Shown here: positions 1 to 64,000 of the stretch, one piece after another
How positions within the stretch are numbered: position 1 is the stretch's first letter
How the letters are laid out: each line of letters begins with the position of its first letter
Origin: Oscillospiraceae bacterium
Lineage (GTDB): Bacteria > Bacillota > Clostridia > Oscillospirales > JAAYXM01
DNA: 64,000 bases
Reading direction: 5' to 3'
NCBI GenBank assembly: GCA_017439555.1
Contig: JAFSIZ010000186.1
Span: 390 to 64,389 of the forward strand
Translations under genes and position numbers: made by a program
Notes under the pieces: model-generated
The model's database searches: none
Told to the model about the DNA's origin: nothing
What the model saw: the letters and a program-made list of their open reading frames with translations, nothing else

Positions 1-119
1 TATATTGACACTTTCATCTGCGTTTGCTATAATAAAAACGCATCAGCATATGGGCGTATGCCGGATGAATGCTGTTGTTTCCGGTTGCGTTCCATATCAG
101 AGGAAAAGGAGAATGATTT

Positions 120-1289
120 ATGAAAAGAACAGTAGCATTCATATTATGCCTGGCGCTCTGTGTCAGTATGCTTACAATGTTTGCATCGGCAAGAGATGTT
201 TCCCATGAAAATGCAGTAGCAGAAGAGCTGAAGGTTCTCAACCTGTTCAAAGGCGTTTCCGAAACGAATTTTGATCTTGACCGCGCACCGACAAGAATCG
301 AAGCCCTTGTTATGCTTATCCGCGTTCTCGGAAAAGAGAACGAAGCCCTTTCGGGCAGCTGGAGCCATCCGTTCAGGGATGTTCCGCAATGGGCGGATAA
401 ATATGTCGGATATGCATATACAAATAAGCTGACAAACGGCGTTTCCGCAACCGAATTCGGAAGCGGAAATGCAAGCAGTGCAATGTATCTGACGTTTGTA
501 TTGCGCGCACTCGGATATTCCGATGCAAACGGAAAGGATTTTACCTGGGACAATCCTTATGAGCTTGGGAATTCCTGCGGAATTCTTCCTGTGAGCGTTG
601 ATATCAAAAATTTCCTGCGCGCAGATGTAGCGCTCATTTCCCATGCAGCTCTTGAATGCGCCATCAAGGGGCAAAATGCAAAGCTTTCTGAGAAGCTTAT
701 CCGCGAAGGCGTTTTTTCGGCAGAGCAATACAGCGATAATTATGATATGTTCAAGCATACAGTTCCTTCCGACAAATATGACGCATTCAATGCGTTGAAA
801 ATGTTTGTTATTGCAAATGGCGAATATATAAAGAGTGAGCTCTATGGAATGAATACCGATTCATATATGACTCATTTTGTGAATCAGGATGCCGCCACAG
901 AATTCGATATTGAGTATATTATTTCCACAGCTGCGCTCAGAATAACAGAGACGCGCTATATGTCAGACAGAAGCTATTTCAAGGTAACTGTTGTGCTCAA
1001 CTCGGAGAATGCTCTCAGTGACGGAATGAAGGTGTTCGGTGAGCTCGTTGACGGAAGTGAAAAGCTCTCCGGCATAGGAACTGTTATTCCGGAAACCTTC
1101 AGGGAAAACACGCCGTTTACATATAGCTTGTGGCCTGAGTGGCAGCACGGCTCGGCTTACACAAAGAAGGACTGTGAGGATGCCACAGCGACAATACTTG
1201 CGTCTATGCTCGACATATTGCAATCCGTATGCAGAACTTATAACGTTCCCGTTACTGTTGCAGACCTCGGTTTTGAAAGCATATTCTGA
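120..1289 (+). CDS. Secreted protein with signal peptide, SLH-like repeats and a C-terminal domain of unknown function
   Basis: AAAGGAG RBS about 8 nt upstream. Hydrophobic N-terminus AFILCLALCVSMLTMFASA. SLH-like segment FRDVPQWADKYVGYAYTNKLTNGVS. The C-terminal tail VTVADLGFESIF recurs in the ORFs at 29261 and 29920. Confidence 0.6.
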   Translation: MKRTVAFILCLALCVSMLTMFASARDVSHENAVAEELKVLNLFKGVSETNFDLDRAPTRIEALVMLIRVLGKENEALSGSWSHPFRDVPQWADKYVGYAYTNKLTNGVSATEFGSGNASSAMYLTFVLRALGYSDANGKDFTWDNPYELGNSCGILPVSVDIKNFLRADVALISHAALECAIKGQNAKLSEKLIREGVFSAEQYSDNYDMFKHTVPSDKYDAFNALKMFVIANGEYIKSELYGMNTDSYMTHFVNQDAATEFDIEYIISTAALRITETRYMSDRSYFKVTVVLNSENALSDGMKVFGELVDGSEKLSGIGTVIPETFRENTPFTYSLWPEWQHGSAYTKKDCEDATATILASMLDILQSVCRTYNVPVTVADLGFESIF

Positions 1290-1356
1290 GAAAAGAAATA
1301 CGGAAAAATCCGCGATTGCAAATAAGGATAGCTTTTAAGATAAAATATAGTCTTGT

Positions 1357-1413
1357 AAACGCTCCCTTTTAGTGATATTATTCAAGTATCATAAAAAAGA
1401 GGAGCGTTTTATA
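1357..1413 (+). terminator. Probable intrinsic terminator after the SLH-like gene
   Basis: aaacgctcc (1357-1365) pairs with ggagcgttt (1401-1409) and is followed by TTTT. The loop is long, so the call is weak. Confidence 0.4.
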
Positions 1414-1487
1414 TATCAGCGCATCGCTTTTTTAAATCACAAATAACAGACAGGAAAAACATATATGACATTGAGGAGGCTTTATAA

Positions 1488-2726
1488 ATGAGCAGATACT
1501 CACAGGCAAAGGACATATATGCCGCATATGGCATCGATACGGAATATGCTTTGGACAAGCTCCGTGACGTCTGCATTTCCGTCCACTGCTGGCAGGGCGA
1601 TGACGTCATCGGCTTTGACAGCCGTGAAGCACTTTCCGGCGGAATACAGACGACAGGAAACTATCCCGGCCGCGCGAGGAGCTTTGAGGAGCTCTGCGCA
1701 GATATCGATGTTGCGCTTTCGCTCATCCCGGGCAAGAAAAAGCTCAATCTCCATGCAAGCTATGCCGTTGCTGAGGGCGAGCCGGCAGGGCGCGATGAAA
1801 TCGAGCCGAAGCATTTTGAAAAATGGGTTGAGTTTGCAAAGAAGCGCGGAATGGGACTTGATTTCAACCCGACCTTTTTCGCGCATCCGATGGTAAAGGA
1901 CGGGCTCACGCTTTCCTCACCCGATGAGGAGGTGCGCGCCTATTGGGTCAACCACGGTCGCGCCTGCATCAGAATCGCACAGTATTTTGCAGAGGAGACG
2001 GGCGTTCCCTGTGTTATGAACATATGGATTCCCGACGGATACAAGGATATCCCGGCCGACCGCCTATCCCCCCGCGCAAGATTCAAGAAATCACTCGATG
2101 AAATTCTCGACACGCCCTATGACAAATCAAAGGTATATGTCACGCTCGAATCAAAGGTGTTCGGCATCGGTGTTGAGAGCTATACTGTCGGCAACGCGGA
2201 GTTCTGCCTCTCCTATTCGGATCACAAGGGCATCACGCCGCTTATGGACAACGGCCACTATCACCCGACCGAGGTGGTTTCGGACAAGATTTCTTCGCTT
2301 CTGCTATTCAACGAGAAGATTGCGCTCCACATCACGCGCGGCGTGCGCTGGGATAGCGACCACGTCATCCTGCTCGATGATGAGACGAAGGAGATTGCAA
2401 AGGAGATTGTCAGAAACGATGCGCTTGAGCGCGTGTTCATCGCAACGGACTATTTCGATGCATCAATAAACCGCATCTCGGCATGGGTAACAGGTGTCAG
2501 AAATGTGCAGAAGGCTCTGCTCGCGGCGCTGCTCGAGCCGTCTGAAGCTATGAAGAAGCTTCAGGAGGAGGGGCGCCTTACCGAGCTTATGGTGCTCTCG
2601 GAGGAGCTGAAGCTCGCGCCGCTCGGCGATATATGGAATGAATTCCTCGAAAGAGAAGGAAAAGAGAAGGACTATTTTGCAAAAATCAAAGAATATGAAG
2701 AAAAGGTTTTGGTGAAAAGAATATGA
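1488..2726 (+). CDS. rhaA: L-rhamnose isomerase
   Basis: 412 aa with a GAGGAGG RBS. The N-terminal block ...ISVHCWQGDDV... and the overall length match the RhaA family. It is followed by rhaD and rhaM. Confidence 0.88.
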   Translation: MSRYSQAKDIYAAYGIDTEYALDKLRDVCISVHCWQGDDVIGFDSREALSGGIQTTGNYPGRARSFEELCADIDVALSLIPGKKKLNLHASYAVAEGEPAGRDEIEPKHFEKWVEFAKKRGMGLDFNPTFFAHPMVKDGLTLSSPDEEVRAYWVNHGRACIRIAQYFAEETGVPCVMNIWIPDGYKDIPADRLSPRARFKKSLDEILDTPYDKSKVYVTLESKVFGIGVESYTVGNAEFCLSYSDHKGITPLMDNGHYHPTEVVSDKISSLLLFNEKIALHITRGVRWDSDHVILLDDETKEIAKEIVRNDALERVFIATDYFDASINRISAWVTGVRNVQKALLAALLEPSEAMKKLQEEGRLTELMVLSEELKLAPLGDIWNEFLEREGKEKDYFAKIKEYEEKVLVKRI

Positions 2727-3535
2727 AGAACATACTCAACGCTCCGTTTGTGGAGGAAATGAAAAAGACCTGCTCAAATATGTACCGCCTCGGCTGGGAC
2801 GAGCGCAACGGCGGCAACATCAGCTATATGCTCGATGAGGCAGAGGTCGCGGAATATCTCGATCTCGGCAATGTCATCAGAACAATACCGACAGGGTTTG
2901 ATGCAACGCCGCTCATCGGCAAAATTTTCATCGTTACGGGAACGGGAAAATATTTCAAGAACGTCGAGGATGACCCGGAAAATAACCTCGGAATCATCCG
3001 CATCGCAAAGGACGGTACAACTACCGAGCTGCTCTGGGGATATCGTGACGGCGGCAAGTTCACGAGCGAATTCCCTGCACATCTTATGAGCCATATGGCA
3101 AGGCTCGAGGTTGACCCGAAAAACCGTGTTGTCATCCATTCCCACCCGACAAATATCCTCGCAATGAACTATGTTCACGAGCTCGATGAAAAGAAATTCA
3201 CACACACGCTCTGGGAGATGTGCACAGAATGTATCGTCATATTCCCCGAGGGCATCGGCATCCTTCCATGGATGCTCTGCGGCAACAATGATATCGGTTA
3301 TGCAACAGCTGAGAAGATGCACGATTTCCGCGTCGTCGTCTGGGGTATGCACGGCGTCTACGGTGCAGGCAAGGACCTCGACGAGACCTTCGGGCTTATC
3401 GAAACCGTTGAGAAGGCGGCACAGATATTTATGCTCACCGCCCATCTTCCGAGGATAAACACAATCCGCGACGATGAGCTCCGCACGCTTGCAGAGGCTT
3501 TCGGCGTCGATTACCGCAAGGATTTTCTCGATTGA
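2723..3535 (+). CDS. rhaD: Rhamnulose-1-phosphate aldolase (class II aldolase/adducin fold)
   Basis: 270 aa. ATGA stop/start overlap with rhaA. Motifs GWDERNGGNIS and HSHPTN are typical of class II aldolases. Lies within the rha cluster. Confidence 0.82.
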   Translation: MKNILNAPFVEEMKKTCSNMYRLGWDERNGGNISYMLDEAEVAEYLDLGNVIRTIPTGFDATPLIGKIFIVTGTGKYFKNVEDDPENNLGIIRIAKDGTTTELLWGYRDGGKFTSEFPAHLMSHMARLEVDPKNRVVIHSHPTNILAMNYVHELDEKKFTHTLWEMCTECIVIFPEGIGILPWMLCGNNDIGYATAEKMHDFRVVVWGMHGVYGAGKDLDETFGLIETVEKAAQIFMLTAHLPRINTIRDDELRTLAEAFGVDYRKDFLD

Positions 3536-3575
3536 TAAACCGCAGTGTGCGGATTTTCAGGAAAGGATATGACCT

Positions 3576-3890
3576 ATGATAAGAAAATCGTTTAAAATGA
3601 AGCTTTATCCGGGTAAGGCGGCAGAATATGAGAAGCGCCACAAGGAGCTTTGGGATGAAATGAAAGAAATGATCCACGAATACGGCGGAAGCAATTATTC
3701 AATATTCCTCGATGAGGAAACGAACATCCTCTATGGGTATATCGAGCTTAGCGACGAGGAGCTTTGGGCAAAATCGGCAGATACGGAAATCTGCCGTAAG
3801 TGGTGGCATTTTATGGCGGATATTATGGAAACCAATCCCGACGAAAGCCCCGTTTCGGTTGACCTCAGGCCCGTGTTCCATCTCGACTGA
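3576..3890 (+). CDS. rhaM: L-rhamnose mutarotase
   Basis: 104 aa. MIRKSFKMKLYPGKAAEYEKRH...W and the length are characteristic of the RhaM/YiiL family. Confidence 0.82.
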   Translation: MIRKSFKMKLYPGKAAEYEKRHKELWDEMKEMIHEYGGSNYSIFLDEETNILYGYIELSDEELWAKSADTEICRKWWHFMADIMETNPDESPVSVDLRPVFHLD

Positions 3891-3907
3891 AAAGCGAAGA
3901 CAACAAA

Positions 3908-3941
3908 AATAAAACCTCGTTTTGCGAGGTTTTATTTTTTT
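3908..3941 (+). terminator. Intrinsic terminator of the rha genes
   Basis: aaaacctcg-ttttg-cgaggtttt hairpin followed by a T-run. Confidence 0.8.
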
Positions 3942-4067
3942 ATATTTTCGCATTGCGGTGCGAAAGTCGGTGTTTGCTATGATAATGTCTCTTGTAACGA
4001 GGATATATCTGTGTTATAATATAAAAGTAAAAATATTTCAGCACAGAAAGGAAAAATAAATATCGCT

Positions 4068-4271
4068 ATGAAAATCAGTTATAACAAGCTCTGGAAGCTT
4101 CTTGTAGATAAGAAAATGAGCAAAGCCGATCTCAGGAAAGTCGCTGAAATCGCGCCCAACACAATGACGAAAATGCGCAGAGACGAGGTTGTATCCATAA
4201 ATGTTCTGCTTCGCATCTGTGATAAATTAGATTGCAACATCGGAGAAATAATGGATGTTGAGAGGGGATGA
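4068..4271 (+). CDS. Small XRE/Cro-type helix-turn-helix (HTH) transcriptional regulator
   Basis: 67 aa. MSKADLRKVAEIAPNTMTKMRRDEVVSINVLLRICDKLDCNIGEIMD fits the short HTH_26/YozG-like pattern. Confidence 0.7.
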   Translation: MKISYNKLWKLLVDKKMSKADLRKVAEIAPNTMTKMRRDEVVSINVLLRICDKLDCNIGEIMDVERG

Positions 4272-4382
4272 TGTTTAAGATGGATGACCTGCGTTACTAT
4301 GGATTGTAAATAAGAAAACCACTGCTACCGCACAGGAATTGTTAGATACCCCGGCATAGATATAAATTTGGAGGAATTTATT

Positions 4383-6263
4383 ATGACAAGAGATATCAGA
4401 CAAGCGGTTGGAAGACCCGATAATTCGGTATTTATCAGGAAATGTATTATTTACGGCATTATTTTGGTGCTGATGCTGTTTGCCGCGCCGTCAATTTTCG
4501 AAAAGCTCCTTCCGGAAACGGCTGCCAAGGGCATCCTGTCGGCATGGTATGCCGTGTTCCTGCCTCTGACAGCCATCATTATGGCATTCGGGCTGTTTAA
4601 GTGCTGGCGTCGCCGCTGGCCGCTTGCCTATATGGACAACTACAGACGCGCGGCAAAGGACAACGGCTATAAAACTTGCCCACGCTGCAGCGCGGCCTTT
4701 GATCTGAAAACGCGCTCACGTTCTTACAGTACCAAGGTTGGCGAAAAGATCACCACAACTACCTACAGTGACGGTAGCCAAAGCAAGCATGTAGAGGATA
4801 TCAAGGGAACGAGAGTATCGGTTGAGAACTACTATGTATGCTCAAATAGCTCCTGCGGATTGGAACCGGATAAGAACTACAGCCAGAGCCATCTGCCCTG
4901 GAGAATGAGTGAGATACGCGCTTTGGTGCTCTGTGAAAGCAAAACGTCCGGCAAAATCCGATTGCCGCGATCTTCTAAATCTGCAAGCAGCCTGACGCTC
5001 TCCCGACTGACGGCACCATTCATCGCCGTAGTGCTGGTTGCGGTCGCTGTGATTCTCATTATGAACTATTCCAGTTGGTATGAAGGCGAATGGACCTATG
5101 TTACCGCTGACAAGCAGTCCTCACGCTCTGCCGAGCAATATCAGAACTATCTGCTGTCGCTCGATACAGGATATGCCAATTGGCACGTTACCTATGAAAA
5201 GGATTCCACCACGATGATGAACTACCTTGCCAAATTCATCAAGCTTGGAAAGACCACAGGCTACACTGTTGGCGGATATAATGCGGATGGCTACACCGTT
5301 TATGACTATCGATTTGAAGGTGACGATGCAGGAACGGGGATTCCCGAAGGCTGGTATACCCTGACAAGGATTGATGGCATCAACGTGCTTATCGACGAAG
5401 AGAACGAAGCTATTTACAAAGAAGGCAGCGAGTTTTACAAGACATATGCACCGAAGCTGAGAGCGCTTACCCACGATAAAGCCCTCGCTTCCGTCTTTGA
5501 GAAAACCTCCGGCGGCGAGCACGCTCTCCACGGCTCCAACGATTCCTGGATGGAATATATCCGCAAGGATAACAGTATGGTGTTCTCCTATCTGCTGCCG
5601 GGCGACGTTTCCAAAATCAGCGGTGATGAATTCCGCGCTGTCACCACATATCCGGAAGAGCAGATGGAGGAAAGATGGTATTTTACATATGGAACCGGCG
5701 ATTATTATCCCGATGATTGGGAAGGATTCTCCTATGCCGATGACAATGCTTTCAGCACCGATGATGAACTTGGCAAACTGATGAAAAAGTCCTTCGATGA
5801 CAGCGGCAGCGTGGCATTTTGCAAAAACGATGAAGTAGTATTGGGAATTTCCGTTGATTACTTCCCCAACGGCTATGACTTTGAGATCGAAGTCGCGGCA
5901 GAAGGCCACGAGAGAGGCTTTGAAGAAGATATGGTATACCGCATCAATACCACCGACAAAACTCTGACCAAAATTGAAAACTACGATTTTGAAGATGAAA
6001 AAAGAACGGATATGCCATTGTCTAAGCATCGGGATAAATATGATTTCCTGCTCAGTATCGTTCCCCATACCTACATCCGAAGAGTTATCGATATAGATAA
6101 GGCGGAAACAAGAAGAGAAAGCGTCGGCCTTGTGAAAATCTATGAAATGAAAGACGGAAACGGCAATGTTACCGCTGATATGAAACTGGCATTCGGTAAA
6201 ATCGGCGAGGTAAATCACTACACCGCAGAAGATGAATATGTAAAAATCGAATTAGGTTATTGA
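4383..6263 (+). CDS. Membrane protein: 2 TM, zinc ribbon, TM, large extracytoplasmic domain (function unknown)
   Basis: GGAGG RBS 8 nt before the ATG at 4383; the ORF track begins at TTG 4368. CPRC...CSNSSC zinc-ribbon pattern and hydrophobic helices. The C-terminal half is paralogous to the next ORF. Confidence 0.6.
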   Translation: MTRDIRQAVGRPDNSVFIRKCIIYGIILVLMLFAAPSIFEKLLPETAAKGILSAWYAVFLPLTAIIMAFGLFKCWRRRWPLAYMDNYRRAAKDNGYKTCPRCSAAFDLKTRSRSYSTKVGEKITTTTYSDGSQSKHVEDIKGTRVSVENYYVCSNSSCGLEPDKNYSQSHLPWRMSEIRALVLCESKTSGKIRLPRSSKSASSLTLSRLTAPFIAVVLVAVAVILIMNYSSWYEGEWTYVTADKQSSRSAEQYQNYLLSLDTGYANWHVTYEKDSTTMMNYLAKFIKLGKTTGYTVGGYNADGYTVYDYRFEGDDAGTGIPEGWYTLTRIDGINVLIDEENEAIYKEGSEFYKTYAPKLRALTHDKALASVFEKTSGGEHALHGSNDSWMEYIRKDNSMVFSYLLPGDVSKISGDEFRAVTTYPEEQMEERWYFTYGTGDYYPDDWEGFSYADDNAFSTDDELGKLMKKSFDDSGSVAFCKNDEVVLGISVDYFPNGYDFEIEVAAEGHERGFEEDMVYRINTTDKTLTKIENYDFEDEKRTDMPLSKHRDKYDFLLSIVPHTYIRRVIDIDKAETRRESVGLVKIYEMKDGNGNVTADMKLAFGKIGEVNHYTAEDEYVKIELGY

Positions 6264-6287
6264 TTACATTATATGGAGGAATAGATT

Positions 6288-7736
6288 ATGGGACGCTGTG
6301 CAAAATGCGGAATGCCAATGCCCGGAGATGGATCCGGTTTCGTGTGCTTGAATTGCGAGAGAGAAGAATTCGAGAAGAGAGCTCGCGAAGCTCGAAGGGG
6401 TGCTGAGGAAAATAAGGCTCAGACTGCAAATAAAAACCAGGGCAGGGTAAGGTTTTGGAACGATAAAGACGGAAACCTCGTCAGAGAATTCGCCGACGGG
6501 ACCAGAATAGTAACCACAAAGGGCGAGATTCGCCGCGGTTTCTGGGGGGCGGTTGCCATCATTCTTGCGGTGGTAGTTGCTATTGGTTTTGTCTTGATTA
6601 AGTTTGTATTCACTCCTCATTCCATCGAAAGCAGTTTTAGCGGCGAAGGTGCAGAGAATCTTGTGGTTACTGCTCCTCTTGGCGAGGAAGAAAACGCACT
6701 TCTTGCTCAGATCCGCACCATTGTCAAGGATGCAAAAGAATACGAGCTTCGTGTAACACAGTCCGAACCTAATTTGTTTGTAGGGGACAAAATTGCCGTC
6801 ACCCGCTGTTTTGCGGATGATAAATTCGGCGAGGGATTTACAGTCGATTTCAAGGGGCTTACGAGTGATTCGGGACTTAAGGGCAAATATACACTAATGA
6901 AATACGACGGCAAAATTTGCGTTTTCTGCGATAAGGACGAAACCATCTATCCGCCCGATTCAGATTATTATAAAACACATTATGAAGCTCTCGCAAAATG
7001 GAACGGCAAGGCGATGATTACGGAGCTTCTCGACAAGATACAAACAGGTGAGGTTTTTGAAAAATATACCGATATGTTTGTGCTGAGGTCGGATAAATTC
7101 AGCGTATTTGTCGCACAGGACGGCTCAGTTCGGTTGCTCGATGAAACCGGCGAAAAAGCTAAGCTTTACACCTTTACTCTCGTGGATACCGCAAAGCCCG
7201 AAAATTATGCCGACTATAAACCGCTGGGCTTCGAGGACAACGAAACCGACGAGCTGCAGAAGCTCCTGAACAAAGCCGACTATGATGCCACCATGAAGTG
7301 GTATGCAGGTGGTGAGAGCAAAGGCGAAATCGAAGTTATCGACAACGGAGACGGCTCCTATACGTTTACAAACGCCTATAATCCGACAAACAGGATAGCT
7401 TCCGGCAAATACATCCTCTATCCTGACGAAAGCCGTTATGAGTATTATAAATATACCAATCCCGAATATTACACGCTTTCCGATACACCTGAAAAATACA
7501 CTGCGAAAAACAGCCCCGATATATACAAACTGCTGTGTGATATGATTCCGGAAAATTACGTAAAGGCGCATCTGAATCTTGATAACGCGAAAAAAGGCGG
7601 CGTGCCGCTGCTTGAAACCACTTATACGGAGGATTTCGGCAACGGCAGAATGGCTGTGCTTGAAGTGGAGCTCGGAGGCAAAATGAGCTTTGAATATCAC
7701 GAAGGCGAAGACAATTACGTCGAGATTGATTGGTGA
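6288..7736 (+). CDS. Zinc-ribbon, TM, extracytoplasmic-domain protein; paralogue of the 4383 ORF
   Basis: GGAGG RBS. CAKCGMPM...CLNCE zinc ribbon. TM helix FWGAVAIILAVVVAIGFVLIKFVF. Blocks shared with the previous ORF include GKYTLMKYDGK/GWYTLTRIDGI, YYKTHYEAL/FYKTYAPKL and GEDNYVEIDW/AEDEYVKIELGY. Confidence 0.6.
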   Translation: MGRCAKCGMPMPGDGSGFVCLNCEREEFEKRAREARRGAEENKAQTANKNQGRVRFWNDKDGNLVREFADGTRIVTTKGEIRRGFWGAVAIILAVVVAIGFVLIKFVFTPHSIESSFSGEGAENLVVTAPLGEEENALLAQIRTIVKDAKEYELRVTQSEPNLFVGDKIAVTRCFADDKFGEGFTVDFKGLTSDSGLKGKYTLMKYDGKICVFCDKDETIYPPDSDYYKTHYEALAKWNGKAMITELLDKIQTGEVFEKYTDMFVLRSDKFSVFVAQDGSVRLLDETGEKAKLYTFTLVDTAKPENYADYKPLGFEDNETDELQKLLNKADYDATMKWYAGGESKGEIEVIDNGDGSYTFTNAYNPTNRIASGKYILYPDESRYEYYKYTNPEYYTLSDTPEKYTAKNSPDIYKLLCDMIPENYVKAHLNLDNAKKGGVPLLETTYTEDFGNGRMAVLEVELGGKMSFEYHEGEDNYVEIDW

Positions 7737-7790
7737 TTCGCAAACCGCAACCGATACGCCTGAAAGCGCAGAATGTAAGGAGGTATAACG

Positions 7791-8492
7791 ATGGAGCAAA
7801 ACTTACGCTTAAACAAGGCATACAAAGAACTACTTGAGGTTTTGGCTAAACAAGATGAGCAGCTCCAGAGCATCATTTCCATACAGTATAAATTTTACAG
7901 CGCCATATCGGATTTGCGCTATTGGGCGTTCCGTGAGGAAGAAAAAGCATTCGTGCGTGAATGTGAACTGAAAATGATTCCCTATTACCAAAGAGCGCTG
8001 GAAGAGGAATATCAAAAGTTCAAGGTGCAAAAAGAAATCGGATATCCGGATTATACAGTGATGGAATCCTGGACTCTTACTGTGGACAAAAACGGTAACC
8101 CGGTAAAGACAACGGTCGTTGATGTGCAAAAGGGCAAACCGGTTTACGCTGACGGTTGCATAGGTATAGAAATCGCAGATGAAGCACGAAGTGTTGGCAA
8201 CTGTCGTTATGAATTGAGACAATGGATTGAGTCCGACACAAACGTATACGAATTAAAAGTGGCGGCAGAAGAACTAAAGAAAAAAGGCGCGCTTGGTATG
8301 TCCCCTTCCCCTGAGCCGAATTACGATCTGAGCGGACTGAGCGGCGGACAGCTGGATGCGGCGGCCTGGCAAAACTATGCCATTGCAAACGGAATGGTAC
8401 GCCGCACCGACTACGACGAAGTGTTGGATAAACTTTTGGTGGCAATTGATAAGTGTATCGACTTTTATGAAAAAGCCATCTCCATTGTTTAA
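7791..8492 (+). CDS. Hypothetical protein
   Basis: 233-aa ORF with an AAGGAGG RBS, co-directional in the operon. No motif recognised. Confidence 0.5.
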   Translation: MEQNLRLNKAYKELLEVLAKQDEQLQSIISIQYKFYSAISDLRYWAFREEEKAFVRECELKMIPYYQRALEEEYQKFKVQKEIGYPDYTVMESWTLTVDKNGNPVKTTVVDVQKGKPVYADGCIGIEIADEARSVGNCRYELRQWIESDTNVYELKVAAEELKKKGALGMSPSPEPNYDLSGLSGGQLDAAAWQNYAIANGMVRRTDYDEVLDKLLVAIDKCIDFYEKAISIV

Positions 8493-8509
8493 AAGCGGGG
8501 TGAAGAAGT

Positions 8510-9070
8510 GTGGGCAAAGCAATCAGGATTATAGCGAAAAAAGCCCCCGAAGGCTATGACCTCGGTGCAAGCAAATTCTTCGGCACACCCACTGTTCCCC
8601 TTGCGTGGAATGACGGTTTCGATGATGACGAGATTTTTTTCTGCCAGATAAGGCTTTCCGATATAGCTGTGCTTGATAAGGAAAATAAATTGCCGCATAC
8701 GGGTTATCTCTATGTTTTCCTGCATACCGAGGACGGAAAATATTACCTCGGCGCAGACGTCAGGTATCATGACGGCGAGCCTGAGCTTGCGCTCGATGAT
8801 TTCAATGCTGTTGTCGATGGCTTTGAGAGCTACACCCAAGGCTACTTGATGGAGTTCTCCGAGGTGGACGAAGACGAGGTTTGCACGCGCCTTTTCGGCA
8901 TACCGAGTGATTGGAACTATCAGAACGAGCCGCCGAAGCTTTTGATGCAATATGATCCACTGGATAATGAAATGGATTTTCTCGACACTCTGGACGGATT
9001 TGTTTACTTGTTTTTTGGGGAGCAGCAAGAGGATTTCGGCGCGATAACGCTGTGGGAAGAATATTCATAA
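8510..9070 (+). CDS. DUF1963 / YwqG-like protein
   Basis: GASKFFGTPTVPLAWN...IFFCQIRLSDI...LPHTGYLYVFLH and the C-terminal LLMQYDPLD...GFVYLFF follow the DUF1963 pattern as I remember it. GTG start. Confidence 0.6.
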   Translation: MGKAIRIIAKKAPEGYDLGASKFFGTPTVPLAWNDGFDDDEIFFCQIRLSDIAVLDKENKLPHTGYLYVFLHTEDGKYYLGADVRYHDGEPELALDDFNAVVDGFESYTQGYLMEFSEVDEDEVCTRLFGIPSDWNYQNEPPKLLMQYDPLDNEMDFLDTLDGFVYLFFGEQQEDFGAITLWEEYS

Positions 9071-9095
9071 CTGTATCGGAAAAGAGGTTGCAATA

Positions 9096-9428
9096 ATGGA
9101 TGAATATTGTTTAATAATGAAATGGGATTATGAATACGACAAGGAAAGCACTTGGTATGACGAGGACAGCGGCGAAGAGCGGTATGAATTAGCTGATGGC
9201 GCCCGGTATCCGTTGCCCCACGAGGATTCGATAAAGGTCGTAATTGAATCTGTTGCAAAAGACGGTGACACTGTCAAAGCCGAAGTGTATGTTGACCATC
9301 ATACCGTTACGGTCGTGAGCGGCGGAGAACCTGTTGTCACACACGCAAGCAACAGCTATTCCGTTGCAGGCGACTCGGTTCACGAAAGCTGGAGTCTCGT
9401 ATTTTCGATAGAGCAGAAAAAGGAATAA
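9096..9428 (+). CDS. Hypothetical small acidic protein
   Basis: 110-aa ORF with an AGAGG RBS. Last gene before the terminator. Confidence 0.45.
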   Translation: MDEYCLIMKWDYEYDKESTWYDEDSGEERYELADGARYPLPHEDSIKVVIESVAKDGDTVKAEVYVDHHTVTVVSGGEPVVTHASNSYSVAGDSVHESWSLVFSIEQKKE

Positions 9429-9430
9429 AC

Positions 9431-9464
9431 AAAAGCGAGGTGCATTTCACCTCGCTTTTTGTTT
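9431..9464 (+). terminator. Intrinsic terminator (copy 1 of a duplicated hairpin)
   Basis: aaaagcgaggtg-cattt-cacctcgcttttt. Nearly identical to the hairpin at 10641-10675. Confidence 0.8.
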
Positions 9465-9604
9465 GCGAACAAGGTATGAGGGGCAAGCGGAGAAAATTAA
9501 TATATAAAAAGCTTTGCTGAAAATAAAACATATCCAAGTTCGTATGTCTTATAATATACTTGCTTATTCAAAATTGTATCGAATGATCGTTTTCTTGTTT
9601 GTGC

Positions 9605-9633
9605 TTGCAATATCAACTATAGAATTGTATAAT
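9605..9633 (+). promoter_or_regulatory. Sigma-A-type promoter of the zinc-ribbon/YbjQ cassette
   Basis: TTGCAA, 17-nt spacer, TG-TATAAT (extended -10), about 20 nt upstream of the RBS of the 9655 ORF. Confidence 0.6.
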
Positions 9634-9654
9634 TAAATAAAAGGAGATGATTCT

Positions 9655-9957
9655 ATGAATGCTCTTGCCTGCGAAAACTGTGGGGCTACTGCTATTGTTC
9701 GAAAAAATGGTTATTGGATTTGTCCTTATTGTGATTCCCATTTTGTCGTGGCCGAAGGCGAACGCAAAAACGGATTGTTGGGTAACGATCACCAGTCAGC
9801 ATTATCTCACAGTGGGGCGGAATCAGCTATTGCCTTGGATGATGATGTACAAATGCTACTTAATAAATGTAAAACTGACTCGAGAAATGCTAGAAAATAT
9901 GCAAATCTAATACTTGATATTGATCCTGACAACGAGGAAGCCTTGAAGTATATATAA
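9655..9957 (+). CDS. Zinc-ribbon protein with helical (TPR-like) tail
   Basis: CENCG...CPYCDSHF zinc ribbon. The C-terminal ...ARKYANLILDIDPDNEEALKYI resembles a TPR-like helix pair. Confidence 0.5.
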   Translation: MNALACENCGATAIVRKNGYWICPYCDSHFVVAEGERKNGLLGNDHQSALSHSGAESAIALDDDVQMLLNKCKTDSRNARKYANLILDIDPDNEEALKYI

Positions 9958-9976
9958 AGATAGAGAGGGATAAAAT

Positions 9977-10570
9977 ATGACATTAACTGAATTACAGAAT
10001 AAAATGCCGGAAATGGCAAAAAAACTTGGTTTTTTCTATGTTGAGGACTTCCTAAAGAAAAATGAAATTCCATATAAACCCTCCTTTTTTGGAGAGTCAA
10101 CAATCACCGATACTGATGCAGAAAAAGCCCTGACGATTTACCGCACCCTTATTGTGGAACAGGAAGAAGGAGAGCGAATTGCAAATGAAGAGGCTGATAG
10201 AAAAAAACGCGCAATGGCCCGCATGTTAATAACCTCCGGTTTTAATTTCGATGGATATCGAATTGCGAAATACTCGGGATATATCTCGGGAGATGATGCT
10301 ATGACTGTTGATCGTGGCTCGGCATTTACAGATGGGGGAGTTAGAGATAAGCTTATGTTGTCTCTGACGAAAATTCGCAGAAATGCACTGCACGAGTTAA
10401 AAGAAGCGGCTTATGACTTAGGGTGCAATGCTGTGATTGGTGTTGATTTTGATTATATTACACTAGATCCACAAACCGCAAATATCACTGGCGGAACAAC
10501 TTATCAGCCCTATGTCTTCTGTGTTACAGCTAATGGCAATGCAGTTATCATTGAAAAAATCGAGGATTAA
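9977..10570 (+). CDS. YbjQ (UPF0145) domain protein with N-terminal extension
   Basis: C-terminal ITSGFNFDGYRIAKYSGYISGD...LKEAAYDLGCNAVIGVDFDY matches the YbjQ_1 family pattern. Confidence 0.62.
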   Translation: MTLTELQNKMPEMAKKLGFFYVEDFLKKNEIPYKPSFFGESTITDTDAEKALTIYRTLIVEQEEGERIANEEADRKKRAMARMLITSGFNFDGYRIAKYSGYISGDDAMTVDRGSAFTDGGVRDKLMLSLTKIRRNALHELKEAAYDLGCNAVIGVDFDYITLDPQTANITGGTTYQPYVFCVTANGNAVIIEKIED

Positions 10571-10640
10571 CAATATACACCAATTTACAAATACTGATTA
10601 CACAAATTTCCTATCGCGTTGCATAATGTGACAGAACGAT

Positions 10641-10675
10641 AAAAAAGCGAGGTGAATTTCACCTCGCTTTTTGTT
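10641..10675. terminator. Bidirectional terminator (copy 2 of the duplicated hairpin)
   Basis: aaaaaagcgaggtg-aattt-cacctcgcttttt between convergent genes. Confidence 0.75.
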
Positions 10676-10696
10676 TGCATTGTCAGCCCGGGCTGT

Positions 10697-11143
10697 TTAT
10701 TGTTTTTTCAAAAGCTCAAAGAACATATTCCTATAAAAATGATACCCTCTGCCGCTGTAATTGCCGGGATGGCTCATACAGATTTTTGGCTTGGTAATCA
10801 ATATAAAATCCTCTTGGTCAAAAGCCTTGCAGACAACTCCGAAAAAAGCACCGTCCTTGACTATGCATTCATCAAGGCTGATTTCCACATCCTTTTCTTC
10901 CTTGGAATAATCGTCGCGCCCGTCTCCTGCATCTGTGCTGCTCTCATAGTCATGAACATAGGTAGTGTGAACATACCATCCGGAAGCTTCTTTGGCAAGT
11001 TTCCCGGCAAAAGCATCATCATATTCAACCGGAGCAATCCATAAGCTGACGCTGACCATATCATTCTTCTCTTTGTCGAATTCGCGGCGTTCCAGCTTGA
11101 CGGCGCCCTCAGAATTTTCATCGACTATTGTTTTGATAAGCAT
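10697..11143 (-). CDS. Hypothetical protein
   Basis: 148-aa ORF with no recognisable motif. Longest ORF in this gap. Confidence 0.4.
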   Translation of the reverse strand: MLIKTIVDENSEGAVKLERREFDKEKNDMVSVSLWIAPVEYDDAFAGKLAKEASGWYVHTTYVHDYESSTDAGDGRDDYSKEEKDVEISLDECIVKDGAFFGVVCKAFDQEDFILITKPKICMSHPGNYSGRGYHFYRNMFFELLKKQ

Positions 11144-11371
11144 ATATTTTCCCTCTTTAACTTATAAATTTTTACTCGTTGATTGTAGCATATTTCATTC
11201 CGAAAGTAAATAACGGTTATATCTGTTTCTGCAGCAGTAAATGAATCCGACTGAAAACAAAACTGACATCGCCAGAAAAGCGATGTCAGCAGGTTGCCTG
11301 AATTCAAATGTTTTTTATGTGCTGCCTGATGCAGGCGGAAACAGTAACGGACGGTGTCCGCTTTATATGTA

Positions 11372-11926
11372 TCAGTCCTGCCTGTATTTCTCACGCTCGG
11401 TGAGGAAAAGGTTACCGCCATGGGAATCGATGGCAACTGTGCAGGGAAGCTCTTCGACAGTCATACGCTTTATCGATTCGCAGCCGAGCTCGGGAAAAGC
11501 TATGACGTCTGCCGTCTTTATCGATTTTGCAACGAGAGCACCTGCGCCGCCGACGGCACAGAGATAGACGGCTCCGTTGCGGACGATTGCATCACACACT
11601 GCCTCGTCGCGCTCGCCCTTTCCTATCATACAGGAAAGCCCGAGGTCCAGAAGGCGCGGAGCAAAGCCGTCCATACGTCCGGAGGTAGTCGGGCCGCAGG
11701 CGCCGACCGGTGCGCCGTTTTTGCCCGGTGTCGGGCCGGCATAATAGATTATTGCGCCGGAAAGCTCAAACGGAAGCTCGGCCCCCTCGTCGAGAAGGGC
11801 AAAGATGCGCTTGTGAGCTGCGTCGCGCGCTGTGTATATAGTGCCCGAGAGGAGAACGGAATCACCTGCACGGAGCGTCGGTATTATTTCTTTAAGCTCA
11901 GATGTGTTGACGTGAATGGAAGCCAC
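11372..11926 (-). CDS. Fe-S hydro-lyase beta subunit (class I fumarate hydratase / L-tartrate dehydratase beta type)
   Basis: 184 aa. ...GTIYTARDAAHKR...IIYYAGPTP...GPTTSGRMD...MIGKGER... is typical of the FumA_C/TtdB domain. Confidence 0.8.
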   Translation of the reverse strand: MASIHVNTSELKEIIPTLRAGDSVLLSGTIYTARDAAHKRIFALLDEGAELPFELSGAIIYYAGPTPGKNGAPVGACGPTTSGRMDGFAPRLLDLGLSCMIGKGERDEAVCDAIVRNGAVYLCAVGGAGALVAKSIKTADVIAFPELGCESIKRMTVEELPCTVAIDSHGGNLFLTEREKYRQD

Positions 11927-11946
11927 GGTGATTGTTCCTTTCTGTA

Positions 11947-12687
11947 TTATTCTTCGCTGCCTATGCGCGAGCGGATGCCTGAAAGCTTGTCCTCAGCACC
12001 GCTGACAGCATCGGACAGAGAGGTGACGTTGTTTTTGACGGAATCGGCAATACGGGTGATGCGCGAATCCATGCTGTCAACCTCGTTGCGGAGCGAAGTC
12101 AGAAGTCTTGCGACCGTCGCGAAGATTTCGTCAGCCTCACGGACGCTCGACTCGCGCTTTTCATCAAAATCGCGGCGGCGAAGCGAGAGCTCGTCATCGA
12201 GCGCCGCTCTTTTTGCCGCAGCTTCGCGCTCTGCTTCGGCGATAATGTCCGCAGCTCTTGCGCGTGCTGATATTTCGATGTCTGCAAGCTCTGCCTTGCG
12301 CGCGGTATATTCGCTTTCGACAAGAGAGAGCGATTCTGCGCGGCTTGCGAGGGCAGCAAGCTCTGCCTCTGCACGGGAGAGCGCTTCCTCAGCCTGCGCG
12401 CGTGACTGCTTTTCAGCGGCAAGCTCTGCGACTGTTGCGGAATGCTTTTCGGTAAGAGCATCAAGCTCTTCGCTCTTTTCCATCAGCTCGAGTATTCTCT
12501 CGTCTGCTGTGCGCAGCTGCGCGGAAAGAGCTGTGCGTGCGCTGTCTGCCGAAAGATATTTCTCCTCCAGCGCGCGGAGCTCTGCGTTATATTTTTCTGC
12601 GGATGCCTGAATATAGCTGTTTACATCCTCTTTTGAAAAGCCGCCGAAAAGCGACTTGCGGAAGGCCTTTTTCTCTGTGCTTTCCAT
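11947..12687 (-). CDS. DivIVA-like coiled-coil protein
   Basis: The N-terminal FRKSLFGGFSKEDVNSYI resembles the DivIVA N-domain. The rest is Ala/Glu/Arg-rich coiled coil. Confidence 0.5.
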   Translation of the reverse strand: MESTEKKAFRKSLFGGFSKEDVNSYIQASAEKYNAELRALEEKYLSADSARTALSAQLRTADERILELMEKSEELDALTEKHSATVAELAAEKQSRAQAEEALSRAEAELAALASRAESLSLVESEYTARKAELADIEISARARAADIIAEAEREAAAKRAALDDELSLRRRDFDEKRESSVREADEIFATVARLLTSLRNEVDSMDSRITRIADSVKNNVTSLSDAVSGAEDKLSGIRSRIGSEE

Positions 12688-12711
12688 TATATTACCCCCA
12701 GATGCGGTATT

Positions 12712-13038
12712 TTATTTGAGCGCGTCTTCAAGAGCCGCGGCAAAGCTGTCCTTCGGAAGAACGCCGACCTTTTTATCAAACACTTCGCCGTCTTTGAATA
12801 TGATTATTGTCGGTATTGACATAATGCCGAATTTTGCGGCGAGCTCGCTCTCCTCATCCACGTTTACCTTATAGACATCGACACGGCCTGCAAAATCAGC
12901 CGAGAGCTCGTCTATAACAGGTGCGAGCATCATGCACGGGCCACACCAGGACGCCCAGAAATCGACGAGAACAACGCCGCTGTTGTTTGCGACCTTATCA
13001 GCAAAATCAGCTGTTTTGAGTGATATAGCATTAGACAT
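12712..13038 (-). CDS. trxA: Thioredoxin
   Basis: 108 aa with the WCGPC active site and the canonical thioredoxin layout. Confidence 0.92.
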   Translation of the reverse strand: MSNAISLKTADFADKVANNSGVVLVDFWASWCGPCMMLAPVIDELSADFAGRVDVYKVNVDEESELAAKFGIMSIPTIIIFKDGEVFDKKVGVLPKDSFAAALEDALK

Positions 13039-13164
13039 ATAAATCGCTCCTTAACGTAAAATATTATTATATAATTGTAGTATATCACGTTTTGCCGAAC
13101 TTTACAAATATATTTTTTATAAAGGCGTGTTTTCTTTGGCTTACGATGTTCCGCCAATAGCAAA

Positions 13165-13198
13165 CAACCACCTGAAGGGCTTGACCTTCGGGTGGTTG
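13165..13198 (-). terminator. Hairpin downstream of ankyrin gene 1 (part of a repeated 3' module)
   Basis: caaccacc...ggtggttg stem. The same hairpin occurs at about 16283-16316. Confidence 0.5.
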
Positions 13199-13236
13199 TG
13201 ACGTGCAAACTCTTGCCTGTCTCCGGGGTTTACAGG

Positions 13237-14049
13237 TTATCCTTCAAACCCATATTCCTTTGCCATTTCCGCAACTGTCTCCGCCCATTCGGGAGATACT
13301 TTTTTCAGGTGATCCATAGCACATTCTCCATTCTCATCCTTTGCATACGGGTCTGCGCCATTTTGCAGCATAAGCTCAAATGTCTCATATGAGTATTTGT
13401 CAAAATCGCGGCAGTATATCCTGATGTATCGCCCTCCTCGAACGTCGCTTCCGCATTCTTCAACCAAATAGCGAATGGCCTCATCATGTCCCCAGTAAAA
13501 TGCTCCGCTTATATTGCCAAAAGAATGAGTATCCGCGCCTGCCTCCACAAGTTCCCTCAATATCTCCATTCCATTCGGCGGAAGGTCATCTTCAAATAAA
13601 AGATAATCTATAGCATTACAACCATATCTCTTACTGTTGGCATCAGCTCCGTTTTCTATTAAGTATTTGACAATACTTAAATTGTCGGCATTTTCGTTCA
13701 CCACAGCATAGCTTAAAGGCGAGATCGCAGCATTCATTGGTGTATAGTTGGCATCAGCCCCGTTTTCAACCAAAACCTTTACCATATCAGCATTCCCTTT
13801 TTCGCAAGCTAACTGTAACGGAGTTCTGCGGTCGTTCTTTTCACAAAAACATTCTATCACAGGAAATCCCAATACAGAATTCGGGTCTCCAAAAAACAAA
13901 GCTACCTTCAGTCGTTGCATATCATCGTTTTCTATTGCTCTTAACATCTGTCCGCAGAAAAATTTCTCTGCATCATAATGTATTTTAAAACACATCAGGA
14001 TTGCAGCTATAACTGATATAACGATTAAAGTGATTTTCTTTCTATCCAA
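13237..14049 (-). CDS. Membrane-anchored ankyrin-repeat protein (paralogue 1)
   Basis: N-terminal TM helix ITLIVISVIAAILMCF. ANK repeats such as TPLQLACEKGNADMVKVLVENGADAN. Conserved tail SPEWAETVAEMAKEYGFEG. TTG start. Confidence 0.8.
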   Translation of the reverse strand: MDRKKITLIVISVIAAILMCFKIHYDAEKFFCGQMLRAIENDDMQRLKVALFFGDPNSVLGFPVIECFCEKNDRRTPLQLACEKGNADMVKVLVENGADANYTPMNAAISPLSYAVVNENADNLSIVKYLIENGADANSKRYGCNAIDYLLFEDDLPPNGMEILRELVEAGADTHSFGNISGAFYWGHDEAIRYLVEECGSDVRGGRYIRIYCRDFDKYSYETFELMLQNGADPYAKDENGECAMDHLKKVSPEWAETVAEMAKEYGFEG

Positions 14050-14269
14050 GATTCAATGACCTCCATATTCTTTGTAGTGGTGTCGTTGTATCATACGGTG
14101 TGTTTCCGTAAATAATCCACGGAAATAAATCTGCTATTCCATGCAAAGCAGGATGCTTGCAAGGCCTTCGAGGAATGCTGCTTCGCCTTTTTGTGTTAAA
14201 ACCTCTTCGCCGCTTGGCAAAGTCATAATTCCCGGCTCGTCGCGTTCCGTTTGTTGTTTCACTTTGTGC
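14042..14269 (-). pseudogene. Remnant of the 3' end of a gene like the 423-aa ORF at 17170-18441
   Basis: The minus-strand translation ...GNYDFA...ALHGIADLFPWIIYGNTPYDTTTPLQRIWRSLNLG* aligns with the C-terminus ...GSYNYA...HGLLDILPWIRYGNTPYDTTTPQQRIGGLFNFG*. It has the same 8-nt overlap with the ankyrin start. An in-frame TAG lies at 14270-14272. Confidence 0.75.
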
Positions 14270-14291
14270 CTATGCGGCTTTTTTGCAAATT

Positions 14292-14963
14292 TCACTTTGT
14301 CGGCATATTCTTATATGCAACAACAAAATTTAAAATATATAATGGAGCAAATAAAGATGATAAAATGCAAAACGATACTATTTCCTTTTCTTTTATCGCA
14401 TCCGGATCCATTGCCAACACAGCAAACTTGCTCGGTTGTGCAGCCCCTAAGGCTACGAATGCAAAAATGATAAAAATCATTGTAACATAGAGAAAGCACT
14501 TTAAAAGAAACGCCATATTGCTGCGGATGACAGACAGAAATGAATTTTTTGCATCCTCTGCAGCATGACACAAAGACAAAACAACAACTCCGCCTATAAG
14601 CCAAAAAGTTAGTAATGTACAAATTTGAATAACCATCTTATCAATACCTTTGTACAAGAAAAAACGATATCCGAAAGAAATAAAAACAAGTATAATTGAC
14701 CGGAGTAAAACGACCGCAATGTATTTTCGGGAGAGTTTCATATGCCTTTCAAGAGCGGATGAAATGAGCAGAGCTGCTGACAGAACAGAAACAAAGCTTA
14801 ATGCAAATGTCAAAATAAACAACAGTATTGCAGAAGCCTCCGATGAAAAAATCCAAAAATTTAAAAACATCGGACAAATTATTAAAAGCGAAAACGGCAA
14901 ATACAACCATATTCTTTTTAAATATATTACCAGCGCATCAGTAAACACTTCTCTTGATTTCAT
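14292..14963 (-). CDS. Polytopic membrane protein (function unknown)
   Basis: 223 aa with about 6 hydrophobic helices, in AT-rich sequence. Confidence 0.5.
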   Translation of the reverse strand: MKSREVFTDALVIYLKRIWLYLPFSLLIICPMFLNFWIFSSEASAILLFILTFALSFVSVLSAALLISSALERHMKLSRKYIAVVLLRSIILVFISFGYRFFLYKGIDKMVIQICTLLTFWLIGGVVVLSLCHAAEDAKNSFLSVIRSNMAFLLKCFLYVTMIFIIFAFVALGAAQPSKFAVLAMDPDAIKEKEIVSFCILSSLFAPLYILNFVVAYKNMPTK

Positions 14964-15106
14964 TACTGCATATGATTAAAACCATCCCCCCGAAGGATGT
15001 TTTAATTTTTCTCCCCTCTTGAATTTTAATAATTCTTCATAGCTTTGCGTATTTCTTCATCACGAATTTTGCTTATAACCTATTGCCTGTCTCCGGGATT
15101 TACAGG

Positions 15107-15919
15107 TTATCCTTCAAACCCATATTCCTTTGCCATTTCCGCAACTGTCTCCGCCCATTCGGGAGACACTTTTTTCAGGTGATCCATGCCGCATACTCCG
15201 TCTTTATTCTTTGCATACGGACTTGCTCCGTGTTGCATCATAAGCTCAAATATCTCATATGAGTATCCGCCAAAACCACGGCAATACAAATACATATACA
15301 AATAATCACTGACTTCCAATCCGCATTCTTCAATTAAGTATTGAATAACCTCATTATTTCCCCAGTAAAATGCTTGATATGAATCTTCAACATTTGCTCC
15401 TGCGTTTACCAGCTCACGCAAGATTTCCATTCCATTTTGAGGAAGTTCTTTGTCGGATAACAACCAGAACAAGGGACTCCTTACCGAATACTTCGAAGGA
15501 TTGACGTCTGCATCGTTTTCAATCAGATATCTGACTATCTCCAAATTCTCTGGGGTGTCATTTTCAACTGCATAATTCAACGCAGGATCAGAGGCGTTCC
15601 ATGAAGTATAATTAACATCTGCCCCGTTTTCAACCAAAACCTTTACCATCTCAAAATCACCTTTTTCGCAAGCTGCTTGCAAAGGTGTCCTTCGATCTGA
15701 TCGCTCCGATAGAACATCAAGCAGCGGAATCCCCAGCGAAGAATTCGGGTCTCCAAAAAACAAAGCTACCTTCAGTCGTTGCATATCATCGTTTTCTATT
15801 GCTTTGAGCATCTGTCCGCAGAAAAATTTTTCTGCCATATTATGCGCTATCATGCCGTGATATATCATTGATATAACCAACGCAACTATCAAACATATTT
15901 TCTTAACTATTTTCATCAC
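15107..15919 (-). CDS. Membrane-anchored ankyrin-repeat protein (paralogue 2)
   Basis: N-terminal TM helix. TPLQAACEKGDFEMVKVLVENGADVN. Tail identical to paralogues 1 and 3. Start is GTG 15919 or ATG 15916. Confidence 0.8.
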   Translation of the reverse strand: MMKIVKKICLIVALVISMIYHGMIAHNMAEKFFCGQMLKAIENDDMQRLKVALFFGDPNSSLGIPLLDVLSERSDRRTPLQAACEKGDFEMVKVLVENGADVNYTSWNASDPALNYAVENDTPENLEIVRYLIENDADVNPSKYSVRSPLFWLLSDKELPQNGMEILRELVNAGANVEDSYQAFYWGNNEVIQYLIEECGLEVSDYLYMYLYCRGFGGYSYEIFELMMQHGASPYAKNKDGVCGMDHLKKVSPEWAETVAEMAKEYGFEG

Positions 15920-16088
15920 GTCTTCCTCTTATCCTCTCTGAAATTGTTGTACTGTCATCAGGGCTGTTCCCATAGAGGTACCAAGGTAACATATCCAGGA
16001 AAAAATGTGAAACAGGACGCCATCTAGGATTGGGAAAATTGTATGTTCCTATATCATCGGGTACTTCAATAATCCAGCTTCCGCTCCG
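15903..16088 (-). pseudogene. Second 3' remnant of a gene like the 423-aa ORF
   Basis: Minus-strand translation SWIIEVPDDIGTYNFPNPRWRPVSHFFLDMLPWYLYGNSPDDSTTISERIRGRRDENS* aligns with ...GQIVYAAEDQGSYNYANPNFWVQHGLLDILPWIRYGNTPYDTTTPQQRIGG.... The 138-bp promoter repeat lies directly upstream of it. Confidence 0.75.
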
Positions 16089-16133
16089 CTACCTTTGACA
16101 CAAAGGGGAGCTTTTAGTGGTTTTGTGCGGTTG

Positions 16134-16271
16134 TTTTTATTATAACATAGTTTTTTATATTTGCAAATCGCGCACTATTTGCAAACACAATGCCGCATTT
16201 GCGCACTCAATGCAGCATTAAAGCGATTATACCACAAATTTATTTTTTGGCACGCCAACTTTTTGCCATCT
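16134..16271 (-). repeat. 138-bp repeat, copy A (promoter/leader module)
   Basis: Identical to 18454-18591 apart from 2 mismatches. Contains TGgTATAAT (extended -10 on the minus strand, 16226-16231) and the ttgcaaat/atttgcaa palindrome. Confidence 0.85.
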
Positions 16272-16352
16272 AAAAAAACAACAACCACCCGAAGGCTTGC
16301 CCTTCGGGTGGTTGTGACGTGCAAACTCTTGCCTGTCTCCGGGATTTACAGG

Positions 16353-17177
16353 TTATCCTTCAAATCCATATTCCTTTGCCATTTCCGCAACTGTCTCCGC
16401 CCATTCGGGAGCAGGACTTTCTTTTAGATAATCAATGGCACATTTTCCATACTCATCCCTTGCATATGGGTCTGCGCCGCGCTTTAGAAAATACTCAAAT
16501 GTTTCACGCGAATATTCAGCGCGACCATAACAATACGCGCAAAGATAAAACTCATCAGATGCATCAAAGCCATATTCTTCGACAAAAAACCTTATCACCT
16601 CTTCGTGTTTCCAGTAACATGCGTTACGAAGATATAACTCTCGTTGCTTGTCTTCCACTTCTTTCATCAGCTCTTTCAGAATTTCCATTCCATTTGGCTC
16701 CAAAGAACGTCTTGCCAAAAAATCTGCTACGATTATCCCATGACCTACACAACACTCATAATTCACATCCGCACCTTGACCCAGAAGATATTTGACGATT
16801 TCCAGATTGTTATTACTTTGACTTTCTGCCGCATATTGTATTGGTGATATGACTGCATTTAATGGCGTATAGTTGACATCAGCCCCTCCTTTCACTAAAA
16901 GCTTCACCATATCTATATTTCCTTTTTTACAAGTTGCCTGCAAAGGGGTTTGCCGAGTACCCGTTTCACCAATAGTTCCTTCAATCCAGGAAATCCCCAA
17001 CACGGAATTCGGATCTCCGAAAAACAAAGCTTCCTTTAACCGTGGTATATCCTCTGTTTCTATTGCGCCAAGCATCTGCTTGCAGAAAAATTTCTCTGCA
17101 TCATAATGTATTTTAAAACACATCAGGATTGCAGCTATAACCGATATAATGGTCAGAACGATTTTATTTTTATCCAA
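16353..17177 (-). CDS. Membrane-anchored ankyrin-repeat protein (paralogue 3)
   Basis: N-terminal TM helix. TPLQATCKKGNIDMVKLLVKGGADVN. Conserved tail. The TTG start overlaps the stop of the upstream 423-aa ORF by 8 nt. Confidence 0.8.
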   Translation of the reverse strand: MDKNKIVLTIISVIAAILMCFKIHYDAEKFFCKQMLGAIETEDIPRLKEALFFGDPNSVLGISWIEGTIGETGTRQTPLQATCKKGNIDMVKLLVKGGADVNYTPLNAVISPIQYAAESQSNNNLEIVKYLLGQGADVNYECCVGHGIIVADFLARRSLEPNGMEILKELMKEVEDKQRELYLRNACYWKHEEVIRFFVEEYGFDASDEFYLCAYCYGRAEYSRETFEYFLKRGADPYARDEYGKCAIDYLKESPAPEWAETVAEMAKEYGFEG

Positions 17178-18441
17178 AATTAAACAAACCTCCTATTCTC
17201 TGCTGTGGTGTCGTTGTATCATATGGTGTGTTTCCATAACGAATCCACGGCAATATATCTAAAAGCCCGTGTTGCACCCAAAAATTCGGATTTGCATAGT
17301 TATATGAACCTTGGTCTTCCGCTGCATAAACAATTTGACCATCCTCGTTAAATATTACTTCACGTTTTCCGTCGGGGGAAATATATTTGGTATACCTCTC
17401 TCCGTCTGGTGCTGTAAACTGATGGCAATTAGCCCTTTCAGTTTTCCAGCCTATAGCTCTTGCCGCATCGTCATTTTCAGGCAAATCCACATTATACCTG
17501 TTTCTTGAATAGTGCATATTTCTTGCGCTTTCGTCCAATGCACCGAACACAGCGCCTGTATCAAAATATTCCAAACCCTCTCCGACTCGGTCAATAAGCC
17601 TCGGTAAATTCTCCGGAATAATCTGGCTTACCAACGGGTTTTCAGCATCGTATGCAAGCGTTTCGGCATTATTGCGGCGAATCTCATCTCGTGCGGCTCT
17701 CAGTCCTTCCGCATTTTGTTTGTTATCAAACGTAGGATTTTCCAAAGCGATGGCTTCTTCATATTCCAGGTCTCCGTTATGGTAGCTTGCACCGAATTGC
17801 CCTATAAAATCATCCTCATATGTTCGATTGCGGCTGTCGAGAATATATTTTACGCGTTCTTTCCTCGTTGCCATTTCGCGCTCTACCTGTTCATATGTTT
17901 TGCGGTCTCCCGATTCCCAGGCACGCACAAGTCTCTTATACCACGCAGAGTTCGGGTCGCGATTTTCAGCCGCCTCAATATCCGCAAGTTCCGCGTTCAA
18001 AGCAGATACATCTGAAAAATCAATTTGTCTTTCTCTTTCTGCATATGCTGCGCGGACGCGCGAATCATATGCGTCTCTGTTCTGCGTTCTTGAGGTTGTC
18101 TGTGGCGTGGTTGGCTCAGTGTGTGCTGTTGGATTTATGCCGAAGCGTCTGAGTCGCTCCTGTTGGTCGTTCTGCCAATCATATCGCGGTGTATATATCG
18201 GCGATTTTGAGTATGGCGATTCATATGCTTCAAAGCTGCTTTCAAAGCCGGGCTTTTTCTTCTTCGGCTGAGATGATGCTTTGCTTTGTGTCTGTGCCGC
18301 TCGTTTTGCTTGGTTTTCCTTTGTTGGGGCAAGGCTTGAGTTTTGTGTCGATGGTTGTGCCGAGGTTTTCATTCCAAGTGATTCAAGAAATTCATCCGGA
18401 TTTCTCAGAAGATTATATCCGGCACCTTGTAAACTGTACAT
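17170..18441 (-). CDS. Uncharacterised 423-aa protein; candidate toxin/effector partner of the ankyrin genes (function inferred only)
   Basis: GGAGAAG RBS. No signal peptide. The N-terminal third is Ser/Gln/Pro/Lys-rich and probably disordered. The C-terminal tip is conserved in the two remnants. Translationally coupled to ankyrin gene 3. Confidence 0.7.
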   Translation of the reverse strand: MYSLQGAGYNLLRNPDEFLESLGMKTSAQPSTQNSSLAPTKENQAKRAAQTQSKASSQPKKKKPGFESSFEAYESPYSKSPIYTPRYDWQNDQQERLRRFGINPTAHTEPTTPQTTSRTQNRDAYDSRVRAAYAERERQIDFSDVSALNAELADIEAAENRDPNSAWYKRLVRAWESGDRKTYEQVEREMATRKERVKYILDSRNRTYEDDFIGQFGASYHNGDLEYEEAIALENPTFDNKQNAEGLRAARDEIRRNNAETLAYDAENPLVSQIIPENLPRLIDRVGEGLEYFDTGAVFGALDESARNMHYSRNRYNVDLPENDDAARAIGWKTERANCHQFTAPDGERYTKYISPDGKREVIFNEDGQIVYAAEDQGSYNYANPNFWVQHGLLDILPWIRYGNTPYDTTTPQQRIGGLFNFG

Positions 18442-18453
18442 AATTTCTTCTCC

Positions 18454-18591
18454 TTTTTATTATAACATAGTTTTTTATATTTGCAAATCGCGCACTATTT
18501 GCAAACACAATGCCGCATTTGCGCGCTCAATGCAGCATTAAAGCGATTATACCACAGATTTATTTTTTGGCACGCCAACTTTTTGCCATCT
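18454..18591 (-). repeat. 138-bp repeat, copy B (functional promoter/leader of the 423-aa gene)
   Basis: See copy A. The -10 TATAAT is at 18546-18551 on the minus strand. Confidence 0.85.
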
Positions 18592-18697
18592 TTAAAATTG
18601 CAGACAACTTTTTCCAAAAAATTGACGATAACGTTTATATATGTTAAAATATAATATAATGAAAATGAAGGCTGAAACTGAAAAGGAGATTTTGAAT

Positions 18698-19819
18698 ATG
18701 CTCATACTTGATGAATACAAGCTCCGCATAAATGCGCTTGACGCACCTGTTGAGGAGCTTCGCGCAGCTCTCGATATCGATGGGATATCCGAGGAGCTTG
18801 CCACGCTTGAAAAGAAGACCGAGGCAGAGGATTTCTGGGGCGACCTTGAAAATTCGCAGGTTGTGCTTAAGCGTATTTCGCGCATAAAGGAAAAGCTTGC
18901 GAAATTCAATAAGTTTGAAAGCGACCTTTCCGATTTGCGCACGCTTTTTGAGCTTGCTGAGGAGGCGGACGATGAGGACACGGCGGCAGAGGTCGGCGAG
19001 CTGCTCGAAGCTCTTGAAAAAGAGCTTGCTGATGCAAGAATAGAGACGCTGCTCTCCGGAGATTATGATGCGAACAACGCAATAATGAGCTTCCAGGCAG
19101 GTGCCGGCGGCACAGAGGCGCAGGACTGGGCTGAAATGCTTTACCGTATGTATACACATTGGGCAGAACGCCACGGTTATACTTATAAAATACTCGATTA
19201 TCTCGATGGCGATGAGGCCGGGCTCAAGAGCGCGAGCATCCTTATCGAGGGTGAAAATGCCTATGGCTACTTAAAGAGCGAGATGGGCGTACACCGTCTT
19301 GTCCGCATATCTCCGTTTGATTCGTCGGGCAGACGTCACACGTCGTTTGCGGCGCTTGAGGTCATGCCTGAGATTACCGATGATGTTGAGGTCGAGGTCA
19401 GGACAGAGGATCTTAAGGTTGACACCTATCGCGCATCGGGTGCCGGCGGACAGCACGTCAACAAGACGGAATCCGCAATCCGCATAACGCATATACCGAC
19501 GGGAATCGTCGTTGCTTGCCAGAACGAGCGAAGCCAGCACCAGAACAGAGAGGTTGCGATGCGTATGCTCAAGAGTAAGCTCATCGAAATCAAAGAGCGC
19601 GAAAACCTCGAAAAGATAGAGGACATAAAGGGCGAACAGAAGCTCATCGAATGGGGAAGCCAGATCCGCTCCTATGTCTTTATGCCATATACCCTTGCCA
19701 AGGACCATCGCACAGGCTTTGAAAACGGAAACATCGGCGCTGTTATGGACGGAGATATCGACGGCTTTATAAATGCATATCTCACGCAGATGGCGTCGCA
19801 GGGAAAAACAGATAAATAA
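18698..19819 (+). CDS. prfB: Peptide chain release factor 2
   Basis: SPF tripeptide (ISPFDSSGRRHTSFA) and GGQ (RASGAGGQHVNKTESA). AAGGAG RBS 8 nt before the ATG at 18698; the ORF track starts at 18641. The reading frame is single and uninterrupted. Confidence 0.9.
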   Translation: MLILDEYKLRINALDAPVEELRAALDIDGISEELATLEKKTEAEDFWGDLENSQVVLKRISRIKEKLAKFNKFESDLSDLRTLFELAEEADDEDTAAEVGELLEALEKELADARIETLLSGDYDANNAIMSFQAGAGGTEAQDWAEMLYRMYTHWAERHGYTYKILDYLDGDEAGLKSASILIEGENAYGYLKSEMGVHRLVRISPFDSSGRRHTSFAALEVMPEITDDVEVEVRTEDLKVDTYRASGAGGQHVNKTESAIRITHIPTGIVVACQNERSQHQNREVAMRMLKSKLIEIKERENLEKIEDIKGEQKLIEWGSQIRSYVFMPYTLAKDHRTGFENGNIGAVMDGDIDGFINAYLTQMASQGKTDK

Positions 19820-19823
19820 AATT

Positions 19824-21524
19824 ATGTATATAAAGAAACTGCAAGGCACCTTCGGGTGCCTTGAAAACAAGACGCTGGAGCTCGCGCCGGGGCTGAATGT
19901 CATAACCGCGCCGAATGAATCCGGGAAATCCACGTGGAGCGCGTTTATCCGCGCAATGCTCTATGGTATATCCACGCGTGAACGTGCAAGGGCAGGGCAT
20001 CTGCCTGACAAAGAGCGATATCGCCCGGGAAGCGGCAGCGCGATGTATGGCAGGATGGAGCTTGTCAGAAACGGTGAGGAGATCGAAATCGAGAGAACGA
20101 GCGAGCGTGACGTTTTTTCGAAATGTGTTGTGAGAAACCTTTCGTCGGGAACTGTTTCCTCTGAGGCAGGTGAGGCGCTTTGCGGCATCAGCCGCAGCGT
20201 TTATGAGCGCACAGCCTTTATCGGGCAGGCCAATATCGGCGTTGGTGCAGACCGCGACATAGAGCGGCTTATCCTGTCTGTTGCGTCGAGCGGTGAAGAA
20301 GGCTTTGCGGCACAGGAGGTGTTTGCGCGCCTTGAAAAGGGAAAGCGGAGCATCCGCTCTCCGCGCGGTATGGGAAGCCTTGCCGATATTGAGCGCGAAA
20401 TAGAGAGCAAAAGAAGCGTCGCGACTTGCCCGGAGCTTGCTCCGATATATGATGAGCTGCGCGCACTTGAGCTTGAAGCGGCAAGGGCTGAGGCGGCCGC
20501 TTCCGGGGCGCGCCTTGAAGAGCTTGCGGCAGAGCGCGACATAATGGGCTTTCCGGCGTTTGAGGGAATGAGTGATTCGCGCGCAAAGGCCGAGGCAGAG
20601 CGCGATATAAAGCGCATCGAAGAGAGAAAGAAAAAGGCGTTTTCATATATTCCGCTTCTGCTTCTCATCCTCGCCTGTGTGTTTACGGCGCTTTCCGTGC
20701 TTTCGGACATCCGTTTCGCAATCGGGGCGGTGGCGTGTGCGGCTTTTGCGTTTGTGGTTTCGGCGGTTGTGTTTGCCTGCCGTGTCCGCGCAAAGAAAAA
20801 GCTCTCGCGTGAGCTTATGCTGCGCTATGGAGCTGATACGGCAGAGGGCATTGCGGAAAGACAGCAGGCATATTCCGAGGCGTTTGCGCGCCTTGAAAAT
20901 GCCGAGAAGAAGACAGAGGCCGCAATGTCGCTTGCGAAGAGGATGAAGCGCGAGCTTGAAAGAAAGCGTGAAGAGCTTATCCCCGTAAAGGCGGCGGCCG
21001 AAGAAAAGCGAAAAGAAGAGACGGAGCGGCTCTGTATCCGCCGCGATGAGCTGATGCTCGAATATGAGGCATATGAGCTTGCTCTGGAAACGATGAACGA
21101 AGCCAATGAGATATTGCGCGGGCGTTTTTCCCCAATGCTTTCACAGCGCACGGGGGAGATATTCCGCGTGCTTACGGGCGGATCCTTTGAGCTTGTGCGT
21201 ATAAAGAATTCTGATTTTGAGATGGATGTTTCAAAGAACAGTGCGGCCTCTCCGCAGAATATGCTGTCGCTCTCGGGCGGCACGCTTGATGAGCTCTATC
21301 TCGCCTTGCGGCTTGCGATGTGCTCTCTTCTGCCTGTCGGTGATATGCCGCCTGTGGTGCTCGATGATGCGTTTGTCAATTTCGATGACAGGCGTCTCCG
21401 GCGCGCGCTCGGGCTTCTCTGTGAAATGGCGAAAGAGCGCCAGATAATTATTTTTTCGTGTCACAGGCGTGAGGCCGAATATCTGGAAGGAAGCGCTGAT
21501 GTGAATATAATAACCGCGCTGTAG
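19824..21524 (+). CDS. AAA/SMC-type ATPase (YhaN/SbcC-like head) with central coiled coil and two TM helices
   Basis: Walker A APNESGKST near the N-terminus. C-terminal LSGGTLDELYLALRLA signature and VVLDDAFVNFD Walker B. The likely start is ATG 19824 just after the prfB stop. Confidence 0.6.
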   Translation: MYIKKLQGTFGCLENKTLELAPGLNVITAPNESGKSTWSAFIRAMLYGISTRERARAGHLPDKERYRPGSGSAMYGRMELVRNGEEIEIERTSERDVFSKCVVRNLSSGTVSSEAGEALCGISRSVYERTAFIGQANIGVGADRDIERLILSVASSGEEGFAAQEVFARLEKGKRSIRSPRGMGSLADIEREIESKRSVATCPELAPIYDELRALELEAARAEAAASGARLEELAAERDIMGFPAFEGMSDSRAKAEAERDIKRIEERKKKAFSYIPLLLLILACVFTALSVLSDIRFAIGAVACAAFAFVVSAVVFACRVRAKKKLSRELMLRYGADTAEGIAERQQAYSEAFARLENAEKKTEAAMSLAKRMKRELERKREELIPVKAAAEEKRKEETERLCIRRDELMLEYEAYELALETMNEANEILRGRFSPMLSQRTGEIFRVLTGGSFELVRIKNSDFEMDVSKNSAASPQNMLSLSGGTLDELYLALRLAMCSLLPVGDMPPVVLDDAFVNFDDRRLRRALGLLCEMAKERQIIIFSCHRREAEYLEGSADVNIITAL

Positions 21525-21680
21525 AGCCGGAGAGGACTTGCGGCATTTTTTCGCAGTAGCTTTCGGACGATGTGGGGATATAAAGAAAATTAAATGCAAA
21601 AGTGCAAAAAACTCTTGCAAAATCTATGAAAGTGTCATAAAATAATTCGGAAAGCTATTTTAATGTCGGAGGCGTAAGCT

Positions 21681-22172
21681 TTGTTCAATATAGTCCTTGT
21701 AGAGCCTGAAATACCTGCAAATACGGGCAATATCTCGCGCACCTGCGCTGTTACGGGGGCGGCACTTCATCTCATAAAGCCGCTCGGGTTTGACATATCA
21801 GACCGCCAGCTCAAGCGCGCAGGGCTCGACTATTGGCAATATCTGAACGTTACGCTGTATGAGAACATTGAAGAGTTTTTTGAGAAGAATGCCGGAGGAA
21901 GATTCTTTTTCTGCACGACAAAGGCGAAAAAGGCGTATACGGATCCTGAATATCGCGAGGGCGATTATTTCATCTTCGGAAAAGAGACGAAAGGCCTTCC
22001 TGAGCCGTTGCTGGCAGAGAATATGGATGCGTGCATCCGCATACCGATGCTCCCGACGTTGCGCAGCCTCAACCTCTCGAATTCCGTTGCAATAGTTACA
22101 TATGAAGCTTTGAGGCAGATCGGGTTTGAGAATATGCAGATGACGGGAAGTCTCCATAATATCGCCGAATAA
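21681..22172 (+). CDS. trmL: tRNA (cytidine/uridine-2'-O-)-methyltransferase, SpoU/TrmL type
   Basis: IVLVEPEIPANTGNISRTCAVTGAALHLIKPLGF...LKRAGLDYW is characteristic of TrmL. TTG start. Confidence 0.78.
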   Translation: MFNIVLVEPEIPANTGNISRTCAVTGAALHLIKPLGFDISDRQLKRAGLDYWQYLNVTLYENIEEFFEKNAGGRFFFCTTKAKKAYTDPEYREGDYFIFGKETKGLPEPLLAENMDACIRIPMLPTLRSLNLSNSVAIVTYEALRQIGFENMQMTGSLHNIAE

Positions 22173-22336
22173 AAGCGTTTTTTAAAAGCGCATATGTGCA
22201 TTTTTTGCAAATTCGGCAAAAAAATATTATGAAAAAGCTCAAATATAGTTAAAATAACAGTGTAATAATGATGTTAGCTGTGTTATAATAATAACATTGA
22301 TGATAATGAAATAATTATAAATGGAGGTCAACATTT

Positions 22337-23527
22337 ATGAACTACAACAAAAAGACAATCGAAGACATAAACCCGCAGGGTAAGCGCGTGCTCGTGCGTT
22401 GTGACTTCAACGTAAAGCAGGACGATGCAGGCAACATCACAGACGACAAGAGAATCGTTGCGGCTCTTCCGACAATCAAATACCTCATCGAGAAGGGCGC
22501 ACGTGTCATCCTTTGCTCGCACCTCGGACGTCCGAAGGGTGAGGTCAACCCGAAGTTTACTCTTGCTCCTGTTGCCAAGCGTCTTTCCGAGCACCTCGGC
22601 ATCGAGGTCAAGATGGCTGCTGATGTCATCGGCGAAAGCGCAAAGTCTCTTGCTGCTTCTCTTGCAGACGGCGAGGTTATGCTTATTGAAAACGTCCGCT
22701 TCCACAAGGAAGAGGAGAAGAACGATCCTGCATTTGCAAAAGAACTTGCTTCTCTTGCAGAGCTCTATGTAAACGATGCTTTCGGCACGGCTCACCGCGC
22801 TCACGCTTCCACTGCAGGCGTTGCAGACTATCTCCCGGCTGTCTGCGGCTATCTCATCGGCAAGGAGATCGGAATCATGGGTGAGGCTCTTTCAAACCCG
22901 AAGCGTCCGTTCGTTGCAATCCTCGGCGGCGCAAAGGTTTCCGATAAGCTCGGCGTTATCAACAACCTCCTCGAAAAGGTTGACACGCTCATCATCGGCG
23001 GCGGTATGGCTTATACATTCGCAAAGGCAAAGGGCGGCACAATCGGAACATCCCTCTGCGAGGATGACCGCCTTGAATATGCTCTTGATATGATCAAGAA
23101 GGCAGAGGAGAAGGGTGTCAACTTCCTCCTCCCGACAGACACTGTTGCTGCGACAGAGTTTGCGGCAGATGCAGAGAGTAAGGTTGTCCCGACACAGGCA
23201 ATCCCCGATGGCTGGATGGGTCTCGATATCGGACCGGAGACAATCGAGAAGTTCTCTGCTGCTATCAAGGGCGCAGGAACAGTTATCTGGAACGGACCGA
23301 TGGGCGTATTTGAGTTCCCGAAGTTTGCTGTCGGAACAGAGTCCGTCTGCGCAGCAGTTGCAGAGAGCGGCTCAATCTCCATCGTCGGCGGCGGCGACTC
23401 TGCTGCAGCTGTCAAGAAGCTCGGATTTGCAAAGAAGATGACACACATCTCAACAGGCGGCGGCGCAAGCCTTGAGTTCCTCGAAGGAATCGCACTCCCG
23501 GGCATTGCTTGCCTTGAGGATAAGTAA
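22337..23527 (+). CDS. pgk: Phosphoglycerate kinase
   Basis: 396 aa. Motifs [19 protein letters not shown] and GGGDSAAA. Confidence 0.95.
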
Positions 23528-23636
23528 GAATATAACAGAAGTATGCAGGGGCGGATATTATCCGCCCGCAGAAAATCATTAAATAAGTAAAAGGGGCGAA
23601 ACACCCCGTTTAATATATAAGGAGACATCAGTTAAA

Positions 23637-24407
23637 ATGAACAGAAAATATCGCAAGACAATTATTGCGGGCAACTGGAAGATGAACAAAACGCCCGCTG
23701 AGACAAAGAAGATGTTTGAAGAGCTCAAGGTCGCTTGTGGCAAGCAGAAGTGGTGTGACGTTGTGCTTTGCGTTCCGTTTGTGGATATCCCTGCAGCGGT
23801 AAGAGCAAGCCGCGATGCAAAGATCGCTGTCGCAGCGCAGAATATGCACTATGAGGAAAAGGGCGCATTCACAGGTGAGGTCAGCGCTGAAATGCTCAAG
23901 GAGCTCGGCGTCAAGTTTGTTGTCATCGGTCATAGCGAGCGTCGCGAATACTATGGCGAGACAGACAAGACTGTCAATCTCAAGGTAAAGAAAGCTCTCG
24001 AGGTCGGCCTTCGTCCGATCATCTGCGTTGGCGAAACTCTCGAGCAGAGAGAATTCGATGTAACGGCAGAGCACATCACAATGCAGGTCAAGATTGCGCT
24101 TGCCGGCGTTCCTGCAGAGAAGATGAGGAAGATTGTTTTTGCATATGAGCCCATCTGGGCTATCGGCACAGGTAAGACAGCAACTGCAGAGCAGGCTGAA
24201 GAGGTCTGCGGCCTTATCCGTGCAGTTATCCGCGCAAAATACGGCGCAAGAACAGCCCGTGCAGTAACTATCCAGTATGGCGGCTCGATGAATCCGAAGA
24301 ACGCAGCAGAGCTTCTCTCAAAGCCTGACGTTGACGGCGGTCTCATCGGCGGCGCATCTCTTAAGACGGAGGACTTTGCTGCTGTTATCAATGCAGCAAA
24401 CCAATAA
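23637..24407 (+). CDS. tpiA: Triosephosphate isomerase
   Basis: 256 aa. Motifs AGNWKMN, VIGHSERR, AYEPIWAIGTG and GGASL. Confidence 0.95.
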   Translation: MNRKYRKTIIAGNWKMNKTPAETKKMFEELKVACGKQKWCDVVLCVPFVDIPAAVRASRDAKIAVAAQNMHYEEKGAFTGEVSAEMLKELGVKFVVIGHSERREYYGETDKTVNLKVKKALEVGLRPIICVGETLEQREFDVTAEHITMQVKIALAGVPAEKMRKIVFAYEPIWAIGTGKTATAEQAEEVCGLIRAVIRAKYGARTARAVTIQYGGSMNPKNAAELLSKPDVDGGLIGGASLKTEDFAAVINAANQ

Positions 24408-24412
24408 TTGAT

Positions 24413-27279
<2,867 letters not shown>

Positions 27280-27296
27280 GTTAAGACTTGAATACA

Positions 27297-27328
27297 GAAA
27301 ACCGCAACGGATTCCGTTGCGGTTTTTT
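27297..27328 (+). terminator. Intrinsic terminator of the glycolytic operon
   Basis: aaaaccgcaacgg-attc-cgttgcggtttttt. Confidence 0.85.
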
Positions 27329-27396
27329 ATTTTGAAAGGCAATATAAAATGCGATGAATAACGTCGCTCGGGGATGTCGAAAAAGACTGGAATATG

Positions 27397-27426
27397 TTGA
27401 CAATAGAGAGTTTGATATGATATCAT
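27397..27426 (+). promoter_or_regulatory. Possible promoter of the Ubl-locus operon
   Basis: TTGACA, 18-nt spacer, TATCAT, about 120 nt upstream of the first ORF of the locus. Confidence 0.35.
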
Positions 27427-27547
27427 AAAGAATATGAAAAAAATGTTAACTGATCGGTGTATATGGTCATATAAAAGCGAAAAGTAAGGAAACTGCATCG
27501 GTGTGTTACAAGCCTTCTGAGGATAACGAATAAGGGTGGGATCAGGT

Positions 27548-28432
27548 ATGGATAAACAGAAATTCGCAAGCGATGAAGCTGCGCAGGAGATGACGGATGC
27601 TCAGGAGAGTGCACAGCCGGAAGAAGCTTCGGAAAATCCTGTCACAGAGCCATCGGTTGCGGAAAGCGCAGAGGAAAAGGCAGAGGAAAAGCGTTGCCCG
27701 GTATGTGCCGCGCTTCTTGAGGCCGATGCTGAGTTCTGCACAGAATGCGGCGCAGCTGTAAAACCGAAGTGCAAGGGCTGCGGTGCGACGCTTGAACCGG
27801 GGCAGATGTTCTGCACAGGTTGTGGTATGCAGGTCATACAGCAGGCGCCGCCTGCCGATGCTTCTGCAGTAAGCAGCGGTATAAATGAGTATAACAGCAA
27901 AATCGGCAAAAAGAGCAAGGCGAAGATTATAATACCTGCAATAATTGTTGCAGTGTTGTTGATTTTCGGTGCTGTCGGCGGATATATTGCTCACGTCGAG
28001 CGGATTCATCAGCAGGTGCTTGAGTTTACAGAGGATGTTATGGATTATACGGCGGAAGTAAACTCGGCAACAGTGGTTCTCAAGAACATAAGCGAGGCGT
28101 GGGATATCGTTGATAAAAGCTCCTATCTCTACAGAAGCGAGCTCAGAACCTATGCAAGAAACCTTTATAAGGATAACATCAGCGATGCAAAGGATGTAAA
28201 TGATGGAATCGTCGATAAATATAACGATATTATGAGCTGTGATATCGAAGATCCATATGTCGAGAGGATTCAGGATGCTGTGGAAAAAACTCACGATCTG
28301 TATCTTGTCATTTATGAGGATGTAATTGAGAATGAGTCGGGCGGAAATGAAGATAACGCAGACAAAGTCATTGAGTATATAGCAGACGTAAAAGCTGTTG
28401 TTGATGAAGCAACGCTTGATTATGCAAGTTAA
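27548..28432 (+). CDS. Double zinc-ribbon, TM, extracytoplasmic helical-domain protein
   Basis: CPVCAALL...FCTECG and CKGCGATL...FCTGCG. TM helix IIIPAIIVAVLLIFGAVGGYI. ATG 27548 is preferred over GTG 27536. Confidence 0.6.
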   Translation: MDKQKFASDEAAQEMTDAQESAQPEEASENPVTEPSVAESAEEKAEEKRCPVCAALLEADAEFCTECGAAVKPKCKGCGATLEPGQMFCTGCGMQVIQQAPPADASAVSSGINEYNSKIGKKSKAKIIIPAIIVAVLLIFGAVGGYIAHVERIHQQVLEFTEDVMDYTAEVNSATVVLKNISEAWDIVDKSSYLYRSELRTYARNLYKDNISDAKDVNDGIVDKYNDIMSCDIEDPYVERIQDAVEKTHDLYLVIYEDVIENESGGNEDNADKVIEYIADVKAVVDEATLDYAS

Positions 28433-28450
28433 TAAAAGGGGGAAATAAAA

Positions 28451-29242
28451 ATGGACAACAAGTTATTACAGGAAATTGAAGCTTCTTTGAAAAACAGTGC
28501 AGCGCCTGCGGAGCCTGTAGCACCTGCAGAGCCCGTAGCACCTGCAGAGCCCGCAGCACCTGCAGAACCCATAGCACCTGCGGAACCCGTAGCACCTGCG
28601 ACACCGGTCAAGAGATGCCCGAAGTGTCAGGCTGTTATCGAAGAGGGACAGATATTCTGTGCAGAATGCGGAGAAGCCCTCGTGAAGAGATGTGCTCAGT
28701 GTGGGGCAGAGCTTGCGGAAGCTCAGGCATTTTGCGCACAGTGCGGCACGCGTGTCGCAGCAGCGCCCGTTGCGCCCAACCCTGTCTATAGCGCTCCTGC
28801 CGGAAATGCTCCGTTTGCAACGGATTCTGTTCCGAAGCCGCAGGGCGTGGACAAAAAGCTCCTTCCGCTGATAGCGATAGGCGTCTGTGCTGTTATTGTT
28901 GTAGTTATACTTGCAAAGACCCTCTTTGCAGGGCCTGCGGATTTTGAAACCCTTTATGCTGACAGATACGGCGCAGAGTCGTGGTGCGAAATCTCGTCTG
29001 ACGGCTCCTGGATGGAGATTGATACAAACCCGAATGACATTGATGACTATTACAGCTCATCTGCGCTCGATGCTGTTGAAACCGTCAACGAGGAGCTCGG
29101 TTTCTCGAGCTCGGTATATGAGAAGATGATGGAGACAAGGGCTCTTGACGGAAGACAGTATGATGAATGCGAAGACTATGAAATCAGCTGGTCCTACCAT
29201 CCGAACAGAGGTATGGACGTTATGTATGAGCTCAAAGATTAA
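28451..29242 (+). CDS. PAEPxA-repeat, double zinc-ribbon, TM, extracytoplasmic-domain protein
   Basis: (A/V)APAEP repeated 6 times. CPKCQAVI...FCAECG and CAQCGAEL...FCAQCG. TM helix LLPLIAIGVCAVIVVVILA. Confidence 0.6.
   Translation: MDNKLLQEIEASLKNSAAPAEPVAPAEPVAPAEPAAPAEPIAPAEPVAPATPVKRCPKCQAVIEEGQIFCAECGEALVKRCAQCGAELAEAQAFCAQCGTRVAAAPVAPNPVYSAPAGNAPFATDSVPKPQGVDKKLLPLIAIGVCAVIVVVILAKTLFAGPADFETLYADRYGAESWCEISSDGSWMEIDTNPNDIDDYYSSSALDAVETVNEELGFSSSVYEKMMETRALDGRQYDECEDYEISWSYHPNRGMDVMYELKD
28502..28606 (+). repeat. Coding tandem repeat, 18 bp x about 6 (APAEPV)
   Basis: Units of gcacctgcagagcccgta with synonymous or near-synonymous variation. Confidence 0.85.
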
Positions 29243-29260
29243 TGATTGGAGGAAATAGAA

Positions 29261-29887
29261 ATGACAATTAAAAGAATTGCTGCATTTATTCTCGCACTTG
29301 TTATGGTATTTACGCTTACGGGCTGCAAAAGCTCTGATTACAAGAAGGCTATGGCTCTCTTTGATGAAGGAAACTTCTCTGAGGCACAAGCGGCTTTTGA
29401 AGCTCTCGGAGATTATAAGGACAGTCTGAGCTATGCGGAAAATATCGGTTGGTATGCAGTGCGTGCACACATTCTTGAAAACGGCAAAATAGAATATGAA
29501 GCGACGGAAACTCTTATGCTCGAAATCGATATGATGGGCGATGATGTTATCGTAATCAGGGAATATATGGATGAAGATATTATGAAGTTCAATATTCAGG
29601 CGGAGCTCTCTCTTGGGGAAACGGTCGTTCCTTATAAGGCTGATATAGAGCTGATCATCGAAGGTGCAAGCGGAAAAGAAGCAGGAGTCGGAAAGCTTGA
29701 TATAGCGTCCTATAAAGAAGGCGATTCGATCAAGTGGGACAACTCGACCTGCTCACCGTATGAAGATCTTATAATTCTCAAGGATTTCTCAGGCCCGACA
29801 AAGACCTTTGTCGAAAATACAAAAAAGGCCATCGAGGCGGCCGGAATCAACATCACAATGGCAGAATTCGGATTTGAAAGCTATTGA
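29261..29887 (+). CDS. Lipoprotein; paralogue of the extracytoplasmic part of the Ubl-fusion ORF
   Basis: Signal peptide with lipobox FTLTGC. Blocks shared with 29920: F(E/D)xGN/EY..A...FE.LGDYKDS and the C-terminal ITMAEFGFESY versus ITLADFGFVSFE. GGAGG RBS before ATG 29261. Confidence 0.65.
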   Translation: MTIKRIAAFILALVMVFTLTGCKSSDYKKAMALFDEGNFSEAQAAFEALGDYKDSLSYAENIGWYAVRAHILENGKIEYEATETLMLEIDMMGDDVIVIREYMDEDIMKFNIQAELSLGETVVPYKADIELIIEGASGKEAGVGKLDIASYKEGDSIKWDNSTCSPYEDLIILKDFSGPTKTFVENTKKAIEAAGINITMAEFGFESY

Positions 29888-29919
29888 TAAAAAATTATAT
29901 GTTAAGGAGAATATGAAAA

Positions 29920-30936
29920 ATGGGAAAAGTAAGTGTAATTATCGTTGATGCAACAGGAAACAAGGAACAGAAGGTCGGCCTTCCGGACGATATCAAAATC
30001 GGAATCATTATGGTCAAGCTCGTCGAGAAGATAAAGCTTCCGTCCACAGGACCTGACGGCAACCCGATAAGCTATAAGTTTATCCACAAGGTCTCGGGGC
30101 GCCAGCTTCTCGAAACACAGACTCTTGCTGATGCAGGAATCAAGGACGGCGATGTTCTCAGACTTCAGCCTGAGATAACCGCTGGTGCAATCGGCAGAGC
30201 GCGAGGTGCGGTTTCGCGTTTTTTTAAGAAGGCCGCAGCTCTTGCGATTGCAGGTGTTATGCTGATTTCGCTCTGCGGCTGTGATATGCTCGATTATGGC
30301 AAAGCAAAAAAGCTCTATGAAAAGGGCGAATATAAAGAGGCTGTGACGATCTTTGAGAATCTCGGCGATTATAAGGACAGCGCAGACTATCTCAAAAAAG
30401 CGCGAGTCGAATGGTTCAAGGAATATGCCGAGGAAAACGGCGATGAAATAGGAGACGACAAGCGCATTACAAAAAGCTATAAAGGTGACAAAAACGACAC
30501 TTATATAGTTGCAATGGGTTCTGAGGGCGATATGATAGAGTTTGTAATTTTTGTCGACAAGGATCTTGAATTTGTTGAGTTTACCGACTTTATAAAGATA
30601 CACTTCAAGCCCGGCGCTTCGGAGGCAGACTTTACATATGACAGCACAATGACGATTGATTATAAAAATATTTCTGCAGAAAGCGAGAGTACCACGACGG
30701 GGGTTATCGATATTGCAAACTACACAAACTCCACAGTTGTAGAAGCGCTTACGTATGAGTATGAAGGCGTTGATGTCTCCGGCAATAAATCCAGTGAGAG
30801 CGGCGCTGAAAACGCAAAGATGACCGACTTCAACGACATCTACATAGATAATCTCTTTAACGGCTGTAAGGAAATTCTTGCAGAAACAGGTATGGGAATA
30901 ACTCTTGCTGATTTCGGCTTCGTTTCCTTCGAATAA
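29920..30936 (+). CDS. Ubiquitin-like (beta-grasp) domain fused to a TM/lipoprotein-signal-like segment and an extracytoplasmic domain
   Basis: Residues 1-89 end in QTLADAGIKDGDVLRLQPEITAG, a ubiquitin-like C-terminal strand with a terminal Gly. A basic stretch and ALAIAGVMLISLCGC follow, then a domain paralogous to the 29261 lipoprotein. AAGGAGA RBS. Confidence 0.65.
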   Translation: MGKVSVIIVDATGNKEQKVGLPDDIKIGIIMVKLVEKIKLPSTGPDGNPISYKFIHKVSGRQLLETQTLADAGIKDGDVLRLQPEITAGAIGRARGAVSRFFKKAAALAIAGVMLISLCGCDMLDYGKAKKLYEKGEYKEAVTIFENLGDYKDSADYLKKARVEWFKEYAEENGDEIGDDKRITKSYKGDKNDTYIVAMGSEGDMIEFVIFVDKDLEFVEFTDFIKIHFKPGASEADFTYDSTMTIDYKNISAESESTTTGVIDIANYTNSTVVEALTYEYEGVDVSGNKSSESGAENAKMTDFNDIYIDNLFNGCKEILAETGMGITLADFGFVSFE

Positions 30937-30965
30937 AACGTTTCTGCTTCGGAAGGTGATGAAGA

Positions 30966-32153
30966 ATGTCAATGGATATCGAATTTGAAAAGAATGATTT
31001 TGAAGAAAACCGATATTCCCGTCTTGAGCTGATTCCCTGGTGGAATCAGGAGCTTCTGCACAACTCGACTGTTATGGTAGTCGGTGCCGGGGCGATAGGA
31101 AACGAGCTTATAAAGAACCTTGCTTTGCTCGGTGTCGGAAAAATCGTTATTGTCGATATGGATAAAATTGAGCAGACAAATCTGACGCGCTCGATACTTT
31201 ACCGTATGAAGGATGTCGGCAAATACAAATCAGAGGCTGCGGCGCAATCTGCGATGGAAATAAACCCGGATGTGCGCGCAATATGCCTCAACAGCAACAT
31301 CGTGACGGATATAGGTCTTGGAGTGTTCAGGCAGATGGACGTTGTTCTGGGCGGCCTTGATAACCGTGAGGCGCGCCTTGCAATCAATCAATCGTGCTAT
31401 AAGGTGAACAAGCCGTGGATAGACGGCGCGATAGAAGTTCTCAACGGCTTTGCAAGAGTCTTTGTGCCGCCGGGGCCGTGTTATGAATGCACGATGACGG
31501 AGACTGACTGGAGGCTCATCAACAAGCGCAAATCGTGCGCGTTGCTGACTCACGACCAGATGCTTGAGGGGAAGACCCCGACAACTCCGACATCCTCGTC
31601 GGTTATTGCCGGCATACAGGTGCAGGAGATGCTCAAGCTTCTCCACAATGACAGAAATCTGCCGACGCTTGCCGGAAAGGGCTATGTGTTCAACGGGCTC
31701 ACCCACGATTCATTCGTTGTTGAGTATCAGCAAAAGGAAGATTGTATGAGCCACGACCTCTATGAGGATATACGTGAGATGCCGTGGTCAGCGCGCACAG
31801 TTTCGTTTGGTGACATCATAGAAGAGGCATCGCGTGAGCTTGGTGGATCGGTTGTCATAGAGCTTGACCGCGATATTGCGACGACGGCGACCTGCGTTTG
31901 CGGCCACAAAAAAGACATTTTCAACACGGTAAACCGCCTGCGCGGCAAGGACATAGTTTGCGAGAAATGCGGAAAGTCCATGCAGTTTGAGGCAATACAC
32001 ACGGTGACGGCGGATTCCGATTTCCTTGGCAGAAAGCTTTTTGATGTCGGTCTTCCGCTATATCACATAATCGCTGTGCGCAAAGGTATGAAATATATTT
32101 ATTATGAATTGTCCGCAGACAAGGACGAGGTTTTGGGAGGTCTGTTTGAATGA
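30966..32153 (+). CDS. ThiF/MoeB-type E1-like adenylyltransferase
   Basis: Rossmann/ATP motif VMVVGAGAIGNELIKNLALLGVGKIVIVDMDKIEQTNLTRS. CYEC and C..CEKCG cysteine pairs. Candidate catalytic Cys in KRKSCALL. Confidence 0.8.
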   Translation: MSMDIEFEKNDFEENRYSRLELIPWWNQELLHNSTVMVVGAGAIGNELIKNLALLGVGKIVIVDMDKIEQTNLTRSILYRMKDVGKYKSEAAAQSAMEINPDVRAICLNSNIVTDIGLGVFRQMDVVLGGLDNREARLAINQSCYKVNKPWIDGAIEVLNGFARVFVPPGPCYECTMTETDWRLINKRKSCALLTHDQMLEGKTPTTPTSSSVIAGIQVQEMLKLLHNDRNLPTLAGKGYVFNGLTHDSFVVEYQQKEDCMSHDLYEDIREMPWSARTVSFGDIIEEASRELGGSVVIELDRDIATTATCVCGHKKDIFNTVNRLRGKDIVCEKCGKSMQFEAIHTVTADSDFLGRKLFDVGLPLYHIIAVRKGMKYIYYELSADKDEVLGGLFE

Positions 32154-34180
32154 ATGCAAGAATGAGGAGAATCGCCTCTGACTACGAACAGATTAAAAAG
32201 AATTTTTCAAACCATAAAAACATTGTTGTTGAGCCTATCGGCGAAGAGCCTGCAGAGAAATACAGAGTTACATATTATGTAAACGGCATATATCTTCTCG
32301 ATGACGGCAGGATAGAAACTCTCGGAAAGCACATTGTTATAATAACGCTCCACGCGGAGTATCCGAGATACAAGCCGATATGCACAATAGCAACGCCGAT
32401 CTGGCATCCGAATTTCAGGGATGGGCAGATATGCATCGGAGATATATGGGGTGCAGGTGAATCCCTTTCCGATATTATCGTCAACATCGGCGATATGATT
32501 CAGTATAAGAGCTGGAATTCCTTCAGCCCGCTTTCGGCAGATGCCGCAGAATGGGCGATTGAGAACAAGCATCTCTTCCCTGTTGGAAACATAAATCTCT
32601 GGACGGGTGAGGAAGAGGACGGCACGGTCAAGGGCGATTTCGATATCGATATCTTCGATGGCGAAGACGCAGCAGAAGAGGCGGCTCCTGCAGAAGAAAC
32701 GGCGCCTGTTGAAGATGCCGTGCCGGCTGAAGAAGCTGCTCCTATTGAGGAGGCTGCGCCGGCTGAAGAAAACTTCAAGGAAACTCAGGCAAACGTCAAC
32801 GCAGCTCAGGGTGGAGATGTAAACGTTTCAGATTCCGGAAAGCTGAAGGAGGAGAGCCCGGCCTCGATTTCGGCGGTGTCATCTGCTCCGGCGGAGAAAG
32901 GTGACGAAGAGGATTTTGAGATAACCGCAGAGGAGCTTGCAGGAATAGAGTTTGTTCCGAGCGTTGTAAGAATGCAGGGCAGCCAATACGGAGCAACGGC
33001 AAAGGGCGGAAAGATAAATTTAAAGACTGTGCTTGTCAAGGGTCTGCTCTGGGCTCTCATAGGCGCATTCCTCGGCTTTGTTGTTTCTGAGATTGCAAAT
33101 CCGCTGATCGGCAATGCTGCCGTTGCGAGAATGCTCGGTCATTCAGAGCTTGCGGATTATTATGAATACACTGAGCTTGCGGATGAGGCTATTGCACCTG
33201 TAAACCGCGCGTTTGCCGATTATTGCAACAGAACAGGCAAGAATCCGAACAGTGAGGGCGTGCTCGAGGATTGGCTTGAGGCAAATTCCTCTGCCTATTC
33301 CGGCGCTATAGATCTCTATTCTGACTATGACGACAAGGCAGACGAAGCTCTTTATAATGCATATGAAGATGACTTTGCCTCGAATGAGGATGCACTCGGA
33401 GACGCTCTGGCCGGAATATCGAGAACGCACACAGCTCTCTGGTCGGGGATAATAGCTCTCTTTATAGGGCTCTTCCTCGGAATTGGTGAGGGTGTATACT
33501 ATGGCTCAAAGGAAAACGCGCTGAAATATGCGCTTATCGGCGCAGGTATCTCGATTGCTGTCGGCGCAGTGAGCGGATATCTCGCACAGTGGATGTATGC
33601 ATCTATGCTTTCGGATTATTCGTCAAGCATTGCTTCTGCGTTTGTGCGCGGTCTCGGATGGGCGATAATGGGCGCAGGCATTGGCTTGTCTATAGGTCTT
33701 ATCAAGCCTGAGCAGAAGAGAATCCTTTTCTGCACGCTCGGCGGCGTTATCGGTGCATTTATCGGCGGATTCCTGTTCAACTATGTCTGCGATATCATAC
33801 CCAATGACATAGTTGCCCGCGGAATTGCGATAATCATCATGGGGCTTCTTATCGGTGTCGGCGTCGGTATGCTTGAGCAGTTTGCAAAGGCGGCGTGGCT
33901 CAAGGTCATCAGAGGCGAATTTGAAGGTAAGGAATATCTTGTATTTGAGGGCAGAACATCAATCGGTAACAGCGGCAAGAACACAATTGTTCTCTTTAAA
34001 GACAAGCTTGTTGCTCCCGATCATTGTGAAATTGTTCAGGAAGGCACTAAATATGTTCTCGTTGACAAGGGCTCACCGATGGGAACTGTTGTCAACGGAA
34101 TGAGAATAACACGTCACGTTCTGCGTCAGGGCGATGCAATTGCAATAGGCAATTCAGTGCTCGTATTCAATATGAAATAA
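32150..34180 (+). CDS. E2 (UBC-like) domain, acidic PAEE linker, polytopic membrane region, C-terminal FHA domain
   Basis: RRIASDYEQIKK, EYPRYKP and IWHPNFRDGQIC(95)IGDIW give the HPN-x6-Cys E2 signature, with the Cys codon at 32432-32434. Several long hydrophobic helices lie at about 33040-33900. The FHA pattern is GRTSIGNS...APDHCEI...YVLVDKGSPMGTVVNG...L..GD.I.IG. ATGA overlap with the E1 gene. Confidence 0.75.
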   Translation: MNARMRRIASDYEQIKKNFSNHKNIVVEPIGEEPAEKYRVTYYVNGIYLLDDGRIETLGKHIVIITLHAEYPRYKPICTIATPIWHPNFRDGQICIGDIWGAGESLSDIIVNIGDMIQYKSWNSFSPLSADAAEWAIENKHLFPVGNINLWTGEEEDGTVKGDFDIDIFDGEDAAEEAAPAEETAPVEDAVPAEEAAPIEEAAPAEENFKETQANVNAAQGGDVNVSDSGKLKEESPASISAVSSAPAEKGDEEDFEITAEELAGIEFVPSVVRMQGSQYGATAKGGKINLKTVLVKGLLWALIGAFLGFVVSEIANPLIGNAAVARMLGHSELADYYEYTELADEAIAPVNRAFADYCNRTGKNPNSEGVLEDWLEANSSAYSGAIDLYSDYDDKADEALYNAYEDDFASNEDALGDALAGISRTHTALWSGIIALFIGLFLGIGEGVYYGSKENALKYALIGAGISIAVGAVSGYLAQWMYASMLSDYSSSIASAFVRGLGWAIMGAGIGLSIGLIKPEQKRILFCTLGGVIGAFIGGFLFNYVCDIIPNDIVARGIAIIIMGLLIGVGVGMLEQFAKAAWLKVIRGEFEGKEYLVFEGRTSIGNSGKNTIVLFKDKLVAPDHCEIVQEGTKYVLVDKGSPMGTVVNGMRITRHVLRQGDAIAIGNSVLVFNMK

Positions 34181-34301
34181 AAGCGGCGAAGGCAAAATAC
34201 AGATAGTATAATCAACAACGAAAGGGGGACAGTGTTACGCGTAAGCCAAAACACTGTCTCTCTGTCCGTTTTCACAAAAAGAAGGCAAGGAGTGAAACAG
34301 A

Positions 34302-35180
34302 TTGAGCAACCTGAGAAAAAAGGGCAGCAAGAAGAAAAAGGCCGTAAGCCGTGAGCTTTTGCCTGAGCTGCCGCAGAATATTTTCCCTGTAGGCGAGCGT
34401 GTTCTTGATAACAAAAACATATACATTCATCAGAAGGTCTATGCGCAGATTCATAAATTTGCTTCCAACAAAACGGAAAATGAGCACGGCGGAATTCTTG
34501 TCGGCCGTGTGGTCAATGAGATGGGCAAGGAAAACACAATAATAGAGGCGTTTATTGAGGCAAAATATAATGCCGCAACGCCGACAACATTGACCTTCAC
34601 TCACGAGACGTGGGAGCATTTCCATTCTGAAATGGACAAGAAATATAAAGACAGGAAAATCGTCGGATGGATACACACACATCCGAACTTCGGTATATTC
34701 CTTTCAGAAAACGACAGATTCATCCAGCAGAACTTTTTCACGGATGTAAATCAGGTCGCATATGTAGTTGACCCGATACAGAACGACGAAGGCTTTTTCT
34801 TCTGGGTTGACGGGCGGCTTGAGCGTTGCCCGGGATTTTATCTGTTCGATAAGGTCGGAATCAAGATAAGACAAAAGGCAATCTGGGAGAAGGGCTCTGA
34901 CGATGAGAATGAAGGCGGCGAAAAATCGTTTGGTACCGGAATACTTATCCCGATTCTCCTCGCTCTGATTGTTCTGGCAAATATGGTGCTTACGATAAAT
35001 CAGAATTCAAGGATGAACAGGCTTGCGCAAAAGCTTGCTCAGGCAGAGCAGGTCATCCAGAGCCAGATAATTATGATCAACGGCCTGAGAGAGCAGGTCT
35101 ATGAGCTTGAAGGCTATCATATGCCTGAGCCTCAGGAGGAGACAACGGAAAATACTGAAAAAGATTCAGAGAAGAAATAG
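34302..35180 (+). CDS. JAB/MPN (JAMM) metallopeptidase with C-terminal TM helix and coiled coil
   Basis: Glu in EAFIEAKY plus HTHPNFGIFLSEND gives a complete E...HxHx7Sx2D JAMM motif. TM helix GILIPILLALIVLANMVLTI. TTG start with an AAGGAG RBS. Confidence 0.78.
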   Translation: MSNLRKKGSKKKKAVSRELLPELPQNIFPVGERVLDNKNIYIHQKVYAQIHKFASNKTENEHGGILVGRVVNEMGKENTIIEAFIEAKYNAATPTTLTFTHETWEHFHSEMDKKYKDRKIVGWIHTHPNFGIFLSENDRFIQQNFFTDVNQVAYVVDPIQNDEGFFFWVDGRLERCPGFYLFDKVGIKIRQKAIWEKGSDDENEGGEKSFGTGILIPILLALIVLANMVLTINQNSRMNRLAQKLAQAEQVIQSQIIMINGLREQVYELEGYHMPEPQEETTENTEKDSEKK

Positions 35181-35193
35181 GAGGAGCGCAGAT

Positions 35194-36057
35194 ATGGATT
35201 ATACAGGAAAAATTTGCCCCTATTGCCAGACGGAATTCCGCGAAGGTGACGATATTGTCGTGTGCAGTGTATGCGAAATGCCTCACCATAAGGAATGCTG
35301 GATTGAAAACAAGGCCTGCACAACCTTTGGCTGCACAGGAACGATAAAGGGCGTTGACCAGAGCACAGAGGCGGCGATAAATGAGACGGAATGTGTAAGC
35401 TGCGGTGCAAAAATGAAGGCAGGGCAAAAGTTCTGTTCGAAATGCGGAGCGGCGGCAAGCAGCGGCGGGCCAAGATTTCAGGCGGCAGGAGCAAATATGC
35501 AGCAACCGTATGCAAATCAGCAGCCATACGCAAATCAGCAACCGTATGCAAATCAGCAGCCATACGCAAATCAGCAGCCGTATGCAAATCAGCAGCCGAT
35601 ATACGGACAGATGTGTGCTAAATATGATGCAAATGACCCGGTTATGATTGCGTTTCTTGAAAAGAATATAATGCAATACGTAAACATCTTCAATAATCTT
35701 GAGGCGAAAAACTCAAAGACATCCTGGAACTGGTGTGCATTTCTTTTTGGAGCAAACTGGTTTGCATATAGAAGGATGTATCCGCTCGCGGCAGCGATTA
35801 TCGGCGTTTCCTTTGTTCTCACTCTCTTCGGAGAGGTTGGAACTTTCCTGAGCCTGGCGATGTCTGTATGTCTTGGGATTTTCGGAAACTTTCTTTACAA
35901 GCAGCACATTGATGTTGAAAAACAGGCTTGTGCAGGTTTTGATGATGCAGGAAAAAGCGCTCATATAGCAAAGAAGGGCGGAGTAAGCGTGGTTTCGGTT
36001 GTTGTTATGTGCATCATTACATTCGTTCTGAATATGTTTTTTACAACTGTCGGGTGA
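35194..36057 (+). CDS. C4HC3 RING/PHD-like zinc finger, zinc ribbon, (QQPYAN)n linker, DUF2628-like multi-TM domain
   Basis: C-x2-C-x12-C-x2-C-x4-H-x2-C-x6-C-x4-C within KICPYCQTEFREGDDIVVCSVCEMPHHKECWIENKACTTFGC (nt 35215-35334). CVSCGAKM...FCSKCG zinc ribbon. WNWCAFLFGANWFAYRRMY is DUF2628-like. AGGAGG RBS before ATG 35194. Confidence 0.65.
   Translation: MDYTGKICPYCQTEFREGDDIVVCSVCEMPHHKECWIENKACTTFGCTGTIKGVDQSTEAAINETECVSCGAKMKAGQKFCSKCGAAASSGGPRFQAAGANMQQPYANQQPYANQQPYANQQPYANQQPYANQQPIYGQMCAKYDANDPVMIAFLEKNIMQYVNIFNNLEAKNSKTSWNWCAFLFGANWFAYRRMYPLAAAIIGVSFVLTLFGEVGTFLSLAMSVCLGIFGNFLYKQHIDVEKQACAGFDDAGKSAHIAKKGGVSVVSVVVMCIITFVLNMFFTTVG
35500..35600 (+). repeat. Coding tandem repeat, 18 bp x about 5.5 (QQPYAN)
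   Basis: cagca(a/g)cc(g/a)ta(t/c)gcaaat units. Confidence 0.85.
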
Positions 36058-36063
36058 TAGGTG

Positions 36064-36834
36064 ATGGAAGATTTCAACATTGAAATAATCGACAGCGGAG
36101 CGGCTTCGGCTACAAGGCCGCTTCCGTTGCCGAAGAATTTCGTGGCTGTTGGCGACGCCGGCGGAGATAGTGCGCAGATATATATAAAACAGGATGTCTA
36201 CAAGAGGATAGAAAAATTTGCAAAGGAGCAGATGTCCAAAGAGGTCGGGTCTGTTCTTGTCGGAGAATATGCCGTTGTCGGCGGCAGGAATACGGTTATC
36301 ATTTCCGATTTCATAGAGGCGAAATATACCGATGCCACAGCCGCGACGCTCACATTCACACACGATACCTGGGATTATATCAACCGTGAGCTTGAGACAA
36401 ACTATCAGGGTAAGGTGATAGTCGGCTGGCAGCACACACATCCCGGCTACGGCGTTTTTCTGTCGAGCTATGATATGTTCATTCAGGAAAATTTCTTCAA
36501 TCTTCCGTGGCAGATTGCATATGTTGTTGACCCGATTGCGGATACGAGGGGGTTTTTCGAATGGAAGGACGGAAAGGTCGTTCCGTCGGGCGGCTTTTTC
36601 GTGTATGACGCAATAGGCCGCAGGATAGACATTGATAAGCCTGTGAGCCTGCAAGGAAAAGGCTTTTCGAAGCTGAGCGTTATTCTTGCAATTCTGCTTG
36701 CGCTGTCTCTTATCGCAATGATATGGCTGACTGTCGAAAACGGAATTCTCAGGAACTATCACCATTCGATAGAACGCATTGAACAGGATCTCGAGGAGCG
36801 GGATCTGCCCATAAGAACAGATGACCTGATTTAG
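36064..36834 (+). CDS. Second JAB/MPN (JAMM) metallopeptidase with C-terminal TM helix
   Basis: EAKY Glu plus HTHPGYGVFLSSYD gives a complete JAMM motif. TM helix LSVILAILLALSLIAMIWLTV. Start is ATG 36064 or GTG 36061. Confidence 0.78.
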   Translation: MEDFNIEIIDSGAASATRPLPLPKNFVAVGDAGGDSAQIYIKQDVYKRIEKFAKEQMSKEVGSVLVGEYAVVGGRNTVIISDFIEAKYTDATAATLTFTHDTWDYINRELETNYQGKVIVGWQHTHPGYGVFLSSYDMFIQENFFNLPWQIAYVVDPIADTRGFFEWKDGKVVPSGGFFVYDAIGRRIDIDKPVSLQGKGFSKLSVILAILLALSLIAMIWLTVENGILRNYHHSIERIEQDLEERDLPIRTDDLI

Positions 36835-36848
36835 CTTTGAATAACAAA

Positions 36849-36886
36849 AGAAACCTGCGATCAAGCTGCATTTGCAGGTTTTTCTG
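36849..36886 (+). terminator. Probable terminator closing the Ubl locus
   Basis: aaacctgc (36851-36858) pairs with gcaggttt (36874-36881), followed by ttttc. Confidence 0.55.
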
Positions 36887-36995
36887 TTTGCTTTTTTTCT
36901 TGAAGGTGATATAATACAAGAGCAGAGTGAAATGATTTTATAACAGCTGAATACGGAAATATAAAAGCTTTGATATCGGAAAGGAGCTACAAACA

Positions 36996-37541
36996 ATGTA
37001 TGAAGAAATAAAAACAGCCCTGCGCACTGCGGCGGAGGAGCTTTGCGAAAATGCGAAGCTGAAGGCAGGCGATATCGTCGCAATCGGATGCTCAACGAGC
37101 GAGGTAATGGGCGAAAAAATCGGAACAAGCTCTGTTGCGGAGCTTGGCGCGGCAATCTATAGTGCGCTCAGCGAGGTTTTCTCGGCAAAGGGAATCTATA
37201 TCGCGGCGCAGTGCTGTGAGCATTTAAACCGTGCGCTCATCATCGAGCGCGAAGCAGTCCCCGGCGCATATGTCTGCAACGCAGTTCCCCAGCCGAAGGC
37301 AGGCGGCTCTTTTGCAACGGCGGCATACGCCGCAATGCGTGATCCGGTCGCAGTCGAAAGAGTTGTTGCTGATGCAGGAATGGACATCGGCGACACTCTT
37401 ATAGGAATGCACGTCAGACCCGTTGTTGTTCCGTGCAGGCTTTCAATCAGGAGCATAGGAGAAGCGCATCTCGTTTGCGCAAGAAGCCGCGCAAAATTCA
37501 TAGGCGGCGAGCGCGCACACTATGACAAGGATTTGATGTAG
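36996..37541 (+). CDS. TIGR01440 / UPF0340 (YwlG-like) family protein
   Basis: 181 aa. ...GDIVAIGCSTSEVMGEKIG...IYIAAQCCEHLNRALIIERE... matches this family as I recall it. Confidence 0.62.
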   Translation: MYEEIKTALRTAAEELCENAKLKAGDIVAIGCSTSEVMGEKIGTSSVAELGAAIYSALSEVFSAKGIYIAAQCCEHLNRALIIEREAVPGAYVCNAVPQPKAGGSFATAAYAAMRDPVAVERVVADAGMDIGDTLIGMHVRPVVVPCRLSIRSIGEAHLVCARSRAKFIGGERAHYDKDLM

Positions 37542-37552
37542 GATAAAAAATG

Positions 37553-37588
37553 CAGCTACCCGAAAATTTTTTCGGGTAGCTGTTTTTA
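37553..37588. terminator. Bidirectional terminator
   Basis: cagctacccgaaaa/ttttcgggtagctg hairpin between convergent genes, followed by a T-run. Confidence 0.75.
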
Positions 37589-37605
37589 TTGCGGTTATAT
37601 TTTTT

Positions 37606-38316
37606 CTACATCCCAAATCCGCCGCCGACGGAGAGGGTTTCGCCCGTTATGAAATCCGCCTCCGCGAAGAAGAGCGCGGCGTGGGCAACATCTTCCGGTT
37701 TTCCGATTCTGCCGAGCGGTGTTTCGTCGCAGAGCGCGGCCATATCCTCATCCGACAGATGTGCATTCATCTCCGTTTCGATGACACCGGGCGCGATGCA
37801 GTTGACGGTCACGCCCGAGGGGCCGAGCTCCTTTGCAAGCGCGCGAGTGAAGCCGCAAAGCCCTGCCTTTGATGCGGAATAATGCGTCTCACAAGATGCG
37901 CCGACAATGCCCCAGACGGATGAAATATTGATGATCCGCCCGAAATTTTTGCGTATCATACCGCGTGAAAAGATTTTAGAGCAGAGAAACGCGGATTTGA
38001 GATTTGTGTTCAGCATATTGTCCCAATCGCTTCCCGAAATATCGGAAAGGAGCGCAAACTGCGCGATACCTGCATTGTTTACGAGAATATCGACATCGCC
38101 GATTTCTTCAAAAAGCGCCAGGACCGATTTTTCATTTGAAACATCACAATATACCGGCCTGAGCGCAAAGCCATCCTCTGCGAGCTTGTCGCGAAGAAGG
38201 GGAAGCGTTGTATCAGTTGTCCTATAGGTTGCGAAGACCTCATCGCCGCGTCTTGCAAAGCTCTCTGCGATGCAATAGCCGATGCCGCGCGATGCACCTG
38301 TAACAAGAACCTTCAT
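37606..38316 (-). CDS. Short-chain dehydrogenase/reductase (SDR; FabG-like 3-oxoacyl reductase type)
   Basis: Motifs TGASRGIG, NNAG and YSASKAG. Confidence 0.8.
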   Translation of the reverse strand: MKVLVTGASRGIGYCIAESFARRGDEVFATYRTTDTTLPLLRDKLAEDGFALRPVYCDVSNEKSVLALFEEIGDVDILVNNAGIAQFALLSDISGSDWDNMLNTNLKSAFLCSKIFSRGMIRKNFGRIINISSVWGIVGASCETHYSASKAGLCGFTRALAKELGPSGVTVNCIAPGVIETEMNAHLSDEDMAALCDETPLGRIGKPEDVAHAALFFAEADFITGETLSVGGGFGM

Positions 38317-38341
38317 ATCATTGCCTCATTCGTCTTGAATT

Positions 38342-38860
38342 TTATTTTGAGCTGTCAAGTGAAAGCGAATAGATTATCGGGATAAAGCCTGCGCGGATGC
38401 GGTCGACAGTTCCGGGAAGCTCTGTATATGTCGCAAGATATGTTTTGTCGGGAGCATCGTAAATGACTCGCGTAATCTCATTTTCGTTATATGTATACAT
38501 GACAACGAGAGCCGGGATGCCGTTCTGCTCGCGCTTTTCAAAAGCGGAGATATCTATATCTGCCATTCCCTCTGCAGCAACCATCTCGGCAAAAGCCTTC
38601 TCCGAGATGTCTGTTATTCCGCTCTGCTTTGCGGATGACTGAACGGTTACCGTCGTGCCGCTGTGTGAATCCATCACGACGAAATCTATCTCTTTTGAGA
38701 AGGATGTCGGCTCAAGATCAGAGGGATATGCAAGCTCATAGCCGTTTTCCGAGGAGAAGGTCACAAGCTCAGCTGGCGGCGTGTCGTCTGCCGGAGAGCA
38801 GGCGGCGAGGAGCATAGACGAGAGGAGAAGTGCGAGCGCGAGTGAGAGAAGCTTTTTCAT
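38342..38860 (-). CDS. Lipoprotein (function unknown)
   Basis: Signal peptide with lipobox LLAAC. Confidence 0.55.
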   Translation of the reverse strand: MKKLLSLALALLLSSMLLAACSPADDTPPAELVTFSSENGYELAYPSDLEPTSFSKEIDFVVMDSHSGTTVTVQSSAKQSGITDISEKAFAEMVAAEGMADIDISAFEKREQNGIPALVVMYTYNENEITRVIYDAPDKTYLATYTELPGTVDRIRAGFIPIIYSLSLDSSK

Positions 38861-39007
38861 TGTATTTACCTACCTTTAATCATAATTGCTTATATTGTAA
38901 CAGAAACCGACAAGAAGAGCAAGCAGAAAAGTTGGCACAAAGTTGGCAACCCAAAAAATAAATTTGGTGGTAGAATATATGGCAAATATGAAAAAGGAGG
39001 TGAGAAT

Positions 39008-39532
39008 ATGGAGATTACACGCGACATAATTCCTGAGGGGAACGTAAACCGCCCGGGAGCGAGAAATTCCTGCAGATACATAACGGTGCACGAGACGGCA
39101 AATGCAAAGCGCGGCGCTGATGCCTGTGCCCACGCAGGCTATGTCAAAAAGCTCAGGGAGCGCACAAGCTGGCACTATACTGTGGACGATCACTCCGTCT
39201 ATCAGCATCTGCCCGATGAGGAAAAGAGCTATCACACCTCGAGCGCAACGGCGAACGAGAACTCAATCGCCATAGAGCTTTGCGTGAACGCTGACGGGGA
39301 TTTCAGAAAGACGGTTGACAATGCGGTGTGGCTTGTGAGACAGCTTATGAAAAAACACGGGATTTCTGCAGAATATGTCAGAACGCACAAGGAATGGACG
39401 GGGAAACAATGCCCTGCAACGCTTCTTTCGGGAGGCTGGAAGGAGTTTGTTACGAGAATAAGCGCAGAGGAGAAAAAGAGCATCACCGTCTCAGAGCTTC
39501 GTGCAATGGGGTATAGCGAAATAAAGCTGTAA
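39008..39532 (+). CDS. N-acetylmuramoyl-L-alanine amidase (Amidase_2/PGRP type)
   Basis: ITVHETAN...SWHYTVDD...SYHT...NSIAIELC pattern. AGGAGG RBS. Confidence 0.78.
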   Translation: MEITRDIIPEGNVNRPGARNSCRYITVHETANAKRGADACAHAGYVKKLRERTSWHYTVDDHSVYQHLPDEEKSYHTSSATANENSIAIELCVNADGDFRKTVDNAVWLVRQLMKKHGISAEYVRTHKEWTGKQCPATLLSGGWKEFVTRISAEEKKSITVSELRAMGYSEIKL

Positions 39533-39541
39533 AAAGGTGCA

Positions 39542-39576
39542 AAGCACCCTTGAAACACAAGGTTTCAGGGGTGCTT
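39542..39576. terminator. Hairpin between convergent amidase and DUF1540 genes
   Basis: aagcaccc-t-tgaaac...gtttca-g-gggtgctt. Confidence 0.5.
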
Positions 39577-39588
39577 CCGCTTTCTTCT

Positions 39589-39765
39589 TTAGCAGCAGCC
39601 CGGCTTCATCGAGAAGGACTGACAATCGGTGCACTGGTCCTGTGTCGGGTTCTGCTCGTGTGTGCCGACCTGGATGCTGCTGAGCGAACAATAGTTCACA
39701 CTGTCGCAATGATGCTTGCAGGATGTTACACTGCAATGGATGCTTTTGTTTGCATTTTCGTTCAT
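39589..39765 (-). CDS. DUF1540-like small Cys-rich protein (58 aa; below the ORF-track cutoff)
   Basis: My own translation is MNENANKSIHCSVTSCKHHCDSVNYCSLSSIQVGTHEQNPTQDQCTDCQSFSMKPGCC. GGAGG RBS 9 nt upstream. The C-x-V-x2-C...C...I.V...T.C..F spacing resembles DUF1540. Confidence 0.6.
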   Translation of the reverse strand: MNENANKSIHCSVTSCKHHCDSVNYCSLSSIQVGTHEQNPTQDQCTDCQSFSMKPGCC

Positions 39766-39917
39766 TTCATAAAACCTCCGTGTTTTTGTTTTGAGGAAAC
39801 GTTTTTATCTTGTGCAAATAAAGTGTTAAATATTCTTTTTGGCATTGACAATTATTACAATTTTTTTTAATATAGATATGTAAAATAATATCACAAAATA
39901 TATTTTGTAGGTTCGAG

Positions 39918-41597
39918 GTGTGTTTTTTGAAAAACAACAGAGCTTTGCTTTTTATAGCAAAAACTTCAAAACGTGAAATGCCGTGGATGCTGTTTGTCAC
40001 AGTGTTGAATGCAGTTTATGCGGCGCTGAATGTATATTTTGCGCTGGCTATGCGCGATGTTATAAACTATGCCGTTGCAGGTGATGTGAATTCTGCATAC
40101 AGCGCAGGGCTTGTGTTCATCGGCGTCGTGGCGGCGGAGATTGTATTGTTCTTTATCGTCAGGCTGCTTGCGGCAAAGACGACGGCGAAACTCAACGCGA
40201 CCTTCCGTCGCGCTGTTTTCGGTGAGATTATAAAAAAAGATTATTCGTCCGTCTCTGCGTTTCACAGCGGAGAGATAATCAACCGTATGTTCAACGATGT
40301 TGCAGTTGTGAGCGACAATGTATCGACACTCGTGCCGAATATCGCAGGGCTAATAACAAGGCTTCTCGGCGCGCTCGTTGCGGTATATCTCGTTGACAGG
40401 ACGTTTGCGCTCGTCATCCTTTGCGGCGGTGTCGGACTCTTTGTGTTCGCGAGAGCATTCCGCGGAATTATGAAGCGCACTCACAAGGGCGTGCAGGAGG
40501 CAGGCGGACGTCTGCGCTCGTTTGCGCAGGAAATTATGGCGAACATTCTCGTCGTGAAGGCTTTTGAGATGGAGAAAAGCCTTGATAAGAAGGAACAGGA
40601 AAACGAGAAAGCCTATTATAAGAAAAAAATGGTGCGCGCATTCTTCTCGACAGGCGCAAGCACAGGCTTTTCGACGATAATGAACTGTGGGTATCTCTAT
40701 GCCGTGCTCTGGGGCGCGGCGAAGATCCTGACAGGTGCGGCAGGCTTTGGCTATGGCGATTTCACGGCGATAATGCAGCTCATAAACCAGATTCAGTCGC
40801 CGTTTGCGTCTCTCTCGGGAAGTCTTTCAAGATATTACAATGCAATCGCATCTGCGGAGAGAATACTCGAGCTTTGCGATCTCCCGGATGACGGCGCGGA
40901 AAACAGAGCAGACACGAAGGCGATATACAGCGCTCTTTCTCATATAAAGCTTTCAGATGTAACCTTTGCATATGACGATACAGAGGTTTTCGATTCGGCA
41001 AGCGTTGAGATCAAAAAAGGAGAGCTCACCCTCATTTCGGGAATTTCGGGCATCGGAAAGAGCACGATGATAAAGATGCTTATGGGCGTATTGAGGCCGC
41101 AGAGCGGCGCGATTGAGGCGCAGCTTGAAGGCGGCGGCAGTATCCCTGTCGATGCATCGACGCGCTCGCTCTTTGCCTATGTGCCTCAGGGCAATCTACT
41201 GATGAGCGGCACGATCCGCGACAATATGTTGCTTGCGAAGGACGATGCAACCGATGCTGAAATACTCGATGCGCTGCGCGTTGCCTCGGCAAAGTTTTTC
41301 GATGAGCTTCCCGAGGGGCTTGATACAGTTCTCGGCGAGCGCGGCAGCGGCCTTTCGGAAGGGCAGATACAGCGCCTTGCAATCGCAAGAGCGGTTCTCT
41401 GCGGTGCACCGATTCTGCTTCTCGATGAGGCGACAAGTGCGCTCGATGAGCCGACAGAGCGCGAAGTGCTTGAAAATATTATGAAGCTTCCGGGCAGAAC
41501 CTGCGTCTGCATATCACACAGAAGTGCAGCGAAAGAGGTATGCGATAAAATTATATATGTAGAGAACGGGAAGATAAAGACGGAGGAGCAGATATGA
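39918..41597 (+). CDS. ABC exporter, fused permease and ATPase (MsbA/CydC-like half transporter)
   Basis: Six-helix N-terminal half. Walker A GISGIGKST, signature LSEGQIQRLAIARA and Walker B ILLLDEATSALD. The start is uncertain (GTG 39918 or TTG 39927). Confidence 0.8.
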   Translation: MCFLKNNRALLFIAKTSKREMPWMLFVTVLNAVYAALNVYFALAMRDVINYAVAGDVNSAYSAGLVFIGVVAAEIVLFFIVRLLAAKTTAKLNATFRRAVFGEIIKKDYSSVSAFHSGEIINRMFNDVAVVSDNVSTLVPNIAGLITRLLGALVAVYLVDRTFALVILCGGVGLFVFARAFRGIMKRTHKGVQEAGGRLRSFAQEIMANILVVKAFEMEKSLDKKEQENEKAYYKKKMVRAFFSTGASTGFSTIMNCGYLYAVLWGAAKILTGAAGFGYGDFTAIMQLINQIQSPFASLSGSLSRYYNAIASAERILELCDLPDDGAENRADTKAIYSALSHIKLSDVTFAYDDTEVFDSASVEIKKGELTLISGISGIGKSTMIKMLMGVLRPQSGAIEAQLEGGGSIPVDASTRSLFAYVPQGNLLMSGTIRDNMLLAKDDATDAEILDALRVASAKFFDELPEGLDTVLGERGSGLSEGQIQRLAIARAVLCGAPILLLDEATSALDEPTEREVLENIMKLPGRTCVCISHRSAAKEVCDKIIYVENGKIKTEEQI

Positions 41598-42286
41598 ATA
41601 TATCGGGTTTTCAGAAGCTTACGTTGCTTGATTTTCCGGGTAAGACGGCGGCGACATTGTTTACAGGCGGCTGTAATATGCGCTGCCCATTCTGCCACAA
41701 CGCGCTTCTTGTGACGGAGTTTGACGGCTCTTCGGATTTTTCCGAGGAAGAGGTGCTTGCGTATCTCAAAAAGCGCGCAGGAATTCTTGACGGCATCTGC
41801 ATAACCGGCGGTGAGCCGCTTCTGCAGCGCGATATTGCTTCTTTCATTTCAAAGGTCAGGCAGCTCGGGATGCTTGTCAAGCTCGACACGAACGGAAGCT
41901 TTCCTGAAAGGCTTCGTGAGATTGTTTCCGAAAACCTTGTCGATTACATAGCGATGGATATAAAAAACTCAAAGGAGAAATATGCGGAGACCTCGGGCGT
42001 CCGCGATTTTGATATTGCGCCGATTGAGGAAAGCGTCAGCTATATTATGTCCTGCGGAGTGGATTATGAATTCCGCACAACAGTTGTCCGCGAGCTTCAC
42101 GAGGTTGAGGATATAGGCGGCATAGCCGAATGGATAAAGGGCGCAAAGAGATATTTTCTGCAGAACTTTGTCGATTCGGGAAATCTCATAGGCGAGGGCT
42201 TTTCCGCACACAGCCGTGAAACTCTGGAGAAAATGAGAACTGTCGCGGCAGAGAGGATTGGTTTTGTGCAACTTCGAGGAGTGTAG
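41594..42286 (+). CDS. nrdG: Anaerobic ribonucleoside-triphosphate reductase activating protein (radical SAM)
   Basis: LLDFPGKTAATLFTGGCNMRCPFCHN CxxxCxxC cluster motif and GGEPLL. ATGA overlap with the ABC gene. Confidence 0.82.
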   Translation: MNISGFQKLTLLDFPGKTAATLFTGGCNMRCPFCHNALLVTEFDGSSDFSEEEVLAYLKKRAGILDGICITGGEPLLQRDIASFISKVRQLGMLVKLDTNGSFPERLREIVSENLVDYIAMDIKNSKEKYAETSGVRDFDIAPIEESVSYIMSCGVDYEFRTTVVRELHEVEDIGGIAEWIKGAKRYFLQNFVDSGNLIGEGFSAHSRETLEKMRTVAAERIGFVQLRGV

Positions 42287-42337
42287 GAGAACGGGGAATA
42301 ACACAAGAGAACCGTACTGCAAAGTAAATAAAGACAG

Positions 42338-42377
42338 CCCCTGCAAACGGAAATTCCGCTTGCAGGGGTTGTTGTTT
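42338..42377 (+). terminator. Intrinsic terminator after nrdG
   Basis: cccctgcaa...ttgcagggg followed by ttgttgttt. Confidence 0.7.
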
Positions 42378-42496
42378 AGTGAATCCGAAAGCCTTATTCA
42401 ATCGAGTCGGCTATGAAGGTTACTTTGCCACCGCCGTTGAACGTCAACACAACAGAACTGTCACCTTGTGTTTTTCCTTTGGCTTGGGCATGCAAC

Positions 42497-43042
42497 TTAC
42501 ATACGCTCCGCATCAAAATATAAAATACTGTTTGTACAATCCAAGTAAACCTCTCCCATATAATTTACACCGAGAATTTCATTTGAAAATTGTTCATTAT
42601 ACATCCATTCAAATTCGCTGCATCCCGTAACTTCAGGTTGAATCCCTTCTTCAAAGTTCAAATCAACATTTTCAAACTTATACTTTTCGAGTAAACATTG
42701 CGCATTATCTTCATCTATCATCATAAATCCCTTCATCCAGTACGATGTTGGACCAACCGCAAAACCGCCAAAAACACCCACTTTCCAATAACATTGTCCT
42801 ATATCCAGATTTTCACCAAATCTTTTAATCAATGGCTCAGTATCTGTCCGATATTCAATTTTGGGTAAATCTGAAGGACTTTGTGATTCTACATAAAGAA
42901 TCTTGAATATTAGTATTATGTATAGTAGTATTATAGCTGCAATCACAAAGAACACATAAAGCATTTTTTTTAAAACAGGCTTCAACGACTTCGCCCCCTT
43001 TCGCTTTGTTTCTCCGATGCCTTCACATCTTTCATCGACCAA
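42497..43042 (-). CDS. Hypothetical membrane-anchored protein (AT-rich islet)
   Basis: ORF with a TM helix MLYVFFVIAAIILLYIILIF. The start is uncertain. Confidence 0.45.
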   Translation of the reverse strand: MVDERCEGIGETKRKGAKSLKPVLKKMLYVFFVIAAIILLYIILIFKILYVESQSPSDLPKIEYRTDTEPLIKRFGENLDIGQCYWKVGVFGGFAVGPTSYWMKGFMMIDEDNAQCLLEKYKFENVDLNFEEGIQPEVTGCSEFEWMYNEQFSNEILGVNYMGEVYLDCTNSILYFDAERM

Positions 43043-43090
43043 GCATTCAACAAGCCATTTGGCTTTGCGTCCATTCTAAATGGCCGTGAA

Positions 43091-43408
43091 TTAAGCGCTG
43101 ATGATCCAAAAAAATGATATGCGGAAAATGATATGAGTAACTAATAAAGCAATGCCATAAGCCCATCTTTTATTTGCAAATAATTCATATGATGCATATA
43201 GCGAAAATATCTCCGGACAAGCCATAACATAGCAAAGCAGAAGAGAATAAGGCAGTGAAACACCATTGTATAAATGAAGTACAAAAGATGTATCAACACC
43301 GATTGTTAAAAACAGCCGATACAAAACCTGCAAAACCGCATGGTAAGCTAAAATAATCAACAAAAGATAGCGTCCGACCATATATAGTTTATTAATTATC
43401 CTTTTCAT
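43091..43408 (-). CDS. Small polytopic membrane protein
   Basis: 105 aa with three hydrophobic helices. Confidence 0.4.
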   Translation of the reverse strand: MKRIINKLYMVGRYLLLIILAYHAVLQVLYRLFLTIGVDTSFVLHLYNGVSLPYSLLLCYVMACPEIFSLYASYELFANKRWAYGIALLVTHIIFRISFFWIISA

Positions 43409-43507
43409 GTTTCATAACCTCATTAATTATTAGAAATATCGAATCTCTTATCTTCCGGGACATTATGCCATCCCAACCCAACAATACTGCGAGCCATTTG
43501 CTGTGGG

Positions 43508-43526
43508 GACGTCCCTGTTTGGCCTC
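43508..43526 (+). repeat. Islet repeat motif, degenerate copy
   Basis: gacgtccctgtttggcctc versus the consensus tacgtccctatttggcctc. Confidence 0.6.
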
Positions 43527-43534
43527 AAATAGTT

Positions 43535-44383
43535 TTAATCATCAATTATATTGACAGGCATAAAACCAGCACGAACTTTATTTTTTATAAATATGTCTCT
43601 CAATTTCTTCGAAACAACTATAAAGCGATTGGGTTTTAATCCGTATGAAAATTCAAATGAAAAATTCAAGTCTTTTGCTTTTACCAAACTACTATGACTA
43701 TACTTAACATTTGAAGCAATTAGATACTGTTTATGTTCACACGATTTTTCTCTCCATTCCCAAAACCATGTTTGGGAATGCATTGGCGGAAGTATATTAT
43801 TTGCGGTTGGTTCTATACAAAAATACTCTCCCATTTCTCTTCCTTTATAATCTTTTAACATATGCTTAAATTCAAATCCGGTTAAGCTATTTTCTTCTAT
43901 CAACCATTTCGTGGATTTGGATATAGCTATTATGCTATCAGTTAACTGCAAAATCGGCTTTTTCTTAATTAATTTGCGATCAATTAAAGCATCACTGACA
44001 AGACTTCTGTTCGCATCACATAATGTGCAACCATTACGAAATTGAGTACCATAATCCTCCAAATGAACAGCTTCAATTTCCATCGGATCAGATAACCACA
44101 TATAAAAGAACTCGCAATTTTTTTCTTCGATTGGAGTGTAAACAGTTTTTTCACGAATTTCCAAATGTGCCCCTATTCTTTTTGCCATTTTTGTCACATA
44201 TAAGTATTCATCTGTATCAGGCATTAACGGCAAACAAAAGGGACCGTGTTCTGAATATTGGAAATCCTTTCGTAAACAACTTGGAATCGAATCTCTGACA
44301 TTGTCATAAATTTCTCTTCGTATGTTGTTTTCGATAAAGCCTAGATCTAAAATATGAACATCAAACACACTTAAATCCCCCAA
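43535..44383 (-). CDS. Hypothetical protein (AT-rich islet)
   Basis: 282-aa ORF with no recognisable motif, flanked by the repeat motif. Confidence 0.5.
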   Translation of the reverse strand: MGDLSVFDVHILDLGFIENNIRREIYDNVRDSIPSCLRKDFQYSEHGPFCLPLMPDTDEYLYVTKMAKRIGAHLEIREKTVYTPIEEKNCEFFYMWLSDPMEIEAVHLEDYGTQFRNGCTLCDANRSLVSDALIDRKLIKKKPILQLTDSIIAISKSTKWLIEENSLTGFEFKHMLKDYKGREMGEYFCIEPTANNILPPMHSQTWFWEWREKSCEHKQYLIASNVKYSHSSLVKAKDLNFSFEFSYGLKPNRFIVVSKKLRDIFIKNKVRAGFMPVNIIDD

Positions 44384-44407
44384 TCTATTCCGGTTGTATG
44401 GTGCAAA

Positions 44408-44436
44408 GCCATTTGGGGACGTACATTTTTTGGTAC
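44408..44436 (-). repeat. Islet repeat motif, inverted copy
   Basis: The reverse complement gtaccaaaaaatgtacgtccccaaatggc resembles ataccaaataatgtacgtccctatttggc. Confidence 0.6.
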
Positions 44437-44524
44437 TATTTTACGCACGCGTTATAACCCCTCTCGAAACCCCGGTCAATCTTTGCAACTGTCTCACCGG
44501 AAAATTCTTTTTCAGCTCTGCCAA

Positions 44525-44580
44525 GATACCAAATAATGTACGTCCCTATTTGGCCTCTTCCGTCCCTATTTGGCCTCTTC
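44525..44580 (+). repeat. Islet repeat: 36-bp unit with a tandemly duplicated 20-mer
   Basis: gataccaaataatgtacgtccctatttggcctcttc, then a second cgtccctatttggcctcttc. Confidence 0.85.
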
Positions 44581-44648
44581 GCGCTGTTCTACTCACTCCA
44601 ATCACCTCTGCAAAAAGTATACCATATTCTTCTCTTCACATCAATAAT

Positions 44649-44684
44649 GATACCAAATAATGTACGTCCCTATTTGGCCTCTTC
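44649..44684 (+). repeat. Islet repeat: second exact 36-bp copy
   Basis: Identical to 44525-44560. Confidence 0.9.
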
Positions 44685-44706
44685 AGAATAAACCCGACAA
44701 GTGATT

Positions 44707-45051
44707 TTATACTTGTCGGGTTTGTGTTACTATTACGCTTACTTCCTTTTTGGCTTTTGCGCAGGCATCAATTACAAATTTGGTTCCTTTTGATTTGCCG
44801 TCACAAAAAGCAACAACAGAATCTGCATATTCAATTATCTGCAGATTGCGCTTTAACGGCGCTCCTTTTTTATAGCGCCTATAATCAGGAAGAAATTCTT
44901 TTAATATCAGTCCGTTCCTTTTTGCGTATTCTCGTGCGCAGGTATCAATTCCGCTTGCTCCGCCGGATACTATTTCAGTTGTTCCGGGTGGAAGATAGTC
45001 GCCAAGATTTTCAACTGTCAGCTTGCGCGAACCTATTACCGCTATTTTCAT
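44707..45051 (-). CDS. SLOG-superfamily (DUF2493-like) Rossmann protein
   Basis: 114 aa. MKIAVIGSR...EIVSGGASGIDTCAREYA...PDYRRYKKGAPLKRN...VVAFCDGKSKGT fits the GGxxGxD SLOG/DUF2493 pattern common in phage and conjugative-element DNA. Confidence 0.6.
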   Translation of the reverse strand: MKIAVIGSRKLTVENLGDYLPPGTTEIVSGGASGIDTCAREYAKRNGLILKEFLPDYRRYKKGAPLKRNLQIIEYADSVVAFCDGKSKGTKFVIDACAKAKKEVSVIVTQTRQV

Positions 45052-45253
45052 ATCTCAACATCCTAACATAATTTAGGGAAGACAGGGAAACGGTTCTATT
45101 GTCCGTTATATTTTCTCTATAATCCCCTTGTCTTATAGAGCTGTGATTTTTCGCAGCTCTATATTTATAACGATTTTCTTATTTTTTTGGTCATTGCGGT
45201 GCGTTCCTATGTCGGAAAACGTACATATATGCATACCCACGCTTTTGAACTTA

Positions 45254-45365
45254 TACCCGTATTCGGGTATGTAGATTGTAGCATATTACTTATTGGAAGT
45301 CAACCCGTATTCGGGTAACCTCGGCCTTTTCTCATATTATGATTATATCAACCCGCAAACGGGTA
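45254..45365. promoter_or_regulatory. Three palindromic ACCCG-N4-CGGGT sites (candidate operators)
   Basis: tacccgtattcgggta (45254-45269), aacccgtattcgggta (45302-45317) and acccgcaaacgggt (45351-45364), directly upstream of the XRE gene. Confidence 0.55.
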
Positions 45366-45392
45366 ATCATAAGCAGTAAAGGGTTGAGGTTC

Positions 45393-45644
45393 GTGGAGTA
45401 TTGGGAAATATATATAAATAGAATAAAGAAGTTGTGCAAAGAGCGAAGAATTACAATAAACAAGCTTGCTACTATGAGTGATGTTAAACAATCTACACTT
45501 GATAATATTATGCGTGGGCTTACAAAAAATCCGCGTGTAAAAACCTTGCATAAGCTTGCCATTGCTTTCAATATGACTTTGTCTGAGTTTTTGGATTTCG
45601 AGGATCTCAACGATTATTCGTTTGAAGATGATGACGATGAATAG
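45393..45644 (+). CDS. XRE-family HTH regulator with acidic tail
   Basis: INRIKKLCKERRITINKLATMSDVKQSTLDNIMRGLTKNPRVKTLHKLAIAFNMTLSEFL. I prefer GTG 45393 because the track start (45339) would place an operator palindrome inside the ORF. Confidence 0.68.
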   Translation: MEYWEIYINRIKKLCKERRITINKLATMSDVKQSTLDNIMRGLTKNPRVKTLHKLAIAFNMTLSEFLDFEDLNDYSFEDDDDE

Positions 45645-45775
45645 AGAGGCATATTTCGAGGCGAACACAAAAGGGGGGTCTTGTGTTGTTCAATTATCTG
45701 ATATTTTTACATTCCAACATCCTAACATATATTTATAACATTTTTCAAGACATAATATTGGTGAGGTGAATTATT

Positions 45776-45964
45776 ATGGATGAAAAGCTTGTTATAAATA
45801 AAAAAGGAATTAAAGGAGAAGATGGGCATAAGACCTTCTCGGTCAGACTGAAGGACGAAACGGTTGCTGCGCTTGACAATTTATCTAAGCAAACAAACCG
45901 TTCAAGGAATGAGTTGATAAATATTCTGATTGAGTTTGCAATCGAAAACTGCGAAGTGCAATAA
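45776..45964 (+). CDS. Ribbon-helix-helix (RHH; CopG/Arc-like) protein
   Basis: KTFSVRLKDETVAALDNLSKQTNRSRNELINILIEFAI gives a beta strand followed by two helices. Confidence 0.58.
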   Translation: MDEKLVINKKGIKGEDGHKTFSVRLKDETVAALDNLSKQTNRSRNELINILIEFAIENCEVQ

Positions 45965-46135
45965 GAAGAGACGAATAAAAGACGCGAGGGAGGTTCTCTT
46001 GTCTCCGGTGACGGAACGATGGAACTGTCTTCGTGTCTTTTTTAAGCTTTCGGGTGAATATTTTTGTTAAAGTCTTGACATACGCATCCCAAAGTGTTAA
46101 ACTTATAACAATGTTTATTTGGGAGGTAAAAAGAA

Positions 46136-46894
46136 ATGTTTTGTTTGAAAAATCGCGTAGTAGTTGTATCGGGTGCGTCGTCTGGTCTCGGCGCACAGAT
46201 GGCAAGAGGCTTTGCGGCACAGGGTGCCGATCTTGTTATCACAGCAAGAAGAATTGAGCGTCTCAATGCTCTTGCAGAGGAAATCCGCGCAATGGGTGTC
46301 AAGTGCCTTCCCGTTCAGTGTGACGTAACGAAGCCTGAGCAGATCAACGCAGCGGCAGAAGCTGCAGAGAAGGAATATGGCAAAGTTGATGTGCTTGTCA
46401 ACTGCGCAGGCAGCGCAAAGAACGCAGGCGTTCTCGAGATGACAGACGAGGAATGGGATTTCACAATGTCCGCTGACCTCGACAGCGTTTTTTATGTAAC
46501 ACGTGCTTTTGCAAATGTTATGAAGAAGAACAACTATGGAAGAATCATCAATATCGCATCAATGTACGGTCTTGTCGGCAACCCGGCAATCGACACTGTT
46601 GCATACCACGCATCAAAGGGCGGCGTTGTAAACTTCACGCGCGCTGTTGCAGCTGAGCTTGCAAAGTATAACATCACCTGCAACTGCATCTGCCCGGGAT
46701 ATTTCGCAACCGAGCTTACAGAGGACACCCTCAAGACAGATGCGTTCACTGCATATATGAAGGCAACCGTTCCGCTCGGCCGCTATGGTAACGAGGGCGA
46801 GCTCAATGCAGGAGCAATCTTCCTTGCAAGTGATGAGGCTTCATATGTAACGGGTGTTATCCTTCCGATAGACGGCGGATATACAGCTATATAA
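46136..46894 (+). CDS. Short-chain dehydrogenase/reductase (SDR)
   Basis: Motifs SGASSGLG, NCAG and YHASKGG. Confidence 0.8.
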   Translation: MFCLKNRVVVVSGASSGLGAQMARGFAAQGADLVITARRIERLNALAEEIRAMGVKCLPVQCDVTKPEQINAAAEAAEKEYGKVDVLVNCAGSAKNAGVLEMTDEEWDFTMSADLDSVFYVTRAFANVMKKNNYGRIINIASMYGLVGNPAIDTVAYHASKGGVVNFTRAVAAELAKYNITCNCICPGYFATELTEDTLKTDAFTAYMKATVPLGRYGNEGELNAGAIFLASDEASYVTGVILPIDGGYTAI

Positions 46895-47039
46895 CTAAAA
46901 TAAGAATATGTGGCGGTGCTGCGGAAATTCCGTGGCGCCGTCTCTTTTTATATTAATTGCCCTGAGCGCCGCAAACCCTTGATACTATGCGGTTTTTGGC
47001 GGTTTTTGTCGCAGATTTTGTGTCGATTCGTAAAAATCA

Positions 47040-47055
47040 ACACAAGATATTGTGG
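47040..47055. promoter_or_regulatory. NrdR-box-like palindrome
   Basis: ACACAAGATATTGTGG resembles the acaCwAtATaTwGtgt consensus recalled from memory. It lies 20 nt upstream of the -35 of the nrdD promoter. Confidence 0.45.
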
Positions 47056-47074
47056 GTTTTTGCCGAAAAAAGTA

Positions 47075-47103
47075 TTGACAATAATTATATACTGTGATAG
47101 AAT
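47075..47103 (+). promoter_or_regulatory. nrdD promoter
   Basis: TTGACA, 17-nt spacer, TAGAAT. Confidence 0.65.
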
Positions 47104-47123
47104 TCTCTTGCACTCGCGAAAAA

Positions 47124-47184
47124 CACAAGATACATAAGTGCAACATAAATATATATGGCATATGTTGTGTTTATGTATCTTGTG
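47124..47184 (+). promoter_or_regulatory. Long imperfect palindrome in the nrdD leader (operator and/or RNA hairpin)
   Basis: cacaagatacataa-gtg-caacata ... tatgttg-tgt-ttatgtatcttgtg. It shares the cacaagata half-site with the box at 47040. Confidence 0.5.
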
Positions 47185-47214
47185 ATTGGAATAAAGACGG
47201 AAGGGGAATTTTTT

Positions 47215-49587
47215 ATGTATCAGGTAGTAAAACGTGACGGCAAGACAGTAAATTTCAACTTATCAAAGATCAGCAATGCGATTATGCAGGCGTTTGATGC
47301 TTGCGACAAGCAGTATAACTCCGACATAATCGATTTTCTCGCGCTCAAGGTAACGAGCGAATTTGAGCCGAAGATTGAAAATGGCGTAATCTCCGTTGAG
47401 GCAATTCAGGACAGCGTTGAGTCTGTTCTTATCAAGGGCGGTTATGACGATGTTGCAAAGGCATATATTCTCTACCGTAAGCAGAGAGAGAAGATCCGTA
47501 ACCTCGGCTCGACAATCGTTGATTATAAGGAGATTATCGACAACTATCTCCAGATAAACGACTGGCGCGTCAAGGAGAACTCCACGGTTACATATTCCGT
47601 CGGCGGTCTCATCCTCTCAAACTCCGGCGCTATCACAGCCAACTATTGGCTCTCCGAGGTCTATGACGATGAAATCGGCGATGCTCACAGAAACGCTGAT
47701 ATCCATATCCACGACCTCTCGATGCTCACAGGCTATTGCGCAGGCTGGTCGCTCAAGCAGCTCATTCAGGAAGGTCTCGGCGGCGTTACCGGCAAGATCA
47801 CTTCCGCTCCTGCAAAGCATCTCGCAACGCTCTGCAACCAGATGGTAAACTTCCTCGGAATTATGCAGAACGAATGGGCAGGAGCTCAGGCCTTCTCATC
47901 ATTTGACACATATCTTGCGCCGTTCGTCAAGGCAGACAACCTTGAATACGATCAGGTCAAGAAATGCATTGAGTCCTTTATCTATGGCGTAAACACACCG
48001 TCGCGCTGGGGTACTCAGGCTCCGTTTAGTAACATCACTCTTGACTGGACAGTTCCGAACGACCTTGCAGAGCTCAACTGCATCATCGGCGGCAAGGAAA
48101 TGGACTTCAAGTATAAGGATTGCCAGAAGGAAATGGATATGGTCAACCGCGCGTTCATCGAGATTATGATCGAGGGCGACGCAAACGGTCGCGGCTTCCA
48201 GTATCCGATCCCGACATATTCCATCACATCTGATTTCGATTGGTCAGAAACAGAGAACAACAAGCTTCTCTTTGAAATGACTTCAAAATACGGTACACCG
48301 TATTTCTCAAACTACATCAACTCCGATATGGAGCCGAGCGACGTCCGCAGTATGTGCTGCCGTCTCCGCCTCGACCTCCGCGAGCTCCGCAAGAAATCGG
48401 GCGGCTTCTTCGGAAGCGGCGAGAGCACAGGCTCTGTCGGTGTTGTAACAATCAATATGCCGAGAATTGCATACCTCGCAAAGAACGAGGAAGAGTTTTA
48501 TGCCCGTCTTGACAAGCTTATGGATATCGCGGCACGCTCGCTCAAGGTCAAGCGTACTGTCATCACAAAGCTTCTCGATGCAGGTCTCTACCCCTATACA
48601 AAGCGTTACCTCGGCACCTTCAATAACCATTTCTCGACAATCGGTCTTGTCGGTATGAACGAAGTCGGCCTCAATGCAAAGTGGCTCGGCAAGGATCTCA
48701 CAGATGAGAGGACACAGGCATTTACAAAGGATGTTCTCAACCATATGCGCGAGAGACTTTCCGATTATCAGGAGATGTATGGCGACCTCTATAACCTCGA
48801 GGCAACTCCTGCTGAGTCAACAGCTTTCCGCCTTGCAAAGCACGACCTGAAGCGCTATCCGAACATCATCACAGCTGCAAAGAACGAGGGCGATGCTCCG
48901 TATTACACAAACAGCTCGCATCTTCCTGTCGGCTATACAGAGGATATCTTCACAGCTCTCGACATTCAGGACGAGCTCCAGACACTCTATACATCGGGAA
49001 CGGTTTTCCATGCATTCCTCGGCGAGAAGCTTCCTGACTGGAAGGCTGCTGCAAACCTCGTCAGAAAGATTGCAGAGAACTATAAGCTTCCTTATTACAC
49101 GCTTTCTCCGACATATTCCGTCTGTAAGACACACGGCTATATCGCAGGTGAGCAGTTTGAATGCCCCGAATGTGGCGAGAAGACAGAGGTATATAGCCGC
49201 ATAACAGGCTACTATCGCCCGGTTCAGAACTGGAACGACGGAAAGAGCCAGGAATATAAGGACAGAAGAGTCTATGACATCGCAAGCTCAAAGCTTACAA
49301 GAAACGGAAGACCCGTTGAGGATGCACCGATAGCGGCGGCAGAGAGCTCTGACACAGTCGCTGACGGCAACTATCTCTTCACAACGGCGACCTGCCCCAA
49401 CTGTAAGATTGCTTGCGCAACGCTCGACAAGGCAGGCTTTGAATATGAGAAGCTCCTTGCAAACGAGCACAAGGCGCTTGCAGAGGCGCTCGGCATCAAG
49501 CAGGCACCGACGCTTGCAGTCGTCCGTGGCGGCGAGGTCACAAAATATACAGGCGTTTCCGATATAAAGAAGATGCTCAACGCATAA
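47215..49587 (+). CDS. nrdD: Anaerobic (class III) ribonucleoside-triphosphate reductase with ATP-cone and C-terminal glutaredoxin-like CxxC domain
   Basis: ATP-cone VVKRDGKTVNFNLSKI. Zn site C...CPECG. Glycyl-radical motif SRITGYYRPV. Extra C-terminal roughly 75 aa: LFTTATCPNCKIACATLDKAGF...APTLAVVRGGE. RBS before ATG 47215; the track start at 47155 lies inside the leader palindrome. Confidence 0.9.
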   Translation: MYQVVKRDGKTVNFNLSKISNAIMQAFDACDKQYNSDIIDFLALKVTSEFEPKIENGVISVEAIQDSVESVLIKGGYDDVAKAYILYRKQREKIRNLGSTIVDYKEIIDNYLQINDWRVKENSTVTYSVGGLILSNSGAITANYWLSEVYDDEIGDAHRNADIHIHDLSMLTGYCAGWSLKQLIQEGLGGVTGKITSAPAKHLATLCNQMVNFLGIMQNEWAGAQAFSSFDTYLAPFVKADNLEYDQVKKCIESFIYGVNTPSRWGTQAPFSNITLDWTVPNDLAELNCIIGGKEMDFKYKDCQKEMDMVNRAFIEIMIEGDANGRGFQYPIPTYSITSDFDWSETENNKLLFEMTSKYGTPYFSNYINSDMEPSDVRSMCCRLRLDLRELRKKSGGFFGSGESTGSVGVVTINMPRIAYLAKNEEEFYARLDKLMDIAARSLKVKRTVITKLLDAGLYPYTKRYLGTFNNHFSTIGLVGMNEVGLNAKWLGKDLTDERTQAFTKDVLNHMRERLSDYQEMYGDLYNLEATPAESTAFRLAKHDLKRYPNIITAAKNEGDAPYYTNSSHLPVGYTEDIFTALDIQDELQTLYTSGTVFHAFLGEKLPDWKAAANLVRKIAENYKLPYYTLSPTYSVCKTHGYIAGEQFECPECGEKTEVYSRITGYYRPVQNWNDGKSQEYKDRRVYDIASSKLTRNGRPVEDAPIAAAESSDTVADGNYLFTTATCPNCKIACATLDKAGFEYEKLLANEHKALAEALGIKQAPTLAVVRGGEVTKYTGVSDIKKMLNA

Positions 49588-49634
49588 GGCATCAAAAATC
49601 AGACGCGCACCGGTTTTTGGAAGGGATAATATAT

Positions 49635-50549
49635 ATGTATGATATTATAGTAATCGGCGGTGGCCCGGCAGGGCTTACCGCCGCCCTCTACGCAAGGAGG
49701 GCAAATAAGAGCGTTCTCGTTATTGAGAAGGCAACCTTCGGCGGCCAGATAACCTATTCTCCGAAGGTCGAAAACATCCCGGGTTTTATAAGCCTCACAG
49801 GCAACGAGTTTGCTGAAAAGCTCGTCGAGCAGGTGCTCGAGCAGGGCGCAGAGGTCGAGGCGGCTGAGGTCGAAAAGGTCGAGGTTGAGGGCGATATCAA
49901 AAAGGTTACGACAGATTGCGGCGATGTGTTTGAAGGAAAAAGTCTCATCATCGCGACAGGCGCACGCCACCGTCTCCTCGGGCTTCCGAATGAAGAAAGC
50001 TATATCGGCGAGGGGATTTCCTTCTGCGCTGTATGTGACGGCGCGTTTTATGAGGACAAGACGGTTGCTGTCATCGGCGGCGGAAACTCCGCGCTTCAGG
50101 AGGCGCTTCTGCTCTCTGACCTTGCAAAGAAGGTCTATGTTGTGCAGAACCTCGATTTCCTGACAGGCGAGGAAAAGCTTTCCGAACAGCTTTCCGAGCG
50201 CGACAACATCGAAGTAATTCTCGGCACTGTTGTCAAGGAGCTTCACGGTGAAGGCGAGCTTACGGGAATTACCGTTACAGAGGAAAAGACCGGCAAGGAC
50301 ACGCTCCTTGAGGTTGACGGAATGTTTATAGCAATCGGCCTTGTGCCACAGAATGAGATTTTCACAGAGGTCATAACTCTTGATGATCGCGGCTATGCCG
50401 AGGCGGGAGAGGACTGCATCACCTCCGCTCTCGGCATCTTCGCCGCGGGCGACTGCAGAAAAAAGCGCATCCGCCAGGTGACAACCGCAGCGGCAGACGG
50501 CGCAGTTGCAGCGCTCGCCGCTTGTGACTATGTTGATAATATGAAATAG
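49635..50549 (+). CDS. trxB: Thioredoxin-disulfide reductase
   Basis: DIIVIGGGPAG, redox-active CAVCDG, and GGGNSALQEA as the second dinucleotide motif. Confidence 0.9.
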   Translation: MYDIIVIGGGPAGLTAALYARRANKSVLVIEKATFGGQITYSPKVENIPGFISLTGNEFAEKLVEQVLEQGAEVEAAEVEKVEVEGDIKKVTTDCGDVFEGKSLIIATGARHRLLGLPNEESYIGEGISFCAVCDGAFYEDKTVAVIGGGNSALQEALLLSDLAKKVYVVQNLDFLTGEEKLSEQLSERDNIEVILGTVVKELHGEGELTGITVTEEKTGKDTLLEVDGMFIAIGLVPQNEIFTEVITLDDRGYAEAGEDCITSALGIFAAGDCRKKRIRQVTTAAADGAVAALAACDYVDNMK

Positions 50550-50669
50550 GTCGACGAAAAGTGTGCATGACCGCAGGCAAAGTGCCTGCTTTGTTCAAAG
50601 GTCACCTCTCGGAGTATCTGCATACACCTTCGGGTTCCCTTTGAACAATCCTACACTCTTTTGGTCAAC
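50550..50669. other. Highly structured roughly 120-nt intergenic element (candidate small RNA or miniature inverted-repeat element)
   Basis: Nested complementarity. Outer arms 50550-50565 and 50654-69 match at 13 of 16 positions. Hairpin gcaggca-aag-tgcctgc (50573-50589). An 11/11 helix ttgttcaaagg/cctttgaacaa (50591-601 and 50638-48) encloses a hairpin at 50611-50628. Confidence 0.35.
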
Positions 50670-50687
50670 CTAAAAGTCGATGATAAC

Positions 50688-50724
50688 AAAACAACCCTGT
50701 GTTTTGATAACATAGGGTTGTTTT
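50688..50724. terminator. Bidirectional terminator
   Basis: aaaacaaccct...agggttgtttt between trxB (+) and the ECF S-component gene (-). Confidence 0.7.
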
Positions 50725-50746
50725 GTGTATGTTTTATACGATTTGT

Positions 50747-51256
50747 TTAAATGGAAAAGCGGTCGCGAAGCTTTGCTTTGTCAAAGGCAGCGGCGAGAAG
50801 AAGAAATGCAACCGAAGAGAAAATACCCTGAAGAGCGTTCCAAAGCATACCGAGAAGCGGCGAGACAAAGCTTCCGAAAAGGATAACCTCTGCTATGTAA
50901 TAACCGCCTATAAGGATAAGCGTTCCGAGAACGGAGGATATGATGCTCTTTGCGGAAAACAGCTTCGTCTGTGTTTTCTTAAAGAACATAAGAGACATAA
51001 GCGCCTTTATAAGAGCCGTGGGGAGAATGTAGATTGTATATCCTGCCATCATATCTGCAAGACCGCCGCCTATTGCAGAAGTTATCATCGCATATGGCGT
51101 GGGCAGGATTGCCGCCGAAAGAAAGACAAAGGCATCGCCGATGTGGACATAGCCCTGACCTCCGAAAATCGGTATTGCTGTAAAGCGGGTGCATACCGTT
51201 ATAATAGCTGCGAAAAGCGCTGACAAAACAAGATACTTCGTATTGTTTTTTTTCAT
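50747..51256 (-). CDS. ECF-transporter substrate-specific (S) component, probably vitamin B6/HMP-type
   Basis: 169 aa with 5-6 TM helices. ...IPIFGGQGYVHIGDAFVFLSA...GGGLADMMAGY... is typical of S components. Lies adjacent to pdxK. Confidence 0.65.
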   Translation of the reverse strand: MKKNNTKYLVLSALFAAIITVCTRFTAIPIFGGQGYVHIGDAFVFLSAAILPTPYAMITSAIGGGLADMMAGYTIYILPTALIKALMSLMFFKKTQTKLFSAKSIISSVLGTLILIGGYYIAEVILFGSFVSPLLGMLWNALQGIFSSVAFLLLAAAFDKAKLRDRFSI

Positions 51257-51293
51257 ATTATCTCATCCTTTGGTGTTTGAAATGATCTGGCGG

Positions 51294-52127
51294 CTATTCG
51301 TTTACTGCCTCGATGAGCTTTATGAGAGAAGGCTCAAACTTTACGCCGTACCAATGGTTGTCCTCTGCCTGAGTGGATTTTATACATTCGACTGTATAAT
51401 CAGCCGCGATTCTTGCCGCATCATATGCGTTCTTTCCGCGCACCAGCGCGCCGACGAAGGAGGACGCATAAATATCGCCTGTGCCGTGGCAGTCCTTGCC
51501 CTCGCGGTTATGCTCATAATATGAGTATTTTCCGTTTTCGTAAACGACAACGCCGAGCTTGTCGGGTGAATATGAAACGCCTGAGAGGATTATATTGTTG
51601 CAGCCGATTTTGATGAGTGAGGCGAGTATCTCATCAATGTATGTTCTGTCATATTCTGTCTTGTATTCAACACCTGTGAGCAGGCAAGCCTCTGTTATGT
51701 TGGGGATTATGTAGTCAGCCTTTGCACAAAGTGCCTTCATTGCTTCGACAAATTCCATATCAAAGCCGACATAGAGCTTTCCGTTGTCTGCCATTGCAGG
51801 GTCAACGACGAGAAGCCCACCATCCTTGCAGACGGAAGAATATATGTCGAGAACATAGTCTATCTGCTTTGTGCTGCCGAGATAGCCTGTGTAGATTGCA
51901 TCGAAGCTTATTCCTTCGCTCTTCCAATGCTCATTGATTGCAGGCATATCCTCTGTGAGATCGCGGAAGGTATAGCCCGAAAAGCCTGATGTATGTGTTG
52001 AGAGCACGGCAGACGGGAGCACACAGGTCTCGATGCCACAGGCGGATATTATCGGAAGTGCAACCGTAAGAGAGCATTGACCGACACAGGAAATATCTTG
52101 AATTGTCAACAGCTTTTTATAGCTCAT
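51294..52127 (-). CDS. pdxK: Pyridoxal/pyridoxine/pyridoxamine kinase
   Basis: LLTIQDISCVGQCSLTVALPIISACGIE...AIYTGYLGS...VVDPAMADNGKLY...HGTGDIYAS. Confidence 0.85.
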   Translation of the reverse strand: MSYKKLLTIQDISCVGQCSLTVALPIISACGIETCVLPSAVLSTHTSGFSGYTFRDLTEDMPAINEHWKSEGISFDAIYTGYLGSTKQIDYVLDIYSSVCKDGGLLVVDPAMADNGKLYVGFDMEFVEAMKALCAKADYIIPNITEACLLTGVEYKTEYDRTYIDEILASLIKIGCNNIILSGVSYSPDKLGVVVYENGKYSYYEHNREGKDCHGTGDIYASSFVGALVRGKNAYDAARIAADYTVECIKSTQAEDNHWYGVKFEPSLIKLIEAVNE

Positions 52128-52223
52128 GCTGAATTACCTCTTTTCTGATTTTTTTATGTTTACATTATAGTGAAAATATGGTATTATGAAAATAATCAGA
52201 AAAGGAGTTTTTTATATAACCAG

Positions 52224-53309
52224 ATGAAATATTCAATAGATACTGTTTCGAAGAAAAGCGCATATATCCAGCTCTACACACAGCTGCGCGAGGATATCAT
52301 AAAGGAAGTATATCACTATGGTGACAGGCTTCCGTCAAAGCGGTTGCTTGCAGACGAAACGCTCACAAGCGTTATAACTGTCGAACACGCATATGCCCTG
52401 CTCATTGAAGAGGGTTATATTGAGGCGAGGGAGAGAAGCGGTTACTTCGTGATATTCCGCACTGATGACCGCTTTGCGGCGGCTCCGCCGGCAGAGCCGG
52501 CCTTGCTGCACAGCTTTTCGGATGGAGCAGCGCAGGGCAGCAGCTTTCCGTTTCCCGTTCTCGCAAAGACGATGCGGCGCGTGATTTCTGATTTCGGTGA
52601 GCTTATTCTTGAACGCTCGCCAAACAGCGGCTGTGAGGAGCTTAGATGCGCAATATCCGGGTATCTTGCGCGAAGCCGCGGCATTATGGCCGATGCCTCG
52701 CAGATATTCATAGGCTCCGGTGCGGAATATCTCTATGGGCTGATTGTCGAGCTTCTCGGGCGCGAGCGCATATATGCAATTGAGGCGCCGTCATATGAAA
52801 AGATAGAGCAGGTATATCGCGCCGCAGATGTCAGATATGAGAGCCTGCCGCTTACGTCTGACGGCATCGACAGCTCATCCCTTGCGGTATCTGATGCCGA
52901 TGTTCTGCACATCACGCCGTATCGCAGCTTCCCGAGCGGCATAACGGCGTCTGCATCAAAGAGACATGAATATATCCGCTGGGCGGCGCGCGGCGGAAGA
53001 TATATCGTCGAGGACGATTTTGAATCTGAATTCTCCGTCTCGCGAAAGGCTGAGGAAACGCTGTTCTCGCTCTCGGGCGATGAGAACGTTATCTATATAA
53101 ACACATTTTCAAAGAGCATTTCGCCTTCGATGCGTGTCGGATATATGGTGCTCCCAAAGCCGCTTGTAGAAGAATTTGAAGAAAAGCTCGGTTTCTATTC
53201 CTGCACAGTGCCGACCTTTGAACAGTTTGTAATTGCAACGCTCATTTCGAGTGGAGATTTTGAGCGCAATATAAACCGCGTCAGGCGGCAAAAAAGGAAA
53301 GAGCTGTAA
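52224..53309 (+). CDS. MocR/PdxR-like regulator (GntR HTH fused to an aminotransferase-like domain)
   Basis: N-terminal winged HTH YIQLYTQLREDI...LPSKRLLADETLTSVITVEHAYALLIEEGYIEARERSGYFV. The C-terminal fold-type-I-like region is short for the family. Divergent from pdxK. Confidence 0.68.
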   Translation: MKYSIDTVSKKSAYIQLYTQLREDIIKEVYHYGDRLPSKRLLADETLTSVITVEHAYALLIEEGYIEARERSGYFVIFRTDDRFAAAPPAEPALLHSFSDGAAQGSSFPFPVLAKTMRRVISDFGELILERSPNSGCEELRCAISGYLARSRGIMADASQIFIGSGAEYLYGLIVELLGRERIYAIEAPSYEKIEQVYRAADVRYESLPLTSDGIDSSSLAVSDADVLHITPYRSFPSGITASASKRHEYIRWAARGGRYIVEDDFESEFSVSRKAEETLFSLSGDENVIYINTFSKSISPSMRVGYMVLPKPLVEEFEEKLGFYSCTVPTFEQFVIATLISSGDFERNINRVRRQKRKEL

Positions 53310-53342
53310 AAAGCGACTCTCAAAATTGAGAGTCGCTTTTTT
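53309..53342 (+). terminator. Intrinsic terminator
   Basis: aaaagcgactctc-aaaat-tgagagtcgctttttt. Confidence 0.85.
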
Positions 53343-53397
53343 GCGTATAAAAAAAGGTGCAAAAGGCAAAAATAAGCAAAAAGAAAGGGTGGTGTCA

Positions 53398-54903
53398 ATG
53401 GGGGAAGGAAAAAGCAGGGAGGAGCTTGAGGCTCTGCGCTTCTCGGGCGTGCTTTCCGAGGACATCGCGTTGATGCGTGATATTCTCGGAAATGATGATA
53501 CAGTTGTTTTCCGCAACTTTGAAAACCGATTTGATAAAAAGATACGCGGATGTGTCATCTACACAGAGGTGCTTGTAAACAATATAATAATAGACCAGAA
53601 TATCGTGCGTCCGCTCATCGGCTTTGAGCCGATGAATGCCGAGCTCGGAGCAGGGCTTTCCGCGCGCCTTGCCGCGAGTGTTGTGAGCACGGATGAGGTC
53701 AAGACAAAGGACAAGCCGTTTGACGCTGTGACGGCCTTGCTCATCGGAGATACTGTCGTGCTGATAGACACCTGTCCTGAGGTGATTGTCGCAAACTCAA
53801 AGAAATATGCTCTTCGCGGCATTGGTGTTCCTGAGACGGAAAACGCTGTCAACGGACCGAAGGAGGGCTTTTGCGAGCTGATTGTGACGAATGTCGGCCT
53901 CATAAGGCGCAAGGTGAAGAACCCGAATCTCAAATTCCGCTTTTTCGAGGTCGGAAACGTCAGCCGCACGCGTGTGTGCCTGTCCTATATAGAGGGGTTA
54001 TGCGAGGAGACCTTGGTCGATGAGTTTATAAGGCGGCTCTCATCCTTTGAGATTGATTCTGTGCTTGATGTAAACTATATTTCAGAGCTTATTTCCGATT
54101 CCGGCGGCTCGATGTTTGAAACGCTTGGAAAGACTGAACGGCCTGACGTTGTGGCGGCGAAGCTCTTTGAGGGGAGAGCGGCGCTGCTTGTTGACGGAAC
54201 ACCCTATGCGCTGACGGCGCCGTTTCTGTTTCTGGAAAACTTTCAGGCAAATGAGGACTATTATGAAAACTTCTGGTTTGCAAGCTTTGTGAGAACGCTC
54301 AGGTTTCTTTCATTTTTTGCGGCGGTCAGCCTGCCTGCGCTTTATGTCGCACTCATATCATACCACAAGGCAATGATACCGAGAAACCTGCTTCTGAGCA
54401 TAGCAAAAAGCCGCGCGTCCGTTCCGTTTCCTGCGGCTGTCGAAATGTTCATATTGCTTCTGCTGTTTGATCTTCTGCGCGAGGCGGGAGTGAGGCTTCC
54501 GAAGGCGATAGGCGTTACGGTAAGCACTGTCGGCGCAATAGTTCTCGGGCAGAGTATCGTTTCGGCAAACATTGTGTCGGCAGAGATGATAATAATCGTT
54601 GCGATGTGTGGAATTGCCTCGTTCCTGACGCCGAAGCTCGAGACGGAGATTGTAATATTGAGGCTTTTATTTCTCGCCCTTTCGTCGATGCTCGGGATAT
54701 ACGGATATTCGATAGGAATTATCGCATTTACGGCATATATATCCTCGCTTTCATCGTTTGGTGTGGAATTTACTGCATATATAATTCCGAGGAGCTTTGG
54801 CGGCATGCACGACGGATATGTCAGAACTCCTCGTGAGCTTATGAAGCAGAGGCCCTGGGCGATTGCCAAAAAGAACAGAACAAGGTTCAGACGGAGGTTC
54901 TGA
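53398..54903 (+). CDS. Spore germinant receptor, A subunit (GerA/GerK A family)
   Basis: ...GIGVPETENAVNGPKEGFCELIVTNVGLIRRKVKNPNLKF... and the C-terminal TM bundle are typical of GerAA-family proteins. ATG 53398 has a GGGTGG RBS. Confidence 0.85.
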   Translation: MGEGKSREELEALRFSGVLSEDIALMRDILGNDDTVVFRNFENRFDKKIRGCVIYTEVLVNNIIIDQNIVRPLIGFEPMNAELGAGLSARLAASVVSTDEVKTKDKPFDAVTALLIGDTVVLIDTCPEVIVANSKKYALRGIGVPETENAVNGPKEGFCELIVTNVGLIRRKVKNPNLKFRFFEVGNVSRTRVCLSYIEGLCEETLVDEFIRRLSSFEIDSVLDVNYISELISDSGGSMFETLGKTERPDVVAAKLFEGRAALLVDGTPYALTAPFLFLENFQANEDYYENFWFASFVRTLRFLSFFAAVSLPALYVALISYHKAMIPRNLLLSIAKSRASVPFPAAVEMFILLLLFDLLREAGVRLPKAIGVTVSTVGAIVLGQSIVSANIVSAEMIIIVAMCGIASFLTPKLETEIVILRLLFLALSSMLGIYGYSIGIIAFTAYISSLSSFGVEFTAYIIPRSFGGMHDGYVRTPRELMKQRPWAIAKKNRTRFRRRF

Positions 54904-55889
54904 TGCGTTTTTTGAAAATTTTTTGCATTCTTCCTCTTTTTATGATGCTTTCGGGATGTTTCGACTATAATGAAATGAATATGCAGGAGCTTGTAAACGG
55001 CGTTGCGGCAGATGTCACGGCGCAGGGAATACGCGTCAATGTCGTGTGCGCGGCGACGGGAAGCGAGGAGGAAAAGCTCGGCACGGTCTATGAGGCGACG
55101 GGCAAAAGCTTTTTCGATGCCGTGCGCGAGGTTGCGAAAACCGCAGATAAAAAGCTCTATTGGGGCCACGCAAGCTGTATCCTTATCGGGGAGGAGGCGT
55201 GCGGTGACATAGACAGCTTTTTTGATGCGATTCTGCGCGCGCAGGATGTATATCTCGATATTGCGCCTGTTATAGCAAAGGGCGAGGCGGCTGATATTGT
55301 ATCCGCAAAAACGGCAAGCGGAGCGGATGTGTTTGAAAGCATATCCGGCGCATTTGCAAATGAAAGAAACTCAAAGCGCTTTCGTGCGCGGCGCTTGTGG
55401 GAGCTTCTGCGTGAACGCTCAAGCAGCGGTGTCTGTATCCTGCCAACTGTGGAGAAGGACGGAGAGATCATCTCGCTCTCCGGCGGAGCTGTGATCGGGG
55501 AGGAGGGGCTTCGCGGCCATCTTTCGGGAGAGCAGATGCTTTTGCTGTCTCTTCTGACAGAGAGCGGAGCAGGCGGTTATCTGCCGCCGACAGAGCTTTC
55601 GGGAGGAAGACAGGTGTCCTTTGAGATTCTTGCAAATGAGATAAGGAGAAAAGAGGAAGGGGACACAGTTCGCATTCTGCATAGCTGTGTGCTGTCTCCT
55701 GCCGAGGTGAAGGGTGAGGTCGATGCCGGGGAGATGGAGCGCGTCGCAAAGGCTGCGCTTGAGAGCGGTTTTTCGGCTCTTATCGAATATGCAGAGGAAA
55801 ATGATTTTGGGGATATTTTCAAAACAGGCGGAAAAAGGCTTGTGACAGAGACGGAGATAACCGTCAGCAATATTCTCGGAGGTAAGTGA
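54903..55889 (+). CDS. Spore germinant receptor, C subunit lipoprotein (Ger(x)C family)
   Basis: Lipobox MMLSGC. The length and position in the ger operon fit. Confidence 0.78.
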   Translation: MRFLKIFCILPLFMMLSGCFDYNEMNMQELVNGVAADVTAQGIRVNVVCAATGSEEEKLGTVYEATGKSFFDAVREVAKTADKKLYWGHASCILIGEEACGDIDSFFDAILRAQDVYLDIAPVIAKGEAADIVSAKTASGADVFESISGAFANERNSKRFRARRLWELLRERSSSGVCILPTVEKDGEIISLSGGAVIGEEGLRGHLSGEQMLLLSLLTESGAGGYLPPTELSGGRQVSFEILANEIRRKEEGDTVRILHSCVLSPAEVKGEVDAGEMERVAKAALESGFSALIEYAEENDFGDIFKTGGKRLVTETEITVSNILGGK

Positions 55890-56083
55890 TGTTTTTTGTG
55901 CTTCCTGCCGTTTTTGCGGCAGCGCTGTTTTTTGATTTTCGGGGCAGATACGGAAGGGAAAAACGGCTGTATATCGCCCTTTCCGTTATCGCCCTTGCGC
56001 TTTCTGTGCTTGCAGGCTTTGCGGCGCAGAGCGATCACGTCGGCGCATCGTTTTCGGGTATGATTTCAATATTTATGAGGTAG
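55886..56083 (+). CDS. Small two-TM protein inside the ger operon
   Basis: 65-aa ORF overlapping the upstream stop. Hydrophobic. Confidence 0.35.
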   Translation: MMFFVLPAVFAAALFFDFRGRYGREKRLYIALSVIALALSVLAGFAAQSDHVGASFSGMISIFMR

Positions 56084-56090
56084 TGATTCT

Positions 56091-57179
56091 ATGGGTGAAG
56101 ACAAGATAACAAGCGGAGCGGGCGCGGCGCTTTGCATAATGACGCTGATGACCAACGCCTATTCCGTTATGCCGGGAGCGGAGGCAGGCGCAGGTGTATG
56201 GATATCCCATATTGCGGCAGGTGCGCTCGCGCTGATTCTTGCGCTGCTTTTTGCCGTGCTTTGTGATGCGTTTCCCGAAAAGAGCTTTTTCGGCGTGCTC
56301 GAGGTAGCGCTCGGCAAATTCGCAGGAAGGCTGATTGCCTTTTTTCTCGCCGTTGCCTCGCTCCTCACCTGTGTGGTATCGCTGACGGTGTTCTCGCGCT
56401 TTGTTCAGATAACCGCTTTGCCGCAGACACCGCAGATAATAATACCCGGGCTCGTGATTGTGATTGCCGCTCTCTCGCTGCGCTGCGGCCTGCGCGCGGC
56501 ATCGGGCTCGGCGAGGCTTCTCGTCTGGTTTTCCGTTGCTGTTTTTCTCATATATGTAATTTTCGGTATAGGAAGAGCCGGGCTTTCGCTGACCGCTCCG
56601 GATATGACAAGGGTTGAACCTCTGCTTTCAGGCGGAGGAGAAGTGTTTTTGAATCGCTTTGGTGCGCTGCCTGCCCTGATGGCGATATATGTCAGGATGC
56701 CGAAAAAGGGAAGGCGTGCGCCGTTTTTTGCCGCTATCGGCGGCGTTGCGGCGGCGCTTTGCATTATCGCGCTGATAACTGTTGCAACGCTCGGCGCTGA
56801 GACTGCAAGGACAGATTTTTACCCGATATACACGGCGATGTCTGTGCGCGGCGTCGGGGGATTTATACAGCATACAGAGATTTTTGCGTGTATTGCGATG
56901 ACGCTCTGTCTGTTTTTCAAAAGTGCTGTGTGTCTTGCGTTTTCCGATGATATGCTCTCCGGCGTGTTTTCGGCAGAGAGAAGGCTCGGGGCAGCGATGC
57001 CGCTTGCGCTCATCTGCGCCGCTTCGACACAGCTGATCTATCGTGATATATCGGGGCTTCGCGGTATGGTTGAATGGAAAAGCGGTGCGTGGTTTGCCGT
57101 TGCGCTATATGTGGCTGCCGCGATTCTTCCGTGGCTCGGAGAGCGCGTCCGCAGAGCAAAAACAGGAAAGGCGCAGTGA
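56091..57179 (+). CDS. Spore germinant receptor, B subunit (amino-acid-permease-like)
   Basis: 362 aa with about 10 TM helices, in the ger operon. Confidence 0.8.
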   Translation: MGEDKITSGAGAALCIMTLMTNAYSVMPGAEAGAGVWISHIAAGALALILALLFAVLCDAFPEKSFFGVLEVALGKFAGRLIAFFLAVASLLTCVVSLTVFSRFVQITALPQTPQIIIPGLVIVIAALSLRCGLRAASGSARLLVWFSVAVFLIYVIFGIGRAGLSLTAPDMTRVEPLLSGGGEVFLNRFGALPALMAIYVRMPKKGRRAPFFAAIGGVAAALCIIALITVATLGAETARTDFYPIYTAMSVRGVGGFIQHTEIFACIAMTLCLFFKSAVCLAFSDDMLSGVFSAERRLGAAMPLALICAASTQLIYRDISGLRGMVEWKSGAWFAVALYVAAAILPWLGERVRRAKTGKAQ

Positions 57180-57257
57180 AATTTTCACCGCGGCGCACAT
57201 TCTGCATAATATATAGTGAAGGATACTTCAAAACATCATTACGGGAGGTCAAAGCAA

Positions 57258-58115
57258 ATGCCTGACAACAAGGTATTGCCCGGCCCCATCCACGGTAATG
57301 CTCCGTGTGTGAAAGAGGCCGTGTGTATTCATACAAACAGAATTTACGACTCGTGCCGCGACAAGGAGTGTATTGAGAATCTTCGCGTCTATCCGACACG
57401 CTGCTCTCAGGAAATTCTCGACTGTGCATCAAGTGTCAAGAGCCGCGATGCGAGACTCGTCTGGACGAACATAGATGTGCGTGAGGTCGCGTTCAACCGC
57501 GGCTATTATTCGGTCGATATCCGCTTCTTCTATAAGATAAGCGTTGATGTGTGCTCGTGCAGCGGAAGAACGCAGAAGGTCAGCGGTCTTGCCGTCTATG
57601 ACAAAAACGTCATACTCTTCGGCAGTGAAGGCGATGTCAAGATATTCAGCTCGCGCTTTGAAGCCTGTTCAAAAGCCGCAACCAATATGCCGACAGCCTT
57701 TGTCGAGGCGGTTGACCCGATATTCCTCGATGCAGATATCTGCGATGCAAAGAGAGAGCTTTGCCGCGACCCGGAATGCGAATGCAGCTGTGATGAGCTT
57801 TGCGACGTGCCGCATTGCATCAGAGAGCTGTTTGAGGATGAGCTGATTGTAAGCGGCGGCTGCAAGAACCTGCTTGTAACGCTCGGGCAGTTCTCAATAG
57901 TGCGCCTTGAGCGCGACAGCCAGATACTCATTCCAGCATATGATTTCTGTATGCCCGAGAAGGAATGCGTTGGCTCGAGTGAGGATAGCCCCTGTGATCT
58001 GTTCCGCAGAATAAAGTTCCCGATAGGAGAGTTTTTCCCGAGCCCTGTGCGCGATGCAAACAGCGAGCCGCCTTGCGATTGCAAGCCGATTGCAAAAGGC
58101 TGCTGCCAGCGATAG
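57258..58115 (+). CDS. Cysteine-rich hypothetical protein
   Basis: 285 aa with a GGGAGG RBS before ATG 57258. Many Cys residues (CVKEAVCIH...DSCRDKECIEN...CECSCDELCDVPHC...). Confidence 0.5.
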   Translation: MPDNKVLPGPIHGNAPCVKEAVCIHTNRIYDSCRDKECIENLRVYPTRCSQEILDCASSVKSRDARLVWTNIDVREVAFNRGYYSVDIRFFYKISVDVCSCSGRTQKVSGLAVYDKNVILFGSEGDVKIFSSRFEACSKAATNMPTAFVEAVDPIFLDADICDAKRELCRDPECECSCDELCDVPHCIRELFEDELIVSGGCKNLLVTLGQFSIVRLERDSQILIPAYDFCMPEKECVGSSEDSPCDLFRRIKFPIGEFFPSPVRDANSEPPCDCKPIAKGCCQR

Positions 58116-58127
58116 GCATAACGAAGA

Positions 58128-58164
58128 AACAACCGGGGTGCATCGCCGCATCCCGGTTGTTTTC
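58128..58164. terminator. Bidirectional terminator closing the TIR/RyR operon
   Basis: aaacaaccggg...cccggttgttt. Confidence 0.75.
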
Positions 58165-58166
58165 CT

Positions 58167-58448
58167 CTATTTCTTTTCTATCTTATACCCGAGCTTTATT
58201 ACAAGCTTCAGGGTTTCATATGCTGTGCGCCTGTCAAAATCCTTTTCCTCCTCCCGAAGCTCGGAATAGGGGACGAGACAAGGTGTTTGTTTTTTGCTAT
58301 CGTCGCGCGTGGGGCCATAGGTCCAGCCCTCCGCAATACGCCCTTTTGCCCAGACATCGTGGACATTTTCGGCTATTTGCTCGCCAAGCTCGAGAAGTGA
58401 GGCATCGAGGGCTATATCATCAGTATTGACGGGTTTTGGTGTATACAT
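58167..58448 (-). CDS. Stand-alone RyR (ryanodine-receptor repeat) domain protein
   Basis: 93 aa. LGEQIAENVHDVWAKGRIAEGWTYGPTRDDSKKQTPCLVPYSELREEEKDFDR follows the RyR-domain consensus (E..H..W......GW.YG..RD...K.HP.LVP...L...EK..D) as I recall it. Confidence 0.8.
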   Translation of the reverse strand: MYTPKPVNTDDIALDASLLELGEQIAENVHDVWAKGRIAEGWTYGPTRDDSKKQTPCLVPYSELREEEKDFDRRTAYETLKLVIKLGYKIEKK

Positions 58449-58460
58449 ATAAAAATCTCC

Positions 58461-60224
58461 TTAAGCGTCGTCTTTTTCCTGCTCCGAAAGGGGCAGCTCA
58501 TCAAACGGGACAAGCATCGCGTGGGTTTTTGCCATATGGTTTTTCGGTCCTCTTCTATAGCCCTCAGAACGCATATAGGCGTTCCAGCGGCTGTGCTCTG
58601 TGTGCCTTAAAACGTCGAGCTCCTCGGGGGTTCTTTCCGAGGGTGCTTTGTCTGCGCCGGGGATGGCAAGGCGTTTGCACATCTCGATGTGGATTGCGGA
58701 TGCCATTGAGGATCTGTAGTTATATTCATATGCCCAGAAGCTTTCTTCGCTTCCGTATCGCATATGGCGGCCAAGGGCAAATCTCTCAAGCTCTGTGCTG
58801 AGGACGGCTTCCCCGGAATATATCGATCTCAGATCGCCGACAAAATCGATGTTATAGGGCTTTGGCGGATTTTCAAAATTACCGACACCGCAGAGCAGCT
58901 CCTTCTTTTCCGAATCATATACAACTGCCTGTATCATCGGAGAATAGCCTGCGTTGAGGAGAACACTGCGGAGTCTGACGGCGGTTTCAATATTCTGAGT
59001 ATCATCGCCGAGGGAGACGAAGGCATAGGTCACAGCGCCGATTTTTTCAAGCTCCTGCATAAATTCAGCCGTGTTTATTTCGATGCCCGGATGGATTGTG
59101 ATGTCATATCTGTTTTCCGGATGTGTTGAGTCATCGCCGCGGACAAGCTCGGGGCAGTTCATAAGAAATCTGCGCTCGGCGGCTTCATCAGAATCAAACA
59201 CATTGAGCTTCAGCTCATATCCCGGCATCTGGCAAAGCCAGGTGAGCGCCTTTGTCATTTCAAAGCCATATTCGCCCATACCGACAACGATTGCCGAGAT
59301 AAGCTTCTTTCCGTTTTCACAGTCACGTGCGCTCCTGAAGATATTTTCTCCCGATTTGTCGATTATATCATATGTAAGAGAACGGACAGGGTTGATTCTT
59401 CGCACCTTCATATTGAGATTTTTGTTTGCCGCATTGAGCAGAAGCTCGCTTTCGATGCAGGTAGAGAAGGCGAAAAGCTCTGTTTTTTGGCGAAGCCCAT
59501 ATTTTCTTATCAGGCCGAGTGACAGCTTGAGACTGTCGTTTTCGTCGTCAACCGTCAGGAATATAAGCTTTTTTGCCTTTGAATGAATGTCGAAGCGGAC
59601 AGACAGAATATCGCGCGAAAAGCATATCGCGCCGAGCTCCTGCGCCTGCTCGGCAAGCTCATATATATCGCTTTCCCTGTCCTGAGAGACATCCGTGAAA
59701 ACGATGACCGCGCTTTTGTGGTTTTCCTTTATATCGCGTGCAAGCGCCATCGATTTGCTGTTGAGCTCTGAGAAGATGTATGCGTCTTTTGAAAAGCTGA
59801 ACAAATATCTTCTGTATGCCGTGAGGTTTTTGAAGAATGAGAGAATAAAGCCGAAGGTGAGAAGCGGCGCGAGCACGAAGAGAATCGCGCACAGAACGGA
59901 ATATGCCGCTGCCGCAATGCCTCTGTTCTTTCCTATGGCATCAATGACAGACTGATAATCGGAATCGACAACAAAAAGCTTTATTGCATTGTGGACGGAA
60001 ACAAGGAAGGTTTTAATGTCAAACACGCCGCGGATATCGCCCCGGAACTCGTTTGCATAGACAGGGCAAAAAACCAAAAAGCTTGCGAGGAACACACCGA
60101 CGAACATAATGTTTATCGGAGACATAACTTTGTCTCTGTGTTTTGATGCGGCGGATATTGCCGCCGCAATTACGGTTATTGCAAGAATGGCGCCGGGGAT
60201 AAGAACATATGTCCAGATATTCAT
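58461..60224 (-). CDS. Membrane protein: N-terminal TM helices, Rossmann-like (GxGxxG) region, C-terminal RyR-like domain
   Basis: TM helices (IWTYVLIPGAILAITVIAAAI, INIMFVGVFLASFLVFCPVY, AYSVLCAILFVLAPLLTFGFIL). AIVVGMGEYGFEMT. The C-terminus is LRHTEHSRWNAYMRSEGYRRGP...KTHAMLVPFDELPLSEQEKD. Confidence 0.65.
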   Translation of the reverse strand: MNIWTYVLIPGAILAITVIAAAISAASKHRDKVMSPINIMFVGVFLASFLVFCPVYANEFRGDIRGVFDIKTFLVSVHNAIKLFVVDSDYQSVIDAIGKNRGIAAAAYSVLCAILFVLAPLLTFGFILSFFKNLTAYRRYLFSFSKDAYIFSELNSKSMALARDIKENHKSAVIVFTDVSQDRESDIYELAEQAQELGAICFSRDILSVRFDIHSKAKKLIFLTVDDENDSLKLSLGLIRKYGLRQKTELFAFSTCIESELLLNAANKNLNMKVRRINPVRSLTYDIIDKSGENIFRSARDCENGKKLISAIVVGMGEYGFEMTKALTWLCQMPGYELKLNVFDSDEAAERRFLMNCPELVRGDDSTHPENRYDITIHPGIEINTAEFMQELEKIGAVTYAFVSLGDDTQNIETAVRLRSVLLNAGYSPMIQAVVYDSEKKELLCGVGNFENPPKPYNIDFVGDLRSIYSGEAVLSTELERFALGRHMRYGSEESFWAYEYNYRSSMASAIHIEMCKRLAIPGADKAPSERTPEELDVLRHTEHSRWNAYMRSEGYRRGPKNHMAKTHAMLVPFDELPLSEQEKDDA

Positions 60225-60242
60225 GATTTTTCCTCCTGCTGT

Positions 60243-63200
60243 TTATTGTTTTGCCTTTGCGGAAAGCTCTGCTGTCGAATAGAGCGGATATTTTCCGATG
60301 ATGTCATATCGCGCGGTAATGACAGAATTATCACCCGGCAGATAACATTCCATTCCGCTTATATCATAACAGACCTCAAACGCCGAAAGGTCGATGAGAT
60401 AGGTATGCTCAAGACCAAATGCGATTTGCCAGCCGCTGAGCGCGAGCATATTGAGCTCCGGTATATATTGTGCTTCGGTGCTGTCGGAGGTAGCCATTCG
60501 TATCCTGTCGTTTTCGAGATCGACAGAGGAAGAAACCTCTCCGCTTTCAATTTCGACCTTATAGAGCTTTGAGTCATTGCAGAGCACGCCTATGTGTGTG
60601 TCGCTTCCGATATAGACAAGCGAAACAACGGATGGAAGAGCATATGTTCTGCGCTGCAGACACTTGCCGCTGTTGAGGTCAAAATGACCTGTCGTCCCGT
60701 CGCTGAGTCGAAGAAGGACGCTGTTGGCCGAAAGGAAGATTGCCTGCTCAATTTCAAGCCCCTTGCCGCTTTCGTCCTTTTCTTCAAGCTCAAGAACAAC
60801 GGGGGGCAGAGCAGGGGAGGTATATACCTCAAAATATGAAACATTTTCATATTTTCCATGTTCATTATAGCCTGAATATTTTGTTTTGGTAATAAGCTTG
60901 CTTCCGTCATCCGATGTGAAGAAGTCATAACCTGTGCTTGGTTTCATTTCGCCGCGCTTTGCCGCATGCTCTGAGATTTTTCCATATTCATCCACAAACA
61001 GAATTGTGCCGTTGCCACGGAACACGGCTTTGCCGCAGAAAACCTCAGGATCGGAAGAGGGCGAATATACGCCGTCGGGAAGCGTCAGCTGAGCTGTTTT
61101 CCCGCCTGTTGTGATATTATAGATTGCTATGCTTTTGTCGTTCTGAACAAGAAGCTTTGTATCGTTGAGCAAAGCCCATCTCATACCATAGTTGTCGAAA
61201 GCCGCAATAGTGATGAGCTTGTTCGCCTTTATGTCATAAACCGATATTTTCGTATATTCATCTATAACAGCATAGGTTTTTGAAGAATTGAGCCTGATAT
61301 CATCGCTTGTTGCGTGATGAATCTCAAGAAAGTCATCATTTTTGACATCTTCAAATATAAGTGCTTCGTTTGAATTTGCGTTTACTGTCGCATAATGAGC
61401 TGAATAGTATGCACATTTTTCGGGTTTGTTGAGAAGTGTGCGTGTCAGATATGGGTGCGGCTCAGGCTCTTCTTTTGTTCTGTTTCTTGAAGCTACTGCA
61501 ATTTCGCTTCCCTCTTTTGTGATTATAAAGAGGATTCCGTCTGATGCTGCGTGTGCGCAGGCAGCACTGCCGCCAAAATCATAGGAATACAGCAAGTCCC
61601 CTGTTGAGGCGTTGAAATACATGACCTTATTCGGGGTAAGGCAGAAATACATATCACAGAAATTGTTGCACCTTTCCGCTCGGAAAACGCCGGTTTTTAC
61701 TATTCCCGTGGAATAGGGGGAATCTGTCTCGGTGCGCCATATTACGTCAGCTGTCTGAGCATTGATGGTAAAGATTCCAAGCTTTCTTTTTGCAGATGCT
61801 GAATTTGAATGTTCAAAGACGGCGTAAGCTGTATTGTCTGCAATATCAAATGCATATATGTCTGAATATGTAAAGCTATCATATGTCGAATCTGCGCCTG
61901 CATCATAAATAACGGTCGGGTTAACGGCCTTTTCGCCATACACGTCAAAACACATAAGTGCAGGCTTATATGACTCGCTCGGAGATTCTGTCGAAAAATA
62001 CAGCTTGCTTCTGCTCCGCCCGACATATTTTGTGCTGTAGGTGTTGAGCTTGTAGCTCTCAATTTCAAACCGCTCTGTGAGCTCACCGCTGAATCTGTCG
62101 AATATTTCAATGATGTGACCTGTATTGTCGCTGTTGTTGTCAATTCTTGCAATCTCAGCTTCGGTTACATATACATTTGAAAGAGAATATCCCGAAGGAA
62201 CTGATTCCCAGAGGATTTCTCCTGTTTTGCCGCACAGCTTGAAGAAGCTTTTTCCTGCGGTTATAAGAATATCGCTTCCGGATATGTTCTCATCAACCGA
62301 AACCTTTTCAAAACCGTGCGTTGCGCCGGATGCATCCATAACGTAAACATCGCCGTTTTTCTTTTCAAAGGCGGCCGTCTTTATTTCACCTGTGTTGTCA
62401 TAATATATATATGGAGTATGATTGTCAAAATTGTCCGGTGTGTATTTTTTTATAAGCGCGCCTGTTTCGGCGTTGTGGAAATAGATGTTGTTCTTGTTGT
62501 CCTTTGCGACGATTGTCTTTCCATCACCTGCATATCCGATATCGGTTATTGCGCTGTCATAGATTATTTTGAGTGTGTTTTTGAAATTCTTTTGCTCAAA
62601 AGCGCCTATCTGGTTTGCAAGCGTGCGCTTTGCCGAAAGCACAAGCGGACGCGGATTGGATTCGCTCGGAAGAGCGGAAAGCACAGTATCAATTGCAGTT
62701 ACTCCGTCGCCGTGGTTCCAGAGTGTTTTTGAGAGGGTTACAAGGCTTTCTGAATTTTCAACCTGTGCAATTTTCGTCTGCTCGTTTGCGATGGCTTCAT
62801 TCGTTTGGGCAATCGTGCGTTGGCGGTTTGCCTCCTGAAGGTTTGCCTCCGCCGCGGCTCTCTGGCGCTCTGCTTCACGCAGGTTTGCCTCTGCTGCGGC
62901 CCTTTGCCGCTCTGCTTCACGCAGGTTTGCCATAGCCGCTGCCTTTTGCTTTTCTGCCTCACGGAGGTTCGTCTCTGCTGCGGCTCTCTGGCGTTCAGCT
63001 TCCTGAAGGTTTGCCTCTGCCTCCGCCGTTTTCTGTGCAAGGTCCTCGTTTGTCTGCATAAGGGTGCGGTTGCTCTCGTCAAGCTCCTGCGTCTTTGCTT
63101 CAAGGTTTGCGTTGGCAGCTTCAAGCGCCGCCTTCTGTGTGTTGATCTCATAGAGCATTGCGCTCGTATAGAGCCCGAAGGCAAATAAAAACGCAAAAAT

Positions 63201-63803
63201 CAATGCCGCGATGGTGATTATTCGCCTGACAGTGCGCTTCTGGTTTCTGTTGTAAAGCGCATCGTAGCCGACGCCGAGAAGCGGCGCGGCAATTCTTAAG
63301 AATTCGGTTTTCAGCTTGCGTAGCGAGCCTTGAAGCGTCGGGGCGACGATGTTTGCCGCAAGCGGCTCTATCACGTGGCTTCGGCGCGAAACGTTGCCTT
63401 CTGAATCGGTGACATCGATCATTTCTGTGCAGAGAGCGAGCGGGAACGCCGTCTGCGGCTCGCCATCGGAAAGAATCGTGATGATATTTGCGTTGTTGCC
63501 GTTGTGAAGCTCTTTGAAATATGTAATCTCCTCCATACACCAGCGCGAGTCCTTGGTGCTTTCGGAGCAAACGACTATGAGATATCGCGAATTTTCAAGC
63601 GCGTGCTTTATATCCTCGCTGAGGTTACTGCTTGTCGGAAGCTCTGTTTCATCGCGGAATATGCGCCAACGCTTGAAATCACCCTTGACTGACTTCGGGG
63701 GCTTATAGCTTTCGAGCATTTTCTGCAGCTTTTCTGCAACGGCTTTATCATGAGAGGTATGCCTATAGCTTATAAAGGCATCATATATATATTCTTTCTC
63801 CAT
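60243..63803 (-). CDS. TIR domain, TM helix, 14-aa-repeat coiled coil, large beta-propeller-like extracytoplasmic region
   Basis: N-terminal YDAFISYRH...RIFRDETEL...YLIVVCSESTKDSRWCMEEI (TIR, with the WCxxE Glu at residue 92). TM helix IITIAALIFAFLFAFGLYTSAML. (ANLREAERQRAAAE)n repeats. At least 8 blade-like motifs, e.g. IYFHNAETGALI, FKLCGKTGEILW, MYFNASTGDLLY, ISVYDIKANKLI, IAIYNITTGGKT. Confidence 0.8.
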   Translation of the reverse strand: MEKEYIYDAFISYRHTSHDKAVAEKLQKMLESYKPPKSVKGDFKRWRIFRDETELPTSSNLSEDIKHALENSRYLIVVCSESTKDSRWCMEEITYFKELHNGNNANIITILSDGEPQTAFPLALCTEMIDVTDSEGNVSRRSHVIEPLAANIVAPTLQGSLRKLKTEFLRIAAPLLGVGYDALYNRNQKRTVRRIITIAALIFAFLFAFGLYTSAMLYEINTQKAALEAANANLEAKTQELDESNRTLMQTNEDLAQKTAEAEANLQEAERQRAAAETNLREAEKQKAAAMANLREAERQRAAAEANLREAERQRAAAEANLQEANRQRTIAQTNEAIANEQTKIAQVENSESLVTLSKTLWNHGDGVTAIDTVLSALPSESNPRPLVLSAKRTLANQIGAFEQKNFKNTLKIIYDSAITDIGYAGDGKTIVAKDNKNNIYFHNAETGALIKKYTPDNFDNHTPYIYYDNTGEIKTAAFEKKNGDVYVMDASGATHGFEKVSVDENISGSDILITAGKSFFKLCGKTGEILWESVPSGYSLSNVYVTEAEIARIDNNSDNTGHIIEIFDRFSGELTERFEIESYKLNTYSTKYVGRSRSKLYFSTESPSESYKPALMCFDVYGEKAVNPTVIYDAGADSTYDSFTYSDIYAFDIADNTAYAVFEHSNSASAKRKLGIFTINAQTADVIWRTETDSPYSTGIVKTGVFRAERCNNFCDMYFCLTPNKVMYFNASTGDLLYSYDFGGSAACAHAASDGILFIITKEGSEIAVASRNRTKEEPEPHPYLTRTLLNKPEKCAYYSAHYATVNANSNEALIFEDVKNDDFLEIHHATSDDIRLNSSKTYAVIDEYTKISVYDIKANKLITIAAFDNYGMRWALLNDTKLLVQNDKSIAIYNITTGGKTAQLTLPDGVYSPSSDPEVFCGKAVFRGNGTILFVDEYGKISEHAAKRGEMKPSTGYDFFTSDDGSKLITKTKYSGYNEHGKYENVSYFEVYTSPALPPVVLELEEKDESGKGLEIEQAIFLSANSVLLRLSDGTTGHFDLNSGKCLQRRTYALPSVVSLVYIGSDTHIGVLCNDSKLYKVEIESGEVSSSVDLENDRIRMATSDSTEAQYIPELNMLALSGWQIAFGLEHTYLIDLSAFEVCYDISGMECYLPGDNSVITARYDIIGKYPLYSTAELSAKAKQ
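62835..63027 (-). repeat. Coding tandem repeat, 42 bp x about 4.6
   Basis: Forward-strand units ctgaaggtttgcctc(c/t)gc(c/t)gcggc(t/c)ct(c/t)tg(g/c)cgctctgcttc encode ANL(R/Q)EAE(R/K)Q(R/K)AAAE. Confidence 0.85.
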
Positions 63804-63834
63804 AGAATCATCCCCTTTTATAAATACCCATTTT

Positions 63835-63862
63835 ATTATAACATCTTTTCAAAAAAGGTCAA
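63835..63862 (-). promoter_or_regulatory. Promoter of the TIR/RyR operon
   Basis: Minus strand: TTGACC, 16-nt spacer, TG-t-TATAAT (extended -10), about 30 nt upstream of the start codon. Confidence 0.6.
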
Positions 63863-63883
63863 TCGGGAACAGAAGGGGAAAAG

Positions 63884-63914
63884 AAAAAACGACTTGCAAA
63901 AAGCAAGTCGTTTT
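63884..63914 (-). terminator. Terminator downstream of tRNA-Lys
   Basis: acgacttgc/gcaagtcgt hairpin followed on the minus strand by a T-run. Confidence 0.8.
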
Positions 63915-63990
63915 TGGTGATCCACCGGAGGCTCGAACTCCGGACACCCGCCTTAAAAGGGCGGTGCTCTACCTACTGAGCTAGTGGATC
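63915..63990 (-). tRNA. tRNA-Lys (anticodon UUU), CCA encoded
   Basis: The hand-folded cloverleaf is acceptor GAUCCAC/GUGGAUC, D arm GCUC-AGUAGGUA-GAGC, anticodon arm CCGCC-CUUUUAA-GGCGG, T arm CGGAG-UUCGAGC-CUCCG, discriminator A, then CCA. Total 76 nt. Confidence 0.9.
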
Positions 63991-64000
63991 ATATTTGGCT

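Follow-up and report, generated by a model that had tools for sequence, protein, structure and literature searches.

A class III ribonucleotide reductase with a fused thioredoxin-fold redoxin domain, encoded next to a thioredoxin reductase paralogue in gut Clostridia

Ribonucleotide reductases (RNRs) of class III alone provide many strict anaerobes with precursors for DNA. Among the catalytic subunits (NrdD) that have been described, NrdD2 of Neisseria bacilliformis uses thioredoxin (TrxA/TrxB/NADPH), according to Wei et al. 2014 (PNAS), a study we follow through its citation in PMC4493059, PMC9669993 and PMC4390871. The definition of the NrdD2 subtype used here, an additional finger-loop Cys beside the thiyl Cys together with an active-site Glu and turnover on a thioredoxin-type dithiol in place of formate, is that given in PMC4493059, again citing Wei 2014. 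What the NrdD of T. maritima required was not formate but a cell-extract factor of >10 kDa (PMC4493059); this enzyme lacks both an ATP-cone and a fused redoxin, and a free-standing glutaredoxin-like protein of 24 kDa is presumed to be its partner. The role of the Cys-Cys motif is debated, because the T. maritima crystal structures place it at a distance from the active site (PMC4493059). The finger-loop motif classes, MCCR among them, were described in PMC9669993, where the MCCR enzymes were noted to carry components for either reductant and the reductant was left open.

Redoxins fused to RNR subunits are also on record. In Facklamia ignava (Grx::ATP-cone::NrdB), a glutaredoxin (Grx) fused to NrdB works as the RNR reductant (PMC6187632), though this is a class I enzyme and the Grx is N-terminal and of the glutathione type. 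Table S1 of the same paper contains a single 'Glutaredoxin:NrdD', from Lachnospiraceae bacterium TWA4 (WP_082039398.1, subclass NrdDd), that was listed, not studied. A Grx-NrdD fusion had therefore been seen earlier, and our literature search for redoxin-fused NrdDs found this one Grx:NrdD entry and no biochemistry. Finally, small redoxins recharged by thioredoxin reductase, which are glutaredoxin-sized, glutathione-independent and encoded next to the RNR, are found with class Ib RNRs (NrdH-redoxin) and with NrdD3, which is accompanied by an NrdH-like redoxin (PMC9176816, Table 1).

The window analysed here is a 64,000 nt stretch of contig JAFSIZ010000186.1 from an Oscillospiraceae bacterium, the genome of which is a metagenome-assembled genome in 200 contigs that is 84 % complete. 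It includes an nrdD gene with a 3' extension, followed by a trxB-like gene:

47215..49587, + strand, nrdD::redoxin fusion gene, 790 aa plus stop, with PF03477, PF13597 and NF006126 matches
47737..47739, + strand, Cys175, the beta-A cysteine, at the active site's bottom face; its counterpart in the 4coi alignment is T. maritima Cys125
48352..48363, + strand, finger-loop Met380-Cys381-Cys382-Arg383 of the double-cysteine MCCR type, aligned to T. maritima SCCR 328-331
48799..48801, + strand, Glu529, the active-site glutamate, aligned to T. maritima Glu495
49198..49212, + strand, glycyl-radical motif RITGY (Gly665), residues 662-666, invariant except for one I-to-L change
49282..49362, + strand, Ala/Glu/Asp-rich linker, residues 690-716, variable with low column identity
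49363..49584, + strand, thioredoxin-fold redoxin domain (AlphaFold2), residues 717-790, with C727-P-N-C730 and the QAPTL putative cis-Pro motif
49635..50549, + strand, TrxB paralogue, a low-Mr thioredoxin-reductase-like flavoprotein (TIGR01292), with its ATG 47 nt past the nrdD stop

A single stop-free frame spans 47155-49587, and the ATG at 47215 (MYQVVKRDG), at the onset of the ATP-cone, is the likely start. The protein is made up, in order, of an ATP-cone (PF03477, residues 3-92), the NrdD core (PF13597, residues 121-687, E 3.6e-191, 637 bits against a cut-off of 26.2), a variable linker of ~27 aa and a CPNC domain of ~75 aa. NF006126 (PRK08270) matches residues 1-689 with 1142 bits (cut-off 548). 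With the NrdD core above the curated cut-off and a cognate activase, NrdG2, encoded upstream, this is a class III RNR catalytic subunit. The zinc-site residues Cys637, Cys650 and Cys653, N-terminal to RITGY, are invariant in a set of 114 homologues. The original prediction, that NrdD is fused here to a CxxC redoxin-like domain, is borne out by the single 790-aa frame and a confidently modelled thioredoxin fold, and its positions for the CPNC Cys codons (49393-49395 and 49402-49404, Cys727 and Cys730) were exact. The tail after the glycyl-radical motif is also present, but was put at about 110 aa when 120 residues remain after RITGYYRPV (residues 662-670). Mean column identity is 0.93 in the core and 0.83 in the redoxin domain, falling to 0.45 in linker residues 692-716. 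The linker (residues 690-716) is probably disordered; its pLDDT is <50 in a full-length AlphaFold2 model that is itself too poor overall (pLDDT 57.9, pTM 0.44, from an input of 30 closely related sequences) to show whether the redoxin domain reaches and docks at the active site.

In an assembly of 200 contigs that is 84 % complete, a frameshift or assembly artefact could have joined nrdD to a separate redoxin gene. The chance of this is negligible, as the same single frame of 780-870 aa recurs independently in the genomes of 174 and of 80 species, as well as across 1118 protein clusters, and the artefact reading, named beforehand as a possible refuter, is ruled out by this conservation. Among 401 species sampled from the same order and 401 from the class, the redoxin domain was found in 174 (~43 %) and 80, respectively, with few exceptions to a frame of this size. 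The 1118 clusters are NrdD-length proteins with the extension at E <= 1e-3, well past what chance would give. CPNC is kept in all but one of 120 NrdD-length homologues in the protein set searched (119/120). By family within the order, the counts for the domain (174/401) track those for PRK08270-type NrdD (190/401). Domain-bearing frames of 120-260 aa in two genomes (G257 and G669) are cut by contig ends, and most of the short database homologues are fragments, named 'RNR, partial', from contigs of <2 kb. Standalone homologues of 73-80 aa are P0146, P0150 and P0238. The fusion is thus confirmed as genuine and very common in gut anaerobes. It is not rare, and we judge it to be a common variant of a known enzyme type. 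The Pfam-threshold search of PMC6187632 retrieved one NrdD case, against hundreds of species with the present domain.

Of the solved structures, T. maritima NrdD (4coi, 4u3e) ranks with those most closely related to the core (137 bits), and its Cys125, Cys329-Cys330 and Glu495 correspond to Cys175, Cys381-Cys382 and Glu529 of the fusion protein. Cys175, Met380-Arg383 and Glu529 are invariant in the 114 homologues. The fusion protein has the extra finger-loop Cys beside the thiyl Cys and the active-site Glu of an NrdD2, and with MCCR and Glu529 it lacks the NrdD1 pattern (MGCR finger loop, no active-site Glu). Aligned with the subtypes, the active site thus shows the paired cysteines and the Glu of NrdD2, which uses thioredoxin. 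As described in the papers that cite Wei 2014, N. bacilliformis NrdD2 shares the beta-A Cys, the extra finger-loop Cys and the Glu, and in both cases the proposed reductant is a protein dithiol. However, the finger loop here is MCCR, retaining the Met, rather than SCCR, the host has a pyruvate formate-lyase, and the redoxin is fused and accompanied by a co-transcribed private reductase that lacks the NADPH motif. The expectation that a thioredoxin-type reductant replaces formate is supported by the NrdD2 residues, but with Met380 retained and a pyruvate formate-lyase in the genome, formate may be used as well.

Formate could instead be the turnover reductant, acting through Met380 and Cys175 as it does in the E. 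coli enzyme, with the redoxin and reductase used for maintenance, or both reductants could work in a dual-fuel version. In a maintenance role the redoxin and reductase would keep the cysteines of the nearby C-terminal zinc site or of the active site reduced so that NrdG2 can install or reinstall the radical after oxidative episodes. Met380, a residue of the formate/thiosulfuranyl mechanism, is invariant in all 114 homologues, but so are Cys381 and Glu529, which separate thiol-dependent from formate-dependent enzymes (PMC4493059). This organism has a true pyruvate formate-lyase, as do 17 of the 18 relatives sampled from the genus; formate is therefore available, and the ecological reasoning applied to N. 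bacilliformis and T. maritima falls away. Yet the formate-type NrdD1 of this same genome has no redoxin domain. Maintenance would fit the attachment of the domain right after the zinc-ribbon/glycyl-radical domain and the activation of the E. coli class III enzyme by thioredoxin (PMC4390871), and PMC9669993 leaves room for either reductant in MCCR enzymes, but a dedicated reductase, found in 77 of 80 loci, is not obviously needed for it. On balance, formate as the turnover reductant appears unlikely, and the evidence suggests that protein thiols, not formate, feed the fused NrdD.

The formate-type NrdD1 (at locus L014) has MGCR in the finger loop, with Gly in place of Cys381, as well as Tyr in place of Glu529 and no extension, and is accompanied by NrdG. 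In the genus sample, class I or II RNRs were found in none of 19 genomes and NrdD1 in four of 19, and PRK08270-type NrdD in 14 of 14. The fused NrdD is thus usually the only RNR found in the genus.

Modelled alone with AlphaFold2, the redoxin domain has a pLDDT of 95, a pTM of 0.84 and the topology beta-alpha-beta-alpha-beta-beta-alpha, so that the extension passes the test of modelling as a thioredoxin fold on which the original prediction had staked itself. In the model, CPNC (domain residues 16-19) lies at the N-terminus of helix 1 (17-29), and QAPT precedes a strand at 55-60, strand 3; its proline is inferred to be in the cis state. Fold, CxxC position and cis-Pro loop are together those of a thioredoxin-fold redoxin, and Foldseek retrieved thioredoxins with probability 1.0 and a TM of about 0.72. 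The domain profile matches PDO/glutaredoxin-like proteins and Mj0307. Of the proposed APTL...GGE pattern, the first part stands, with all five residues of QAPTL invariant among 12 C-termini, but 'GGE' is no conserved motif; it is the turn between strands 3 and 4, where a single Gly is invariant. The PF00462 glutaredoxin score is 21.6 bits in the full protein, under the threshold of 22.9, and 25.7 in a regional six-frame genome search, and every score against NCBIfam redoxin models is far under its cut-off. NrdH-redoxins have the active site CVQC and a WSGFRP motif as their hallmarks. With CPNC and without WSGFRP, and being fused rather than free, the domain is not an NrdH-redoxin. TIGR02194 was matched weakly by 23 of 28 domain sequences (best E 6.8e-7), and PDB NrdH entries match the domain at E about 1e-5.

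The downstream gene starts at ATG 49635, 47 nt after nrdD as had been noted, and ends at 50549. The TIGR01292 score of its product, 323.7 bits, is under the equivalog cut-off of 343.45. It keeps GGGPAG (the FAD motif GxGxxG), CAVC (the redox CxxC) and GGGNSA (the GGGxxA pyrophosphate motif). However, the NADPH 2'-phosphate motif, VxxxHRRDx[F/L]R (PMC5627308), is absent, with VYVVQNLDFLT at 50145-50165 where the housekeeping TrxB has VYLIHRRDAFR, and six orthologues of the paralogue have VxxxQ[ND]L in place of HRRD. The position of thioredoxin contact in the paralogue is filled by GEG, GNG, GDG or GQG, and G[R/K]G, the basic motif named in PMC5627308, never occurs. As there are no arginines for the 2'-phosphate, NADH or a low-potential protein is a likelier donor than NADPH, and the TrxB/NADPH pair proposed for assays is probably wrong. 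The best PDB match, 7jyp (271 bits), has the same QNL motif, and our literature search found no functional data for it. From these alignments, QNL in place of HRR appears to mark a thioredoxin reductase subgroup, defined by this reductase. FFTR (6gna-6gnd), D. vulgaris TRi and TR3, the T. maritima NADH-TR (PMC5627308, PMC10880999) and 7jyp likewise combine the low-Mr thioredoxin reductase fold, FAD and CxxC with loss of HRRDxxR. An FFTR identity is not supported; an FFTR would lack both of the NAD(P)H motifs (PMC10880999) and would cluster with the clostridial FFTRs, and FFTR and TRi have also lost GGGxxA, which is retained here as GGGNSA. Similarity to FFTR is also much lower, at 128 bits for 6gna, than to 7jyp (271) or to ordinary thioredoxin reductases (238), and the TQ/NGK motif of TRi is absent.

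Canonical TrxB (HRRD) and canonical thioredoxin are encoded elsewhere in the genome, and hence the paralogue is an extra, specialised copy. Their presence could also mean that housekeeping TrxB/NADPH reduces the fused domain, and that trxB is a neighbour by accident or has a general part in defence of thiols or against peroxide; at locus L149 a TrxB-like flavoprotein is indeed paired with a weakly matching, standalone glutaredoxin-like redoxin with no NrdD nearby. We consider this highly improbable. In 29 of 29 related loci and in 77 of 80 of a second set, nrdD is immediately followed by a trxB on its own strand, the linkage is maintained across many families, the two unfused NrdDs of the same order that were examined have no trxB nearby, and both the partner-contact and the cofactor motifs of the paralogue have changed.

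Transcription of the pair was considered using the following features:

41594..42286, + strand, nrdG2-type activase, a radical SAM protein that installs the glycyl radical (TIGR02495, 215.8 bits, cut-off 131)
42287..46972, no strand, insertion of ~4.7 kb relative to kin (blastn against L047, L049, L050 and L051)
46912..46942, + strand, terminator-like hairpin closing the SDR transcript, a 14-pair stem followed by a T-run
47040..47055, + strand, palindrome resembling an NrdR box, ACACAAGATATTGTGG, with the -35 hexamer 20 nt downstream
47075..47103, + strand, predicted sigma-70-type promoter TTGACA-17-TAGAAT with upstream TG, 11 of 12 consensus positions
50573..50589, + strand, first terminator-like hairpin after trxB
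50686-50726, second terminator-like hairpin after trxB

nrdG2 is present in all 56 of the 80 loci that reach far enough upstream, just upstream of nrdD in 55 and downstream of trxB in one. Among the related loci compared, only in this genome are nrdG2 and nrdD split by an insertion, in which an AT-rich islet (GC 0.38) accompanies an SDR gene (46136-46894); blastn homology to the four loci ends near 42195-42285 and resumes at 46973-47199. The nrdD-trxB pair appears to have its own promoter with an NrdR-like box. ACACAAGATATTGTGG is the sole match in the window with <=1 mismatch to what we take to be the NrdR-box consensus, and none of 100 shuffles equalled it. The stretch with the box is conserved in L049, right after nrdG2, and an NrdR gene (203.7 bits) is on contig C83. 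No such box was found upstream of the NrdD1 gene at <=2 mismatches. The stretch from nrdD to trxB showed no terminator, and this, with the linkage in relatives, supports the placement of the TrxB-family gene in the same transcription unit.

By analogy with N. bacilliformis NrdD, we consider it probable that the fused enzyme is an NrdD2-type class III RNR with its electron donor in cis and a private disulfide relay. NrdG2 would set the radical on Gly665, with Cys382 as the thiyl radical and Glu529 as a proton relay, and each turnover would oxidise Cys175 and Cys381 to a disulfide. The CPNC domain, swinging on its ~27-residue linker, would then reduce this disulfide by thiol-disulfide exchange, in its own subunit or in the dimer partner. 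The oxidised redoxin would be recharged by the downstream flavoprotein via its CAVC pair and FAD, with electrons from NADH or a low-potential protein rather than NADPH.

The redoxin fusion and dedicated reductase, in hundreds of gut species, are the strongest genomic hint that MCCR enzymes run on protein thiols. One polypeptide and two helper proteins make up a ready experimental system, for which the formate-type NrdD1/NrdG pair and the pyruvate formate-lyase of the same genome provide an internal control. More tentatively, the locus may encode an NADPH-independent path to dNTPs, in which the QNL flavoprotein, fed by NADH or by ferredoxin/flavodoxin, would pass electrons to the tethered redoxin and from there directly to the class III active site with no shuttle cysteines, and Met380 would also permit use of formate from pyruvate formate-lyase. 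If this reading, which is possible but doubtful, were true, the enzyme would be the first RNR of a dual-fuel kind and, in many gut Clostridia, the only RNR present.

The fused class III ribonucleotide reductase (RNR) gene occupies a single open reading frame in the window (stop-free from 47155 to 49587), and its likely start is the ATG at 47215, where ATP-cone sequence opens, giving a product of 790 residues. The features of the gene and of the gene that follows it are:

47215–49587, + strand, nrdD fused to a redoxin domain
residues 3–92, ATP-cone (Pfam)
residues 121–687, NrdD core (Pfam, E 3.6e-191)
residues 1–689, PRK08270 (NCBIfam, 1142 bits)
residues 662–666, glycyl-radical motif RITGY
residues 721–766, glutaredoxin match (Pfam, 21.6 bits, just below the threshold of 22.9)
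Cys727 and Cys730, cysteines of the CPNC motif
49635–50549, TrxB-like gene, opening with an ATG 47 nt past the nrdD stop

As PRK08270 ends at residue 689, about 100 C-terminal residues are matched by no RNR model. The original prediction, an NrdD-redoxin fusion followed by trxB, held in all details that could be checked but one, and the CPNC codons it named are exactly those of Cys727 and Cys730; the exception is the 'GGE' it listed, which is not a conserved motif.

The last 75–80 residues were aligned across 28 copies, both fused and short forms, and a Phe, the Cys-Pro-Asn-Cys and a Pro-Thr do not vary. The AlphaFold2 model built on this alignment (pLDDT 95, pTM 0.84) has a predicted beta-alpha-beta-alpha-beta-beta-alpha topology in which helix 1 begins at CPNC, and its Foldseek matches in the PDB are thioredoxins (probability 1.0, TM about 0.72), the second being 9bxs_E, a redoxin chain in an RNR complex from Bacillus subtilis. 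The predicted fold of the full-length fusion was of poor quality. In a profile search of PDB sequences, the nearest were the C-terminal unit of the Pyrococcus 'glutaredoxin-like protein'/protein disulfide oxidoreductase (1j08, 1a8l), together with desulfothioredoxin (2l6c) and Mj0307 (1fo5), and NrdH entries appeared at around 1e-5. All 28 sequences match the YruB glutaredoxin-like model, far under its cut-off. As modelled, the tail is a redoxin with a thioredoxin fold and the size of a glutaredoxin, and it falls clearly into none of the curated families. A third cysteine, Cys734 (49414–49416), lies four residues past the motif (CPNCKIAC) and is kept in 111 of 114 close homologs, varying among distant ones.

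Residues 690–716 (49282–49362) form a linker between the core and the redoxin domain and are less conserved (mean column identity 0.45) than either the core (0.93) or the redoxin domain (0.83). A cysteine pair (CxC, CC or CxxC), resembling the shuttle cysteines of class I/II RNR tails, is found in the linker of 53 of 115 close homologs. The linker of the window NrdD is without cysteine, and such a pair is thus not essential.

When residues 685–790 alone were used as the query against proteins of NrdD length, 1118 clusters were recovered at E ≤1e-3, nearly all of 787–792 aa; their sources are metagenome-assembled genomes of Oscillospiraceae, Ruminococcaceae and Clostridia. At the level of whole genomes, 174 of the 401 species sampled from the order carry the redoxin domain (72/177 genera, 20/30 families), nearly always in a frame of 780–860 aa, as do 80 of 401 species in a class-level sample. 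At least 596 confirmed relatives came from a pattern scan of the species genomes in GTDB, and the best 80 carry the names Oscillospiraceae, Acutalibacteraceae, Candidatus Fimenecus, Ructibacterium, Butyricicoccaceae and similar. Of these 401 genomes of the order, 190 have an NrdD of the PRK08270 type, with per-family counts near-equal to those of the redoxin domain, and hence nearly all NrdDs of this type in the order are fused. Two exceptions, unfused and 688 and 705 aa long, have no trxB close by. The fusion is neither an artefact nor rare, and the idea that two genes were artificially joined is poorly supported and scarcely credible. Apparent short forms of the domain were mostly contig-end truncations or fragments. 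In four odd metagenome gene calls (P0127, P0162, P0227 and P0229), the redoxin domain comes after an N-terminal fragment of the TrxB paralog, opposite to the order seen in genomes; these calls may be chimeras of assembly or may come from rearranged loci.

A 2018 RefSeq survey at Pfam thresholds recorded a single Glutaredoxin:NrdD protein, from Lachnospiraceae bacterium TWA4 (PMC6187632). In the Pfam annotation of the clusters found here, the redoxin domain of full-length fusions mostly falls below threshold, which is probably why our literature search found no paper describing or testing an NrdD-redoxin fusion.

In the first 29 relatives fetched, without exception, and in 77 of 80 named loci, trxB is the next gene 3′ of nrdD and shares its strand. 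In all 56 of these 80 loci with enough upstream reach nrdG2 is also present, 55 times just 5′ of nrdD and once 3′ of trxB, so the ancestral unit is nrdG2, nrdD::redoxin and trxB. That the trxB linkage is incidental is poorly supported and very improbable. A terminator was sought between nrdD and trxB and none was found; two were located after trxB. The upstream features in the window are:

41594–42286, nrdG2 (TIGR02495, 215.8 bits)
46912–46942, terminator of an SDR gene
47040–47055, NrdR-box-like palindrome
47075–47103, promoter of nrdD (11/12 consensus)

The otherwise contiguous nrdG2-nrdD operon is split here by about 4.7 kb (42287–46972) that is missing from close relatives, with boundaries set by blastn against four kin loci, and that holds an AT-rich islet (GC 0.38; an XRE-type HTH and unknown genes) and the SDR gene. 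The palindrome is the sole match in the window with no more than one mismatch to the NrdR-box consensus, and was equalled in none of 100 shuffles; an NrdR gene is on a separate contig of the same genome. An ABC-transporter permease/ATPase gene (39918–41597), whose stop overlaps the nrdG2 start by 4 nt, is kept beside nrdG2 in the kin loci L049–L051.

The TrxB paralog scores 323.7 bits with TIGR01292, under the cut-off of 343.45, whereas the housekeeping TrxB on contig C10 scores 364. Recognition of NADPH has two signatures, GGGxxA(xE) and VxxxHRRDxxR (PMC5627308, PMC10880999), of which the paralog retains the first as GGGNSA and has lost the second: in a joint alignment, the housekeeping TrxB reads VYLIHRRDAFR, whereas the paralog and six orthologs read VxxxQ[ND]L..[L]T, which lacks basic residues. 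The thioredoxin-contact position, given as G[R/K]G in PMC5627308, is GEG, GNG, GDG or GQG in the paralog. The best solved relative is 7jyp (271 bits), with the same QNL motif, and FFTR structures score well below it (128 bits). We infer a specialised reductase that would not use NADPH and would take its electrons either from NADH or from a protein donor. The window also holds a canonical thioredoxin gene (12727–13026, − strand; PF00085, 104 bits), some 34 kb away from nrdD.

Alignment with the Thermotoga maritima NrdD (4coi) places Cys175 at Cys125, Met-Cys-Cys-Arg 380–383 at Ser-Cys-Cys-Arg 328–331, and Glu529 at Glu495, and all these residues of the fused NrdD are invariant in 114 of 114 full-length homologs. 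By these residues, the enzyme fits the definition of the thioredoxin-dependent subtype NrdD2, which PMC4493059 summarises as having a third Cys together with a Glu and, in part of its members, a Met. The same genome provides an internal control on contig C182 (L014:1153–3855), a PRK09263-type NrdD of 725 aa with a one-cysteine MGCR loop and a Tyr in place of the Glu, which ends directly past the glycyl-radical motif with no C-terminal extension. This Escherichia coli-like NrdD1 is followed by a short NrdG, making a second complete class III system, and its type occurs in just 8 of 32 genomes of the family.

The most likely mechanism, which we consider probable, is a private relay: the tethered CPNC domain would be reduced by the reductase and would then itself reduce the Cys175/Cys381 disulfide at every turnover. 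For NrdB, a fused glutaredoxin was shown to function as a reductant (PMC6187632). In the main rival, appreciably less likely, formate would be the turnover reductant, and the task of the redoxin would be to hold cysteines in the reduced state needed to install or repair the radical; a dual-fuel enzyme is counted with this reading. Formate may be used here: this genome encodes a true pyruvate formate-lyase (about 745 bits), as do 17 of 18 relatives in the genus, and MCCR enzymes retain the Met required for formate chemistry (PMC9669993). Thioredoxin use by N. bacilliformis and T. maritima was argued partly from missing formate metabolism (PMC4390871).

Class I/II RNR domains were found in none of 19 genomes of the genus searched, NrdD1 was found in 4 of 19 and a PRK08270-type NrdD in 14 of 14 sampled, so that the fused NrdD is usually the sole RNR found. 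The near-universal pyruvate formate-lyase of the genus goes against a simple rule in which NrdD2 accompanies absent formate metabolism.

Follow-up and report, generated by a model that had tools for sequence, protein, structure and literature searches.

A TIR receptor-like gene paired with a membrane Rossmann/RyR-like gene in an Oscillospiraceae bacterium: a candidate Thoeris-like module

The operon and its surroundings

Three tightly packed genes (g1, g2 and g3), all on the minus strand, lie in a 64,000-nt window, the whole stretch of DNA analysed here, from a gut Clostridia genome (Oscillospiraceae bacterium, GCA_017439555.1, contig JAFSIZ010000186.1). A strong promoter precedes them, a strong terminator follows them and tRNA-Lys is located upstream. 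The features of the locus are:

63915..63990, minus strand: tRNA-Lys, anticodon UUU (ARAGORN), on the same strand as the operon and immediately upstream
63885..63915, minus strand: the tRNA gene's own terminator hairpin (13-bp stem and T run), insulating the promoter of the operon
63835..63862, minus strand: operon promoter, TTGACC, 16-nt spacer and TG-extended TATAAT
60243..63803, minus strand: g1, TIR-TM-coiled coil-beta-propeller protein, 1186 aa (Pfam); proposed sensor and signal synthase
63354..63803, minus strand: g1 TIR domain, aa 1-150 (Pfam matches; S86-x-W88-C89-x-x-E92)
63144..63236, minus strand: single TM helix of g1, about aa 190-220 (hydropathy scan and translation)
62739..63143, minus strand: g1 coiled-coil stalk, aa 221-355 (TRF, direct repeats, SMC/JetC coiled-coil-type matches)
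60246..62738, minus strand: predicted extracytoplasmic beta-propeller region of g1, aa 356-1186 (weak PQQ_2/WD40-type matches)
58461..60224, minus strand: g2, three TM helices, two RCK/TrkA-like Rossmann domains and an RyR-like domain, 587 aa; proposed signal-gated membrane effector
59799..60224, minus strand: g2 membrane domain, aa 1-142 (TM helices 1-27, 32-60 and 100-134)
58815..59792, minus strand: g2 tandem Rossmann/RCK-like domains, aa 145-300 and 305-470 (model, fold search, alignment)
58464..58802, minus strand: g2 RyR-like C-terminal domain, aa 475-587 (hhalign, fold search, RyDEP alignment)
58167..58448, minus strand: g3, stand-alone RyR domain, 93 aa (Pfam); proposed signal buffer, hydrolase or co-sensor
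58126..58163, no strand assigned: hairpin terminator, 16-bp stem, between g3 and a convergent gene ending at 58115

The layout agrees with a previous reading made from the sequence alone, which had described three close genes with their own promoter and terminal hairpin next to a tRNA gene. The intergenic gaps measure 18 nt (g1/g2) and 12 nt (g2/g3) and contain AGGAGG/GGAG ribosome-binding sites, and the promoter is the top-scoring one of an 8-kb scan (11/12 positions). The terminator is probably common to g3 and the convergent gene, because it is placed between both. The same reading saw in the adjoining tRNA a possible integration hotspot, a suggestion that found no support: neither an integrase nor an att-like repeat of the tRNA end was found at the locus, and the order of tRNA-Lys, operon and flank is also present in a second species (locus L085), where the orthologous operon is preceded by the same tRNA 3' end. 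The stretch between the -10 element and the ribosome-binding site is kept in L085 and L086. Housekeeping genes, rather than a defence island, surround the operon in the window.

Domain architecture of the three proteins

All domain calls of the sequence-only reading are correct, including that of a TIR domain with an S-x-W-C-x-x-E motif at the start of g1. This domain matches TIR_2 (E=2.6e-13, passing the Pfam cut-off), TIR (2.6e-10) and ThsB_TIR (5.7e-10), and carries the motif S86-R-W88-C89-M-E-E92, in which the catalytic glutamate E92 (codon 63528-63530) belongs to a position kept in 48 of 48 TIR domains located beside g2 homologues. The TM helix is preceded by KRTVRR, and by the positive-inside rule the TIR domain is therefore predicted to face inside and the C-terminus outside. 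The stalk contains a 42-bp (14-aa) repeat (ANLREAERQRAAAE; 4.4 copies, 62837-63021, TRF), and the weak beta-propeller matches are spread over aa 400-1100 (Pfam) and are stronger in g1 homologues. The propeller region is hypervariable among orthologues: its identity to that of the L085 orthologue is 42%, as compared with 83% in the TIR domain and 80% in the flanking gene, and it evolves about twice as fast as either. Hence, g1 is predicted to be a receptor that spans the membrane once and whose outside domain evolves fast, a feature overlooked in the sequence-only reading. At least 491 g1 homologues of about 1100-1250 aa exist. The nearest full-length ones, L085 aside, occur without g2, in Tubulin_2/transglutaminase/WHH-toxin clusters and SpoIIE-STAS-kinase modules.

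The composition proposed earlier for g2 (TM helices, a GxGxxG motif and an RyR-like tail) is borne out by hydropathy, sequence and fold comparisons. In the membrane domain, helix 67-97, between TM2 and TM3, is amphipathic or re-entrant (model and hydropathy), and residues P120, T123, F131 and N133 are invariant in the homologue alignment. The second Rossmann domain contains an invariant GxGxxG (G315-M-G-E-Y-G320, 59265-59282) and an invariant D344. For the AF2 model (pLDDT 89.9), Foldseek ranks the GsuK channel and TrkA gating ring highest. Like GsuK and TrkA/KtrA rings (4gx5; TrkA 4g65, 4j9u), g2 has a tandem RCK/KTN Rossmann architecture with a nucleotide site, a module that in those proteins is attached to, or acts on, a membrane ion pathway. 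However, identity to them is low (10-14%), the TM-score by query is modest (0.32-0.36), GxGxxG has been lost from the first Rossmann domain of g2, and g2 bears three TM helices and an additional C-terminal RyR-like domain. Since no recognisable K+ selectivity-filter motif was found in its membrane domain, a channel function of g2 is a conjecture.

The RyR match of the g2 C-terminus is weak in Pfam (E=0.01, under the Pfam cut-off), but clear in hhalign against the RyR alignment (97.4%, E=1e-11). The isolated domain is modelled with a pLDDT of 91.6, and its top 50 PDB matches in the fold search are all RyR repeats, including nucleotide-bound RyR3 R12; for this small domain the Foldseek E-values are weak (0.07-0.9), though exclusive to RyR. 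The tail superposes on Bacteroides thetaiotaomicron (Bt) and animal RyR repeats at 0.9-3 Å over 51-65 residues, and the repeat ends after the Asp, without the last helix. By direct alignment, its residues H544, W547, H568 and D585, invariant in 45 g2 homologues, correspond to H75, W78, H100 and D117 of the phage protein RyDEP.

The small protein g3 is, as previously read, a stand-alone RyR protein, matching PF02026 over its full length (E=3e-35) and the Bt RyR structure 3NRT at 1e-33. E-values go down to 3.8e-62 against native RyR chains and 3.3e-68 against a Bt-human RyR chimera, so that g3 is a close sequence relative of the Bt 'putative ryanodine receptor' (3NRT, 6UAG) and of animal RyR Repeat12. 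No partner TIR is established for the Bt protein. Animal RyR repeats are part of a 5000-aa Ca2+ channel, whereas the g3 repeat stands alone and the truncated g2 repeat is carried by an unrelated membrane protein. In the RyDEP alignment, g3 has H30, W33, T55 and D72; it keeps the His/Asp dyad, and T55 replaces the canonical phosphate-binding His. Thr occupies this His100 position in every other g2-linked small RyR protein as well.

Association of g2 homologues with TIR genes

The g2 family comprises 1356 clusters at 50% identity (E<=1e-30) and is nearly missing from viral contigs (1 in 2.9 million). Co-occurrence of TIR and RyR genes, the check proposed by the sequence-only reading, was assessed in 79 related g2 loci from other species. 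TIR genes are the commonest immediate neighbours of g2 homologues, lying within 150 nt in 25 of the 79 loci; among the 48 loci flanked by at least 3 kb on both sides, 24 have one within 3 kb. Up to 1 kb from g2, 19.3 TIR genes occur per 100 kb, versus 0.8 per 100 kb at a distance of 6-10 kb, an enrichment of about 24-fold. The pairing is thus confirmed to exceed chance and to recur in many other species. About half of the well-flanked loci contain no TIR gene within 10 kb, and therefore g2 is not obligately TIR-linked.

These data bear on the very improbable explanation that the genes are chance neighbours in variable islands, with unrelated functions and an accidental shared operon in the window. 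Homologues of g2 do reside in co-directional islands of mosaic composition, where their neighbours vary widely (including clusters c1, c4, c5, c6 and c8), and no TIR gene is present in half of the well-flanked loci. Yet the enrichment is distance-dependent, the intergenic gaps measure 4-32 nt, 41 of 42 TIR genes share the strand of g2, and the TIR proteins fall into 10 distinct, unrelated clusters encoded either upstream or downstream of g2. The biochemistry of RyR domains and cADPR, described below, also provides a rationale for a TIR-RyR link.

The conserved core consists of two genes, TIR and g2. Of the self-contained three-gene unit described earlier, this core stands; g3 is optional and outside the conserved unit, because only 5 of 80 other g2 loci contain it, and the syntenic orthologous locus, L085, does not. 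Where present, the small RyR gene always follows immediately after a member of the g2-type effector cluster, which may be a g2 homologue, a g2 paralogue of greater length or the AAA+/M41 gene between them. All three gene types recur in other orders (G2-RyR-TIR in L048, G2'-RyR-x-TIR in L041). A TM-less g2 paralogue is the first gene of an operon with two TIR genes in L087, and another lies upstream of a divergent g1-like TIR gene in L084. Some loci carry two or three TIR genes.

A putative second-messenger module and its alternatives

[quoted passage not shown] All four are retained in g2, and H, W and D in g3, in keeping with the shared RyR fold. RyDEP and its viral relatives differ in being phage-encoded to defeat TIR signalling (PMC13232231), whereas g2 and g3 are host-encoded in a TIR operon, the repeat in g2 is shortened and joined to a membrane effector, and g3 has Thr at His100. 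The TIR-g2 pairing and this chemistry are two independent supports for the idea that a TIR-derived signal may be sensed by the RyR/Rossmann protein. We consider it somewhat probable that the operon is a Thoeris-like TIR second-messenger module with an effector not described before.

In such a module, the g1 propeller would detect an envelope cue outside the cell, upon which the TIR domains would assemble and produce from NAD+ a signal derived from ADPR, most likely one of the cyclic ADPR isomers. The signal would bind the cytoplasmic RyR/Rossmann part of g2; the ligand could occupy the Rossmann site in place of the RyR-like tail. The RCK-like module would relay the binding change to the membrane domain, which would leak or conduct ions, leading to growth arrest or abortive infection. 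The g3 protein might sequester or hydrolyse the signal, setting a threshold or turning the system off, or alternatively pair with the half-repeat of g2. Type III CRISPR systems encode ring nucleases, signal-degrading regulators within signalling defence systems. As a small optional operon protein that may bind or destroy the messenger, g3 would be analogous to them, although its fold and chemistry are unrelated.

Thoeris systems of types I-XI (ThsB with effectors ThsA/C-L) likewise place a catalytic-Glu TIR beside an effector with a small-molecule-sensing domain, let one effector be served by several different TIR genes, and include membrane-acting effectors (types II, VI, VII and X). The earlier impression that the combination falls outside named TIR systems stands: PADLOC models gave no match to the g2 effector or to the TIR-g2 combination, and the consulted text and tables of the 2025 survey mention no effector of the RyR, TrkA or Rossmann kind. 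As far as checked against these, the g2 effector lies outside types I-XI. The type X 'ion channel' effector described there is unrelated to g2 (hhalign 0.1%).

Several observations run against the Thoeris-like reading. The g1 TIR belongs to a protein predicted to cross the membrane once and to carry a huge domain outside, an outward sensor atypical of ThsB proteins. The RyR repeat of g2 is incomplete, with a Pfam score below the cut-off. The nearest full-length g1 homologues, L085 aside, lack g2, and the window surroundings are housekeeping.

A different explanation, which we regard as distinctly unlikely, is that the TIR is an NAD+-depleting NADase effector. In that case the GxGxxG site of g2 would sense how NAD(H)/ATP or linear ADPR changes as a result, and the RyR modules would bind ordinary adenine nucleotides instead of a dedicated signal. 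The invariant GxGxxG and D344 are typical of NAD/ATP-binding KTN domains, RyR3 R12 and Bt RyR structures contain ATP, ADP or AMP-PCP, and many bacterial TIRs are NADase effectors (10.64898/2025.12.03.692087). However, effector-type TIRs normally go together with a separate sensor or cyclase, either in one fusion protein or as a pair, whereas the g1 TIR forms the N-terminus of a receptor-like protein whose partner lacks an enzymatic killing domain. The four RyDEP cADPR contacts, including the terminal-ribose dyad, are invariant in g2, and the diversity of TIR genes per g2 follows the ThsB pattern.

It is possible, but rather unlikely, that the operon is a non-immune outside-in pathway in which the messenger of the TIR receptor tunes ion (K+) homeostasis through a TrkA-like membrane protein in response to an environmental or envelope cue, for example host glycans, cell-wall stress or competitor contact, serving physiology or inter-bacterial conflict and not phage defence. 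The predicted outward-facing sensor, the likeness of g2 to the K+ regulators TrkA and GsuK, and the syntenic position among housekeeping genes in two species are consistent with this, as are partner TIR proteins of g2 with LRR, SBP_bac_3 or beta-propeller ectodomains and g1 homologues adjoining partner-switching modules (SpoIIE, STAS, HATPase_c_2) or WHH-toxin/SUKH/FtsK-type clusters. On the other hand, the hypervariable g1 ectodomain (42% versus 83%), the multiple, swapped TIR partners at some loci, the CARF-PD(D/E)xK nuclease and IetA-like AAA+ proteins in g2 neighbourhoods, and the part that signalling TIRs of bacteria and RyR-domain proteins are known to play in phage conflict together favour an arms-race function.

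Overall, the observation of a TIR/RyR operon is confirmed, and its interpretation as a signalling or defence module is partly supported: TIR-g2 pairing and the cADPR-contact residues argue for it, while g3 membership and the integration hint are not supported, and the function itself is predicted from sequence. If the Thoeris-like reading is true, the operon may offer a possible bacterial counterpart of the animal link from cADPR to the ryanodine receptor.

Organization and inheritance of the operon

The operon comprises three minus-strand genes, encoding a TIR receptor (g1), a membrane protein with Rossmann-type and RyR-like domains (g2) and a small RyR protein (g3), and lies downstream of a tRNA-Lys gene.

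60243-63803, minus: g1, ORF of 1186 aa
58461-60224, minus: g2, ORF of 587 aa
58167-58448, minus: g3, ORF of 93 aa
63862-63835: operon promoter, TTGACC-16-TG-TATAAT, best match in an 8-kb scan
58126-58163: hairpin with a 16-bp stem that ends the operon, just past the end of a convergent gene at 58115
63915-63990, same strand as the operon: tRNA-Lys(UUU) with its own terminator, upstream of the operon

The gaps between g1 and g2 and between g2 and g3 are 18 and 12 nt long and contain the ribosome-binding sites AGGAGG and GGAG. The layout described in the sequence-only reading is thereby confirmed. The genes around the operon are housekeeping genes (NrdD and GerA/B/C), and a comparison of GC content between the operon (43-53%) and nearby DNA (44-54%) revealed no clear foreign base-composition signature. 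A search of the window for homologues of the clusters that recur as neighbours of g2 homologues in other genomes (c1-c23) found none, so only the compact operon is present there.

The closest relative of the operon is an orthologous operon (L085/L086) that shares synteny on both flanks: upstream lie the 3' end of tRNA-Lys and its terminator, as in the window, and downstream lies the same cysteine-rich gene. Neither an att-like direct repeat of the tRNA-Lys end nor an integrase was found in the window. Integration at tRNA-Lys, hinted at from the sequence alone on the grounds that such genes are hotspots, was therefore rejected, and the position of the operon is inherited rather than the result of a recent insertion. 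The orthologous operon contains only TIR and g2 genes, which makes g3 an optional add-on.

Identity between the window and the L085 operon
g1 TIR domain: 83%
flanking cysteine-rich gene: 80%
g1 coiled coil: 68%
g2: 59.5%
g1 outside (beta-propeller) region: 42%

The difference between 42% and 83% within a single protein implies that the sensor part of g1 diversifies much faster than its catalytic part. The cysteine-rich ORF itself (299 aa, 57216-58115, plus strand) is convergent to the operon and has no Pfam match; the identity of 80% refers to its C-terminal 138 aa, the gene appearing truncated in L085, where a large serine recombinase (Resolvase/Recombinase/Zn_ribbon_recom) is located ~300 bp past it.

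Domain structure of the putative receptor, the membrane protein and the small RyR protein

Residues 7-132 of g1 match TIR_2 (2.6e-13), TIR and ThsB_TIR (5.7e-10), all above the Pfam cut-offs, and the putative catalytic glutamate E92 lies within S86-R-W-C-M-E-E92 (SRWCMEE), in accordance with the TIR domain and S-x-W-C-x-x-E motif recognized earlier at the start of this gene. The TIR domain is followed by a single hydrophobic helix (~190-220) preceded by the basic stretch KRTVRR, from which a topology with a cytoplasmic TIR domain and an outside C-terminus is predicted. Residues 221-355 form a coiled coil built partly from a 42-bp tandem repeat (62837-63021, 4.4 copies, 73% matches) that encodes a 14-aa coiled-coil unit. 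The copy number of such tandem repeats can vary, changing stalk length. The remaining ~830 residues carry weak beta-propeller signatures that are clearer in homologues. Several close homologues of g1 are found elsewhere in Tubulin_2-transglutaminase-DUF87-WHH/SUKH clusters or in SpoIIE/STAS/anti-sigma-kinase modules. At two such loci (L084:3612-10735 and L087:837-10639), a partner-switching set (SpoIIE phosphatase, HATPase_c_2 kinase and STAS) precedes the g1-like TIR receptors.

The predicted structure of g2 is confident (pLDDT 89.9) and consists of three transmembrane (TM) helices, the second and third of which are separated by an amphipathic helix, and two Rossmann-type domains. The best fold matches (Foldseek) were the RCK-gated GsuK channel and the TrkA gating ring. 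While the first Rossmann domain is degenerate, the second has an invariant G315xG317xxG320 and a nearly invariant D344 at the end of beta2. The protein thus shares with TrkA/KTN (RCK) proteins the tandem Rossmann arrangement, the glycine motif and the acidic residue. It has no Pfam TrkA_N match, although one homologue has a precomputed PF02254 match, and inspection of the membrane-domain sequence revealed no K+ selectivity-filter motif, so that the Pfam match and the association with a K+ pore or transporter that mark TrkA/KTN proteins are both absent.

The C-terminus of g2 (aa 475-587) scores below the Pfam cut-off for RyR (PF02026; 16.5 against 27.4 bits) and matches only profile positions 27-71 rather than a full repeat, but profile-profile alignment (hhalign) supports the assignment (97.4% probability, E=1e-11). 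Since the whole-protein fold search masked this small domain, aa 472-587 were modelled separately (pLDDT 91.6). The top 50 PDB matches of this model were all RyR repeats, including B. thetaiotaomicron RyR and human RyR3 Repeat12, some of them nucleotide-bound; they fit within 0.9-3 A over 51-65 residues, with the weak E-values (0.07-0.9) of a small domain. The repeat stops right after a conserved aspartate and lacks the last helix of the canonical repeat. On the strength of the hhalign result and the RyR-only fold matches, the C-terminus is treated as a truncated, divergent RyR repeat. Of the domains proposed for g2 from the sequence alone, the TM helices and the GxGxxG region were thus borne out, and the RyR-like C-terminus gained from alignment and fold what it lacks in Pfam score. 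The g2 family comprises 1356 clusters at 50% identity (E<=1e-30) that are annotated only as hypothetical. A phage origin was considered and rejected: a single match was found in 2.9 million viral contigs, and no TIR gene adjoined it.

RyR domains have recently been described in phage proteins (RyDEP) that bind 2'cADPR and 3'cADPR, the Thoeris signals made by TIR proteins, at nanomolar affinity, or cleave both, through the ligand residues H75, W78, H100 and D117 (PMC13232231, May 2026 preprint). Direct alignment with the reference RyDEP, DyoEdafos gp78, places H544, W547, H568 and D585 of g2 at these four positions, and all four residues are invariant in 45 homologues; cADPR binding by g2 is thus a prediction from sequence. 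The conserved Rossmann site of g2 accommodates an alternative, in which the TIR protein is an NADase effector and g2 senses NAD(H) or ATP, while the RyDEP-type residues strengthen the core of the earlier proposal that a TIR product is sensed by the RyR/Rossmann protein.

g3 spans a complete RyR domain (profile positions 1-91, E=3e-35) and at 120.8 bits exceeds the cut-off of 27.4, as expected of the stand-alone 93-aa RyR protein first noticed; it is close to B. thetaiotaomicron RyR. It keeps three of the four RyDEP ligand residues (H30, W33 and D72) and has T55 at the H100 position. This threonine is common to g3 and all five other g2-linked small RyR proteins, within a 'K-T/Q-T-P-C-L' motif (58284-58286 for T55 in the window; also in L040, L041, L048, L049 and L075), whereas canonical RyR repeats and RyDEP have a phosphate-binding histidine there; the substitution may reflect a distinct ligand preference or weaker binding. 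Along its entire length, g3 is 59% identical to a protein encoded on an unannotated 12-kb phage contig (Bacteriophage sp. from human faeces, GenBank MT837259.1, 934-1206). The remaining 233 RyR matches in phages are much more distant (under 54%, partial lengths); g3-like proteins thus circulate on gut phages too.

Genomic coupling of TIR genes and g2 homologues

When one genome per species was scanned with a profile, 258 g2 relatives were identified, and 80 loci were retained. All 80 come from Clostridia metagenome-assembled genomes or uncultured-Clostridia assemblies, the named sources being mostly animal guts, and the system is abundant among Clostridia from human and livestock guts. A single-sequence phmmer search with the g1 TIR domain placed a TIR gene beside g2 at only 2 of the 80 loci. 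This near-absence was a false negative caused by the divergence of TIR sequences, as an iterated TIR HMM found TIR genes at 36 g2 loci.

TIR genes around g2 homologues (iterated TIR HMM)
TIR gene <=150 nt from g2 homologue: 25/79 loci
TIR gene <=3 kb from g2 homologue: 33/79 loci
TIR gene <=3 kb, loci with >=3 kb on both flanks: 24/48 loci
TIR density <=1 kb from g2: 19.3 per 100 kb
TIR density 6-10 kb from g2: 0.8 per 100 kb
TIR genes co-directional with g2: 41/42
Distinct TIR protein clusters adjacent to g2: 10
Neighbouring TIR domains keeping the catalytic Glu: 48/48

TIR proteins, with either BspA-LRR or TM and LRR regions, are the commonest neighbours of g2 homologues. One alternative is that TIR and g2 genes are merely co-resident in variable islands: the link is not obligate, as half of the well-flanked loci have no TIR gene, while the local enrichment at g2 is ~24-fold and nearly all the TIR genes run in the same direction. 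The TIR gene lies upstream or downstream of g2, and some loci have more than one (two or three). Paralogues of g2 without TM helices (473-480 aa) also occur near TIR genes, including g1-like receptors: in L087, such a paralogue is the first gene of an operon that includes two TIR genes, one with an SBP_bac_3 domain, and in L084, another lies upstream of a g1-like TIR gene in divergent orientation. Such a pattern would be expected of a sensor/effector pair, and resembles the multiple ThsB (TIR protein) genes of Thoeris.

Small RyR genes accompany g2 at only 5 of the 80 loci, which, together with their absence from L085/L086, corrects the initial view of a three-gene unit. In every case they immediately follow a member of the g2-type effector cluster, be it a g2 homologue, a longer paralogue of g2 or an intervening AAA+/M41 gene, and at two loci a TIR gene adjoins (G2-RyR-TIR in L048 and G2'-RyR-x-TIR in L041). 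A variant order, g2, AAA+/M41 protein, longer g2 paralogue (678-957 aa) and small RyR, is found in L041:867-10381, L049:5036-13571 and L075:289-6233; its 1160-1200-aa protein combines a double AAA+ (IetA/DolB-like) with an M41 protease, and an 80-89-aa gene and a TIR gene are present or absent after the small RyR.

Other neighbours recur as well. A full-length CARF-PD(D/E)xK nuclease (PADLOC CARF4, E=1e-32; Pfam Card1_endonuc) lies directly upstream of the g2 homologue at 8-11 loci (L003:361-1629, with equivalents in L016, L031, L037, L040, L048 and L049), with no CRISPR context visible at these loci; judged by its domains, it is a putative second nucleotide-activated effector beside the RyR-type one. 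IetA-like AAA+ proteins are also found beside g2 homologues, and both neighbours are compatible with a nucleotide-signalling or defence setting. At 18 loci, a co-directional module of three clusters (c8-c4-c1) precedes g2 (e.g. L001:1-9886), and the module also occurs in L081:1-6970 and L083:1-6972. It encodes a Tubulin_2 protein of ~1190 aa, a membrane protein of 594-738 aa and a protein of 1264-1958 aa in which a transglutaminase core is combined with a zinc-ribbon and an HExxH motif. The module is followed by TIR receptors or g2, with DUF87, WHH toxin, SUKH immunity and FtsK/SpoIIIE genes added in L081/L083.

Relation to Thoeris and proposed signalling route

The best-supported reading of the operon is a Thoeris-like module. 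As in Thoeris, a TIR protein with a catalytic glutamate (E92 in g1) is adjacent to an effector with ligand domains, here RyR-like and Rossmann domains. A December 2025 survey of TIR systems distinguishes Thoeris types I-XI and 29 putative effector classes (10.64898/2025.12.03.692087); in its accessible portion, g2 corresponds to no effector of the named types, and no RyR, PF02026, TrkA, Rossmann or RCK entries were found. Neither the PADLOC (2023) models nor NCBIfam contain a match to g2 or g3. A type X 'ion channel' locus was recovered via its published TIR sequence, and membership of this type was rejected, since the 208-aa effector of that locus is Ion_trans_2-like and shows no relationship to g2. 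Besides the RyDEP preprint of 2026, no publication was found that connects TIR or SLOG conflict systems with RyR domains. That preprint assigns RyR domains to viral counter-defence; host effectors with such domains are not described in it (PMC13232231). Unlike the phage-encoded RyDEP, g2 and g3 are encoded by the host, and viral contigs contain almost no members of the g2 family. The operon is rated as TIR signalling in which the membrane effector, of RyR/RCK type, is new and the TIR receptor faces outward.

In the proposed route, g1 would sense an envelope cue and make an ADPR-derived messenger, which g2 would bind via its RyR-like pocket, possibly together with the Rossmann site or through the Rossmann site instead. 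g2 would then act at the membrane, causing an ion leak or depolarisation, possibly in defence against phages. g3 may buffer or hydrolyse the messenger, or complete the half-repeat of g2. The same outside-in layout could instead serve a non-immune pathway controlling ion homeostasis, a role close to that of the RCK and TrkA folds that g2 resembles; the CARF and IetA-like neighbours are compatible with defence. TIR product sensing by the RyR/Rossmann protein, now coupled genomically as well as by its pocket residues, is the part of the earlier proposal that was strengthened. A bolder version, in which a receptor with an outward, fast-evolving sensor produces a cyclic ADPR isomer and this isomer directly gates an ion-conducting membrane protein via an RyR repeat, with g3 as an RyR-domain off-switch, is speculative and rather unlikely. 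If true, prokaryotes would possess a 'cADPR opens an RyR-domain channel' pathway, arranged outside-in in the style of a Toll-like receptor, and its built-in off-switch would be of the same kind as the anti-Thoeris RyR proteins of phages.

If the Thoeris-like reading is correct, a new effector class of >1300 essentially unannotated clusters (50% identity) would be added to TIR signalling, and the RyR repeat, which in this setting has so far been known solely as a counter-measure of phages, would be a sensor domain. Bacterial TIR signalling might then start outside the cell, via hypervariable LRR or beta-propeller ectodomains, following Toll-like-receptor logic, and hosts may control the signal they make with an RyR-domain protein. 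In animals, a connection of cADPR with ryanodine-receptor repeats has been a matter of long dispute. It would become testable in a simple two-gene bacterial system, and the interest of the operon lies in this tractable test of the cADPR-RyR connection.
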